A program made the translations under genes and the position numbers. From a virus (lineage: Duplodnaviria > Caudoviricetes), in IMG/VR virus record IMGVR_UViG_3300011336_000712, positions 1 to 27,734 of that record: 27,734 bases of DNA; one strand, 5' to 3'. Positions within the stretch are counted from its first letter, which is position 1. Every line of letters begins with the position of its first letter. This document shows, piece after piece, positions 1 through 27,734 of the stretch. The notes beneath the pieces are model-generated. The model was not told the origin of the DNA. It made no database searches and worked only from the letters and a program-made list of their open reading frames with translations.

Positions 1-288
1 GAGACCATAGTAATTATGAGTGCCAGACGTGTTTTTACCCCAGTTTGATTCGAGTGCCCATTGGGCAGCTACACATTCTGGATATTTTGCACCAGCGTCT
101 TTACCTGCTTTTAATACGCCTTCCCAAGTATTGGGGTAGGTCACTACAGGTTTTGGTTCAGTGCGATACTTAGTAGCAAAAGACTCCAGAGTCTCAGAAG
201 GAATCTGAGCCTGGAGCCATGCCCACGCATCGATTTGATGCGGTGCTTCTTTGAAGTAACGTGCCGCTTCGACAAGTTTGATAGACAT
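1..288 (-). CDS. Partial (runs off window) lysin with glucosaminidase/GH73-like domain
   Basis: Not in the ORF track. Hand translation from ATG 288: MSIKLVEAARYFKEAPHQIDAW...CVAAQWALESNWGKNTSGTHNYYGL. The AQxxLESxWG...NxxGL pattern is typical of GH73 enzymes. Confidence 0.75.
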   Translation of the reverse strand, partial: MSIKLVEAARYFKEAPHQIDAWAWLQAQIPSETLESFATKYRTEPKPVVTYPNTWEGVLKAGKDAGAKYPECVAAQWALESNWGKNTSGTHNYYGL

Positions 289-330
289 CGACCTAAAGCT
301 TTTTATTAACTCTAGGTCAGGTGTACCAAA

Positions 331-507
331 TCACTCGACGACTTCGGTCTCAGTAGTTTCCACGGGCTCTTCTGCAGCAAACTCAATGGTTTCCAGGAGT
401 TGACCGATCAGGTTACCAGCAAAAGCAATAAGGTTACCGTCACCAGTAGCACGTGCAGAGCCAAAGGAATTAATAGCGCTCACAAGTTGGCTTTTAGTGC
501 AGGCCAT
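331..507 (-). CDS. Small hypothetical protein (58 aa)
   Basis: ORF in the same orientation as its neighbours. ATG at 507 preferred; TATACT box at 529-534. Confidence 0.7.
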   Translation of the reverse strand: MACTKSQLVSAINSFGSARATGDGNLIAFAGNLIGQLLETIEFAAEEPVETTETEVVE

Positions 508-543
508 ATCAAACAAGTAACTTTAAAAAGTATAGCAAAAAAG

Positions 544-867
544 TTACCAGGGCATACCAGTAGCGGAGGTAGGGTTTACCTTCTGTTGAATTTGATTGTG
601 AAGTGCTTCTTCGATAGAAACAACTTGATCAACACCAAGAGCAGCAAAAACCCAATCCACAACTTCTTCCTTGGTCAGTTCACTGAAAGGAGTGAAGCTA
701 GCGGGGTCGGGATCACCAAGACCGATGCTGCCATAAGCACTGGCAGTTTCACCGTCTTCTTCCAGGGAAGCAGTCCAATGTACTGTGTAAACAGCACCAT
801 CAGGACAAGTTTCACCATCGGGAAGATGACGCTCAAGTTGAGCAATGTCCCAGGTAGTGTTAGCCAT
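544..867 (-). CDS. Small acidic tail-fibre-associated protein
   Basis: Directly downstream of the tail fibre. The WxIxxLER...VxTVHW...FTPFSELTKEEVVDWV...GMPW pattern resembles small proteins that follow aquatic phage tail fibres. Confidence 0.6.
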   Translation of the reverse strand: MANTTWDIAQLERHLPDGETCPDGAVYTVHWTASLEEDGETASAYGSIGLGDPDPASFTPFSELTKEEVVDWVFAALGVDQVVSIEEALHNQIQQKVNPTSATGMPW

Positions 868-916
868 AGTAAATGTTTTTTCTTATTCTAACCCTAGACA
901 CATAAGTGTCAAACTA

Positions 917-3265
917 CTAGCTCAAACGGTAGGTGACAAAGGTGTTAGCAGCCGTTCGTCGTGATGCAAAGCGACCAGACGTGCCTGTAGCAACAGAACC
1001 GGAACCAACAACAGTGTGGGCAGTACCTGCCAATACACGCACCAGGCTGGGACCAGTGTTAATCACACTCCACTCAAAGGTAAAGTTGTCGTAAGTGCTG
1101 CTGAAACCAGCTTGAGTGTCTGTGCCAGTAGGCAACGTCATGTCAGTCGCTGCCGCTGAGGTGCTGGTGATGATGCCAGCTTTTAGGTTTGCGACTGTAA
1201 GAGTTGCAGTGGCATTAACTGCTGCAGGAGCGGGCTGGTCATGCGCAATTACACCGTCATTAGTGATACGGAAACGCTCCGTCGGGGAACTAGCCCCATC
1301 CGCCGTAGTGGAGAACACTAGCCTGCCCGGCATGTCATTCAGGCCAGGGGCGCCGTCTACAAAACAATCAATACGTGCGGCTATCGTGTAGCCAGAGCCG
1401 TCGTAACCCCTGAAACTGAAAGTTGCAATGTTATCGGCGCTTCCGAGAATTGAAGGGGTCGCTCCTGTTCCACGAGACCCAAACATGTTAATGATGCTGT
1501 GCTCTGTACCAGCGTCTCTGTTGGCAACAATATTTAGACCAACAAAACCATCGCCTTGCATTCTTACAACGTCATCGCCTGAGCCTTTAATCTGTAACAA
1601 CCCTGCGCCAAGACTCGTAGACGTACCAACTAAGAGCCTGCCGAAGCTGTCGATGCGGGCACGTTCGGTATCATTGGTTCCAAACGTCAAAGCAGCATTT
1701 GATTTATTGGTAATTGTTGCGCTTGCGTCATTAAAGCTTATTAATGTCAAAGCTCCGGTTAGCCCGCTTCTCCCCCCTCCATTGGCTACAAAATAGGCTG
1801 CATAGCCAGATCCCGCAGTGTTAAGCAGTACATTGTCGTCTGCACTTGCATTAATATGCAGCTTGTAAGCAGGACTCGCAGTGCCAATCCCTACATTGCC
1901 TCCTGGTAGAAGTGTAATTATGTTGAAGTCGGTGGTATCACTGCTTATTCTTGCGCCAATCCTTAAATCGTCAGCTCCACTTGCGCCATTAACAAAAAAA
2001 CGTCTGCTTGATCCACCAATAACAAAACGAGAACCACCTGCTTGGTCAATATTTAGCGTCGCCCCGCCGCCAACTGTCCCAGGCGTACTAGTCCCTATGC
2101 CTAGGCGGCCTGAGGAGTCGATGCGGGCAAATTCGCTCGTGGCATCATTAAACGTGATTTCTGTGGCGTTGATCTTTATCCTATCTCTATCATTGCTGCC
2201 AATCTTTAATAGACCAGTTGTTCCGCCATCAACGTAAGAGTTGGTGGCTCCCGTCCCAGCCCAAAGCAAAGCGGCGGTAAAACGAGCGTTTCCAACAACG
2301 TGCAATGGCTGGTTAGGGACCGAAGTCCCCACGCCCACGAGCCCTGCCGAGGTGATACGCAGGCGTTCTTGCAGAGAAGTAGCGGCCGAAGTAGCTCTTG
2401 TTGCAAATGCTAAATCGCCTGCTGTGTTGTTGCTGCCATCGGTTAGAAGACCTTTGATTGCAGCAAATCCAAGGCTATTTGCAAAGTCACCTTGATTATT
2501 TGTGAAGAGCAGCGCACCTCCTTCGCCTCCACTTGCACCAGTGCCGGAAAGGCGCAGCATCCCGCCCCGTCCTCCAGCATCCGTGAGGTTAGCCGTCGAT
2601 TGACCAACACCTGCAATGTGAACCTGAGCACGGATTGTTGCGGCCCCCACCCCGACATTCCCACTCGCATCCACGAACACGCGGCCAACCCCAGAGGAGC
2701 TGATGGCTAATTGGTCTGCGCCGGGTGAATAAATGCCTGTGTTAGGGTCCGTGGTAAAACTATAAGTAGGCGCAGATGCACTACCCAAGCTAACGGCTTC
2801 AATTTGGCCGGCAGCATCAACTCTTAAACGCTCAGTACCACTGGTAGTAATAGAAACCTGGTCGACAGCGGAAGCATATATACCAGTATTACTATCGCCA
2901 GCAAAACTAATTGACGGATTAGCCGCAGTGCCAGATGCAAATACACCGGAAGTGATGGTATAAATACCGCCGCTAATATTAGTAAAATTACCGCTTGCAA
3001 AATTTGCAGTAGTACCGGTAACAGTAGTGCCTGTAATGGTAGTGAATCCAGCGGTTCCACCTGTAAGAGTGGTAAATTGGCCGATGCCTCCAGTTACAGT
3101 TGCACCCGATACAAGAGTGCCACCTTGAATAATGTTGCCGGAAACAGTTCCAGTGACTGTTAAACTGCCGGATGTAGACGCAACAAGCCCGGATACTGTT
3201 ACTGTTTGATCGCTTCCACCGTTAGTGAAAACAATGTTATCGACTTTGATACTTCCGTATGGCAT
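917..3265 (-). CDS. Tail fibre / receptor-binding protein (782 aa)
   Basis: G/T/S-rich, with repeated ERxRIxxxGx(V/L)GIGTxxP and NTGIY...DQ modules typical of phage fibre shafts. Confidence 0.85.
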   Translation of the reverse strand: MPYGSIKVDNIVFTNGGSDQTVTVSGLVASTSGSLTVTGTVSGNIIQGGTLVSGATVTGGIGQFTTLTGGTAGFTTITGTTVTGTTANFASGNFTNISGGIYTITSGVFASGTAANPSISFAGDSNTGIYASAVDQVSITTSGTERLRVDAAGQIEAVSLGSASAPTYSFTTDPNTGIYSPGADQLAISSSGVGRVFVDASGNVGVGAATIRAQVHIAGVGQSTANLTDAGGRGGMLRLSGTGASGGEGGALLFTNNQGDFANSLGFAAIKGLLTDGSNNTAGDLAFATRATSAATSLQERLRITSAGLVGVGTSVPNQPLHVVGNARFTAALLWAGTGATNSYVDGGTTGLLKIGSNDRDRIKINATEITFNDATSEFARIDSSGRLGIGTSTPGTVGGGATLNIDQAGGSRFVIGGSSRRFFVNGASGADDLRIGARISSDTTDFNIITLLPGGNVGIGTASPAYKLHINASADDNVLLNTAGSGYAAYFVANGGGRSGLTGALTLISFNDASATITNKSNAALTFGTNDTERARIDSFGRLLVGTSTSLGAGLLQIKGSGDDVVRMQGDGFVGLNIVANRDAGTEHSIINMFGSRGTGATPSILGSADNIATFSFRGYDGSGYTIAARIDCFVDGAPGLNDMPGRLVFSTTADGASSPTERFRITNDGVIAHDQPAPAAVNATATLTVANLKAGIITSTSAAATDMTLPTGTDTQAGFSSTYDNFTFEWSVINTGPSLVRVLAGTAHTVVGSGSVATGTSGRFASRRTAANTFVTYRLS

Positions 3266-3310
3266 GATAACCTTTTTTCTTTATTTTACTGTACAAATAA
3301 ATAGATGCAA

Positions 3311-5098
3311 TTAGGGAAGAACCGTAATAGTGCCACGGATAATTAAACCGGCATCCCCTGAAATTACACCGGATGAAATCAATGCGGGCGTTGTGCCAGA
3401 TGGCGCGTTAAAAACACCTGACACAAAGTTTGCGCTGGTACCGGTAACCGTAGTTCCAGTAATAGTTGTAAATCCGGCAGTATTTCCCGTAATAACTGCA
3501 CCGGAGATTCGACTTGTAAATACTCCAGAAACACCGTTTACAGTGGTGAAGCTACCGATGTTACCAGTAACAGTTGCACCAGAAACACTTGACGCGAATA
3601 CACCGGTAACACTGGCAAGATCTGTAAAATTGCCCTTATTTCCTGTAACCGTGGCTCCAGAAAGACTGGTTGCACCAACAATAGTTTGGCCGGTAATTGT
3701 GGTAAATTGCCCGGCATTTCCGGTGACCGTGGTCCCAGAAAAACTTGTGGTTGCAACAATTGTTTGTCCGGTAACAGTAGCAAAATTTGCGCTATTTCCG
3801 GTAAACGTTACGCCTGAGACATAAGAAGTAAATACCCCAGAGATGCCTGTGATTACTGAAAAGTTGCCCGTATTACCTGTGACAGTAGCACCTGAAACAC
3901 TAGTTGTTCCAACAACGTCTTGTCCTGTGATGCTTGTAAAGTTGGCTGCCGTGCCTGTTACAGCAACACCAGATAAAGCTGAAGTGAATACTCCAGTTGC
4001 CCCAGTAACACTGGTAAATTGACCAATGTTTCCAGTAACGGTATTGCCAATTACTGTTGTACCAAAAACACTGGTAGTTCCATACAAAGTATCACCGGTA
4101 ACCGTAATAAATAACGCTGTAGTACCAGTGACCGTGGCACCCGAAACACTTGTTGTGCCGACAATAGTTTGACCGGTAATTGTAGAAAATCTGCCGGTAT
4201 TGCCAGTGACTGTATCCCCGGAAAGACTGCTTGTAAATACGCCTGTAGCACCGGTCAGTGTTGTGAATCTACCTGTATTACCTGTAACAACCGTGCCGCT
4301 TACCAAACCAGTCGCATATACACCAGAAGCAACATAAGCATTACCAAGAACCGTTAGGTCGCCGGATACGATGACGCAAGTAAAAGCAAGGTTTTCAAAC
4401 GCACCGCTTACGGCCGTAATGGTTCCACCGGGAATGCTTGCCCCATAAAGGTAAGAGCTGTAGACACCACTGGTAAAGTTTGCAGTTGTACCAGTGACTG
4501 TTGCACCTGTGATTCGAGTAAATGCAGCAGTTGTACCGGTAACTGTTGTGCCACTTAATGTGCCGGTTACCGTTAATCCCGAGCTAATAGCAACGTTACC
4601 ACCAACATTTAAGGTGCCGGCAACAGTTGCGTTTCCATTAACAGTCTGAGCGGCGGTAACAACAGATTGAAAATTACCCGTTGTTGCATTGACTGTATTG
4701 CCGGTGATAGTTGCGCCAGAGACCCTGGAGCTAAAGATGCCGGTCTGAGCGGTAATGGTGGTACCTGTAAAAGTAACGCCGCTGACAGTTCCGCTGACAG
4801 TTAAATTATTTTGTACTACAACACCACTAAAAGAAGCAAGGCTCGTGCCTGTAATAGTCGTTACGTATGTACTGCCACTGACAGTGAGATCCCCTTGAAC
4901 AATCAAGCCGCTGGTAATGACACCACCAGTGACTGGAATGTATTTAGTTGTAAGGTAATCCCTAAAACCTGAAACGGTAATACGTTTATTTTTTAAGGTG
5001 GGGTCAACTTCAAAGACGTGCACCATCGTGAGCAAATCCTGCTCAGCAATCTCGGATCCCGTAAGGATCGGAAGCTCAGATATACGTCTGTTTGCCAC
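3311..5098 (-). CDS. Repeat-rich tail fibre/spike-like structural protein (595 aa)
   Basis: N-terminal MANRRISELP...DLL attachment-type motif followed by T/G/S/V-rich tandem repeats. Confidence 0.75.
   Translation of the reverse strand: MANRRISELPILTGSEIAEQDLLTMVHVFEVDPTLKNKRITVSGFRDYLTTKYIPVTGGVITSGLIVQGDLTVSGSTYVTTITGTSLASFSGVVVQNNLTVSGTVSGVTFTGTTITAQTGIFSSRVSGATITGNTVNATTGNFQSVVTAAQTVNGNATVAGTLNVGGNVAISSGLTVTGTLSGTTVTGTTAAFTRITGATVTGTTANFTSGVYSSYLYGASIPGGTITAVSGAFENLAFTCVIVSGDLTVLGNAYVASGVYATGLVSGTVVTGNTGRFTTLTGATGVFTSSLSGDTVTGNTGRFSTITGQTIVGTTSVSGATVTGTTALFITVTGDTLYGTTSVFGTTVIGNTVTGNIGQFTSVTGATGVFTSALSGVAVTGTAANFTSITGQDVVGTTSVSGATVTGNTGNFSVITGISGVFTSYVSGVTFTGNSANFATVTGQTIVATTSFSGTTVTGNAGQFTTITGQTIVGATSLSGATVTGNKGNFTDLASVTGVFASSVSGATVTGNIGSFTTVNGVSGVFTSRISGAVITGNTAGFTTITGTTVTGTSANFVSGVFNAPSGTTPALISSGVISGDAGLIIRGTITVLP
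3428..4300 (-). repeat. About 11 tandem 26-aa (78-nt) coding repeats, consensus SGxTVTGNxGxFxxITGxTxVxTxSV
   Basis: Read from the translation, e.g. SGDTVTGNTGRFSTITGQTIVGTTSV and SGATVTGNTGNFSVITGISGVFTSYV. One unit has a 5-aa insertion. Confidence 0.85.
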
Positions 5099-5152
5099 CT
5101 ATTAAATCACAAAAACCCCATAAAATGAATTATAGTCGCAGTGTGTTTAACC

Positions 5153-5515
5153 CTATCGCGCTTTGATTTCAATGCGTGGCAGTACATTGGATGCAAAGTT
5201 CCAGGTGGCCTGTACTCCGGTTACCAGACCGCAAGCAATCGCAAACACAACGATCAGTTCGGCGACTGTTAAGTTGCGACGGACGTAGACAACGCTGGGT
5301 TGAGGAGCCGCAAAAGCAATTGGAGCACTTGGCACAGATGGCTTGGGAGCTAGCGCCTCTACCTGAGCTGCTTGGGCTGCCTGCTGTTGCAAGATTGTTT
5401 GACGCACAGCTTCATCGCGAGCACGTGCCTTCAGTTGTTCCAGGAAATCAGGCGGTAGCTCATAGCCCAACTCTTGGCTTTGAGGAGGAACACTAGAAGG
5501 AATTTGATCTTCCAT
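5153..5515 (-). CDS. Hypothetical membrane protein
   Basis: 120-aa ORF with one C-terminal hydrophobic segment (LIVVFAIACGLVTGV). Confidence 0.7.
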   Translation of the reverse strand: MEDQIPSSVPPQSQELGYELPPDFLEQLKARARDEAVRQTILQQQAAQAAQVEALAPKPSVPSAPIAFAAPQPSVVYVRRNLTVAELIVVFAIACGLVTGVQATWNFASNVLPRIEIKAR

Positions 5516-5564
5516 TTACTATGCAGAACGTTTTCCCACACCTTAGCATATAAACAAAAGAGGT

Positions 5565-5981
5565 ATGCCAATGAATCACGGCCTTAGAAAAGGATTAGAA
5601 GACATTGCCAAAGAACTAAAAGGCATACGGAATATCCTTGCTTCTATGTGGCATGCCCGCTATGCCAATGGAGAAACTGACATAGTCAATCCAGAAGCAT
5701 TTACCGATGAGTATGTATCGACAGAAGAATGTGCTCAACGTCTTGGGATCTCAGACCAAACCATTAGAAATTGGATTTCTTCCGGCAAGAAAAACCCTGG
5801 CAAAGGCTGGACCGAAGGCATCCATTATGTCAACGTGACTCCTGATCCCACCAAAAAAGCGGTCATTCGAATTCCATGGAATCAGTTGGTAGCTTCCTTT
5901 GCCAAAAATAAAGAAGTTACTCAGCTTGATTTCAGGAGAACTGATATGTATACGCTTGTTGACCGGGGGCCATTACCTTGA
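5565..5981 (+). CDS. Helix-turn-helix DNA-binding protein (excisionase/MerR-like)
   Basis: YVSTEECAQRLGISDQTIRNWI is a classic HTH signature. Confidence 0.75.
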   Translation: MPMNHGLRKGLEDIAKELKGIRNILASMWHARYANGETDIVNPEAFTDEYVSTEECAQRLGISDQTIRNWISSGKKNPGKGWTEGIHYVNVTPDPTKKAVIRIPWNQLVASFAKNKEVTQLDFRRTDMYTLVDRGPLP

Positions 5982-6448
5982 GGACACATCGCCTAGAAGG
6001 GGTTGATATTGATGCCATCACTATCAAGAACCACGAGGAGTTACTGCCTTCCTCTGTAGCACTGCAAGTCAATGACTTCTTGCCGCCCAGTGGCTCGTTT
6101 GATGATAAATGCCTCAGGCGTTACCTAGAAATCATCAGGAATTACGAAGAGGAAGACGCCAATTCCAATATGACATTGGCAAATCGGTTGCGATTGGCAT
6201 TTAAAGATATGCAACCAGACACAATCTGTGGTAAATTTCCGTTAGCTGAATTACCTCTTAAGCGTCGTTTACGTTGTGTAGCCGAATATTTAATTCGGTC
6301 CGGCGAATTTGATAAACTAAGAGACGAAAGGGGGAAGCTTGTCAAAAAACGTGGCAACCTTGGCAAGCTTGTTGTCATCTACCAGCCACTGCCAAAGCTT
6401 CTTGATTCTTTAAACCGACAGCACTTATTAAACCATGGGCAGGCGTGA
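5978..6448 (+). CDS. Hypothetical protein
   Basis: ORF overlaps both neighbours in an operon-like arrangement (TTGA overlap at 5978-5981). Start uncertain. Confidence 0.7.
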   Translation: MRTHRLEGVDIDAITIKNHEELLPSSVALQVNDFLPPSGSFDDKCLRRYLEIIRNYEEEDANSNMTLANRLRLAFKDMQPDTICGKFPLAELPLKRRLRCVAEYLIRSGEFDKLRDERGKLVKKRGNLGKLVVIYQPLPKLLDSLNRQHLLNHGQA

Positions 6449-6821
6449 AAAATTAATTGCGGCAACCATTGGTCCTGACATGGATCAAAACAAGGCACGC
6501 ATGTTGAATGCAACAGTGCGTTTAATTCTTGGTGACATGGGCCAGCAGTATTGTCAATTCTGGGAGCATAAAGGCCCAGGCGTGATGGTGTTCCAACCTG
6601 ACAACGAAGAACGTTCTATGTTCTTTTGGACACTCAAGGAAATCCACGGTGCACAAGAAGAGTGCGAACGAGGCAACAAAGGTGATTTAGCGGAAAGCTT
6701 CCGGCGTATTCTTGAAGCGGCACAAAAAATTGATCCAACGGAAAAAGCTGGTTATGTCATCAATGACCAAGAGGGCATCCGGTATTTCGAGGTTGATTAC
6801 AATAAGGTGTCGGAGGACTGA
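6435..6821 (+). CDS. Hypothetical protein
   Basis: 128-aa ORF coupled to the next gene through TGATG. Confidence 0.75.
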   Translation: MGRREKLIAATIGPDMDQNKARMLNATVRLILGDMGQQYCQFWEHKGPGVMVFQPDNEERSMFFWTLKEIHGAQEECERGNKGDLAESFRRILEAAQKIDPTEKAGYVINDQEGIRYFEVDYNKVSED

Positions 6822-7408
6822 TGTCAATTCCAGACATTAGAAAAAGCGTTGAAGACATTGAGCTAATCACCAACAAAGACTTGGTGCAGGCTGCTCACGC
6901 ACTACTTGGAAACATCGATCTAGATGTTGCCAGTTCCAAGGTGGCAAACGAGTATGTCAATGCCGACAAGTATTACACTCCACAGGATGACGCCATCAAC
7001 TGCCAAGATTGGTTCGGCAAGGTTTACTTGTTCCCTCCAAGCGGTACCTACTTCTGGGACAAGAAAAACGATAGGTGGAAAAAAACAAGAGCTACGTCTC
7101 CCACTTTGATTTCCTCTCATGCTCTTTGGTTTAAGAAGCTGTACGGTAATTGGTTAAACGGAAGTATTGAGCAAGGCTTGTACTTTACAAATTGCCTGGA
7201 AATGATCCGATATGACCAAAGGATCTTTGATTTTCCTATGTGCATTTTAAAGACGCCGCCAAGATTGTTTCGAAATTCAAGCACTGGTGTGACAGTTCAC
7301 AAAACGTGCACATCCTTCTTGGTGTATTTGCAACCAATGAATGATTCCGCTGCGGCCACCCAGAAATTTATTGACATTTACAGCGAAAAAGGCCGAGTGC
7401 TTGCCTAG
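6821..7408 (+). CDS. DNA N6-adenine methyltransferase-like protein with atypical catalytic motif
   Basis: IDLDVASS...YYT..DDA...DWFGKVYLFPPSG follows the phage Dam-like layout, but FPPS stands where NPPY is expected. Confidence 0.6.
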   Translation: MSIPDIRKSVEDIELITNKDLVQAAHALLGNIDLDVASSKVANEYVNADKYYTPQDDAINCQDWFGKVYLFPPSGTYFWDKKNDRWKKTRATSPTLISSHALWFKKLYGNWLNGSIEQGLYFTNCLEMIRYDQRIFDFPMCILKTPPRLFRNSSTGVTVHKTCTSFLVYLQPMNDSAAATQKFIDIYSEKGRVLA

Positions 7409-7441
7409 GTTCGATATACTGATAAACGATTGAAACGACCC

Positions 7442-8029
7442 ATGAGCATTCTTTGCGACCGCGAAATCAAGCAACTGGCAGAAACGGAAGAAATGATTAC
7501 GCCGTTCCAGGATCGTCTTGTAAGCGAAGAAGATGGGCGCCGTATCTTGAGCTATGGCCTTAGCTCATATGGTTACGACATCCGCTTGTCGCCCAAGCAA
7601 TGCTTGATTTTTGGCCGCATTCAAAAGGGTGATTGCGATCCCAAAGCGTTTGATGAGACAATTCTTACGCCTGCCGAATTGCTGGAAGACGAGAAAGGCC
7701 AGTACTTCCTGCTGCCTCCCTACGGTTACTGCCTTGGTGTGGCGCAAGAACGGCTTAAGCTCCCCAGGGATGTGACCGTTGTTGCGGTCGGCAAGTCAAC
7801 TTACGCACGGTCTGGGATCCTGGTTAACATCACCCCTGCCGAGTCTGGGTGGGAAGGTTACCTGACCTTGGAGATTAGCAATTGTACTGGGTTGTTTAAT
7901 CGCGTTTACGCAGATGAAGGCGTTACGCAACTGCTGTTCTATCGCGGCAACCCCTGTGACGTTACTTACCAAGACCGGAAAGGTAAGTATCAAAACCAGC
8001 AAAAGGAAGTTGTGCTTCCTAAAGCTTAA
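7442..8029 (+). CDS. dcd: dCTP deaminase
   Basis: MSILCDREI, SYGLSSYGYDIRL, GKSTYARSG, TPAESGWEGYLTLEISN and Y.DRKGKYQNQ are dcd family motifs. Confidence 0.93.
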   Translation: MSILCDREIKQLAETEEMITPFQDRLVSEEDGRRILSYGLSSYGYDIRLSPKQCLIFGRIQKGDCDPKAFDETILTPAELLEDEKGQYFLLPPYGYCLGVAQERLKLPRDVTVVAVGKSTYARSGILVNITPAESGWEGYLTLEISNCTGLFNRVYADEGVTQLLFYRGNPCDVTYQDRKGKYQNQQKEVVLPKA

Positions 8030-8331
8030 ACGAAATACTTGCCAAATTGCACGGCAGGTTTATCCGCATAATTTGTGCTCCCACCTCGGCCTATCCTGTC
8101 ACCACGGGAGGCTGATGTGGGTTCATTTATTTGACTTGACTGTTGAAATTTACCAGCTGCCTTAGCAGCACGGAAATACTTTGCAATCCCAGGTTGAGCT
8201 GCGTTTGAACGTTCGGCAACTCCACGTTCTTCTGGATCCAGGCGTCGAACGTCAATGTCGTATCCGTGCTCAGGGTTGAGATCACTAAGCTCAGCACCAG
8301 AGCTACCAGTGGTTACTCCACGTCGCTGCAT
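8026..8331 (-). CDS. Hypothetical protein
   Basis: ORF convergent with dcd. ATG at 8331 chosen because it follows an AT-rich leader. Confidence 0.6.
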   Translation of the reverse strand: MQRRGVTTGSSGAELSDLNPEHGYDIDVRRLDPEERGVAERSNAAQPGIAKYFRAAKAAGKFQQSSQINEPTSASRGDRIGRGGSTNYADKPAVQFGKYFV

Positions 8332-8396
8332 TTTAATATTTAGCCCACAATGTCCGTGATAATATTGTACTAGAGCCAACACAAAGGTTTTATATT

Positions 8397-8744
8397 ATGC
8401 ATCAATACAGGGACTCTGATCCGTTTTGGGATCAAAACGTTTACGACGAGGTGATGTGCCGTTGCCTGTCTCTTGAGACATTCGGTGCACCCCTCGCCAA
8501 TGAGGAAAATGATGTACCATTGTATGACATGTACAACCGAGGATTAGTTGCATGTCAGGACGACAGGCCGAGGACAAATCTGGCAATCGAGGGCGGACGG
8601 CCCGGAACGACGGGGCTGATTCCGTCAATGGAGGAAGCACTTTCCCAGTACCCAACCTCTTCTCCCAAGCCGAAAGCACTGGTGCTGGAACTGGAAGCAG
8701 TCCCCGAGAGGAAAAAAATCTATCCCTGCGCCGCAAGGGACTGA
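8397..8744 (+). CDS. Hypothetical protein (C-terminus uncertain, A7 run at 8712-8718)
   Basis: 115-aa ORF starting after an AT-rich divergent intergenic region. Confidence 0.65.
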   Translation: MHQYRDSDPFWDQNVYDEVMCRCLSLETFGAPLANEENDVPLYDMYNRGLVACQDDRPRTNLAIEGGRPGTTGLIPSMEEALSQYPTSSPKPKALVLELEAVPERKKIYPCAARD

Positions 8745-8817
8745 TGCGCTGAAAGACTGGAAAGATTTCTTCGCTCCAGTAGAAGAAAATACAGGTTGCA
8801 AGGATGGGGTTTGTCCT

Positions 8818-9084
8818 GTGCCATGGGCAAAACCCTCTTTCCTAACCGTAGAAGAACCTGTCGATCTGGTCAATCATCCCCCTCATTACGCTTCTGGTGC
8901 AATCGAGTGCATCGAAGCAATTGAGGCTCAGCTCACTCCAGAAGAGTACCGTGGCTACCTCAAGGGAAACTGCGTGAAGTATCAATGGCGTGAGCGCCAA
9001 AAAGGCGGTGTAGAGTCGCTGAAGAAAGCTCAGTGGTATCTAAACCGCCTTATCGCACTTGACGAATCAGCTCAGAAAGGCTGA
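8818..9084 (+). CDS. DUF3310-family phage protein (start uncertain; frame open from 8620)
   Basis: DLVNHPPHY...IECIEAI...GYLKGNCVKYQWR...KGGVESLKKAQWYL is the DUF3310 signature. Confidence 0.88.
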   Translation: MPWAKPSFLTVEEPVDLVNHPPHYASGAIECIEAIEAQLTPEEYRGYLKGNCVKYQWRERQKGGVESLKKAQWYLNRLIALDESAQKG

Positions 9085-9380
9085 AGGTAATCGTCTTCAT
9101 CATCTTCTTCGTCGTCGTCTGCAATGCAGGCGGCGGCGAGTTGTGCTAACTCAATATCGGTTGGATGCCCAAAGTCAATATCAATGTTTTCATCCGCCAA
9201 GATTTCCTTGACTGCTTGCCATTCCATCAGCCGTTGATGGTAAAGGTTCAGAAGAGCTGAGTACAGCTCATCCCAAGTCATTTCTTCGGCCTGTAATTCG
9301 GCCTTACGCATGGCAAATTGAAGTTCCAATGGAAGCTCAAAATGCTGTGGTTCTACCGAACGTTCCATTGATTCCTTCAT
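9072..9380 (-). CDS. nblA: NblA-like phycobilisome degradation protein with acidic tail
   Basis: LPLELQFAMR......EEMTWDELYSALLNLYHQ matches the NblA pattern LxLEQQFxxR...xMxxxQxxxxLxxLYxQ. Confidence 0.6.
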   Translation of the reverse strand: MKESMERSVEPQHFELPLELQFAMRKAELQAEEMTWDELYSALLNLYHQRLMEWQAVKEILADENIDIDFGHPTDIELAQLAAACIADDDEEDDEDDYLQPF

Positions 9381-9404
9381 TGGGTCAATAAAAGTATTCT
9401 AAGT

Positions 9405-10064
9405 CTACACATTAAAGATAGCGTCCACCTCTTCGTGGGTGACCTCGCTCCAGGGATTTTGGCAAAGCTTAAAATTATTGGCGAACTGAGCCAGGTCATA
9501 GGGACTCAAGCTCTTCTCCAGGTTCCTGATTGCTTTTACTTCGTGGGGAGCAGCAGTGTAAGAACGGAAGGCGGCCAACAAAAGGTCAGTGACTTCGTGA
9601 GGAACGGCTTTGATTTCTCGCAAGAACAACTCAACTTCCTCTCGCCTGCGATCTACCATGCCGCCAACGACATTGTGATAGTAGTCGTAGATCCATTGAT
9701 TCATTGTCCTTACAGTCCCAGGCCAGTCTTCAATTTCAACTTGATCAGGGATTGCGCTGTAAAGAAAAGACTCCCAGCCAATAGAGTGAATAAACGACAG
9801 CAAAGCTTGTCGCATGTAAGTATCTAGACCAAGATTTAACTTTTCTAAATTCTGATCAATCACTGCAAGCTCATGGTACAGATACTCCATGGCCTTATGT
9901 TTCGTGCAGCACTGCCCACGTTTTACCGGCTCTCCGTCTGGGTAAAACTGTGTGCCAAAACCAATGGTGTAAGGCTCAGCTTCCGTTATGGGATCTGCAT
10001 AAGCCTTTTCATTAAACCCCTCATGTTTGCAAATGAGGCGTACTGCTTCACTAAAGTCTGACAT
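9405..10064 (-). CDS. Phage lysozyme (GH24-like) endolysin
   Basis: ICKHEGFNEKAYADP....YTIGFGT gives the E-D-T triad layout; GMVDRRREE matches the GLxxRRxxE motif. Confidence 0.85.
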   Translation of the reverse strand: MSDFSEAVRLICKHEGFNEKAYADPITEAEPYTIGFGTQFYPDGEPVKRGQCCTKHKAMEYLYHELAVIDQNLEKLNLGLDTYMRQALLSFIHSIGWESFLYSAIPDQVEIEDWPGTVRTMNQWIYDYYHNVVGGMVDRRREEVELFLREIKAVPHEVTDLLLAAFRSYTAAPHEVKAIRNLEKSLSPYDLAQFANNFKLCQNPWSEVTHEEVDAIFNV

Positions 10065-10107
10065 GGGAGCAACTATCGTTACTCCCAATCATACACACTA
10101 ATTTAGA

Positions 10108-10233
10108 TTACTTGCCCTGACCCCTGCTTAGCTTGCGTCCGTGGTTGGGTTTGGAGTGTGCGCCATCGCCCTGCCTGGTCAATTTGGGACGAGATTCAAT
10201 CTTGACCAATGCGGTTGACTTGGGTTTTGCCAT
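10108..10233 (-). CDS. Small basic phage protein (41 aa, ends RGQGK)
   Basis: Below the ORF-track cutoff. Hand translation: MAKPKSTALVKIESRPKLTRQGDGAHSKPNHGRKLSRGQGK*. The TRQG...RGQGK pattern is common in aquatic phage microproteins. Confidence 0.75.
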   Translation of the reverse strand: MAKPKSTALVKIESRPKLTRQGDGAHSKPNHGRKLSRGQGK

Positions 10234-10282
10234 GGTGAGCTAGATGGGGCGTGGTTAATTTAACCGAATTTTTGCGAGCTGT

Positions 10283-10582
10283 CTACCACTTGACCTTATG
10301 GCTCCAATATCTGGCAGACATCTTATCGGGGCTTGAGTCTTGTGCGTTATGTCGAGCGTAATAAGACTTTCTACGTGCCTTATCCTTTTCTGTTTTTGGG
10401 TTTTTACCAGCGCCCTCTACGCCTTGCTGGCCAAAACGCACAATTTTTTCTTCCCCTCCTTCGCAAGCTTTTACAACATGGCTTTTGGTCGGATGCCCTG
10501 GCGTCTTTCTTGGTTTGTTGCATTCCATTGAATCCTTGTGAAGCTTAGCTGCAGAAGCGGCCTTGCGTGCTTTGTCAGACAT
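10283..10582 (-). CDS. Small basic phage protein
   Basis: KSHVV...KIVRFGQQG...ARRKSYYARH...SARYWS...W pattern; coupled to the upstream gene (TAATG at 10580-10584). Confidence 0.8.
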   Translation of the reverse strand: MSDKARKAASAAKLHKDSMECNKPRKTPGHPTKSHVVKACEGGEEKIVRFGQQGVEGAGKNPKTEKDKARRKSYYARHNAQDSSPDKMSARYWSHKVKW

Positions 10583-13500
10583 TAGCTAAACCCTTTAAAC
10601 ATTGATGTAAATTCACCAAGGATAGATTGAGCCGCCTTTGACTTGGTCGGAAGCTCTTCTTCATCTCCTCCAAATATATTAAAATAAGAAGATTTTGAGG
10701 TATCTTTTGTTTTTGTCGTTGTCGTCGTTGGCTCTGGCTGATCAAAGAAGCTAGAGATATTGGAGAACGCACTAAAGGGATCAGAAAGATCCAGGGCTTC
10801 AGTGGTCAATCCTTCTTTAGATAACGCTTTACTTAGAGTTTTTTGCTCTTCCCTATCGACATCTGGCATGAAGTTTGTATAGAAATCGTCCTCGCTTCCT
10901 TCAAAACCAGCAGATTTAAATATTTGATATAACTGAGTCTCGGCCTCGGGGCTAATATCTTTTTTATCTGCTTCCCTTTCAATGTAACTAACTCCAAGCT
11001 TTTCTTGATTTGGCGTTTCTTTTTGTTCGTTTAAATATTTGATACTCTCTCGGATGTTCTTGGCCTCTTCTGTTCTAAACGAATCAATCAAGTATTGTTT
11101 AACGTTCTCAACGGTAGCCTGTTCTCCCTCTAGTCCAATTTGTTTAAGGATTTTATCCCATTCTTCTTTGTTCTTCTCAGGGCTAACAGATTGCAAAATA
11201 GAATCTGCAAATTCTTCAGGTGTGACAAACTTCATGAATGCTGTGTCACCATACAGGTCTTTGCGAATGACCAGTTCTTCTGTTGCTTCTGTAATTTTTT
11301 TCTGTAGTTCGTTGTAACCCAAGATGTTTTCAGCTGGGTCCAGGGTAATCGGGTTACCTTCCGCATCCTTCAGCTGGCCCGTTGAACCTAGCACTTGGTA
11401 ATGAAGCTTGGCAAAGACCTTGGGATCAGTCTTGTAGGTACCTTCGTAACCATAACGATAAGCTTCGGTTGCCCAGTCCACACCATTGGAACTTAACCCA
11501 TTTTTTGCTGCTTCAAAGTCTGTGTTGACAATAGCTTTTTGATTTTCGTAGGTTAATTTTTCAGCTGAAGTCAATTCTTTGGTTGCCTTGGCAACCGGGT
11601 CTAAATAAAAATCAGAATCAAAACTTTTCTTCGCCGCTTCAGCGGTTTTGTAAAAACTTAGCATTGCATTACTGCGAAGCTCTGCAACTTGCTTCAATTT
11701 ATTGATAACCGATTGAGACTGGAAGATGTTCTGCTCTTCTTCTTTTACATCTAGATAGCTGACAAACTCATCCATCGACTTTGATTGATCAAAGCGTGGC
11801 TTAATGTAGCCATTAATGAAACTACCCAGGAACTCTTTTTGTGAATCTTGATCAACCTTAAGTAGTAATTCTTTGAATTGATCTTTATTGTTAATGTCTA
11901 ATTTGTATTGTTCTGCTTTTTGCATCAACAAAGGCTTTTCTGCTTGAGGATTAACTTTTAATGCTGCGTCATATTCCGCTTTGTCCCGTCGCACCTGCTC
12001 TTGGTACTGATTGATCTCCTCGTCAGTACGGTCATCAAGATCCAACTGGAAAGTTTCATAACGCTTTAATAGCGTTTCATCAAACCATTTCTGCCAGTTG
12101 TAAACGGTTGTGTTGGAAGATACTCCGGTGAGACCTGCAATATCTTTTTCAAGTTGCGTTTTAAATGTTTTCTTGGGGTCCACAAAACCTAGCATGCCAC
12201 CAAATGAGGCATCTCCAAGAATTGAGTTGCTAAGCGTGGTATTGATACTCATGATCTCACTGTAAGTAGGGAGATTTTTCATAAGCATTAAATTGGATTC
12301 TTTTTCTTTTGCTTTTTTCAGTGCATTGATTGACTGTTGCAAAACATCTTGAGCAAGTAGTTGAAGCTGTTTTTCTTGCCTGCTTGATTCCGAAGTTAAA
12401 GTGCTAGCGATGTTTTGTTCCAGGACCGTGTTCAGCTCTGCTTCGTTAAGAAGTTTCCCCTCGGCGTCATATTCTGGAGTCGCAAGTTTAATTACATCAG
12501 TACCATTTTGAGTTGTGATGCCTAAAACTTGATCTCGGTACAATTGCTTCTCGTAATCAGTAAGTGTTTCAGTATATTTAGTTGCTTGCTCAGCCTCCAG
12601 GGCTTGGTTGGCACGGTACCCTGCATGCCTACCAACATTTGTGTAGTGCTGCAGAAGGTAGGTATTTTTGTCGTATCGCGCAGTTATATCGAGGTTTTTA
12701 AATGTACGGCCGTTTACATTTACAGCTTGTGCTGCATTCCACTCAGCCGCTGCCCCAGGATAGTTTGTTTCATAATACTTGACATCAAAACCTCCAGTGG
12801 GAGGCTTTGCTCCTTGTGTGGTCGCATCCCATGGGGACACTTTCTCAGTCAAGTAAAAAGAATCAAACGAAGATTTTGTAGTGTTAAAAACATCTGCAAT
12901 TTCCGAGCTATTCAAGCCGGCGTTTCGGAGAACGCTATCATCTAAAGACTTTAATTTAGTTAAGTAGTCTCCACCTTGCGTAGTGGAAGCCAAGGAAATT
13001 ACCGAAGAACTAAAATTGTTGATGGCTGTATTTTTGTTTTTTATTGTTTGGTTTTGCGTATTTAATTGTGTTGCTGCACTATTGCGATTTGAGGCTTGTG
13101 TCGTATTGTAATTTGTTGCTGCAGTGTTCTGTAAAGTAGGTTTTGTTACCGTGTTGTACTGTGTTGCAGCCGTGTTACGGTTTGCAATATCCGCATTGTT
13201 AGCTGCAGTATTACTAACGTTGGTGGCATTGTTTGCATCTAGCTGATTCCTGGCATTAAGCAGAGCAGTTTTTCTGCTGTCATTGTCTCCATCGGGAAAA
13301 CTAAACCCGTAATCACCTATTTGTTTTCCGTCTCTTAACGTATAGCTTTTCCAGTTAGTACCAGGGTCGTTATCTTGTATTCTTACTTCATCAACTTTTC
13401 CGTTAGCTTTAAACTTAACAAAAAATTTCTGAGTGGTTGGTAAATTTGTCGCCCTGTTTGCGGGATAAGTTGACGCAAAATCAGCCGCTGTTTTACTTGG

Positions 13501-13635
13501 ATAGTCAGAGGCAAAATCAGCTGCTGTTTTATTTGGATAAGTAGAGGTAAAGTCTGCACCAGAATAGTCTGTTTTTTGATTTACCGCATAGTTAAACGGA
13601 GTCCAAGATTTTGTGTTTGTATTGTAAACAGCCAT
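10582..13635 (-). CDS. Large (1017 aa) putative virion protein
   Basis: Long ORF with an N/T/A-rich repetitive N-terminus and an acidic, helical-looking remainder. Function inferred from context only. Confidence 0.7.
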   Translation of the reverse strand: MAVYNTNTKSWTPFNYAVNQKTDYSGADFTSTYPNKTAADFASDYPSKTAADFASTYPANRATNLPTTQKFFVKFKANGKVDEVRIQDNDPGTNWKSYTLRDGKQIGDYGFSFPDGDNDSRKTALLNARNQLDANNATNVSNTAANNADIANRNTAATQYNTVTKPTLQNTAATNYNTTQASNRNSAATQLNTQNQTIKNKNTAINNFSSSVISLASTTQGGDYLTKLKSLDDSVLRNAGLNSSEIADVFNTTKSSFDSFYLTEKVSPWDATTQGAKPPTGGFDVKYYETNYPGAAAEWNAAQAVNVNGRTFKNLDITARYDKNTYLLQHYTNVGRHAGYRANQALEAEQATKYTETLTDYEKQLYRDQVLGITTQNGTDVIKLATPEYDAEGKLLNEAELNTVLEQNIASTLTSESSRQEKQLQLLAQDVLQQSINALKKAKEKESNLMLMKNLPTYSEIMSINTTLSNSILGDASFGGMLGFVDPKKTFKTQLEKDIAGLTGVSSNTTVYNWQKWFDETLLKRYETFQLDLDDRTDEEINQYQEQVRRDKAEYDAALKVNPQAEKPLLMQKAEQYKLDINNKDQFKELLLKVDQDSQKEFLGSFINGYIKPRFDQSKSMDEFVSYLDVKEEEQNIFQSQSVINKLKQVAELRSNAMLSFYKTAEAAKKSFDSDFYLDPVAKATKELTSAEKLTYENQKAIVNTDFEAAKNGLSSNGVDWATEAYRYGYEGTYKTDPKVFAKLHYQVLGSTGQLKDAEGNPITLDPAENILGYNELQKKITEATEELVIRKDLYGDTAFMKFVTPEEFADSILQSVSPEKNKEEWDKILKQIGLEGEQATVENVKQYLIDSFRTEEAKNIRESIKYLNEQKETPNQEKLGVSYIEREADKKDISPEAETQLYQIFKSAGFEGSEDDFYTNFMPDVDREEQKTLSKALSKEGLTTEALDLSDPFSAFSNISSFFDQPEPTTTTTKTKDTSKSSYFNIFGGDEEELPTKSKAAQSILGEFTSMFKGFS
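13462..13557 (-). repeat. Three tandem 12-aa (36-nt) repeats ADF(T/A)S(T/D)YPxKTA
   Basis: ADFTSTYPNKTA-ADFASDYPSKTA-ADFASTYP in the translation. Confidence 0.9.
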
Positions 13636-13638
13636 TAT

Positions 13639-14007
13639 TTATGCGGCAAAATTTTTATCGTCAATCCTGGGTTTCCAGGGGAGTAATTCTAGTGTATCTT
13701 GTTGCATCCAGGCGATGATTTTTTCTAGTTTTAAACAATCAAAAAAAGATTGTTTTGAGTACCATTCTTGCATTTTTTCACTGGCCTTGTTGGTGTTACA
13801 TCTCCTGCAAGCAGGTAAAAGATTATGGCGATTAGAAGACCCAGATTTAAACCTGGGTATTATATGATCCAGGCTTGTTGCAGGCTCTCCACAATAACCA
13901 CAGGAATGGTTCCAGGATTTATAAATTTCATCTCGAAAACGTTTCTTGGCAAGTTTTGGCGTTAATTCAACTAGCAGGGCAAGGGGCTCGTGCTCGTTGC
14001 AAAACAT
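13639..14007 (-). CDS. HNH endonuclease (McrA-like)
   Basis: CGYCG...SLDHIIP...G.....NLLPACRRCNTNK. Confidence 0.9.
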   Translation of the reverse strand: MFCNEHEPLALLVELTPKLAKKRFRDEIYKSWNHSCGYCGEPATSLDHIIPRFKSGSSNRHNLLPACRRCNTNKASEKMQEWYSKQSFFDCLKLEKIIAWMQQDTLELLPWKPRIDDKNFAA

Positions 14008-14089
14008 GTATTTAATTGCCGTTATCTTATTTTAATTTCACCTATCTGTTACGTTCAAAAGTAAAGAGATAAAATTTTTATTAAACCGG

Positions 14090-14117
14090 TTGACAGGGCC
14101 TTGACACCAGCTACTGT
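14090..14117 (+). promoter_or_regulatory. Sigma70-type promoter candidate
   Basis: TTGACA (14090-14095), 16 nt, TACTGT (14112-14117). A second TTGACA lies at 14101-14106. Confidence 0.5.
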
Positions 14118-14143
14118 AGATGGGTAAACGCCCTGTGGCAGTC

Positions 14144-14362
14144 ATGGCAAAACACCAAGGATGGGTCTCCGTCCAGCGTGCGGAAGAACTCCTCGGTATC
14201 GACCGCAAGACACTCTTCAAGTATCGCGACAACGGTACCCTGAAGCTCGGTCCGCATTTTGCAGCGTTTGCTAGCACTCGTTCACGGGACAGCTATCTGT
14301 GGAACGTGAGTGCAGTACGCAAGCATCTTGCTAAACAAGAAAAGCTTACTGCTGTCGCTTAA
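14144..14362 (+). CDS. Small HTH DNA-binding protein (excisionase-like)
   Basis: WVSVQRAEELLGIDRKTLFKYRDNG HTH pattern; has its own promoter candidate and terminator. Confidence 0.75.
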   Translation: MAKHQGWVSVQRAEELLGIDRKTLFKYRDNGTLKLGPHFAAFASTRSRDSYLWNVSAVRKHLAKQEKLTAVA

Positions 14363-14385
14363 GCTTTCAAAGAAAAAGAACAACG

Positions 14386-14410
14386 GCTCCGGTGATACGG
14401 AGCTTTTTTT
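14386..14410 (+). terminator. Rho-independent terminator
   Basis: GCTCCG-gtgata-CGGAGC followed by a T run. Confidence 0.85.
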
Positions 14411-14630
14411 ATGCGGGTTCAATGCCACTTGCGTATGCGGCCCAGGCTAAGCCCACTGCTTCCATCGTTGACAGCTCATCGCTTGCGTAAGGAAAGTTGA
14501 CAACGTCTCCTGGGGAATAAACAATGGGGTTGCCGCTGTAGTACACAGTGCTGTTACCAAAGGCACTGGTATCTAATTGATTATCAGAGAGTACGTATTT
14601 AGTTTCAATTACATCTCCAAAATCAGCCAC
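14409..14630 (-). CDS. Small hypothetical protein (73 aa)
   Basis: GTG at 14630 overlaps the upstream stop (GTGGCTGA), suggesting translational coupling. Confidence 0.65.
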   Translation of the reverse strand: MADFGDVIETKYVLSDNQLDTSAFGNSTVYYSGNPIVYSPGDVVNFPYASDELSTMEAVGLAWAAYASGIEPA

Positions 14631-16083
14631 TTGTAAACGCTCCGTCTTTGCGCTGTATCTCAAAGTTAGCACGCTTAATAAAACTGGTCGGCACGTTTAA
14701 AAGTTTTTGCATCATCGGTAGCATCTGCGGAGACTGGAAATTACTTGGAGGCAAATCCATATACTTAAGGCCATTTATAGAGTCTATGTATTCAGCGTGT
14801 TTCTTCATTACGCTTGATTCATTGACAAGCTTTTGTTCCCACCTGACCATGCCTTCGTCCATGTCAATAGGTACATCAGACGGTTCAGGGAGAATAATAC
14901 CTTCTTGAAAACGCAATGCGTAGATATGCTTGCAATAGCGCATCTCGTCTAACAACGGAGTCCAGTAGTCATCAAAACTAACGATCTGATTATCTACGGC
15001 TTTGTAGTCAACAAATGTACCAGGGCCTTCTGCTGCACCTGCACTTGGTATGTTTCGCAGATATCTCCCGCCAAAATCCCTGAACAATCCAGGATTGTCT
15101 ACTGATTCAAATGTAAGAGCAAGTCTTCTATTTTCATCTTCGTTAGTTACAGCGTTATTGTTTATGCTTCCATTCGCATCCGTGATTAACTCATGACGAC
15201 CATACTTCAAGGAAGATGGTTTTGTGTAAGGAAATCTCTTCGTAGAGCTACCTAACATGTCACGGAAATAGGCATAACTCCTGCGACTAAAGTCTTGGCA
15301 CGTGCAAGCGTATCTAGTGCCAAGCGTCAAAAACCTATCAACAGCAGGCGGACGACTTGCAGGAGTAATAAAAACACCATCTGGAGTCGATTCAAAAGAC
15401 CCAGCTTTTTTTAAAGTAAGAACACCCGATGTTCCATTTACGTCTAGCAACAGTGCCTGGACGTATCCATACCTTTTATTTGTGGACGGGTTTAACGTAT
15501 CACTTGTCAGAGGCGTGCCTCCAGGCTCCAGGAGGCGGTCTTCGATGATCTCGCCGTTCAGTGGCTTGAGTGCCGCACTACTGCCCACAGGGGGCACGTA
15601 GAGGGGCGCTGGGAGAGGGTTGCTGCCGTTCCAGGTACCGGCCAGCTGTACGTACCAATTATCTGCGTCTTCGGTAACAGAGGCAACGCTTGCTCTGGTA
15701 CCAGTGGAATCAAATACGTTATCAAAACGTAGCAGTGCACCAACACGACATCCAGTCCAATGGATGCCAAATTCTCTGTTCGATGTTGGAAACCCTTGTA
15801 CAACACCTACGATCAATGGTTTGTTGCCAGGGTGTACATCGGTCCCCGGCGGTGTTGGCATTGTGTAACGGAAGGGGAACGTTAAACCACGTTGGATGCC
15901 TACCGTTACAGCTAGTTCATATCCACGCCGCCATCTTGTCCAGGCAGATTCCCTATCCATTGCAACAATGGAGTTAGGCACTGCACCCCGAGAAAATTCC
16001 GTGGTTATGGGCTTAATAGCGGCTGGTTTAAATTCAATCCTTTGACTAAAGTTGCCAAAGAGATCACCCTGCTTGGGCGACAT
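14623..16083 (-). CDS. Hypothetical protein with split SWIM-like zinc finger
   Basis: YACTCQDF and YCKHIYAL half-motifs separated by 121 aa. Confidence 0.7.
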   Translation of the reverse strand: MSPKQGDLFGNFSQRIEFKPAAIKPITTEFSRGAVPNSIVAMDRESAWTRWRRGYELAVTVGIQRGLTFPFRYTMPTPPGTDVHPGNKPLIVGVVQGFPTSNREFGIHWTGCRVGALLRFDNVFDSTGTRASVASVTEDADNWYVQLAGTWNGSNPLPAPLYVPPVGSSAALKPLNGEIIEDRLLEPGGTPLTSDTLNPSTNKRYGYVQALLLDVNGTSGVLTLKKAGSFESTPDGVFITPASRPPAVDRFLTLGTRYACTCQDFSRRSYAYFRDMLGSSTKRFPYTKPSSLKYGRHELITDANGSINNNAVTNEDENRRLALTFESVDNPGLFRDFGGRYLRNIPSAGAAEGPGTFVDYKAVDNQIVSFDDYWTPLLDEMRYCKHIYALRFQEGIILPEPSDVPIDMDEGMVRWEQKLVNESSVMKKHAEYIDSINGLKYMDLPPSNFQSPQMLPMMQKLLNVPTSFIKRANFEIQRKDGAFTSG

Positions 16084-16086
16084 GGC

Positions 16087-16863
16087 TTAGAAGAATCCGC
16101 CTTGTGCGTAAATGTGAGCGCCGGGAGTGTAACCAGAGATGTTCGGACCTTCTGCAAAAACACCCACGTAAATACGGTCGCCACGTTCCAGGTAGATCCC
16201 TTTATTGCGGAGAGGAGCTGTGGGACCAAGACCGGTGGTGTTACCTGCTTGAGCCGTAGGTGCAGCAAGAGCGGGTAACACGTCAGAGCAATCAACCTGC
16301 CCACTGCCAGCAGGGACTGTTTTGGTGAACAGTACACGATAGTCACCTGATGCCGGAATAGGCGTGGTGGTGTTGCGTGTATGGTAGAAAACAAAAGTTA
16401 CAGCAGGCTGGTTATAAGCAACGCCGTTGTAGCTAAAACCGCTTGTAGTACCACCAGAGAAAATCAAGCTGGTGTTAACACCAGTCAAAGTAGTGGCACC
16501 GGTATAGGTATAGTAACCAAAGCCACTCATGGCGGCAGTACCAAGAACACCTGTGTTCTGGATAAAGACTTGCTGACCGCTGGTCAGAGCAATCACAGTG
16601 CCAGACGTACCACTACTGATTGTGTAATCAGCGTCACGATACTTGTCATTTCTGACAATTGTAACGGAATCAACAACGCCACCACTATTGTTGTCTTCAC
16701 TGAAGGTCGCGTCCATATCGACCAGGATCGAAGGGGATTGGCCACCTTGAACAAAGACGGTATTGCCGGCCTGGCTGCCAACTGTCTGTGTAGTAACACG
16801 GACAGAGTCAAATAAAGGCCGGTCAACCAACAGGGGTTGCTTATTTGTACTAGTAGAGGACAA
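16087..16863 (-). CDS. Putative structural protein
   Basis: 258-aa T/G/S-rich ORF; TTG start with AGGAG RBS; lies in the virion gene block. Confidence 0.7.
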   Translation of the reverse strand: MSSTSTNKQPLLVDRPLFDSVRVTTQTVGSQAGNTVFVQGGQSPSILVDMDATFSEDNNSGGVVDSVTIVRNDKYRDADYTISSGTSGTVIALTSGQQVFIQNTGVLGTAAMSGFGYYTYTGATTLTGVNTSLIFSGGTTSGFSYNGVAYNQPAVTFVFYHTRNTTTPIPASGDYRVLFTKTVPAGSGQVDCSDVLPALAAPTAQAGNTTGLGPTAPLRNKGIYLERGDRIYVGVFAEGPNISGYTPGAHIYAQGGFF

Positions 16864-16901
16864 TTGATTTCTCCTGGGCTATTACACTTATTTTAGCAAT
16901 A

Positions 16902-17597
16902 TTACTGTCGGCCAGTTAATTGTGCCAGGAACGGACTTACCGGCGTGTAGTACTCAGCATCAAACAGATCTTTGTCCATTTGACTCGCAGAAGGAGACAT
17001 CAGGGACAACAGTTTTTGATTGATGTTTTGATTGCCACCTGCCAACATTTGTCCCATGAACATACCAAGCAAAGCCTGGGGATCAATAGAACTTTTAGCT
17101 GGTGTACCAGAAGTGGCTGCAGGAGCAGAAGTTTGCTGAGTTAGCGGATCTCCTAGGGTTGCTTGCGCAGCCTTGTAAAGAGAACCACCTTCTTTAAATT
17201 TCGGCAAAGAACTTGCAACGGATGTGCCAAACGAATCCTTGGCATTAAGATTTACGTTTGGATTTCCACCTAAGATCGTCGCGTATGCACGATCAATACC
17301 CATTTGACCCGGCTTATACCCACGGTCGGTAAGGAATTTCTCTACGGCCGGCAGCTGTTCTGCAATTGTGTAATTACCTAGCTTATTTTTATCTAGATAT
17401 TTTGCACGTTCTGGACCGCCAAATTGGATTAGGCCGTAATAGTTGCCACCAGCCCCACCGTAAACATTAGGTCTGAACCCAGACTCTTGGTGAATAAGCG
17501 CACCAAATTCGTAGGGGTTCAAGCCAAGACGTTGCGCTGATTGAAATACAGCGGCGCGGTCTTCCGGTTTTAGGGTTCCAATGCGTCCAGTACTCAT
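16902..17597 (-). CDS. Lytic transglycosylase/lysozyme-like domain protein, possibly virion-associated
   Basis: ALIHQESGFRP...YGLIQF matches the SLT-like ES and GLxQ motifs; low-complexity C-terminal tail. Confidence 0.75.
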   Translation of the reverse strand: MSTGRIGTLKPEDRAAVFQSAQRLGLNPYEFGALIHQESGFRPNVYGGAGGNYYGLIQFGGPERAKYLDKNKLGNYTIAEQLPAVEKFLTDRGYKPGQMGIDRAYATILGGNPNVNLNAKDSFGTSVASSLPKFKEGGSLYKAAQATLGDPLTQQTSAPAATSGTPAKSSIDPQALLGMFMGQMLAGGNQNINQKLLSLMSPSASQMDKDLFDAEYYTPVSPFLAQLTGRQ

Positions 17598-17607
17598 GGT
17601 ATTTACC

Positions 17608-17724
17608 TTATTCTCCTACCCAATTTGAACTTGCTTTGAGACCAGGGATAAATACGGTTTGCAGCGCAAGGGCCGTAGCTAGATAGGTCAAAGTACGTTT
17701 AACAAACTTAGGACAGAGAATCAT
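17608..17724 (-). CDS. 38-aa signal-peptide-like microprotein
   Basis: Hand translation: MILCPKFVKRTLTYLATALALQTVFIPGLKASSNWVGE*. Basic N-terminus then hydrophobic core; fills the intergenic gap. Confidence 0.5.
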   Translation of the reverse strand: MILCPKFVKRTLTYLATALALQTVFIPGLKASSNWVGE

Positions 17725-17729
17725 TGGTT

Positions 17730-17806
17730 TAAAGCAACTACACTGGCACCCATAGATCAGAGATCTGCGTCCAGTTGGCTGGGCTTACATGCTGTGCAAT
17801 GCCAGA
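17730..17806 (-). ncRNA. Candidate structured RNA element (unassigned)
   Basis: CUGGCAU/GUGCCAG closing stem encloses the CCAG-ccaa-CUGG and AGAUC-ucu-GAUCU hairpins. Confidence 0.3.
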
Positions 17807-17809
17807 TGG

Positions 17810-18853
17810 TTATTTAGCTTGTGCGCTTAACAGTTTCTTTTTAAACTCTTCAGCCTGTGCCTGAGCTTTGTCTGAGGCCAGACTTGAAGCGTACGCATTT
17901 GCGTCAGGAGTCAAGCTAGTTCCAACAGGCGAAAGACCTTGGGCGTTTTGATAAGAAGCCATCGGTGCAGGAACGCTACCAGGAGCAAGTAATGCATTCA
18001 TGCCGGTCTGCAGAGGAGTACCGCCAGGGGCTGCATCTTGGAACCGGGTAAACATCTTGGCTTGCTGTTGATTGGCTGCGCCACCAAAGTAGCTGGACTC
18101 AGCACCAAGACCAGTTGCTCCAGTGAATGCAGAAGGTGCGACTGTTGTGTAATCAACCGGTCCGGTCGGCGCGGCGGTGGCAAGCGGATTAGAGGGATTG
18201 AAAAGTAAGCTAGTAGGCTGAGCACCAGCAAATGCACCCATCTCAGTAGGTTGGCCCATGGCACCTGCGTTGAGAGTGCCTTGAATTGCATCGTAACCCG
18301 ACTGGCCAGGCTTCACTTTAGCTGCAAGACCGCCGTGCTTTTGTGCCCAGATCTGCATGCCAATATCACGAGCGGCATTCATTTCTTCTTGGGTCTTGGC
18401 ACCGGCACGTGCACGTTCGTAACGCTGAAGCTCAGGGTCTTGTGCGGTGAGCTGAGCAACGCGTGATGCTTCTTGCTGGTATGCACGTTCGACGGCAGGG
18501 GAGTAGGAACCTTGCTGACCTTGGGTAGGAGCAACTGAATAACCGGCATTACCGCCACTGCCACCACGGTTCCCTAAACGCAGCTCAGCATCACGGTAAG
18601 ACTCGCCTCGCCGATCTTTTGGAGGGATAGCGCCCCACTGTGGCTTTTGTGCTGTATCTCCACCAAGAGATAATGCAGTGCCGAGCGCTCCAAGGATACC
18701 GCCACCAGCAAGCTGAGCCGCAGACATGCCTCGATTAAGTAAGGCGCCGGCAGCAGGTGTAGCCTGTCGTAAGGTGAGTCCTGCAGCGCTACCGCCAAAA
18801 CGACTTGCTAATCCTGGAATAGCGGACATACCGCGAAGAAGTGCCGGGTTCAT
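17810..18853 (-). CDS. A/G/Q-rich putative internal virion protein
   Basis: ATG at 18853 with GGAGGT RBS; composition like ejection/internal proteins. Confidence 0.7.
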   Translation of the reverse strand: MNPALLRGMSAIPGLASRFGGSAAGLTLRQATPAAGALLNRGMSAAQLAGGGILGALGTALSLGGDTAQKPQWGAIPPKDRRGESYRDAELRLGNRGGSGGNAGYSVAPTQGQQGSYSPAVERAYQQEASRVAQLTAQDPELQRYERARAGAKTQEEMNAARDIGMQIWAQKHGGLAAKVKPGQSGYDAIQGTLNAGAMGQPTEMGAFAGAQPTSLLFNPSNPLATAAPTGPVDYTTVAPSAFTGATGLGAESSYFGGAANQQQAKMFTRFQDAAPGGTPLQTGMNALLAPGSVPAPMASYQNAQGLSPVGTSLTPDANAYASSLASDKAQAQAEEFKKKLLSAQAK

Positions 18854-18855
18854 AA

Positions 18856-19317
18856 TTACCTCCAAAGCTCATGTAAATAAAGACGAGTGCCAACCGAGAC
18901 ATCGGCAGGTCCAGGTAGTGCCTGGATGAATTCAGCACCAGAGCGTTCGTAACGGTAACGAGCCTGGAACGGATCCTTGTAGTTGGGAACGTAAAGAATG
19001 CCAGCTAAACGGTTTGTTTCGTAGAGATAAACCTCGTCCCAAACCTTTAATGCTTCTTTGGCATTGCTAGACCGGATAGTACGGTCAACGTCGCCAGCAA
19101 TACTTTCAAGTCGAGTAGAAGGTGAAGTTGCGACCTCGGTCTTCTTCTCGGCGGTATCACAACGACCAATTTGAATAGCAATTTTATCGTAGAAGTACGA
19201 ATCTGGGACTGTATTCATGGATTCTTCAAGCCGACTGTAGTCACCAGCGGGCACCGACACGGTAAAATACCCTAGATGGTAACGGACTCTGCTTTTGTCA
19301 AAATCAGACAGTTGCAC
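18856..19317 (-). CDS. Putative head-completion/adaptor-type protein; first 30 codons supplied by HNH cassette 1
   Basis: GTG at 19317 lies 7 nt after GGAGG (19325-19329), whereas the ATG at 19323 is only 1 nt from it. Product inferred from size and position. Confidence 0.75.
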   Translation of the reverse strand: MQLSDFDKSRVRYHLGYFTVSVPAGDYSRLEESMNTVPDSYFYDKIAIQIGRCDTAEKKTEVATSPSTRLESIAGDVDRTIRSSNAKEALKVWDEVYLYETNRLAGILYVPNYKDPFQARYRYERSGAEFIQALPGPADVSVGTRLYLHELWR

Positions 19318-19836
19318 AACCATGCCTCCAGTACAAACATTCTAAATCAGTAAGCCCATGGCCAAACGAGAAATTAACCCACAAACAGGCAAGCACTACG
19401 TTTTTGGAGACGTACGACAAGATGGGTATATTTTTAGGCAGTGGGGCCGAGTAAAAGCAGATGGATTCCAACAAGCCCTATGGCTGAGTCCCAAGGCTTT
19501 TAAACGCAACAGAGAACAAACACTTTGTTATCACCGAGAAAAAACAAAAGAGCTTAGAAACTGGGTGAATAAACTAAAAATATTCTATGGTTGCGCAATC
19601 TGCGGATACAATCAAGAGCCAGAGGGTCTAGACATTGATCACTTGCGTGACAAATCTTTTAATATTGGAGGCGAAATAAAAACAAACAAAAGCCGAATTA
19701 TCAAAGAAATACAAAAATGCCAAATTTTATGCGGAACTTGTCACAACATAAAAACAAGAGCCCCTGAAAAATACGCTCAATTAATAAAACAAAAAGGGGA
19801 AAAATGTTTAGATATCAATCAATTTTTAAAACAAGA
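19228..19836 (+). mobile_element. HNH cassette 1: endonuclease plus recoded replacement 5' end of the target gene
   Basis: Bounded by a protein-level direct duplication (19228-19317 vs 19837-19926); AT-rich; nuclease antisense to all neighbours. Confidence 0.8.
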
Positions 19837-19849
19837 AAGACGAGCGTAA
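19358..19849 (+). CDS. HNH-family putative homing endonuclease 1
   Basis: GCAICGY...LDIDHL...KCQILCGTCHNIKT His-Me/zinc motif; N-terminal INPQTG...GDVRQDG domain. Confidence 0.85.
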   Translation: MAKREINPQTGKHYVFGDVRQDGYIFRQWGRVKADGFQQALWLSPKAFKRNREQTLCYHREKTKELRNWVNKLKIFYGCAICGYNQEPEGLDIDHLRDKSFNIGGEIKTNKSRIIKEIQKCQILCGTCHNIKTRAPEKYAQLIKQKGEKCLDINQFLKQERRA

Positions 19850-19926
19850 TCGCCCGCCGGGACAGAAACCGTGAAATAGCCCAGGTGATACCTGACCCTA
19901 CTTTTGTCAAAGTCAGATAATTGCAC
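19819..19926 (-). pseudogene. Orphan 5' fragment of gene 18856-19317
   Basis: GTG start; translates MQLSDFDKSRVRYHLGYFTVSVPAGDYARL then SCFKN*. 29 of 30 aa match the intact gene. TATAAT box at 19948-19953. Confidence 0.92.
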
Positions 19927-19975
19927 TTCTAACTTGCGTATCTTTCAATTATAAATGCAAAGAATCCCTTGAAAC

Positions 19976-20650
19976 TTAACCTTGGTAAGGATTTGAGCTG
20001 ATGTATTGTTCCAGCATTTCTTGTGCCAAGCTGCGCCTAGGGACCATAGCAGAAGCTGCCATCTGTTCAAACATAGATTGTTGTAAAGTCTTTTGCTTGG
20101 GTTGTACCAGGGATGCTCCGTACATCATGGCTTGTACAAAAGAATCCATATTGGATCCGGTGTTTTGTGCGTTGGACGTTGGCGTTTGATTACTTGTAAA
20201 TTCGGCAGCCTTGCCAAGGCTTGCCATGTGTCCAATACCAACTTCGTATTTATTGTCTCCCGTTTTAAATGTTGCCAGATTTCCGTAACCCCCTTGGTCA
20301 GCAAGAGGTGTAAATTTGCCTGCACCTTCCATATATACAGGCGTTCCTTCGGGAAGGGCCCAGTCTTCCCCTTGATGGAAAGAAGATGCTCCAGCAGTAG
20401 GTGCGGTGCGAGGACCAAATTTAGATGTGACGGCTACGTTGGAAGCTGGATTTAAAACCAGTTGGCCTTCTTTGTTTTTGATAATTGCAGGAACCTTTTG
20501 TTCGCCAATGCGTAAACCAGTTAATGCACTGCGAATAGTACTTGGGTCAATGTGTTTTCCCGTACCAAGATCTTTTACGTATATATGGCCATGGGGACCA
20601 GTGGAGGTTCCGGTACTGCCGATATTTCCTAAGAATGCAATGCCTGCCAT
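19976..20650 (-). CDS. M23-family peptidase domain protein, circularly permuted
   Basis: GSTGTSTGPHGH at the N-terminus precedes TSKFGPR...HQGED...GTPV...GGYGN...GHM. Confidence 0.8.
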   Translation of the reverse strand: MAGIAFLGNIGSTGTSTGPHGHIYVKDLGTGKHIDPSTIRSALTGLRIGEQKVPAIIKNKEGQLVLNPASNVAVTSKFGPRTAPTAGASSFHQGEDWALPEGTPVYMEGAGKFTPLADQGGYGNLATFKTGDNKYEVGIGHMASLGKAAEFTSNQTPTSNAQNTGSNMDSFVQAMMYGASLVQPKQKTLQQSMFEQMAASAMVPRRSLAQEMLEQYISSNPYQG

Positions 20651-20677
20651 TATTCTTTTATTTTTAATTTTAAGACT

Positions 20678-20701
20678 AAAAAACCCCTGGTTTCCCAGGG
20701 G
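20678..20701 (-). terminator. Rho-independent terminator after the orphan 3' end
   Basis: Minus strand CCCCTGG-gaaa-CCAGGGG-TTTTTT. Confidence 0.9.
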
Positions 20702-20716
20702 CCAGTAGGAGACAAG

Positions 20717-20749
20717 TTAAACGCGGACTAAGTCGGCAGCAAGTACGGC
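20717..20749 (-). pseudogene. Orphan 3' end of gene 21268-21681
   Basis: Translates AVLAADLVRV*; the intact gene ends AVLAADLIRV*. Confidence 0.85.
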
Positions 20750-20794
20750 AATAAAACGTTTCAGGTGTTATAGTTTTATTTTGCTATCTTAAAA

Positions 20795-21253
20795 ATGAAA
20801 AGAATTAATCCAAAAACTGGGGCATTTTTTAAACACGGCGACTGCAGGGAAGACGGCTTTATTTTTATTGGTTACAACTTTAAAAAAATTAAACAAGACG
20901 GAACTTTTTTAGAGGTATGGATGAGTCCCGAACAACAAGAAAAGAAAAAAACCTATGACAAAAAAAGATCTCAACGTTTGTCTTCTGAAAACAGAAACTG
21001 GATGAACAATTTAAAAATAACAGAAGGTTGCGCATGCTGTGGGTATAACGAACACCCCGAGGGACTAGATTTTGATCATCTTTACGATAAAAAATTTAAC
21101 ATTGGACGAGGGGGTACGTTTAGCAAAAAAAGACTTGAAAAAGAAATAAAAAAATGCCAGGTTCTCTGTGGCACATGCCATCACATAAAAACAAGAAATA
21201 AAGAAAAATTTAACGCCATAATGAAAAAGAGGGGTGTTGCCCCTCTTGGTTGA
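20795..21253 (+). CDS. HNH-family putative homing endonuclease 2 (paralog of 19358-19849)
   Basis: GCACCGY...LDFDHL...KCQVLCGTCHHIKT; N-terminal INPKTG...GDCREDG domain. Confidence 0.85.
   Translation: MKRINPKTGAFFKHGDCREDGFIFIGYNFKKIKQDGTFLEVWMSPEQQEKKKTYDKKRSQRLSSENRNWMNNLKITEGCACCGYNEHPEGLDFDHLYDKKFNIGRGGTFSKKRLEKEIKKCQVLCGTCHHIKTRNKEKFNAIMKKRGVAPLG
21224..21247 (-). terminator. Terminator embedded antisense in the 3' end of HNH 2
   Basis: Minus strand AAGAGGGG-caaca-CCCCTCTT-TTT, 20 nt after the stop of gene 21268-21681. Confidence 0.7.
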
Positions 21254-21267
21254 GTTATGCGTTTAAA

Positions 21268-21681
21268 TCAGACCCTTATTAAATCGGCTGCCAAGACCGC
21301 ACTCCAGTCAACCCTTTTGATTTGCTTTAACTGCTCGAGGCTGTTAAATCTCTCACCCGATAAGGACATCTGTAGATCTTTGATTTCTCGGGCAGTCTTC
21401 AGTCCAATGCCTTTGATATGATCTGCGATCATTTGGGCGGTGGCTGAGTTGATGTTCAAGCGAGTGTCCGGAGGAAAAGTACGGGGCTCTTCTTGTGCCG
21501 CTTTATCTTTTACCTGAAGAGCAGTCACCTTTTTGGTAGCTTGCTCGTCAGGGATAAGTTCGGTTTTGTAAGCAGTGTAAAGGCGACCGTCCTGATCTTC
21601 GACCATGAACCAATCGCCGTTATCCCATTCACTTACAATCTTGACGCGAGCGCCTGTTTTTTTATGCTGATGAAGAATCAT
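21268..21681 (-). CDS. Helix-hairpin-helix (ComEA-like) domain protein
   Basis: LNINSATAQMIADHIKGIGLKTAREI...FNSLEQLKQIKRV HhH signature. Confidence 0.8.
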   Translation of the reverse strand: MILHQHKKTGARVKIVSEWDNGDWFMVEDQDGRLYTAYKTELIPDEQATKKVTALQVKDKAAQEEPRTFPPDTRLNINSATAQMIADHIKGIGLKTAREIKDLQMSLSGERFNSLEQLKQIKRVDWSAVLAADLIRV

Positions 21682-21719
21682 AAAGACCAGATTTTCTCTC
21701 TGGTCTTATATTAACCTAA

Positions 21720-22517
21720 TCAGCTAACAGTGCGGCCAGTCAGGTAGCCATCGATGTCCTCGTAACCAGGGGCATCATCGGGCTGGATGTAGCACACTTC
21801 CACGACCAGGTAACCGGTGCGGCCAGCGTTGGAATCAGCGGTCGAGATGTAGAAACCACCGGAAGTAGCGGTAGCGTTACCGGAGTCCTTAGCGAACACT
21901 TTCAGAGTGGTACCAGTGGTGGCTGCGTAGTAGCACACACCGCCGGAGACGCCAGCAGCGCCGGTAGCAGTGATGAACGGAGCGGTGCCAAAGGCTTGGG
22001 AACCACCAGCGAAGTAGATCTTGCCAGCAGCGTCACCAGACACGGTGGAGGTCAGGTTGGCCTGAATCACACCTTCGCCAGTGCCAGAGGCAGCCGTGGG
22101 GCCGCTGGAGTCGCGACCGAAGGAGATGATGTTGCCAGTAGCGGCATACACACCGGAAGCCACACGGCCATCACCCCAGCCAGAAGCAACGGAGATAGCA
22201 GCGCGATACACGAAGGCAGGCTGGGTGGTGGTGCCAGAGATCACCATGCCGGTGATGTCGGTACGAGTGTCATCCTGGCGGTAAGGCGAAGGAATGATCA
22301 CGTTGCCGGTAGCAGCAGGAGTGCCAGAGGTGGCGGTAACAGCCACGTAACCACGCTGTTGGAAGTAACGGTAGCCAGGGGTAGCCAGCACCGAAGTGGG
22401 GCCGCCCTTGGAAGCATCATTGGTGCCATCAGCAGAGGCATCAATGTTCTTATACCAACCGTTCAGAGGCTCTGCCCAGTTACCCGGGTAGATTTTTTTG
22501 GAAGACAAATAGGTCAT
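21720..22517 (-). CDS. Putative capsid decoration / minor structural protein
   Basis: Immediately after the capsid gene with the same strong codon bias; AGGAG RBS. Confidence 0.7.
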   Translation of the reverse strand: MTYLSSKKIYPGNWAEPLNGWYKNIDASADGTNDASKGGPTSVLATPGYRYFQQRGYVAVTATSGTPAATGNVIIPSPYRQDDTRTDITGMVISGTTTQPAFVYRAAISVASGWGDGRVASGVYAATGNIISFGRDSSGPTAASGTGEGVIQANLTSTVSGDAAGKIYFAGGSQAFGTAPFITATGAAGVSGGVCYYAATTGTTLKVFAKDSGNATATSGGFYISTADSNAGRTGYLVVEVCYIQPDDAPGYEDIDGYLTGRTVS

Positions 22518-22548
22518 TTATTTCTCCTAAATAATTTATTTATTGTTA

Positions 22549-23706
22549 TCAGATGATGCCGTCGTCTTGCAGGAAGCTGAAGGCGGTGGTCACGAAGTCC
22601 TTGTTCAGGATCTCGAAGCCGGCGTACAGTTGCCAAATCAGGATGATAAAACGGCTGAAGTCGTCGTTGTTGTTAATCAGCACCTGAGCATTGGGGCCGC
22701 CGATACCCACGCCAATGGCCTGAGGACCGAAGAAGTAACCCTGAGCAACTTCGTAAGAAGTGTAGTTGGAGCTGCCGCCAATGTTGAGGTCGGCAGTGAT
22801 GCTCTTGGTCGGGAAGTTGGTCGACTCGAAGAACTTAACGCCTTCAAACTGCACGCCGGTGGGCATGACAGGTTCACCAGCCAGGAAGTAACCTTGGCCG
22901 GCTTGGGGGCCCTGGTAGAAGCTGGCGTTGTTAGGCAGCATGGGGTTGCCCATGTACATGCCTTGGCCGGGGTTACCAGAGTAACGAGCGATCTCACGGA
23001 AGTCGGGGTCACGACGCAGGTGCATCATGAAAGTAGGATCGCAAATGCAGCGATACAGACCATCAGCGAAGGTCGGCACGTTGCGCTTACGCAGGTCCTT
23101 AACAACGGTCAGCAGGTCGGTACGCACCTGGAACTGTTGCACTTGAGCTTCGTACTGAGCCTGGGTGTAGGATACACGACCAGAAGCGTCCTTAACTTTA
23201 CCGCCGGGGAAGTAGTAACCACCTTGGGTAGAGGAAGCAACACCGTTAGCTTCGGCTTTGGCCAGTTCGTCAATAAAGACGCGGTCGCGCCAACGACGGT
23301 AGTCATCAAGCAGCGTCAGGCTACCGATGGACTGGTGGAACATGTTGAGGTTGCCGCTGTCCAGCAGAAGGCGCTGAGCAGTGATCAGGGTCTCACGTGC
23401 AATCTTGAAGGTCGAAGGCTGGGTCGGATCGCCGGGGTCCGCAGGACCGGTGTATTCCTTAAGCACCACCAGGACTTTTTCCTTGGTGATGTTACGGCTG
23501 TTAGCGGTACCGATGGTTTGGTCGGCAATACGCTCACGGCTATCCTTAGTACCAGGGGTACCCCAGAACTTGTAGCGGTCTAACTGAACAGTTTGACCGG
23601 GCTGACGGGTGAAGTCGTGGACAACCACGGGTTCCACTGCCATCTCAGCGATGTACGCAGGGTGGGGACGGTAGAGTTCCGCGCCCAAAATCTTTGGAAA
23701 ATCGTT
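22549..23706 (-). CDS. Major capsid protein, exon 2 (spliced product 389 aa, MFID-NDFPKILGAELY...)
   Basis: Follows portal and scaffold; strong C-ending codon bias; N4-gp56-like PGQTVQLDRY and EYTG motifs; frame open up to the intron's terminal G at 23707. Confidence 0.85.
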   Translation of the reverse strand, partial: NDFPKILGAELYRPHPAYIAEMAVEPVVVHDFTRQPGQTVQLDRYKFWGTPGTKDSRERIADQTIGTANSRNITKEKVLVVLKEYTGPADPGDPTQPSTFKIARETLITAQRLLLDSGNLNMFHQSIGSLTLLDDYRRWRDRVFIDELAKAEANGVASSTQGGYYFPGGKVKDASGRVSYTQAQYEAQVQQFQVRTDLLTVVKDLRKRNVPTFADGLYRCICDPTFMMHLRRDPDFREIARYSGNPGQGMYMGNPMLPNNASFYQGPQAGQGYFLAGEPVMPTGVQFEGVKFFESTNFPTKSITADLNIGGSSNYTSYEVAQGYFFGPQAIGVGIGGPNAQVLINNNDDFSRFIILIWQLYAGFEILNKDFVTTAFSFLQDDGII

Positions 23707-23983
23707 CTCCTGGTCTCTAGTTTCTTAGAGGGGTGGACTATCTCTTCATCCCTGTGGGATGCCGGACGCTAAATCTGGTATTACGTAACAAGATCGTGTT
23801 ACACCCAGTAGTCTCTGCACCTTCCAATCACGACTTGATTGGCTTGGCTCAGGATTACCCTCGTCTTTACGTTAGGGCTTCCCTGAATTCATCCAGTTTG
23901 CACTCGTCAATTGCTTGATGAGGTGACAACGTTGAGCGTTCAGTTGAAACAAATTACTTTGTTTACCAGGATCTGAACCAGCT
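23707..23983 (-). ncRNA. Group I intron (277 nt, no internal ORF)
   Basis: P AAUUCAGGG (23881-23889), Q AAUCCUGAG (23848-23856), R GUGCAGAGACUA (23809-23820), S AAGAGAUAGUCC (23735-23746). P3 CUGGAUG/CGUCCGG, P7 GACUA/UAGUC. Exon 1 ends in U, intron ends in G. IGS CGUUGUCA (23924-23931) pairs with both exons. Confidence 0.93.
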
Positions 23984-23995
23984 ATCAATGAACAC
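23984..23995 (-). CDS. Major capsid protein, exon 1 (GTG TTC ATT GAT = MFID)
   Basis: GGAGGA RBS 9 nt upstream of the GTG; joins exon 2 in frame. Confidence 0.88.
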
Positions 23996-24030
23996 TTTGG
24001 TTTATCCTCCAGTGTCAGTGTTTTTATCGG

Positions 24031-24074
24031 GTGAAAGATAAAGACACTTAATGTCTTATCTATCACAAATTTTA
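24031..24074 (-). promoter_or_regulatory. Capsid gene -10 box and 5'-leader hairpin
   Basis: TAAAAT at 24069-24074, then a long imperfect hairpin GTGATAGATAAGACAT-taa-GTGTCTTTATCTTTCAC. Confidence 0.55.
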
Positions 24075-24095
24075 GCAGATAGTAAACTCAAAGGT

Positions 24096-24722
24096 TTACA
24101 TGTACTGGGCTGTAGTCGTGGATGCACGTGCACCCATCGTGTTACTTGAGCCGTATTGCTCAGGATCCATGTACTGTTGTTGCTGTTGGAACCCAGGGAG
24201 CATTAAGCCGGCAACGTTAGAAACGCCACCGCCAACCAAGCCACCAATACCAGCCGCGATAGGAGCAGCTGCCATTGCGGCACCTTGTTCAGCGCGACTC
24301 AAGTTAAGGAGTTGCTGCTGTTTACCAAGACGCTCCAGCATGGGAATAGCTTTTTGATTTGCAGCTTTTGCCGTTTCACGCGCACCTGCTTCTGCAGCAT
24401 GTAACGCACGTGAAATATAAGGCGTTGCTTCGCGCTCTAGATTGCCAATTCCTCTTTGAAGAGCAATGTTTTCTTTACCAATCTGACCAATAACTCGACC
24501 TGCAGCTGCGCCACCCAAGCCTGCTAATGCGGCTTCGGTAAGAATGCGACCTGCACCTTCGTTTTCTTCGTCAGATAAATTACCGGCAACTGAACCGCCG
24601 GCACCAATTAGCCCGTAAGCTAATGGTGCCATAGCAGCAGTTTTTGCCGGACTCAATGCACCAGTGGTAAGCTCTTGCTTAACCCTGGATAACATCGGAG
24701 AGAACTTACCGGCAATATTCAT
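24096..24722 (-). CDS. A/G-rich hypothetical protein with glycine-zipper-like segments
   Basis: 208-aa ORF between scaffold and capsid genes; GAGG RBS. Confidence 0.7.
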   Translation of the reverse strand: MNIAGKFSPMLSRVKQELTTGALSPAKTAAMAPLAYGLIGAGGSVAGNLSDEENEGAGRILTEAALAGLGGAAAGRVIGQIGKENIALQRGIGNLEREATPYISRALHAAEAGARETAKAANQKAIPMLERLGKQQQLLNLSRAEQGAAMAAAPIAAGIGGLVGGGVSNVAGLMLPGFQQQQQYMDPEQYGSSNTMGARASTTTAQYM

Positions 24723-24726
24723 TGCC

Positions 24727-25689
24727 TCACTCCATCACAAACAGTTTGTTTGCAACCACGTTGGGCTGGGCGTAGTTCAGAAGGCGCCAGGCGTTTTCAG
24801 GGCTCGTTTCCATTTGTTGCTTAAAGCTACCCCAGAAGTTTTCAGGTTGCTGAGGAGCAGAAGCAGCAGGAGGAGCAGGGAACTCACCGTAGTTAGCTTG
24901 AACCGGAGCGGTGGGATAACCACGGGTTTCCAGTTGAGCTTCATTTTCGTACACAGGGTACGGACCTTCAGGACCAAAGAACTTCAGCGTGTAATCGCTA
25001 AGAACATCAGGGTTGGTCAGGATTTCGTTATAAGCCAGATTCTCGGTATGCTCAGCAACCGCAAAATCGGCATAACCACCAATCAGATTTTGTGCACGTT
25101 GGCCCCAGGCTACGGCACTATCGAGCATTCCTTCGAGTTGAAGGGCGTACTGGTTTAGCAGAGCCGGAGCTTCCACCCCGTACGCGTCGATCACTACTCG
25201 GCTTTCCTGGCTCAGACCCAGGTAGTCCGCTACGTCCGCCAAGGAGGGACTCGAGGAAGTTTGGGAAGAGCTGGGCGATGAGGCCGGGCTGGTTAATGAG
25301 GTCGGGGCTGCCGAGTTCCAGGTAGCTGGGCTGCTGGGCTGTCCGTAATTGGCCGGGGTATAGCTCGTCGGAGCTGATTGTTGACCCTGGAACGGGGATT
25401 GAACTGGTGCGCTCAGCAGGTTCACCACCTTGTTGAACGCCGATTCCCATGGATTCCCCTGAGGAGCTTCCGCCGGTTGGGATTGGGGGGCGTACTGAGT
25501 AGGGGCGGATTGGTAGCTGATATTCGCTTGAGGAATCGCTTGGGGGTAAGCGGTCCCCACTTGGTACGCCACCGGAGCCGCTTGGTAGCTGCTGGGCGCC
25601 GGAGCCGCTGCTGTCACGTAGCTGCTCGGGGCTACTGACGGCTGTGCGGGGCTCATCTGTGGGATCGATTGGACGGTAGCGTCCTGCAT
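24727..25689 (-). CDS. Putative capsid scaffolding/assembly protein
   Basis: AAGGAG RBS before ATG 25689; P/Q/A/S-rich; lies between portal and capsid genes. Confidence 0.7.
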   Translation of the reverse strand: MQDATVQSIPQMSPAQPSVAPSSYVTAAAPAPSSYQAAPVAYQVGTAYPQAIPQANISYQSAPTQYAPQSQPAEAPQGNPWESAFNKVVNLLSAPVQSPFQGQQSAPTSYTPANYGQPSSPATWNSAAPTSLTSPASSPSSSQTSSSPSLADVADYLGLSQESRVVIDAYGVEAPALLNQYALQLEGMLDSAVAWGQRAQNLIGGYADFAVAEHTENLAYNEILTNPDVLSDYTLKFFGPEGPYPVYENEAQLETRGYPTAPVQANYGEFPAPPAASAPQQPENFWGSFKQQMETSPENAWRLLNYAQPNVVANKLFVME

Positions 25690-27436
25690 AACTCATCTCC
25701 TTTTGTAAAGCTTCTAACGTTCGATACAGATACGGGGTTAAATCCAATCTTGGATCCGCAGCCATCGGAAGATCCGGTGATTGCGGGTGGGGCGTCTGCA
25801 TCATTCCCCCCACTAGCTTGGCAAACTGAGAGTAAGCACTCTGCAATTCGTTAACCATCCTGAACGGGAACCCAGATAACATCTCGGCCCGTTCCTCATC
25901 CGTCTTAGACGGGAAGAGGTATTTCAGTGCTTCAATGCTATCAACACCTAATTCTTGCAGGTTTCGCACCACGATGGAGTTGTTGAGAATATCTTGTGTC
26001 GAATCTTCATACACAGGACCTAACCAACGCCAAAGCATTGTGACATCCCCGTCAGGAATCAAGCCCATGACTCCGGGTGGAATCTGCTGGGCCTGAACAC
26101 AAGCCATCATTAACTGTTTAACTTTATCGTTGTGTTGCTTAAGAGCCTCTTCATATGCAGCAACTTCTTCCTCAGGTGAACCCTTGGAAGGAGCAACAGG
26201 TTTCTCAAGTCCGGCTGCTTGTGCCAGGGTGTTCTTGAAGAGCTGCTCTTCTTGATAGATGATTAATTCAAGGCAACGGCAGATACCATGCGTATAGATG
26301 GCATTTGCTTTTTTCTTGGAAGTTGCGGAAACACGTCCAAACAGCGACTTGTATTCCGTTGCTGTTACACCGGCGGAAATAGAAAGTTCATCAACGCCGC
26401 CAAGTGCGGTGCGAATCTCTTCTCGATACTGCCGTGCAAATGCGTTTTGGTCACCAGTGATGGCATCTGGAACAATGTAACCAACACGGTCGTTTGGCTC
26501 CAGGTTAGCAATAACGCGTGGCACGCGGATAGTACCGTCTACTCCACGACTGATGGGATCAGATTTAAACGTCGACCGGCTTAATGCACTGGGACTATTG
26601 AAGCCGGAGTTTGCAGCAATGGAGGGACGCTGAATAGTGGTGTCGCCCCCAGCTTCCATCAGGTCCGTTTTGGGACGTGATGAGAGAAGTGTTGGGTTAC
26701 CAAAGAACTGCACATTCTTGCGCATCGTGCGAACCATTTCATCGTGAATGACGATATGGTTTGCCATCGAATCAAAATCTCCGACCCCTTCAGTAGAGAA
26801 ACCTTTGGGGTTGTTGAAGATTTCAACGCAAGGGATAAAGCCTAACGTATTTTTAAACGTTTTAGTTTTCCCTGGTACTGCATAGGAAGGCATGTCAAAT
26901 GACATCTCACCTTCAGCATGAGTCTCTTCAATTTCATCGGCTTTAATAGAAAGCCTGATGTAACGCTTAGCACCCTGGTCGCCTGTTACCGTTGAACCAG
27001 TAATGCTCTTGATGTTGATATTATCATTCAAACCAAAGCCCTTGCGGACTTTATAGCTGTAGATGATTACCACCTCATCCAACTCACCGTCTACGTTGTA
27101 ATAAGAACGGTACTCGTGAGCACGGAAGTAATAAAGGCGATAGCTCACCTTAGTGGGACGGATATAAAAAAGACCCTTCCCGTCACACAAGAAGTATTCC
27201 CAAATGGAATCCAGGCGGATATCCATCTTGTTGTACTTCAGTACACGGTCAAGAAAGTCTTTGCGTTGTGCGCCAAAGTTATCTTGGGATGGAAAAAATT
27301 CAACTCCTTGGCGAATGCCGAAAAGTTTCATCTGAGCAATGTGAGACGCAATGATGCCCGTGTCGACGCCAACACTCCCATCTTTCTCAAGATAGGAATT
27401 GACCATTTCCTTAAGTCGACTTACAGCGTCAGCCAC
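25118..27436 (-). CDS. Putative portal protein with long C-terminal extension
   Basis: Size and position upstream of scaffold and capsid; NTLGFIPCVEIFN...GVGDF segment is portal-like; GAGGAG RBS. Confidence 0.75.
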   Translation of the reverse strand: MADAVSRLKEMVNSYLEKDGSVGVDTGIIASHIAQMKLFGIRQGVEFFPSQDNFGAQRKDFLDRVLKYNKMDIRLDSIWEYFLCDGKGLFYIRPTKVSYRLYYFRAHEYRSYYNVDGELDEVVIIYSYKVRKGFGLNDNINIKSITGSTVTGDQGAKRYIRLSIKADEIEETHAEGEMSFDMPSYAVPGKTKTFKNTLGFIPCVEIFNNPKGFSTEGVGDFDSMANHIVIHDEMVRTMRKNVQFFGNPTLLSSRPKTDLMEAGGDTTIQRPSIAANSGFNSPSALSRSTFKSDPISRGVDGTIRVPRVIANLEPNDRVGYIVPDAITGDQNAFARQYREEIRTALGGVDELSISAGVTATEYKSLFGRVSATSKKKANAIYTHGICRCLELIIYQEEQLFKNTLAQAAGLEKPVAPSKGSPEEEVAAYEEALKQHNDKVKQLMMACVQAQQIPPGVMGLIPDGDVTMLWRWLGPVYEDSTQDILNNSIVVRNLQELGVDSIEALKYLFPSKTDEERAEMLSGFPFRMVNELQSAYSQFAKLVGGMMQTPHPQSPDLPMAADPRLDLTPYLYRTLEALQKEMSYAGRYRPIDPTDEPRTAVSSPEQLRDSSGSGAQQLPSGSGGVPSGDRLPPSDSSSEYQLPIRPYSVRPPIPTGGSSSGESMGIGVQQGGEPAERTSSIPVPGSTISSDELYPGQLRTAQQPSYLELGSPDLINQPGLIAQLFPNFLESLLGGRSGLPGSEPGKPSSDRRVRGGSSGSAKPVRPSTRRNAR

Positions 27437-27471
27437 TATTGCTCCTCTGTTTTAGTAATACTAACAATAAA

Positions 27472-27734
27472 TCAAGAAACTGTTTTGTTCTGGAACCCAG
27501 CCGGGGGTGTCATTTGCCCAAGCTGAGGCCCCATGTAAAAACCAGCATTACCCATCGGTGTTCCTCCCGCTCCAGGCATGGAAGCACCAGGGACACCTTG
27601 CCGCATGATTTCTTGGAACCGTTGAAAACCTCGTTGTTCTTGGCTTGGTCCCAGGATGCGATTTAATTTTTCCAAGCCCATATGATGTTGAAAATCTGCC
27701 TGGGACATGGGAAGGCGCGGGTCTTGTCCAACGG
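27472..27734 (-). CDS. Hypothetical protein, probably 5'-truncated by the window edge
   Basis: Frame stays open upstream of ATG 27708 (VGQDPRLP-M) to the window end. Confidence 0.6.
   Translation of the reverse strand, partial: VGQDPRLPMSQADFQHHMGLEKLNRILGPSQEQRGFQRFQEIMRQGVPGASMPGAGGTPMGNAGFYMGPQLGQMTPPAGFQNKTVS

Follow-up and report, generated by a model that had tools for sequence, protein, structure and literature searches.

The window analyzed here is a stretch of 27,734 nucleotides from the genome of a freshwater, S-EIV1-like cyanophage, and two short genes for HNH nucleases lie within it, oriented opposite to the minus-strand virion genes (Table 1). As the original prediction held, the two are paralogs (48% identity; E, 1e-48), are rich in AT (GC contents of 0.37 and 0.35, versus 0.47 for the window), and stand about 1 kb apart (945 bp). 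HNH1 is found in gene A, for which a role as head-tail adaptor is a weak lead (Atlas match of 0.91, 140 of 256 features) and whose predicted structure has a pLDDT of 36.9. HNH2 is found in an HhH-domain gene that is conserved in S-EIV1-like phages. The term cassette is used below for an insert together with its co-converted junction, orphan for the native gene end stranded beyond it, and empty for alleles with no cassette. A third HNH gene of the window (13639-14007) was rejected as a cassette because S-EIV1 and many relatives have it in an identical position, as expected of a core gene.

Table 1. Features of the two nuclease inserts and their host genes
Feature	Position	Strand	Description
Hybrid 3' end of gene A	18856..18903	-	First part replacement type, last part native type
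Gene A	18856..19317	-	phrog_29158, 153 aa
Replacement 5' end of gene A	19228..19317	-	30 codons; Ala28 to Ser at junction
Cassette 1	19228..19843		609-bp insert (19235-19843) plus 7 co-converted nt (19228-19234)
Cassette-borne promoter-like motif	19339..19346	-	21 nt before replacement GTG
HNH1	19358-19849	+	163-aa zinc-binding HNH nuclease, 83 nt into gene A
Orphan 1	19844..19926	-	First 83 nt of gene A as native to the resident phage
Native promoter-like motif	19948..19955	-	21 nt before orphan GTG; also precedes gene A in empty alleles
M23 peptidase gene	19976..20650	-	PF01551; between both cassettes
Native terminator-like hairpin	20682..20703	-	After orphan 2; conserved in empty alleles
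Orphan 2	20717..20748	-	Original last 32 nt of HhH gene
Cassette 2	20749..21303		551-bp insert (20749-21299) plus co-converted junction (21300-21303), at HhH gene 3' end
HNH2	20795-21253	+	152-aa HNH1 paralog, 11 codons before HhH gene end
Cassette-borne terminator-like hairpin	21227..21247	-	Inside last codons of HNH2; putative function
Replacement 3' end of HhH gene	21268..21303	-	Asp to Ser at junction
HhH-domain gene	21268..21681	-	137 aa; PF12836 below cut-off (E, 1.2e-5); carries cassette 2

Both nucleases match HNH families PHROG 3106/2255 (E, 4e-19 and 2e-23), while the Pfam HNH match of HNH1 reaches an E value of 0.02 only. The hallmarks of zinc-binding beta-beta-alpha-metal HNH nucleases are present, namely, an Asp-His catalytic pair, a later His/Asn ligand, and two CxxC pairs, and the catalytic and zinc residues (D94, H95, H129, C79, C82, C125, and C128) are invariant in all 41 aligned sequences. 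The HNH2 structure was predicted with a pLDDT of 91.9, and the best fold matches of the model, though weak, are HNH nucleases (E, 0.01; for 4h9d, Z of 5.1 and rmsd of 3.3 over 70 aligned positions). Fold searches gave no clear match for the N-terminal domain, and by sequence no solved structural relative was found (best E, 0.27).

At site 1 the beginning of gene A occurs twice on the minus strand (19926-19837 and 19317-19228), with 29 of 30 residues but just 67 of 90 nt in common, a duplication visible in protein and hidden in DNA just as had been described. A different codon is used at 19 of the 29 residues common to both copies, and the ungapped score of 153 compares with a maximum of 86 among 242 control flank pairs. 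At site 2 (20749-20717 versus 21300-21268, minus strand) the copies agree at 10 of 11 positions when the stop is counted and at 21 of 33 nt. The score of 46 lies between the 95th (41) and 99th (53) control percentiles, and this second duplication is taken as established because an empty allele matches its orphan copy, not because of its score. Both duplications escaped a six-frame self-tblastn of the window; an ungapped scan of the window recovered site 1 and no other nuclease-flanking repeat among the best 70 matches listed.

Relatives free of cassettes were expected to have the orphan-type end joined directly to the rest of the gene, and empty cognate alleles of this kind are present in close relatives (L003, L004, L006, and L061). 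The L003 allele of gene A matches orphan 1 at 88 of 90 nt and the replacement at 65 of 90, and it is identical to the orphan over gene nt 1 to 83 and for 34 nt upstream. The orphan's identity to L003 stops at nt 83, and the replacement's differences from L003 stop at nt 90; the window departs from L003 at 25 positions within nt 1 to 90 of the gene and next only at nt 186. The distance from the M23 gene to gene A is 659 in the window and 50 in L003. For the HhH gene, L061 matches orphan 2 at 31 of 33 nt, versus 19 of 33 for the replacement, and continues to match downstream of the orphan (67 of 70 nt); differences of the window from L061 start at gene nt 379, and the HhH-to-M23 distance is 618 in the window versus 67 in L061. 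The orphans are thus the resident phage's own sequence.

Each cassette had also been said to bring matching expression signals. Promoter-like motifs at site 1 and terminator-like hairpins at site 2 bear out the layout; their function is putative. The motif [TC]TTA-N-AAT stands at the same distance upstream of GTG in the orphan and the replacement, and a like motif at equal spacing occurs in the other site 1 cassettes listed. Position and conservation suggest that these motifs are promoters, although a sigma-70 scan did not call them (3 promoters found, versus 4.5 by chance). A hairpin and T run, read by eye, follow the replacement in all nine site 2 cassettes listed. A hairpin at the site 1 junction (19858-19839) was dropped as a candidate signal because it has no T run in L081. 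Read in antisense, the Asp-Tyr codons of the orphan supply the stop codon of HNH1, and in five of the six site 1 cassettes that have an orphan, the nuclease stop falls at orphan nt 78 to 80.

We consider it probable that each insert, a nuclease gene accompanied by a second copy of the gene end it displaces, is a product of intron-free homing. During mixed infection the empty allele would be cut by the nuclease close to the junction, at predicted positions nt 84 to 90 of gene A and nt 379 to 382 of the HhH gene; repair would then copy the cassette in, and the end native to the recipient would remain behind as the orphan. The view that the nucleases sit in genes with neither intron nor intein is upheld: neither host ORF needs splicing to be complete, the nucleases are antisense, and there were no Rfam matches at E values up to 1, which weighs heavily against a group I intron or an intein. 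The same layouts recur in independent contigs, and that the inserts are self-splicing introns of any sort or an assembly artefact is so improbable that we give it almost no weight.

The same replacement travels with the same nuclease in different, distant backbones, a sign of horizontal spread. Gene A replacements of the window, L081, and L177 are identical at 78 of 81 nt, while their orphans agree at 64 to 66 of 81, and the rest of gene A in L081 matches the window at 299 of 369 positions. The replacement-specific pattern was found in one viral contig only, itself a cassette carrier. In the wider family, flanking duplications proved common, as the original prediction required of homologs: 52 of 77 full-length members have one, at four gene ends. 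This count left out 62 of 139 de-duplicated profile matches (score below 150 or start after profile position 12), whose flank scores lie mostly within the control range. An unrelated HNH-AP2 gene shows the same layout at a fifth gene end. No duplication was seen in the four cultured T7-like/Drulisvirus phages examined at the nucleotide-kinase gene, which, like the 25 family members that lack one, weighs against the homing account.

Illegitimate recombination with a diverged phage, followed by ordinary spread and no allele-specific cutting, might carry such cassettes passively. The 25 family members with no duplication, some of them between genes (thyX-DUF3310, 5 loci), would fit this, as would the rarity of cassettes among relatives (among the top 80 gene A loci, none has cassette 1, and 6 of the 78 in which the HhH gene is seen have cassette 2). 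Against it, nuclease clades stay at single sites (the tree sorts by site with 6 changes, versus 25.5 when shuffled), junctions are sharp and recur at identical codons even though the backbones are distant, active-site residues are invariant, and an unrelated nuclease family has an equal layout; passive spread is therefore an improbable account.

Terminase cassettes give further pairs. Between L126 and L130 the HNH gene agrees at 0.99, the upstream copy at 1.0, the downstream copy at 0.80, and the gene body at 0.79; the corresponding values for L114 and L122 are 0.91, 0.96, 0.73, and 0.71. The downstream copy of L152 matches the empty allele of L351 at 48 of 48 nt and the upstream copy at 37 of 48, and of five matched comparisons, four placed the downstream copy nearer the empty allele and one the upstream copy. 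Across 30 terminase cassettes, rho was 0.55 to 0.59 with the backbone and 0.22 with the nuclease for the upstream copy and 0.61 to 0.64 and 0.16 for the downstream copy; since the upstream copy tracks the backbone as the downstream copy does, this global correlation does not separate the two.

The synonymous differences had been read as recoding that removes the cut site and reduces deletion between direct repeats. Selection of this kind, destroying a long recognition site and suppressing repeat deletion, would explain why all 13 site 1 replacements fall at the bottom of the range of natural alleles or beneath it (means of 58.6 to 62.6 of 81 nt against empties, versus 62.0 to 70.0 among empties) and why codons 15 to 24 use codons rare in empty alleles. 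The divergence nevertheless equals ordinary synonymous saturation and does not exceed it (10 identical codons versus 9.5 expected, and 2 versus 2.6), replacements from different subclades are equally diverged from one another (59 to 62 of 81), and the L180 replacement is almost unrecoded (78 of 81 positions identical to its orphan). Hybrid cassette-free alleles suggest that deletion still happens. We regard active recoding as unlikely; the synonymous differences are most likely old neutral divergence. Nor is the orphan required as a homology arm, the role proposed for it, as 6 of 12 testable site 1 cassettes have none.

A better candidate for the basis of immunity is the amino acid change at the junction, which recurs at four sites. 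Ser28 of gene A occurs in 8 of 9 distinct replacements and 2 of 48 distinct empty alleles, and a residue other than Asp or Glu at the site 2 junction occurs in 4 of 5 lineages versus 3 of 39 empties. For the third cassette type, at the 3' end of gene A, VSVGT occurs in all 8 loci with that cassette and in 18 of 72 others. The terminase junction is other than CV in 28 of 30 cassettes and 1 of 42 empties, a biased sample in which empties were drawn with one subclade's query, so that the contrast may partly reflect lineage. The exceptions are L180, which lacks both Ser28 and the divergence, and L102, which keeps Asp. Under intron-free homing, immunity would come from the residue-changing junction swap and not from scattered synonymous differences; later, the orphan might be lost, or the whole cassette might be removed by recombination between the copies, leaving an immune hybrid allele.

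The design has precedents. WHO elements at yeast FBA1 (Coughlan et al. 2020, PMC7282813) are described as a non-splicing nuclease gene with a replacement gene end, the displaced end persisting as a fragment and some nuclease genes being antisense, as here; the left-over WHO fragments are subject to decay or deletion. The WHO proteins belong to the intein-zinc-finger nucleases and occur in meiotic yeasts, whereas those studied here are phage HNH proteins of 152 to 163 aa. WHO elements occur in clusters and exchange some 400 bp at a 3' end, while the phage cassettes replace 30 to 90 nt at 5' and 3' ends and bring promoter- or terminator-like signals; allele-specific cutting is reported for WHO6 (PMC7282813) and predicted for the phage cassettes. 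They share the WHO-type architecture, the third structural class, with a non-splicing nuclease gene between a whole gene with a foreign end and a stranded native end. They probably work like WHO elements, and their nucleases are not members of the WHO protein family. In fungal mitochondrial gene hybrids with mobile endonuclease ORFs (Allomyces atp6; Glomus atp6, atp9, cox2, and nad3), the foreign C terminus is likewise 64 to 81% identical to the native one in DNA and nearly identical in protein, and the native end matches a relative's empty allele; unlike the present cassettes, those described are organellar, encode LAGLIDADG or GIY-YIG enzymes, and affect 3' ends only (PMC3630166).

Among phages, MobA of T4-like phages is also an HNH nuclease that sits in a gene and brings a homologous replacement region, HomR, with 67 to 81% DNA identity and the nick site within it; the nuclease can be lost or exchanged for one of another family (bioRxiv 10.1101/2022.08.31.505936). 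That element, as described there, is unlike ours in lying mid-gene with the native segment deleted, in its 270-aa nuclease, and in splitting the gene in two, with extensions and ribosomal bypassing. The cassettes are not MobA elements: their host ORFs are whole and the native ends are kept. The free-standing seg and mob endonucleases of T4 likewise home with no intron, immunity coming from an alternative allele of the neighboring gene; displaced promoters are supplied within the nuclease gene at segG/gene 32, segD is antisense, and in contrast to the cassettes, these genes are described as intergenic (PMC2988022, PMC10448857, PMC12724721). The available texts of PMC2988022 and PMC12724721 mention no duplication, and that of PMC10448857 mentions only repeats inside nuclease genes. 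The suggestion that no such phage HNH family had been described holds in part. In a literature consisting mostly of open-access main texts, no phage example in which the native end is left stranded turned up; the principle itself is published for WHO and partly for MobA. Because WHO elements and the fungal hybrids match the design and MobA carries a replacement region, the cassettes are not a new kind of element.

They may nevertheless represent a widespread WHO-like class in phages, a reading we hold at slightly less than even. It would comprise one small HNH clade that has spread to four or more gene ends, both 5' and 3' and in sense as well as antisense orientation, a second nuclease family that has converged on this design at the same locus, immunity by junction swap, and homing-driven substitutions in terminase and other conserved proteins, left as scars after cassette loss. 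Beyond introns and inteins, the cassettes offer phages a third means of keeping a homing nuclease within a gene they need, and they carry the design of WHO elements and mitochondrial hybrids over to 5' ends, where a promoter-like signal comes as a spare. Matched empty, filled, and scarred alleles narrow each predicted cut to 4 to 7 nt, and the family is a potential source of site-specific nucleases that are small (about 150 aa) and have predicted targets. Chimeric gene ends can arise in these phages and affect phylogenies and gene calls. The hybrid 3' end of gene A is likely such a scar, left by a third, lost cassette of the HNH_3-AP2 type.

The phage represented by the window is related to Synechococcus phage S-EIV1, with which it has in common the gene order capsid, 265-aa gene, HhH-domain gene, M23 peptidase gene, and gene A (phrog_29158), which matches S-EIV1 at 87.6%. 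Two paralogous nuclease genes, HNH1 and HNH2 (48% identity), are AT-rich relative to the window (GC, 0.47), and each is bracketed by two copies of a host gene end: codons 1 to 30 of gene A around HNH1 (29/30 residues and 67/90 nt alike) and the final 11 codons of the HhH gene around HNH2 (10/11 positions and 21/33 nt alike). One copy, the replacement, completes the host gene, and the other is a stranded orphan; the inserts measure 609 bp (cassette 1) and 551 bp (cassette 2). Among 242 control flank pairs the maximum score was 86, compared with 153 for the site 1 duplication, whereas the site 2 score of 46 fell inside the upper control range, so that proof of the site 2 duplication required an empty allele. 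The structural model of HNH2, which is confident (pLDDT, 91.9), shows a zinc-binding HNH core together with a long helix and a small sheet, and its best fold matches, although weak, were HNH nucleases.

Coordinates of cassettes and other features discussed in the text
Feature	Location	Strand	Description
HNH1	window 19358-19849	+	HNH gene opposite to virion genes; GC 0.37
HNH2	window 20795-21253	+	HNH gene opposite to virion genes; GC 0.35
Gene A 3' end	window 18856-18903		hybrid end
Third HNH gene	window 13639-14007	-	on virion-gene strand
M23 gene	window 19976-20650		between the cassettes
351-aa gene	window 17810-18865		
Tail-fibre-like genes	window 3311-5098, 917-3265	-	26-residue Thr/Gly-rich tandem repeats
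Long ORFs	window 24727-25689, 25118-27436	-	~570-nt different-frame overlap; portal-like gene end
HNH_3/AP2-like gene	L004 5506-6021	sense	gene A 3' end; replacement and orphan ends
Same cassette type	L006-L009, L011, L035, L079, L090, L251-L270		
HNH1 homologs, extended	L176 758-1306, L177 211-735		
Distant terminase member	L115 1261-1719		76-codon duplication, 174/228 nt
Two members, one phage	L125 595-1023, 2501-2941		different sites
Nonoverlapping orphan	L112, L113 2501-2965		terminase orphan ~175 nt downstream of nuclease stop
S-EIV1 capsid region	L101 4620-5846		short + CDS and opposite-strand CDS annotated

The original prediction held that cassette-free relatives should carry the orphan piece as part of the intact gene, and such alleles were found. 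The 80 best gene A loci all lacked cassette 1, and cassette 2 was carried by 6 of the 78 among them that showed the HhH gene. The site 1 reference, L003, has a capsid protein 100% identical to that of the window, and its gene A start matches the orphan at 88/90 positions, with identity up to nt 83, and the working copy at 65/90; working gene A differs from L003 at 25 positions in nt 1 to 90 and next at nt 186. The site 2 reference, L061, lacks both cassettes, and its HhH end matches orphan 2 at 31/33 positions (and 67/70 nt downstream) and the working copy at 19/33; the genes are identical from nt 298 until differences start at nt 379. The orphan ends therefore belong to the resident phage itself, and it is the working ends that came from elsewhere. 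Because the homology gaps fall at gene A nt 84 to 90 and HhH nt 379 to 382, these comparisons place the predicted breaks there.

A 41-sequence alignment was used to fetch family loci from viral and metagenome contigs, of which the best 80 of 253 and the best 80 of 482 were confirmed; 77 full-length members (55 clusters at 90%) were kept from 139 de-duplicated matches and their insertion sites assigned by hand. The expectation that homologs of both nucleases would commonly be flanked by duplicated gene ends was borne out in 52 of the 77 (36 clusters plus one mixed), and the duplication-flanked HNH cassettes are real and constitute a family. Duplications accompanied 35/39 members at the terminase large subunit 3' end, 8/9 at the HhH 3' end, 6/13 at the gene A 5' end (one truncated), 3/9 at the DUF3310 nucleotide-kinase 3' end, 0/5 in the thyX-DUF3310 gap, and 0/2 at DUF5872. 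The nuclease tree required 6 site changes (25.5 when shuffled) and placed the HNH1 and HNH2 clades as sisters (support, 99/95); since kin share site labels, it gives site fidelity and not the order of events. In the terminase pairs L126/L130 and L114/L122 the nuclease and upstream copy move together; across all 30 terminase loci both copies track the backbone more than the nuclease, and in 4/5 comparisons with a matched empty allele it was the downstream copy that was closer. Members that overlap the end of the kinase gene are present in cultured T7-like and Drulisvirus phages as well, and the four of these checked had no orphan. A distant terminase 3' end member with a longer duplication (L115) lies on a long branch apart from the main terminase clade, others (L099 and L360) lie among tRNA genes, two loci have an orphan clear of the nuclease, and two members at different sites share one phage in L125 and, as in the window, in the L069/L121 contig.

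Judging from sequence layout, a second, unrelated nuclease family has the same replacement-plus-orphan arrangement. In 8/80 loci gene A is followed by a sense gene for an HNH_3 protein that matches AP2 weakly; among 20 such cassettes scored, the orphan, which contains the next gene's ribosome-binding-like GGAGG, was clear in 15, degenerate in 1, and cut off in 4.

Replacement ends travel with their nucleases. Site 1 replacements of the window, L081, and L177 are 78/81 alike, compared with 64 to 66/81 between the orphans of the latter two and the window's (L081 gene A body, 299/369), and a pattern search for the replacement-specific sequence found one viral contig, a cassette carrier. A promoter-like motif precedes the GTG of every site 1 replacement by 21 nt, the same distance as in the native gene. 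Five loci (L107, L108, L109, L111, and L178) lack both the orphan and the native motif, leaving the cassette motif as the sole one, and in these the stop codons of the nuclease and the upstream gene abut. At site 2, a hairpin with a T run comes after the replacement, within the nuclease's last codons; this and the promoter-like motif are predicted to act as expression signals. In 5/6 orphan-bearing cassettes the HNH1 stop codon is the antisense reading of the orphan's Asp-Tyr codons; where this stop is absent, in L176 and L177, the homologs extend into the M23 gene or orphan.

Recoding had been proposed as a special feature of the replacements, and selection for it would accord with all 13 lying at or under the low edge of natural alleles. 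Codons identical between copies, however, stand at the level predicted by saturation (10 versus 9.5 at site 1; 2 versus 2.6 at site 2), the L180 replacement is 78/81 identical to its orphan, and replacements from different subclades are as distant from each other (59 to 62/81) as from empty alleles, observations that speak for ordinary divergence. The recurrent feature is an altered residue at the junction: Ser28 at site 1 (8/9 replacements versus 2/48 empties), a non-Asp/Glu residue at site 2 (4/5 cassette lineages versus 3/39 empties), VSVGT at the gene A end (8/8 HNH_3/AP2-like loci versus 18/72 others), and non-CV at the terminase junction (28/30 cassettes versus 1/42 empties, the empties being one subclade), with L180 and L102 as exceptions. 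Such changes may confer immunity. Recognition by homing nucleases tends to depend on the conserved first and second positions of codons, wobble changes being tolerated, and this would account for a coding change being required for immunity.

Nor does recoding seem to guard against deletion between the repeats, as had been suggested. The 3' end of the window's gene A is a hybrid, with 23 nt identical to the L004 replacement and then native-type sequence, and the L078 HhH end and L345 terminase end are of the same kind; L015 is a further cassette-free hybrid. These alleles are best explained either by recombination between the copies that removed the cassette or by conversion without the nuclease, and by either route divergence does not block exchange; all four are likely scars of cassette loss.

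Yeast WHO elements at FBA1 follow the same logic, with allele-specific cutting reported (PMC7282813); the cassettes would work like a WHO element but are not members of that family. Fungal mitochondrial hybrids are described with the same DNA-versus-protein pattern (PMC3630166; also PMC7487136). In T4-like phages, MobA is reported to carry a divergent substitute for the region it targets but, unlike these cassettes, to delete the native segment and split the gene (bioRxiv 2022.08.31.505936), and free-standing T4 nucleases to bring displaced promoters along (PMC2988022). A literature search of titles and abstract openings, incomplete in coverage, returned no phage paper with this layout. The cassettes are best filed as a known kind, of which the phage variant adds 5'-end replacement and junction substitution. 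Prophages that integrate so as to restore the 3' end of their target gene offer a further analogy.

The window's third HNH gene occupies the same place in S-EIV1 and relatives and is likely a core gene rather than mobile. Outside the closest group, the M23 and 351-aa genes have ~23 to 57% identity among relatives, in contrast to 80 to 100% conservation of the cassette-hit genes. Tail-fibre-like genes and overlapping long ORFs were also observed. In the S-EIV1 record, the capsid match spans 4752-5843 on the + strand, unlike the annotation.

Follow-up and report, generated by a model that had tools for sequence, protein, structure and literature searches.

How does a phage gene come to carry its first 30 codons twice, with an endonuclease gene between the copies, and which of the two copies is its own? 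The question is posed by a 27,734-nt stretch of viral DNA (IMG/VR record IMGVR_UViG_3300011336_000712; the window, below, is that whole stretch), which belongs to an S-EIV1-like cyanophage, a freshwater cyanobacterial virus. The gene concerned, here called the host gene, lies on the minus strand (18856..19317) and reads 153 aa from a GTG, the length at which its relatives are likewise annotated. It is a member of phrog_29158 (E 1.9e-77), a family of unknown function in the virion-gene module, and its sole match among 50,697 phage records is in Synechococcus phage S-EIV1 (88%, with the same gene order). The S-EIV1 entry (AHV82232.1; L101, 6058-6465) has an annotated start that apparently lies downstream of the conserved GTG, and its allele has serine at codon 28. 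The host protein has no Pfam match, its predicted fold has a pLDDT of 44.5, and the ESM Atlas gives a weak lead to the head-tail adaptor family PF26075 (0.91, 140 shared features). Upstream lies a hypervariable M23 peptidase gene (19976..20650, minus strand; Pfam PF01551, E 4.6e-8); the gene downstream of the host gene (17810-18865) is also highly variable among relatives in length and sequence.

Between the host gene and the M23 gene sits what we call cassette 1. The intact start of the host gene (19228..19317, minus strand; codon 24 GCT, Ser28 AGT at 19236-19234) is followed by a 40-nt divergent leader (19318..19357) that separates its GTG from the ATG of HNH1, a 163-aa endonuclease gene on the plus strand (19358..19849), antisense to the operon. 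The stop codon of HNH1 (19847-19849) falls within the second, orphan copy (19837..19926, minus strand; Ala28 GCT at 19845-19843), and the two overlap by 13 nt. Comparing 19317->19228 with 19926->19837 codon by codon, we recovered exactly the counts in the initial annotation of this DNA: 10 codons are identical, 19 differ synonymously and one differs in amino acid, which is codon 28, AGT (Ser) in the intact copy and GCT (Ala) in the orphan. Both copies start with GTG, a single codon (codon 17) is identical from codon 12 to 26, and 67/90 nt are identical overall. Judged by sequence, a match of 29 of 30 amino acids 609 nt apart is not chance.

The signals proposed around the two starts lie where they had been placed. 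A TATAAT (19948-19953) stands in the resident leader beyond the orphan (19927..19953, minus strand; one difference from the empty allele L003 in the last 60 nt), and the divergent leader holds TAGAAT (19339-19344) and GGAGG (19325-19329), on the minus strand, as candidate promoter and ribosome site. TATAAT and TAGAAT each end 21 nt before their own GTG, and a TAnAAT ends at that distance in 7/7 distinct replacement leaders (TAGAAT in four, TACAAT in two, TATAAT in one). A sigma-70 promoter scan returned 3 sites against 5.3 expected, none of them at the TATAAT or TAGAAT boxes. We also considered a terminator at the end of the orphan (19858-19839, z -2.6) and rejected it: three other orphans share the hairpin but do not keep the U-tract.

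Where the foreign DNA joins the gene had been predicted as ...CTT|GAA. That prediction is one base off. L003 reads GCA CGT CTG GAA GAA TCC, and an empty-site contig from X8 departs from the orphan at 19838. Since resident codon 30 is CTG, not CTT, the "30-codon orphan" ends in one or more bases that are part of the HNH gene; the orphan comprises resident codons 1-28/29, and its 3′ end (19837-19840) is ambiguous between host and HNH origin.

To decide which copy is resident, we took the 80 viral sequences most closely related to the host protein as a set of empty alleles. All 80 have a single copy of the N-terminus and lack HNH1 at the site, and the orphan is nearer than the intact copy to every one of them. 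The four with an M23 gene 96% identical to that of the window (L003, L004, L006 and L063) differ from the orphan by 2, 3, 3 and 5 nt over 87 nt and from the intact copy by 25-26 nt over the same length. Against L003, the intact gene departs at 21 of its first 30 codons and at none of codons 31-61. A tree of 84 distinct rows, built on only 84 nt columns and with many open forks, places the orphan among the empty alleles L003, L004 and L063 (100/87); the intact copy groups with copies borne by the cassettes of L081, L105 and L128 (99/92). The replacement in the window differs from the L081 copy at 3/90 nt, and L081 has an M23 only 47-49% identical. The polarity first proposed, with the orphan as resident, is thus borne out both by the tree that had been suggested for it and by the distances to empty alleles. 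By these comparisons the orphan is the resident allele and the intact start is foreign, the foreign part ending sharply at codon 30; the host gene is a chimera of cassette-borne codons 1-30 and resident codons 31-153.

We then asked how the cassette is distributed. Searches with HNH1 and a 14-member alignment found 23 other contigs with the HNH1 type. One (L114), in which the HNH is cut and fused to unrelated genes, was left out, and 22 were kept, some of which may be duplicate entries of one genome in two collections. The HNH1 family occupies the same site in 22/22: ten have an orphan, 11 have none and one is truncated. HNHs that are 98-100% identical (L127 and L103 over full length; L147-L149 over 42 residues) adjoin four M23 types that are 25-58% identical to one another, and in each case the orphan is the host's own 5′ end; in L108 and L129 the HNHs are 99% and the M23s 45% identical. 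In 7/10 orphan-bearing contigs (window included), the orphan is 0-5/84 nt away from whichever empty allele has the most similar M23, and the replacement is 21-23 nt away from that allele. The exceptions are L129, whose orphan is 14 nt from its best M23 match, and L128 and L107, which are without a close M23 relative. The same HNH in unlike M23 backgrounds, together with local orphans, implies that at each transfer the orphan is renewed from the recipient and the replacement is copied from the donor. On this evidence, replacement and HNH move together, and several unrelated backgrounds have acquired the cassette.

Two contigs, L106 and L107, have an intact-looking HNH and an intact copy with Ala28 that is 3/81 nt from the orphan; Ser28 and divergence between copies are therefore not universal. 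They form a divergent lineage, with an HNH 89% identical to that of L108, in which the copies were homogenised or which reflects the origin of the duplication. Two other contigs, L023 and L169, lack the HNH and keep the resident leader and 5′ codons, followed by 35 nt that are identical to the L129 replacement and span Ser28. With an M23 as in L129 and the match at codons 22-33, each looks like an excision or an HNH-less conversion product.

Variation among contigs with one donor type bounds the point of exchange. At codons 27-28 their orphans have four distinct pairs (TAC GCT, TTT GCT, TAT GCC and TTC GCC) and after these run into invariant HNH sequence; their replacements are invariant through codon 32 and variable from codon 33. 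By these limits the exchange lies between codon 28 position 3 and codon 33, and we infer a break in the same interval with co-conversion that is very short. The HNH1 stop codon is formed by the complementary strand of host codons 26-27, and in recipients with Phe27 (L103 and L149; protein P0002) that stop is lost and the HNH has a 10-residue read-through tail.

Over codons 24-29 (19857-19840, minus strand) the resident sequence forms an imperfect inverted repeat, whose core (19845..19857) is a candidate recognition region. All six pairs are possible in 32/45 Ala alleles, as against 2-3/6 in 8/8 replacements. Codon 24 is GCG in 41/45 distinct Ala alleles and in 0/8 replacements, and of the alanine codons GCG is the one least used in the gene body (48/751). 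The repeat (19840-19857) is conserved at synonymous sites in resident alleles, where it could act as a hairpin in the mRNA, as a site for the nuclease, or as both.

Codon 28 is the other consistent mark. Replacements have Ser28, encoded by AGY, in 17/19 contigs with a visible intact copy, and Ala28 is found in 11/11 orphans and 78/80 empty alleles; these counts are not independent, because AGY hardly reverts, the replacements form two clades and the rows are related. The change from Ala28 to Ser and the loss of GCG at codon 24 appear as a shared feature of the cassette-borne copies, and Ser28 is a better candidate for immunity than the synonymous changes. At the same time, among about 830 stretches the HNH is absent from 19/27 AGY-Ser28 alleles and 13/13 TCN-Ser28 alleles, and with so many Ser28 alleles lacking an HNH, Ser28 may be plain polymorphism. 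A preference for AGY over TCN serine, selected at the DNA level, was also considered: matches with AGY serine at codon 28 number 27 and those with TCN 13, the latter mostly from one lineage. A replacement shared by L109-L112 and L130-L134 has the rare His2 and Thr21, as does an HNH-free lineage allele (L150/L161/L176). It is 26-27/84 nt from that allele; its distance to the L108 replacement, with Gln2 and Ser21, is 8-10 nt, a pattern of convergence or of very short gene conversion.

The enzyme itself belongs to PHROG HNH families (best phrog_3106, E 3.9e-19); Pfam HNH matches are below the cut-off (best E 4e-4), and no LAGLIDADG family appears among its Pfam and PHROG matches. In the CxxC-DH-CxxCH motifs, C79, C82, D94, H95, N102, C125, C128 and H129 are invariant in 14 homologues. 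Between HNH genes pS is 0.26-0.98 and pN 0.02-0.22, with dN/dS of 0.05-0.11 where estimable, rates that indicate purifying selection on the HNH. A structural model has an active-site loop with pLDDT <50, and its weak best match is the Gme HNH nickase 4h9d (Foldseek E 0.76; Z 3.8, rmsd 3.8, 73 aligned). A group I or II intron or an intein was also considered and rejected: there is no Rfam match at E<=1 over 18700-21800, and the host gene is whole without splicing. A third HNH gene in the window (13639-14007) is canonical (Pfam PF01844, E 8e-10); it is probably resident, because S-EIV1 carries an HNH at a similar place.

A similar arrangement stands on the other side of the M23 gene, which the two cassettes enclose. 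In cassette 2 the HhH gene (21268-21681, minus strand) has a replacement 3′ end (21268..21303); then come HNH2 (20795..21253, plus strand), an HNH1 paralogue 48% identical, and an orphan made of the HhH gene's resident last ten codons and stop (20717..20749, minus strand), followed by the resident terminator-like site (20703-20682, minus strand). The orphan and terminator match the empty relative L063, the empty-site joint (20748->21304) is present in run X5, and cassette 2 occurs in several backgrounds with resident-matching orphans. This is the mirror arrangement of cassette 1, with an HNH paralogue.

What could such an arrangement do? The M23 proteins upstream have a median pairwise identity of 30% (59 distinct proteins from 79 of the 80 loci), whereas the median for the host protein is 95% (43 proteins), a value inflated by the choice of loci for likeness to that protein. 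A nuclease gene between the two would have homology on one side only, and the orphan would supply about 85 nt on the other; the orphan would be needed because the M23 gene is too variable to serve. We consider it quite probable that a mobile cassette of about 610 nt, comprising the HNH, the divergent leader and the foreign first 30 codons, was inserted near codon 29 and spread by homing of the kind known from the WHO elements of yeasts. During mixed infection, HNH1 would cut or nick Ala28 alleles between codon 28 position 3 and codon 33. The left end would pair with the donor's orphan and the right end with the donor's gene body, and copying across would install the HNH and the replacement while the recipient's own start became the new orphan. 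The replacement would resist cutting through Ser28 (GCN->AGY) and the change at codon 24, and its leader would bring promoter function. The saturated synonymous distance would reflect divergence between old alleles, with reduced loss through recombination of the two copies as a by-product. The orphan would likely be a landing pad for spread between otherwise unlike phages.

Other explanations deserve weighing against WHO-like homing. The window is a single metagenomic contig, and an assembly artefact, or a local tandem duplication followed by drift, would also give two unlike copies. The misassembly that the initial annotation had named as a danger did not occur: in X3, an independent riverine metagenome, one 1101-nt contig covers 19167-20267, across the cassette, with 0 differences. 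In X5, a 670-nt contig covers 19198-19867 with 5 differences, and filled and empty sites occur side by side, the joint 19228->19838 omitting 609 nt. Moreover, the intact copy is 3 nt from other phages' copies but 23 nt from its own orphan, and on these data artefact and tandem duplication are already refuted. A more serious proposal, though on balance an unlikely one, is that the synonymous changes were positively selected, an active recoding against recombination between the copies and deletion of the cassette. The initial annotation had stressed that most synonymous sites are changed, but the counts do not support this as a special feature: over codons 1-27 the copies differ at 20/81 nt, against a mean of 22 in random synonymous redraws of the same 81 nt (P>=20 = 0.80). 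Natural empty alleles that encode the same peptide, compared in 654 pairs, differ by a median of 12 nt and by at most 22, and 3.4% of the pairs reach 20. Recoding would fit the observation that replacements average 20.4-22.6 nt from 56 empty alleles, as against a median of 15.3 for the empties, and that at several sites (codons 18 and 24, for example, 0/8) they do not use the commonest resident codon. L023, which resembles a resident/replacement recombinant without an HNH, also fits, as does the comparison of the window with L127, in which the replacement has a pS of 0.14 and the linked HNH 0.77; this low value could reflect recent exchange between cassette types or a constraint on synonymous sites. 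However, the distances are at or below those of random redraws (3rd-15th percentile), saturation between cassette types is seen in the HNH genes as well as in the replacements, and L106 and L107 persist with near-identical copies. By these measures, the differences between the copies are ordinary saturation between old alleles rather than directed recoding.

The role of the orphan can be questioned as well. HNH1 could be an ordinary free-standing intronless homing endonuclease in the space between the M23 and host genes, and the orphan an inert scar of one illegitimate join. In half of the contigs (11/22) the orphan is missing and the HNH 3′ end is joined at the M23 stop codon, so the cassette can persist without one, and the T4 seg and mob genes home without such duplications in the portion of PMC2988022 available. 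Yet the orphans track the local M23 and are renewed in each recipient, which calls for recombination within the orphan at every transfer. The nine orphan-less contigs with a readable M23 have one M23 family (76-100%), with L105 as one further case, whereas the orphan-bearing contigs span M23s 19-61% identical between types; and in each of the two orphan-less lineages, relatives without an HNH already carry Ser28. We find the scar explanation improbable. About as doubtful, and compatible with homing, is the idea that the cassette is a weapon that benefits the phage against co-infecting relatives rather than being selfish only. The target is conserved across the phage group, and interference is reported for a phage intron endonuclease in the accessible part of PMC11620839, but the cassette is rare, being found in 0/80 of the nearest alleles.

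The closest known parallel to the WHO-like homing proposed here is the WHO elements themselves, at FBA1 in Torulaspora and Lachancea yeasts, for which the available text of PMC7282813 describes an experimentally shown mechanism and a partly tested model. There, too, nothing is spliced, and the endonuclease is flanked by a host gene made whole again and by a fragment displaced from the recipient allele. That fragment is "a second region of homology", a second homology arm, and resistance is allelic, arising from differences of which many are in variable codons near the cut. The organisation found here shares the recipient-derived fragment, the replaced end that travels with the endonuclease and the coexistence of filled and empty alleles. 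As far as these sources describe them, WHO proteins are LAGLIDADG enzymes with a zinc finger, related to HO; the elements are nuclear and meiotic, replace the FBA1 3′ half and occur in clusters. Cassette 1 is instead a phage element with a 163-aa HNH that replaces the 5′ 30 codons of a phrog_29158 gene, and it must bring a promoter and a ribosome site; cassette 2 does replace a 3′ end, and no clusters were seen here. By analogy, the cassette would work like a WHO element without being a member of that family. A preprint terms WHO elements a rare third category of homing element (bioRxiv 10.64898/2026.08.13.744650), and the parts of it and of PMC7282813 available for comparison have no mention of phage as hosts of such elements.

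Other systems share some of these features. In fungal mitochondria, mobile endonuclease ORFs come with a foreign C-terminus in Allomyces atp6 and Glomus atp6, atp9, cox2 and nad3 (PMC3630166, in part), and N-terminal duplications in Tremella were modelled as introns (PMC7315562, in part). As here, a foreign gene end arrives with the endonuclease, the displaced native end matches close relatives, and the differences are mostly synonymous; those cases, however, are organellar, mostly C-terminal, and of LAGLIDADG or GIY-YIG type, to judge from the same extracts. The seg/mob intronless homing of T4, in the available portions of PMC2988022 and PMC12724721, likewise involves phage, HNH enzymes, no intron, and a resistant allele beside the gene. 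[quoted passage not shown] The accounts of phage homing endonucleases in PMC12724721 and PMC10448857 contain no such duplication in the sections available. ShiLan, an out-of-frame HNH in actinophage methylases (PMC11855218, available sections), is also a non-splicing HNH insertion in a phage gene with homing patterns, but it is open in the host frame and translated through, while here the host frame closes after the orphan and the spare start rescues the gene. We found no phage description of a cassette that replaces a gene end in the literature searched, mostly the main texts of openly available papers.

We lean toward a broader conclusion, held less firmly than homing at this one locus: that phages harbor a widespread third homing class, in which small HNHs replace either gene end and recycle the victim's end as a homology arm, thereby crossing hypervariable neighbors. 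Two mirror-image paralogues would have done so around one M23 gene, and their pressure would have seeded resistant Ser28 alleles. The locus points to a separate origin of the WHO logic in phages, built on an unrelated nuclease and applied to a 5′ end, for which expression signals have to be supplied; a single hypervariable flank offers a rationale for the design. With the target bounded to about 15 nt, a candidate resistance change named, and natural intermediates on hand (orphan lost, copies homogenised, an HNH-free resistant recombinant), cleavage and homing become directly testable with a protein of 163 aa. The two ends of such phage genes would have different histories, and gene-end orphans may serve as a searchable footprint of homing.

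What the first reader, a model, noticed from the sequence alone, without database searches (positions are those of the whole stretch)
20678..21300. Cassette 2: replacement 3' end with a replacement terminator inside the nuclease gene
Intact end GCG GTC TTG GCA GCC GAT TTA ATA AGG GTC TGA versus orphan GCC GTA CTT GCT GCC GAC TTA GTC CGC GTT TAA: 2 identical codons, 7 synonymous, 1 conservative (I/V) and a different stop. The orphan is followed by a strong terminator (20678-20701), suggesting it is the original end. A second minus-strand hairpin with T tail (21224-21247) lies in the last codons of HNH 2, where it could end the host transcript and limit antisense read-through. Predicted empty site: ...GAC TGG AGT|GCC GTA CTT.
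Basis: partly seen in the sequence, partly recalled or inferred. Interest (0 to 1): 0.8.

Follow-up and report, generated by a model that had tools for sequence, protein, structure and literature searches.

The report
Nuclease cassette replacing gene end, terminator
A 551-base insert carrying a DNA-cutting (HNH) gene sits in the last 12 codons of a freshwater cyanophage gene, supplies a re-spelled gene end plus a predicted stop-transcription hairpin, and leaves the old end stranded in four separate phage lineages, so it likely spreads as a selfish element in the way known from fungal mitochondria and yeast.

Summary
Confirmed, with one correction. The window is an S-EIV1-like cyanophage. An antisense HNH gene (20795-21253) sits in the 3' end of a helix-hairpin-helix gene as a net 551-bp insert. 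Uninterrupted alleles are the rule (117 of 118 in an unbiased sample), most with the hairpin right after the stop. Four cassette lineages each have an empty sister: identical for 60 nt up to TGG, different at 12-17 of the 36 replaced bases, matching the stranded end at 28-30 of 30. So the orphan is each lineage's native end and the site was invaded repeatedly. Correction: AGT is cassette-borne; the empty site reads TGG GAT TCC GTA. All five cassette types keep a hairpin with a host-strand T run overlapping the nuclease's last codons; termination and cleavage are untested. Best reading: a homing cassette that carries its own immune gene end and terminator, like fungal mitochondrial mORFs and yeast WHO elements. 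A sister HNH next door replaces a 5' end. My paper searches found no phage description, but this scan noted the layout before in other phages. New variant of a known kind.

The parts
21268..21681 (-). Host gene, 137 aa, C-terminal helix-hairpin-helix domain, function unknown; second gene after the major capsid gene
   Evidence: Pfam HHH_3 E 1.2e-5, below the curated cut-off; 87% identical to an S-EIV1 protein
21268..21303 (-). Replacement 3' end (12 codons including stop), cassette-borne; left border directly after the Trp codon TGG at 21304-21306
   Evidence: 0 differences from empty sister L003 over gene nt 298-378, then 16 of 36
21224..21247 (-). Cassette hairpin plus T run, predicted intrinsic terminator on the host strand, overlapping the last HNH codons
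   Evidence: kept with different stems in 5 of 5 cassette types
20795..21253 (+). HNH endonuclease 2, 152 aa, antisense to the host gene; zinc-type HNH (two CxxC, DH, N, H)
   Evidence: PHROG 3106 E 1.8e-23; invariant columns; model pLDDT 91
20766..20774 (+). Extended -10-like motif (TG-n-TATAGT), predicted promoter of the HNH gene
   Evidence: Kept in 4 of 5 cassette types, TATCGT in the fifth; position; not picked up by the sigma-70 scan
20749..20758 (-). Right border of the cassette, conserved motif CGTTTTATTG
   Evidence: Shared by 4 of 5 types; the pattern scan returned 9 contigs, all carriers
20717..20749 (-). Orphan native 3' end (10 codons plus TAA)
   Evidence: 31 of 33 identical to the end of empty allele L003
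20678..20703 (-). Native hairpin plus T run (predicted terminator), followed by a -10-like TAAAAT (20667-20672) ahead of the M23 gene
   Evidence: a hairpin with T run follows the stop in 110 of 118 sampled alleles
19976..20650 (-). Downstream M23 peptidase-like gene, very variable among relatives
   Evidence: Pfam PF01551 E 4.6e-8; about 27-96% identity in relatives
19228..19926 (.). Sister cassette 1: HNH 1 (19358-19849, +) with a replacement 5' end (19228-19323) and an orphan 5' end (19837-19926) of the 155-aa gene
   Evidence: 47% identical to HNH 2; 609-nt skip in run X10

Best explanation
The 551-bp insert holds an HNH gene, a re-spelled copy of the host gene's last 12 codons and a hairpin, and it is likely an intron-less homing cassette that enters the empty allele at TGG|GA(N). 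Inferred steps: (1) the nuclease is made from the cassette's own -10 motif; (2) in a mixed infection it nicks or cuts the empty allele at or next to the Trp-Asp codons; (3) repair copies the cassette, with the host gene as left homology and the donor's orphan as right homology, so that the recipient's own end becomes the new orphan; (4) changed bases in the replacement end make the filled allele resistant while the protein stays whole; (5) the hairpin stops host-strand transcription about 25-45 nt after the new stop, in place of the displaced native terminator, and shields the antisense HNH gene. Shown: the anatomy, the borders, the native origin of the orphans, the scattered distribution and purifying selection on the HNH. 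Not shown: cleavage, resistance, biased inheritance, termination (about 0.65 on its own).
For: Four filled/empty sister pairs (window-L003, L084-L266, L089-L270, L121-L382) have 0 differences in the 60 nt before TGG|, 16, 12, 13 and 17 of 36 in the replaced end, and 1, 0, 2 and 1 of 30 between orphan and empty end. Orphans of different lineages differ at 5-10 of 30 bases but keep V[LF]AADL[IV]RV*, so they diverged while coding. In a tree of 154 upstream HhH sequences the 9 filled rows fall in four separate starred clades with empty rows; holding them together is rejected (p-AU 9e-45). Carriers are 1 of 118 in an unbiased pattern sample. An independent contig in run X17 skips exactly 551 nt. 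HNH types show dN 0.11-0.28 against saturated synonymous sites (pS 0.72-0.92) with intact catalytic motifs. The base after TGG is G in 94% of 125 distinct empty ends but not G in 4 of 5 cassette types; the fifth changes four other bases seen in at most 1% of empties. All five types have a hairpin with 5-6 T on the host strand against 2-4 on the HNH strand. The same model was shown by experiment for yeast WHO elements (PMC7282813, passages).
Against: There is no cleavage, inheritance or transcript-end evidence. L270, the empty sister of L089, already has A after TGG, so that base alone cannot define resistance for every type; about 6% of empties are non-G. Only 60 nt of upstream sequence exist for L089 (the later windows are artefacts). 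Hairpin covariation is weak: 2 pairs with two-sided changes, reached by 25 of 500 shuffles, and slid registers pair as well. One type (L090) has lost the orphan yet keeps an intact HNH. Near-zero donor flank on both sides is shorter than the co-conversion expected from break repair and needs an added assumption (trimming over many rounds, or nicking). The structural match to HNH nucleases is weak (Z 5.1, rmsd 3.3, 70 aligned; Foldseek E 0.011).
Confidence: 0.8

Rival explanations
1. The cassette moves by ordinary homologous recombination, and the nuclease is kept for another job (interference with co-infecting phages, or a target elsewhere in the genome), not for cutting this site.
For: Purifying selection does not name a target. 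T4 free-standing nucleases cut hundreds to thousands of bases from their insertion (PMC2988022, passages). Orphan-less forms persist (L090; for HNH 1, L126-L130, L189, L191). Flanks recombine freely: L001 differs from the window at 15 positions in the HhH gene.
Against: Borders fall at the same codon in 4 of 4 sister pairs with no donor flank left. Each type alters otherwise near-invariant bases right at the border. The sister HNH 1 shows the same pattern at its own border, Ser in 5 of 6 carriers against Ala in 67 of 73 empties.
Confidence: 0.12
2. On the hairpin only: it is mainly the HNH gene's own (two-way) terminator, or a structure inherited from an ancestral convergent gene pair, not a selected replacement for the host terminator.
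For: It sits at the HNH stop codon (in the loop in 3 of 5 types) and folds as well on the HNH strand (z -4.1). The A run behind the T tail is also dictated by Lys codons. 8 of 118 sampled alleles have no hairpin after the host gene, so the host gene can do without one.
Against: The T run is 5-6 on the host strand in 5 of 5 types and only 2-4 on the HNH strand. The distance from the new stop matches that of the native hairpin. The C-terminal peptide varies while the stem is kept.
Confidence: 0.25
3. One old insertion was inherited vertically, and empty alleles arose by repeated loss through recombination.
For: HNH types are old (65-78% nucleotide identity). L003 nests among filled rows in its clade.
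Against: Non-coding orphans would decay, yet 4 of 5 types keep an intact, lineage-specific end nearly identical to an empty sister. 99% of sampled alleles, and S-EIV1, are empty. Simple deletion cannot restore the Asp/Glu codon, which is missing from the window and L084 carriers.
Confidence: 0.04
4. The insert is an integrase-type element that restores its target gene from a carried 3' fragment (as recalled for lambdoid elements in icd), mobilised in trans.
For: The layout is the same: a replacement end on one side, the displaced end on the other, and sharp borders.
Against: The 551 bp encode only the HNH. There is no exact core repeat at the border: the sequence diverges at the first base after TGG, and 3-5 native bases are missing in two types.
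Confidence: 0.03

Closest known systems
WHO homing elements at yeast FBA1 (Coughlan et al. 2020, PMC7282813; passages read)
   Same: The nuclease gene lies between a full-length gene with a replaced, resistant 3' end and a fragment made of the previous 3' end, which serves as right-hand homology.
   Different: WHO proteins are intein-like zinc-finger fusions in a nuclear genome, replace about 400 bp and build tandem clusters. Here a 152-aa HNH in a phage replaces 36 bp, lies antisense, carries a terminator-like hairpin, and no tandem array was seen.
Fungal mitochondrial mORF gene hybrids: Allomyces macrogynus atp6; Glomus atp6, atp9, cox2, nad3 (PMC3630166; passages read; the 1994 Allomyces paper not read)
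   Same: A foreign C-terminus arrives with an endonuclease ORF; the displaced native end matches the empty relative better than the inserted end does.
   Different: LAGLIDADG or GIY-YIG nucleases, reported as part of the host transcript. Here an antisense HNH has its own promoter-like motif and a hairpin predicted to keep it out of the host transcript.
Free-standing phage homing endonucleases, T4 mob/seg genes, 'intronless homing' (PMC2988022; passages read)
   Same: An HNH nuclease outside any intron; mobE and segF also carry intrinsic terminators within their coding regions, and several carry host promoters.
   Different: T4 genes are intergenic and cut far from their insertion site; their internal terminators are at the 5' end of the nuclease gene. 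This element sits inside a coding end and duplicates it. A 2026 paper still states that free-standing HEGs are generally limited to intergenic sites (PMC13619312, passage).
PHROG 3106 HNH genes beside gp1.7-like kinases of T7-like phages (KP34 gp36, phiA1122)
   Same: 43-45% identity over nearly the whole protein, including the N-terminal domain.
   Different: In KP34 it is co-oriented with its neighbours, and I found no duplicated gene end there.

Membership tests
HNH homing endonuclease gene (phage, intron-less) | HNH / His-Me finger nuclease domain with intact catalytic residues | tested here: met
   PHROG 3106 E 1.8e-23; D94 H95, H129 and two CxxC invariant in 40 relatives; best fold match Gme HNH, weak (Z 5.1); no Pfam hit at E 0.05
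HNH homing endonuclease gene (phage, intron-less) | Filled and empty alleles at one fixed site, scattered over the host tree | tested here: met
HNH homing endonuclease gene (phage, intron-less) | Not inside an intron or intein | tested here: met
   No Rfam match up to E 1 in 19000-22000; the host gene ends before the HNH, which is antisense
HNH homing endonuclease gene (phage, intron-less) | Cleaves the empty allele and spares the filled one | not testable with these tools
   Indirect only: altered conserved bases at the border, with one counter-example (L270)
HNH homing endonuclease gene (phage, intron-less) | Biased inheritance in mixed infection | not testable with these tools
   Repeated invasion inferred
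T4-type free-standing (seg/mob) arrangement | Intergenic insertion without duplication of host coding sequence | tested here: not met
   The insert replaces 12 codons and strands the native end; only orphan-less forms such as L090 look like this
Gene-end replacement elements (mORF hybrids, WHO) as a layout | In-frame foreign 3' end upstream of the nuclease | tested here: met
Gene-end replacement elements (mORF hybrids, WHO) as a layout | Displaced native end downstream, closer to the empty relative than the working end is | tested here: met
   Orphan 0-2 of 30 differences against 12-17 of 36 for the working end
WHO family / mitochondrial mORFs as gene families | Intein-like LAGLIDADG-zinc finger (WHO) or LAGLIDADG/GIY-YIG nuclease in a eukaryotic genome | tested here: not met
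   HNH nuclease in a cyanophage
WHO family / mitochondrial mORFs as gene families | Tandem clusters of elements from repeated homing (WHO) | tested here: inconclusive
   None seen among 14 fetched carrier contigs; the sample is small
Intrinsic terminator | G+C-rich stem followed by a U run | tested here: met
   8-bp stem with 5 G-C pairs and 5 T; 5 of 5 types
Intrinsic terminator | RNA 3' ends at the U run | not testable with these tools
   Only contigs were available
Integrase-mediated element with replacement gene fragment | Integrase and exact att core repeat | tested here: not met
   Only an HNH ORF in the insert; no shared core after TGG

The most novel reading that the evidence does not exclude
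One HNH family has evolved self-insulated gene-end replacement cassettes that bring whichever transcription signal they displace: a terminator when invading a 3' end (cassette 2), a promoter and start when invading a 5' end (cassette 1). They home with near base-precise borders, and loss of the orphan turns them into ordinary-looking intergenic nuclease genes. Many 'free-standing' phage homing endonucleases would then be the worn-down end state of intragenic cassettes, and the neighbouring gene's terminus would be both their target and their cargo.
Probability: 0.35. Interest if true: 0.72.

Novelty: new variant of a known kind. Interest (0 to 1): 0.52.

Why it matters
Free-standing homing endonucleases are generally said to be confined to intergenic sites (PMC13619312). 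This element sits inside a conserved phage gene without splicing, by carrying the gene's end and probably its terminator. The filled/empty sister pairs fix the target to within a few bases, which makes a cleavage assay easy to design and gives a natural record of repeated invasion. It also warns that the last codons of such genes have a different history from the rest. The layout is known from fungi and was noted repeatedly by this scan in other phages, which limits the surprise.

Tried and rejected
(2) Intron: no Rfam match. (3) A generic six-frame test for duplicated gene ends around HNH relatives in loci L110-L264 flagged the 30-codon duplications of cassette 1, but the 10-codon duplications of cassette 2 did not beat shuffled controls. 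The test is too weak for short ends, so its silence on the distant relatives says little; the few distant loci it flagged look like neighbouring tRNA genes or tandem HNH genes and were not followed. (4) KP34: the stretch after its HNH looked like an orphan but is a small gene present in most relatives (240 of 245 records cover it). The EFA-2 region was fetched and not analysed further. (5) RNA: a metatranscriptome contig (X18) covers 21262-21678 including the replacement end and stops 15 nt before the hairpin, with no cover of the HNH; this is one run, and contigs show neither ends nor strand, so I draw nothing from the stop. No empty joint for cassette 2 appeared in DNA runs X3, X4, X5, X10. 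(6) Covariation count on the hairpin was weak and depended on the alignment. (7) Sequence search of solved structures gave nothing under E 0.3; Foldseek nothing under E 0.001; the N-terminal 40 residues have no tested fold match. (8) The function of the HhH protein stays unknown: no PHROG hit, Atlas clusters unnamed. (9) A search for papers on T5 SciA, a weak fold neighbour, found none. (10) Paper searches for a phage description listed none; keyword passages of PMC10448857 and PMC12724721 did not describe this layout. Subscription journals are mostly not in the library and no supplements were read, so a prior report cannot be excluded.

Full report
Setting. The window is a phage late-gene region: major head protein at 22549-23688 and a portal-like protein. 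The 137-aa gene at 21268-21681 (-) has a weak helix-hairpin-helix match, and its only relative among 50,697 cultured phage records is a protein of Synechococcus phage S-EIV1 at 87%. Host and habitat are therefore inferred: a freshwater cyanophage.

Observation. The orphan matches at 10 of 11 symbols, and the best other match in six frames of the window is 5 of 11. Both hairpins are at the stated places. Between them lies a 152-aa ORF on the opposite strand (20795-21253), an HNH nuclease by PHROG 3106 (E 1.8e-23). Its DH, H and two CxxC motifs are invariant in a 40-sequence alignment. The model is confident (pLDDT 91), but its best structural neighbour, the Gme HNH nicking endonuclease, is only a weak match (Z 5.1, rmsd 3.3, 70 residues).

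Empty alleles. Of the 80 HhH loci closest to the window, 2 carry the cassette, 76 have the gene end followed directly by a hairpin with a T run, and 2 are cut short. A pattern scan that does not favour the window's lineage returned 119 loci from 9 of 64 parts of the collection. I set one aside for lack of upstream sequence; 1 of the remaining 118 is a carrier, and 110 of 118 have a hairpin with a T run after the stop. S-EIV1 is empty. A contig in run X17 skips exactly 551 nt between 20743 and 21295.

Carriers. Searches with the HNH found 12 viral contigs and 2 metagenome contigs with the cassette at this site. They fall into five types at 97-100, 82, 75, 66 and 66% identity to the window's protein. 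Four types keep an orphan. In L090 the right-border motif is present but the orphan is gone.

Borders and polarity. Each orphan-bearing type has an empty sister: window-L003, L084-L266 (also L342, L355), L089-L270 and L121-L382. In all four pairs the 60 nt before TGG are identical. The 36 replaced bases differ at 16, 12, 13 and 17 positions, and the last 30 bases of the orphan differ from the empty end at 1, 0, 2 and 1. For L089 only those 60 upstream bases exist. The host lineages differ from each other at 20-32 of 120 upstream bases, so the flanks are host-specific right up to the border. Net inserts are 549-555 bp. In type L121 the orphan starts exactly at the GAT after TGG; in the window and L084 the first 3-5 native bases are missing. 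Orphans of different lineages differ at 5-10 of 30 bases, mostly third positions, and all still spell V[LF]AADL[IV]RV*, so each was stranded separately and recently. In a tree of 154 upstream sequences the 9 filled rows lie in four starred clades, each with empty rows, and one clade is rejected (p-AU 9e-45; L089 was left out as too short). The HNH genes show dN 0.11-0.28 against saturated synonymous sites, so they have been under selection for a long time.

Resistance signal. The base after TGG is G in 94% of 125 empty ends and A, A, A or C in four cassette types. The fifth keeps G but changes four bases seen in at most 1% of empties, turning AVLAAD into AIFSDD. Against this, L270 is empty and already has A; it may be a resistant product of conversion, or that type may read other bases.

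The hairpin. All five types have a stem 15-25 nt after the new stop, with different sequences, and each folds on its own. The T run is 5-6 long on the host strand and 2-4 on the HNH strand. The T run and one arm always overlap the HNH's K-K-x-G/D/E codons. The HNH stop lies in the loop in three types; in the window and L090 the ORF reads through the whole stem. The formal covariation count is weak (2 pairs, 25 of 500 shuffles). Eight of 118 alleles lack any hairpin, most of them running straight into the next same-strand gene. That suggests the host gene does not need a terminator, and that the cassette keeps one for its own sake, to stop late transcription running antisense through the nuclease gene; this is inference. 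Terminators inside free-standing nuclease genes are known for T4 mobE and segF (PMC2988022, passages). A TG-n-TATAGT motif 20 nt before the HNH start is kept in four types and varies by one base in the fifth. RNA data could not test termination.

Sister cassette. HNH 1 (47% identical) does the mirror image at the 155-aa gene: orphan 5' end at 19837-19926 and replacement start at 19228-19323. Carriers have a TANAAT motif ahead of the new start, like the native one, and Ser instead of Ala at the border in 5 of 6 carriers against 6 of 73 empties. The two cassettes assort independently: L001 and L002 have only cassette 2; L004, L046, L074 and L110 only cassette 1; runs X5 and X10 hold cassette 2, and X10 has a contig that skips cassette 1. 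Several HNH 1 loci (L126-L130, L189, L191) have no orphan and look like plain intergenic genes. Whether they are derived or ancestral was not tested.

Mechanism. The simplest account is homing with gene-end replacement: a cut near TGG|GAT, a left crossover in the host gene and a right crossover in the orphan. The absence of donor flank is expected if each round can only shorten it, or if the enzyme nicks; both are inference. Rivals are passive recombination with another role for the nuclease (0.12), a single old insertion (0.04) and an integrase-type element (0.03). For the hairpin alone, a role as the HNH's own terminator gets 0.25.

What is known. The layout and model match yeast WHO elements, where allele-specific cleavage was shown (PMC7282813, passages), and fungal mitochondrial mORF hybrids (PMC3630166, passages). 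It is not a member of those families: the nuclease, orientation, host and size differ. It differs from T4-type free-standing nucleases by sitting in coding sequence. Six searches for a phage description and keyword passages of PMC10448857, PMC12724721 and PMC13619312 gave none; I read no paper in full and no supplements, and most subscription papers are not searchable. Earlier notes of this scan report the same layout in other phages; they are unchecked leads, and one pointed me to the WHO paper.

Verdict. Real and well supported as a repeatedly invading HNH cassette with a replacement 3' end. The replacement terminator is likely but untested. New variant of a known kind; interest 0.52.

Noticed in passing
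window 19228-19926: Sister HNH cassette that replaces the 5' end (promoter-like TAGAAT, start, about 30 codons) of the 155-aa gene; empty in L001-L003 and in a contig of run X10, filled in L004, L046, L074, L110, L190, L192.
   Followed up: partly
L126-L130, L189, L191 (HNH 1) and L090 (HNH 2): Carriers without an orphan end, looking like ordinary intergenic nuclease genes; in L126-L130 the HNH stop abuts the upstream gene's stop.
   Followed up: partly
window 20667-20672 and the same place in most empty alleles: A -10-like TA(A/C/G)AAT motif directly follows the native terminator and precedes the M23 gene; similar motifs without a clear -35 precede other late genes.
   Followed up: no
window 19976-20650; L280, L296, L306, L317, L343, L347, L377: The M23-like gene between the two target genes is hypervariable (about 27-96% identity) and absent in some relatives, where HhH runs straight into the 155-aa gene without a hairpin. 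Both cassettes flank this variable slot.
   Followed up: no
L015, L029, L270, L273 and kin: Empty alleles with Asn after the Trp codon, as in two cassette types; they may be naturally resistant or converted without the nuclease.
   Followed up: no
window 2983-4786: Long array of 78-nt and 15-nt degenerate repeats in two large minus-strand ORFs, probably tail fibre proteins.
   Followed up: no
window 24727-25689 and 25118-27436: The portal-like ORF (772 aa) overlaps the following 320-aa ORF by about 570 nt in another frame; the start of the second may lie further downstream.
   Followed up: no
L384 (KP34) 1302-1983 against L386 824-1276: The HNH relative in Klebsiella phage KP34 follows a short (72 aa), divergent gp1.7-like kinase where an HNH-free relative has a 150-aa kinase; kinase allele and HNH may travel together. 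No orphan was found.
   Followed up: partly
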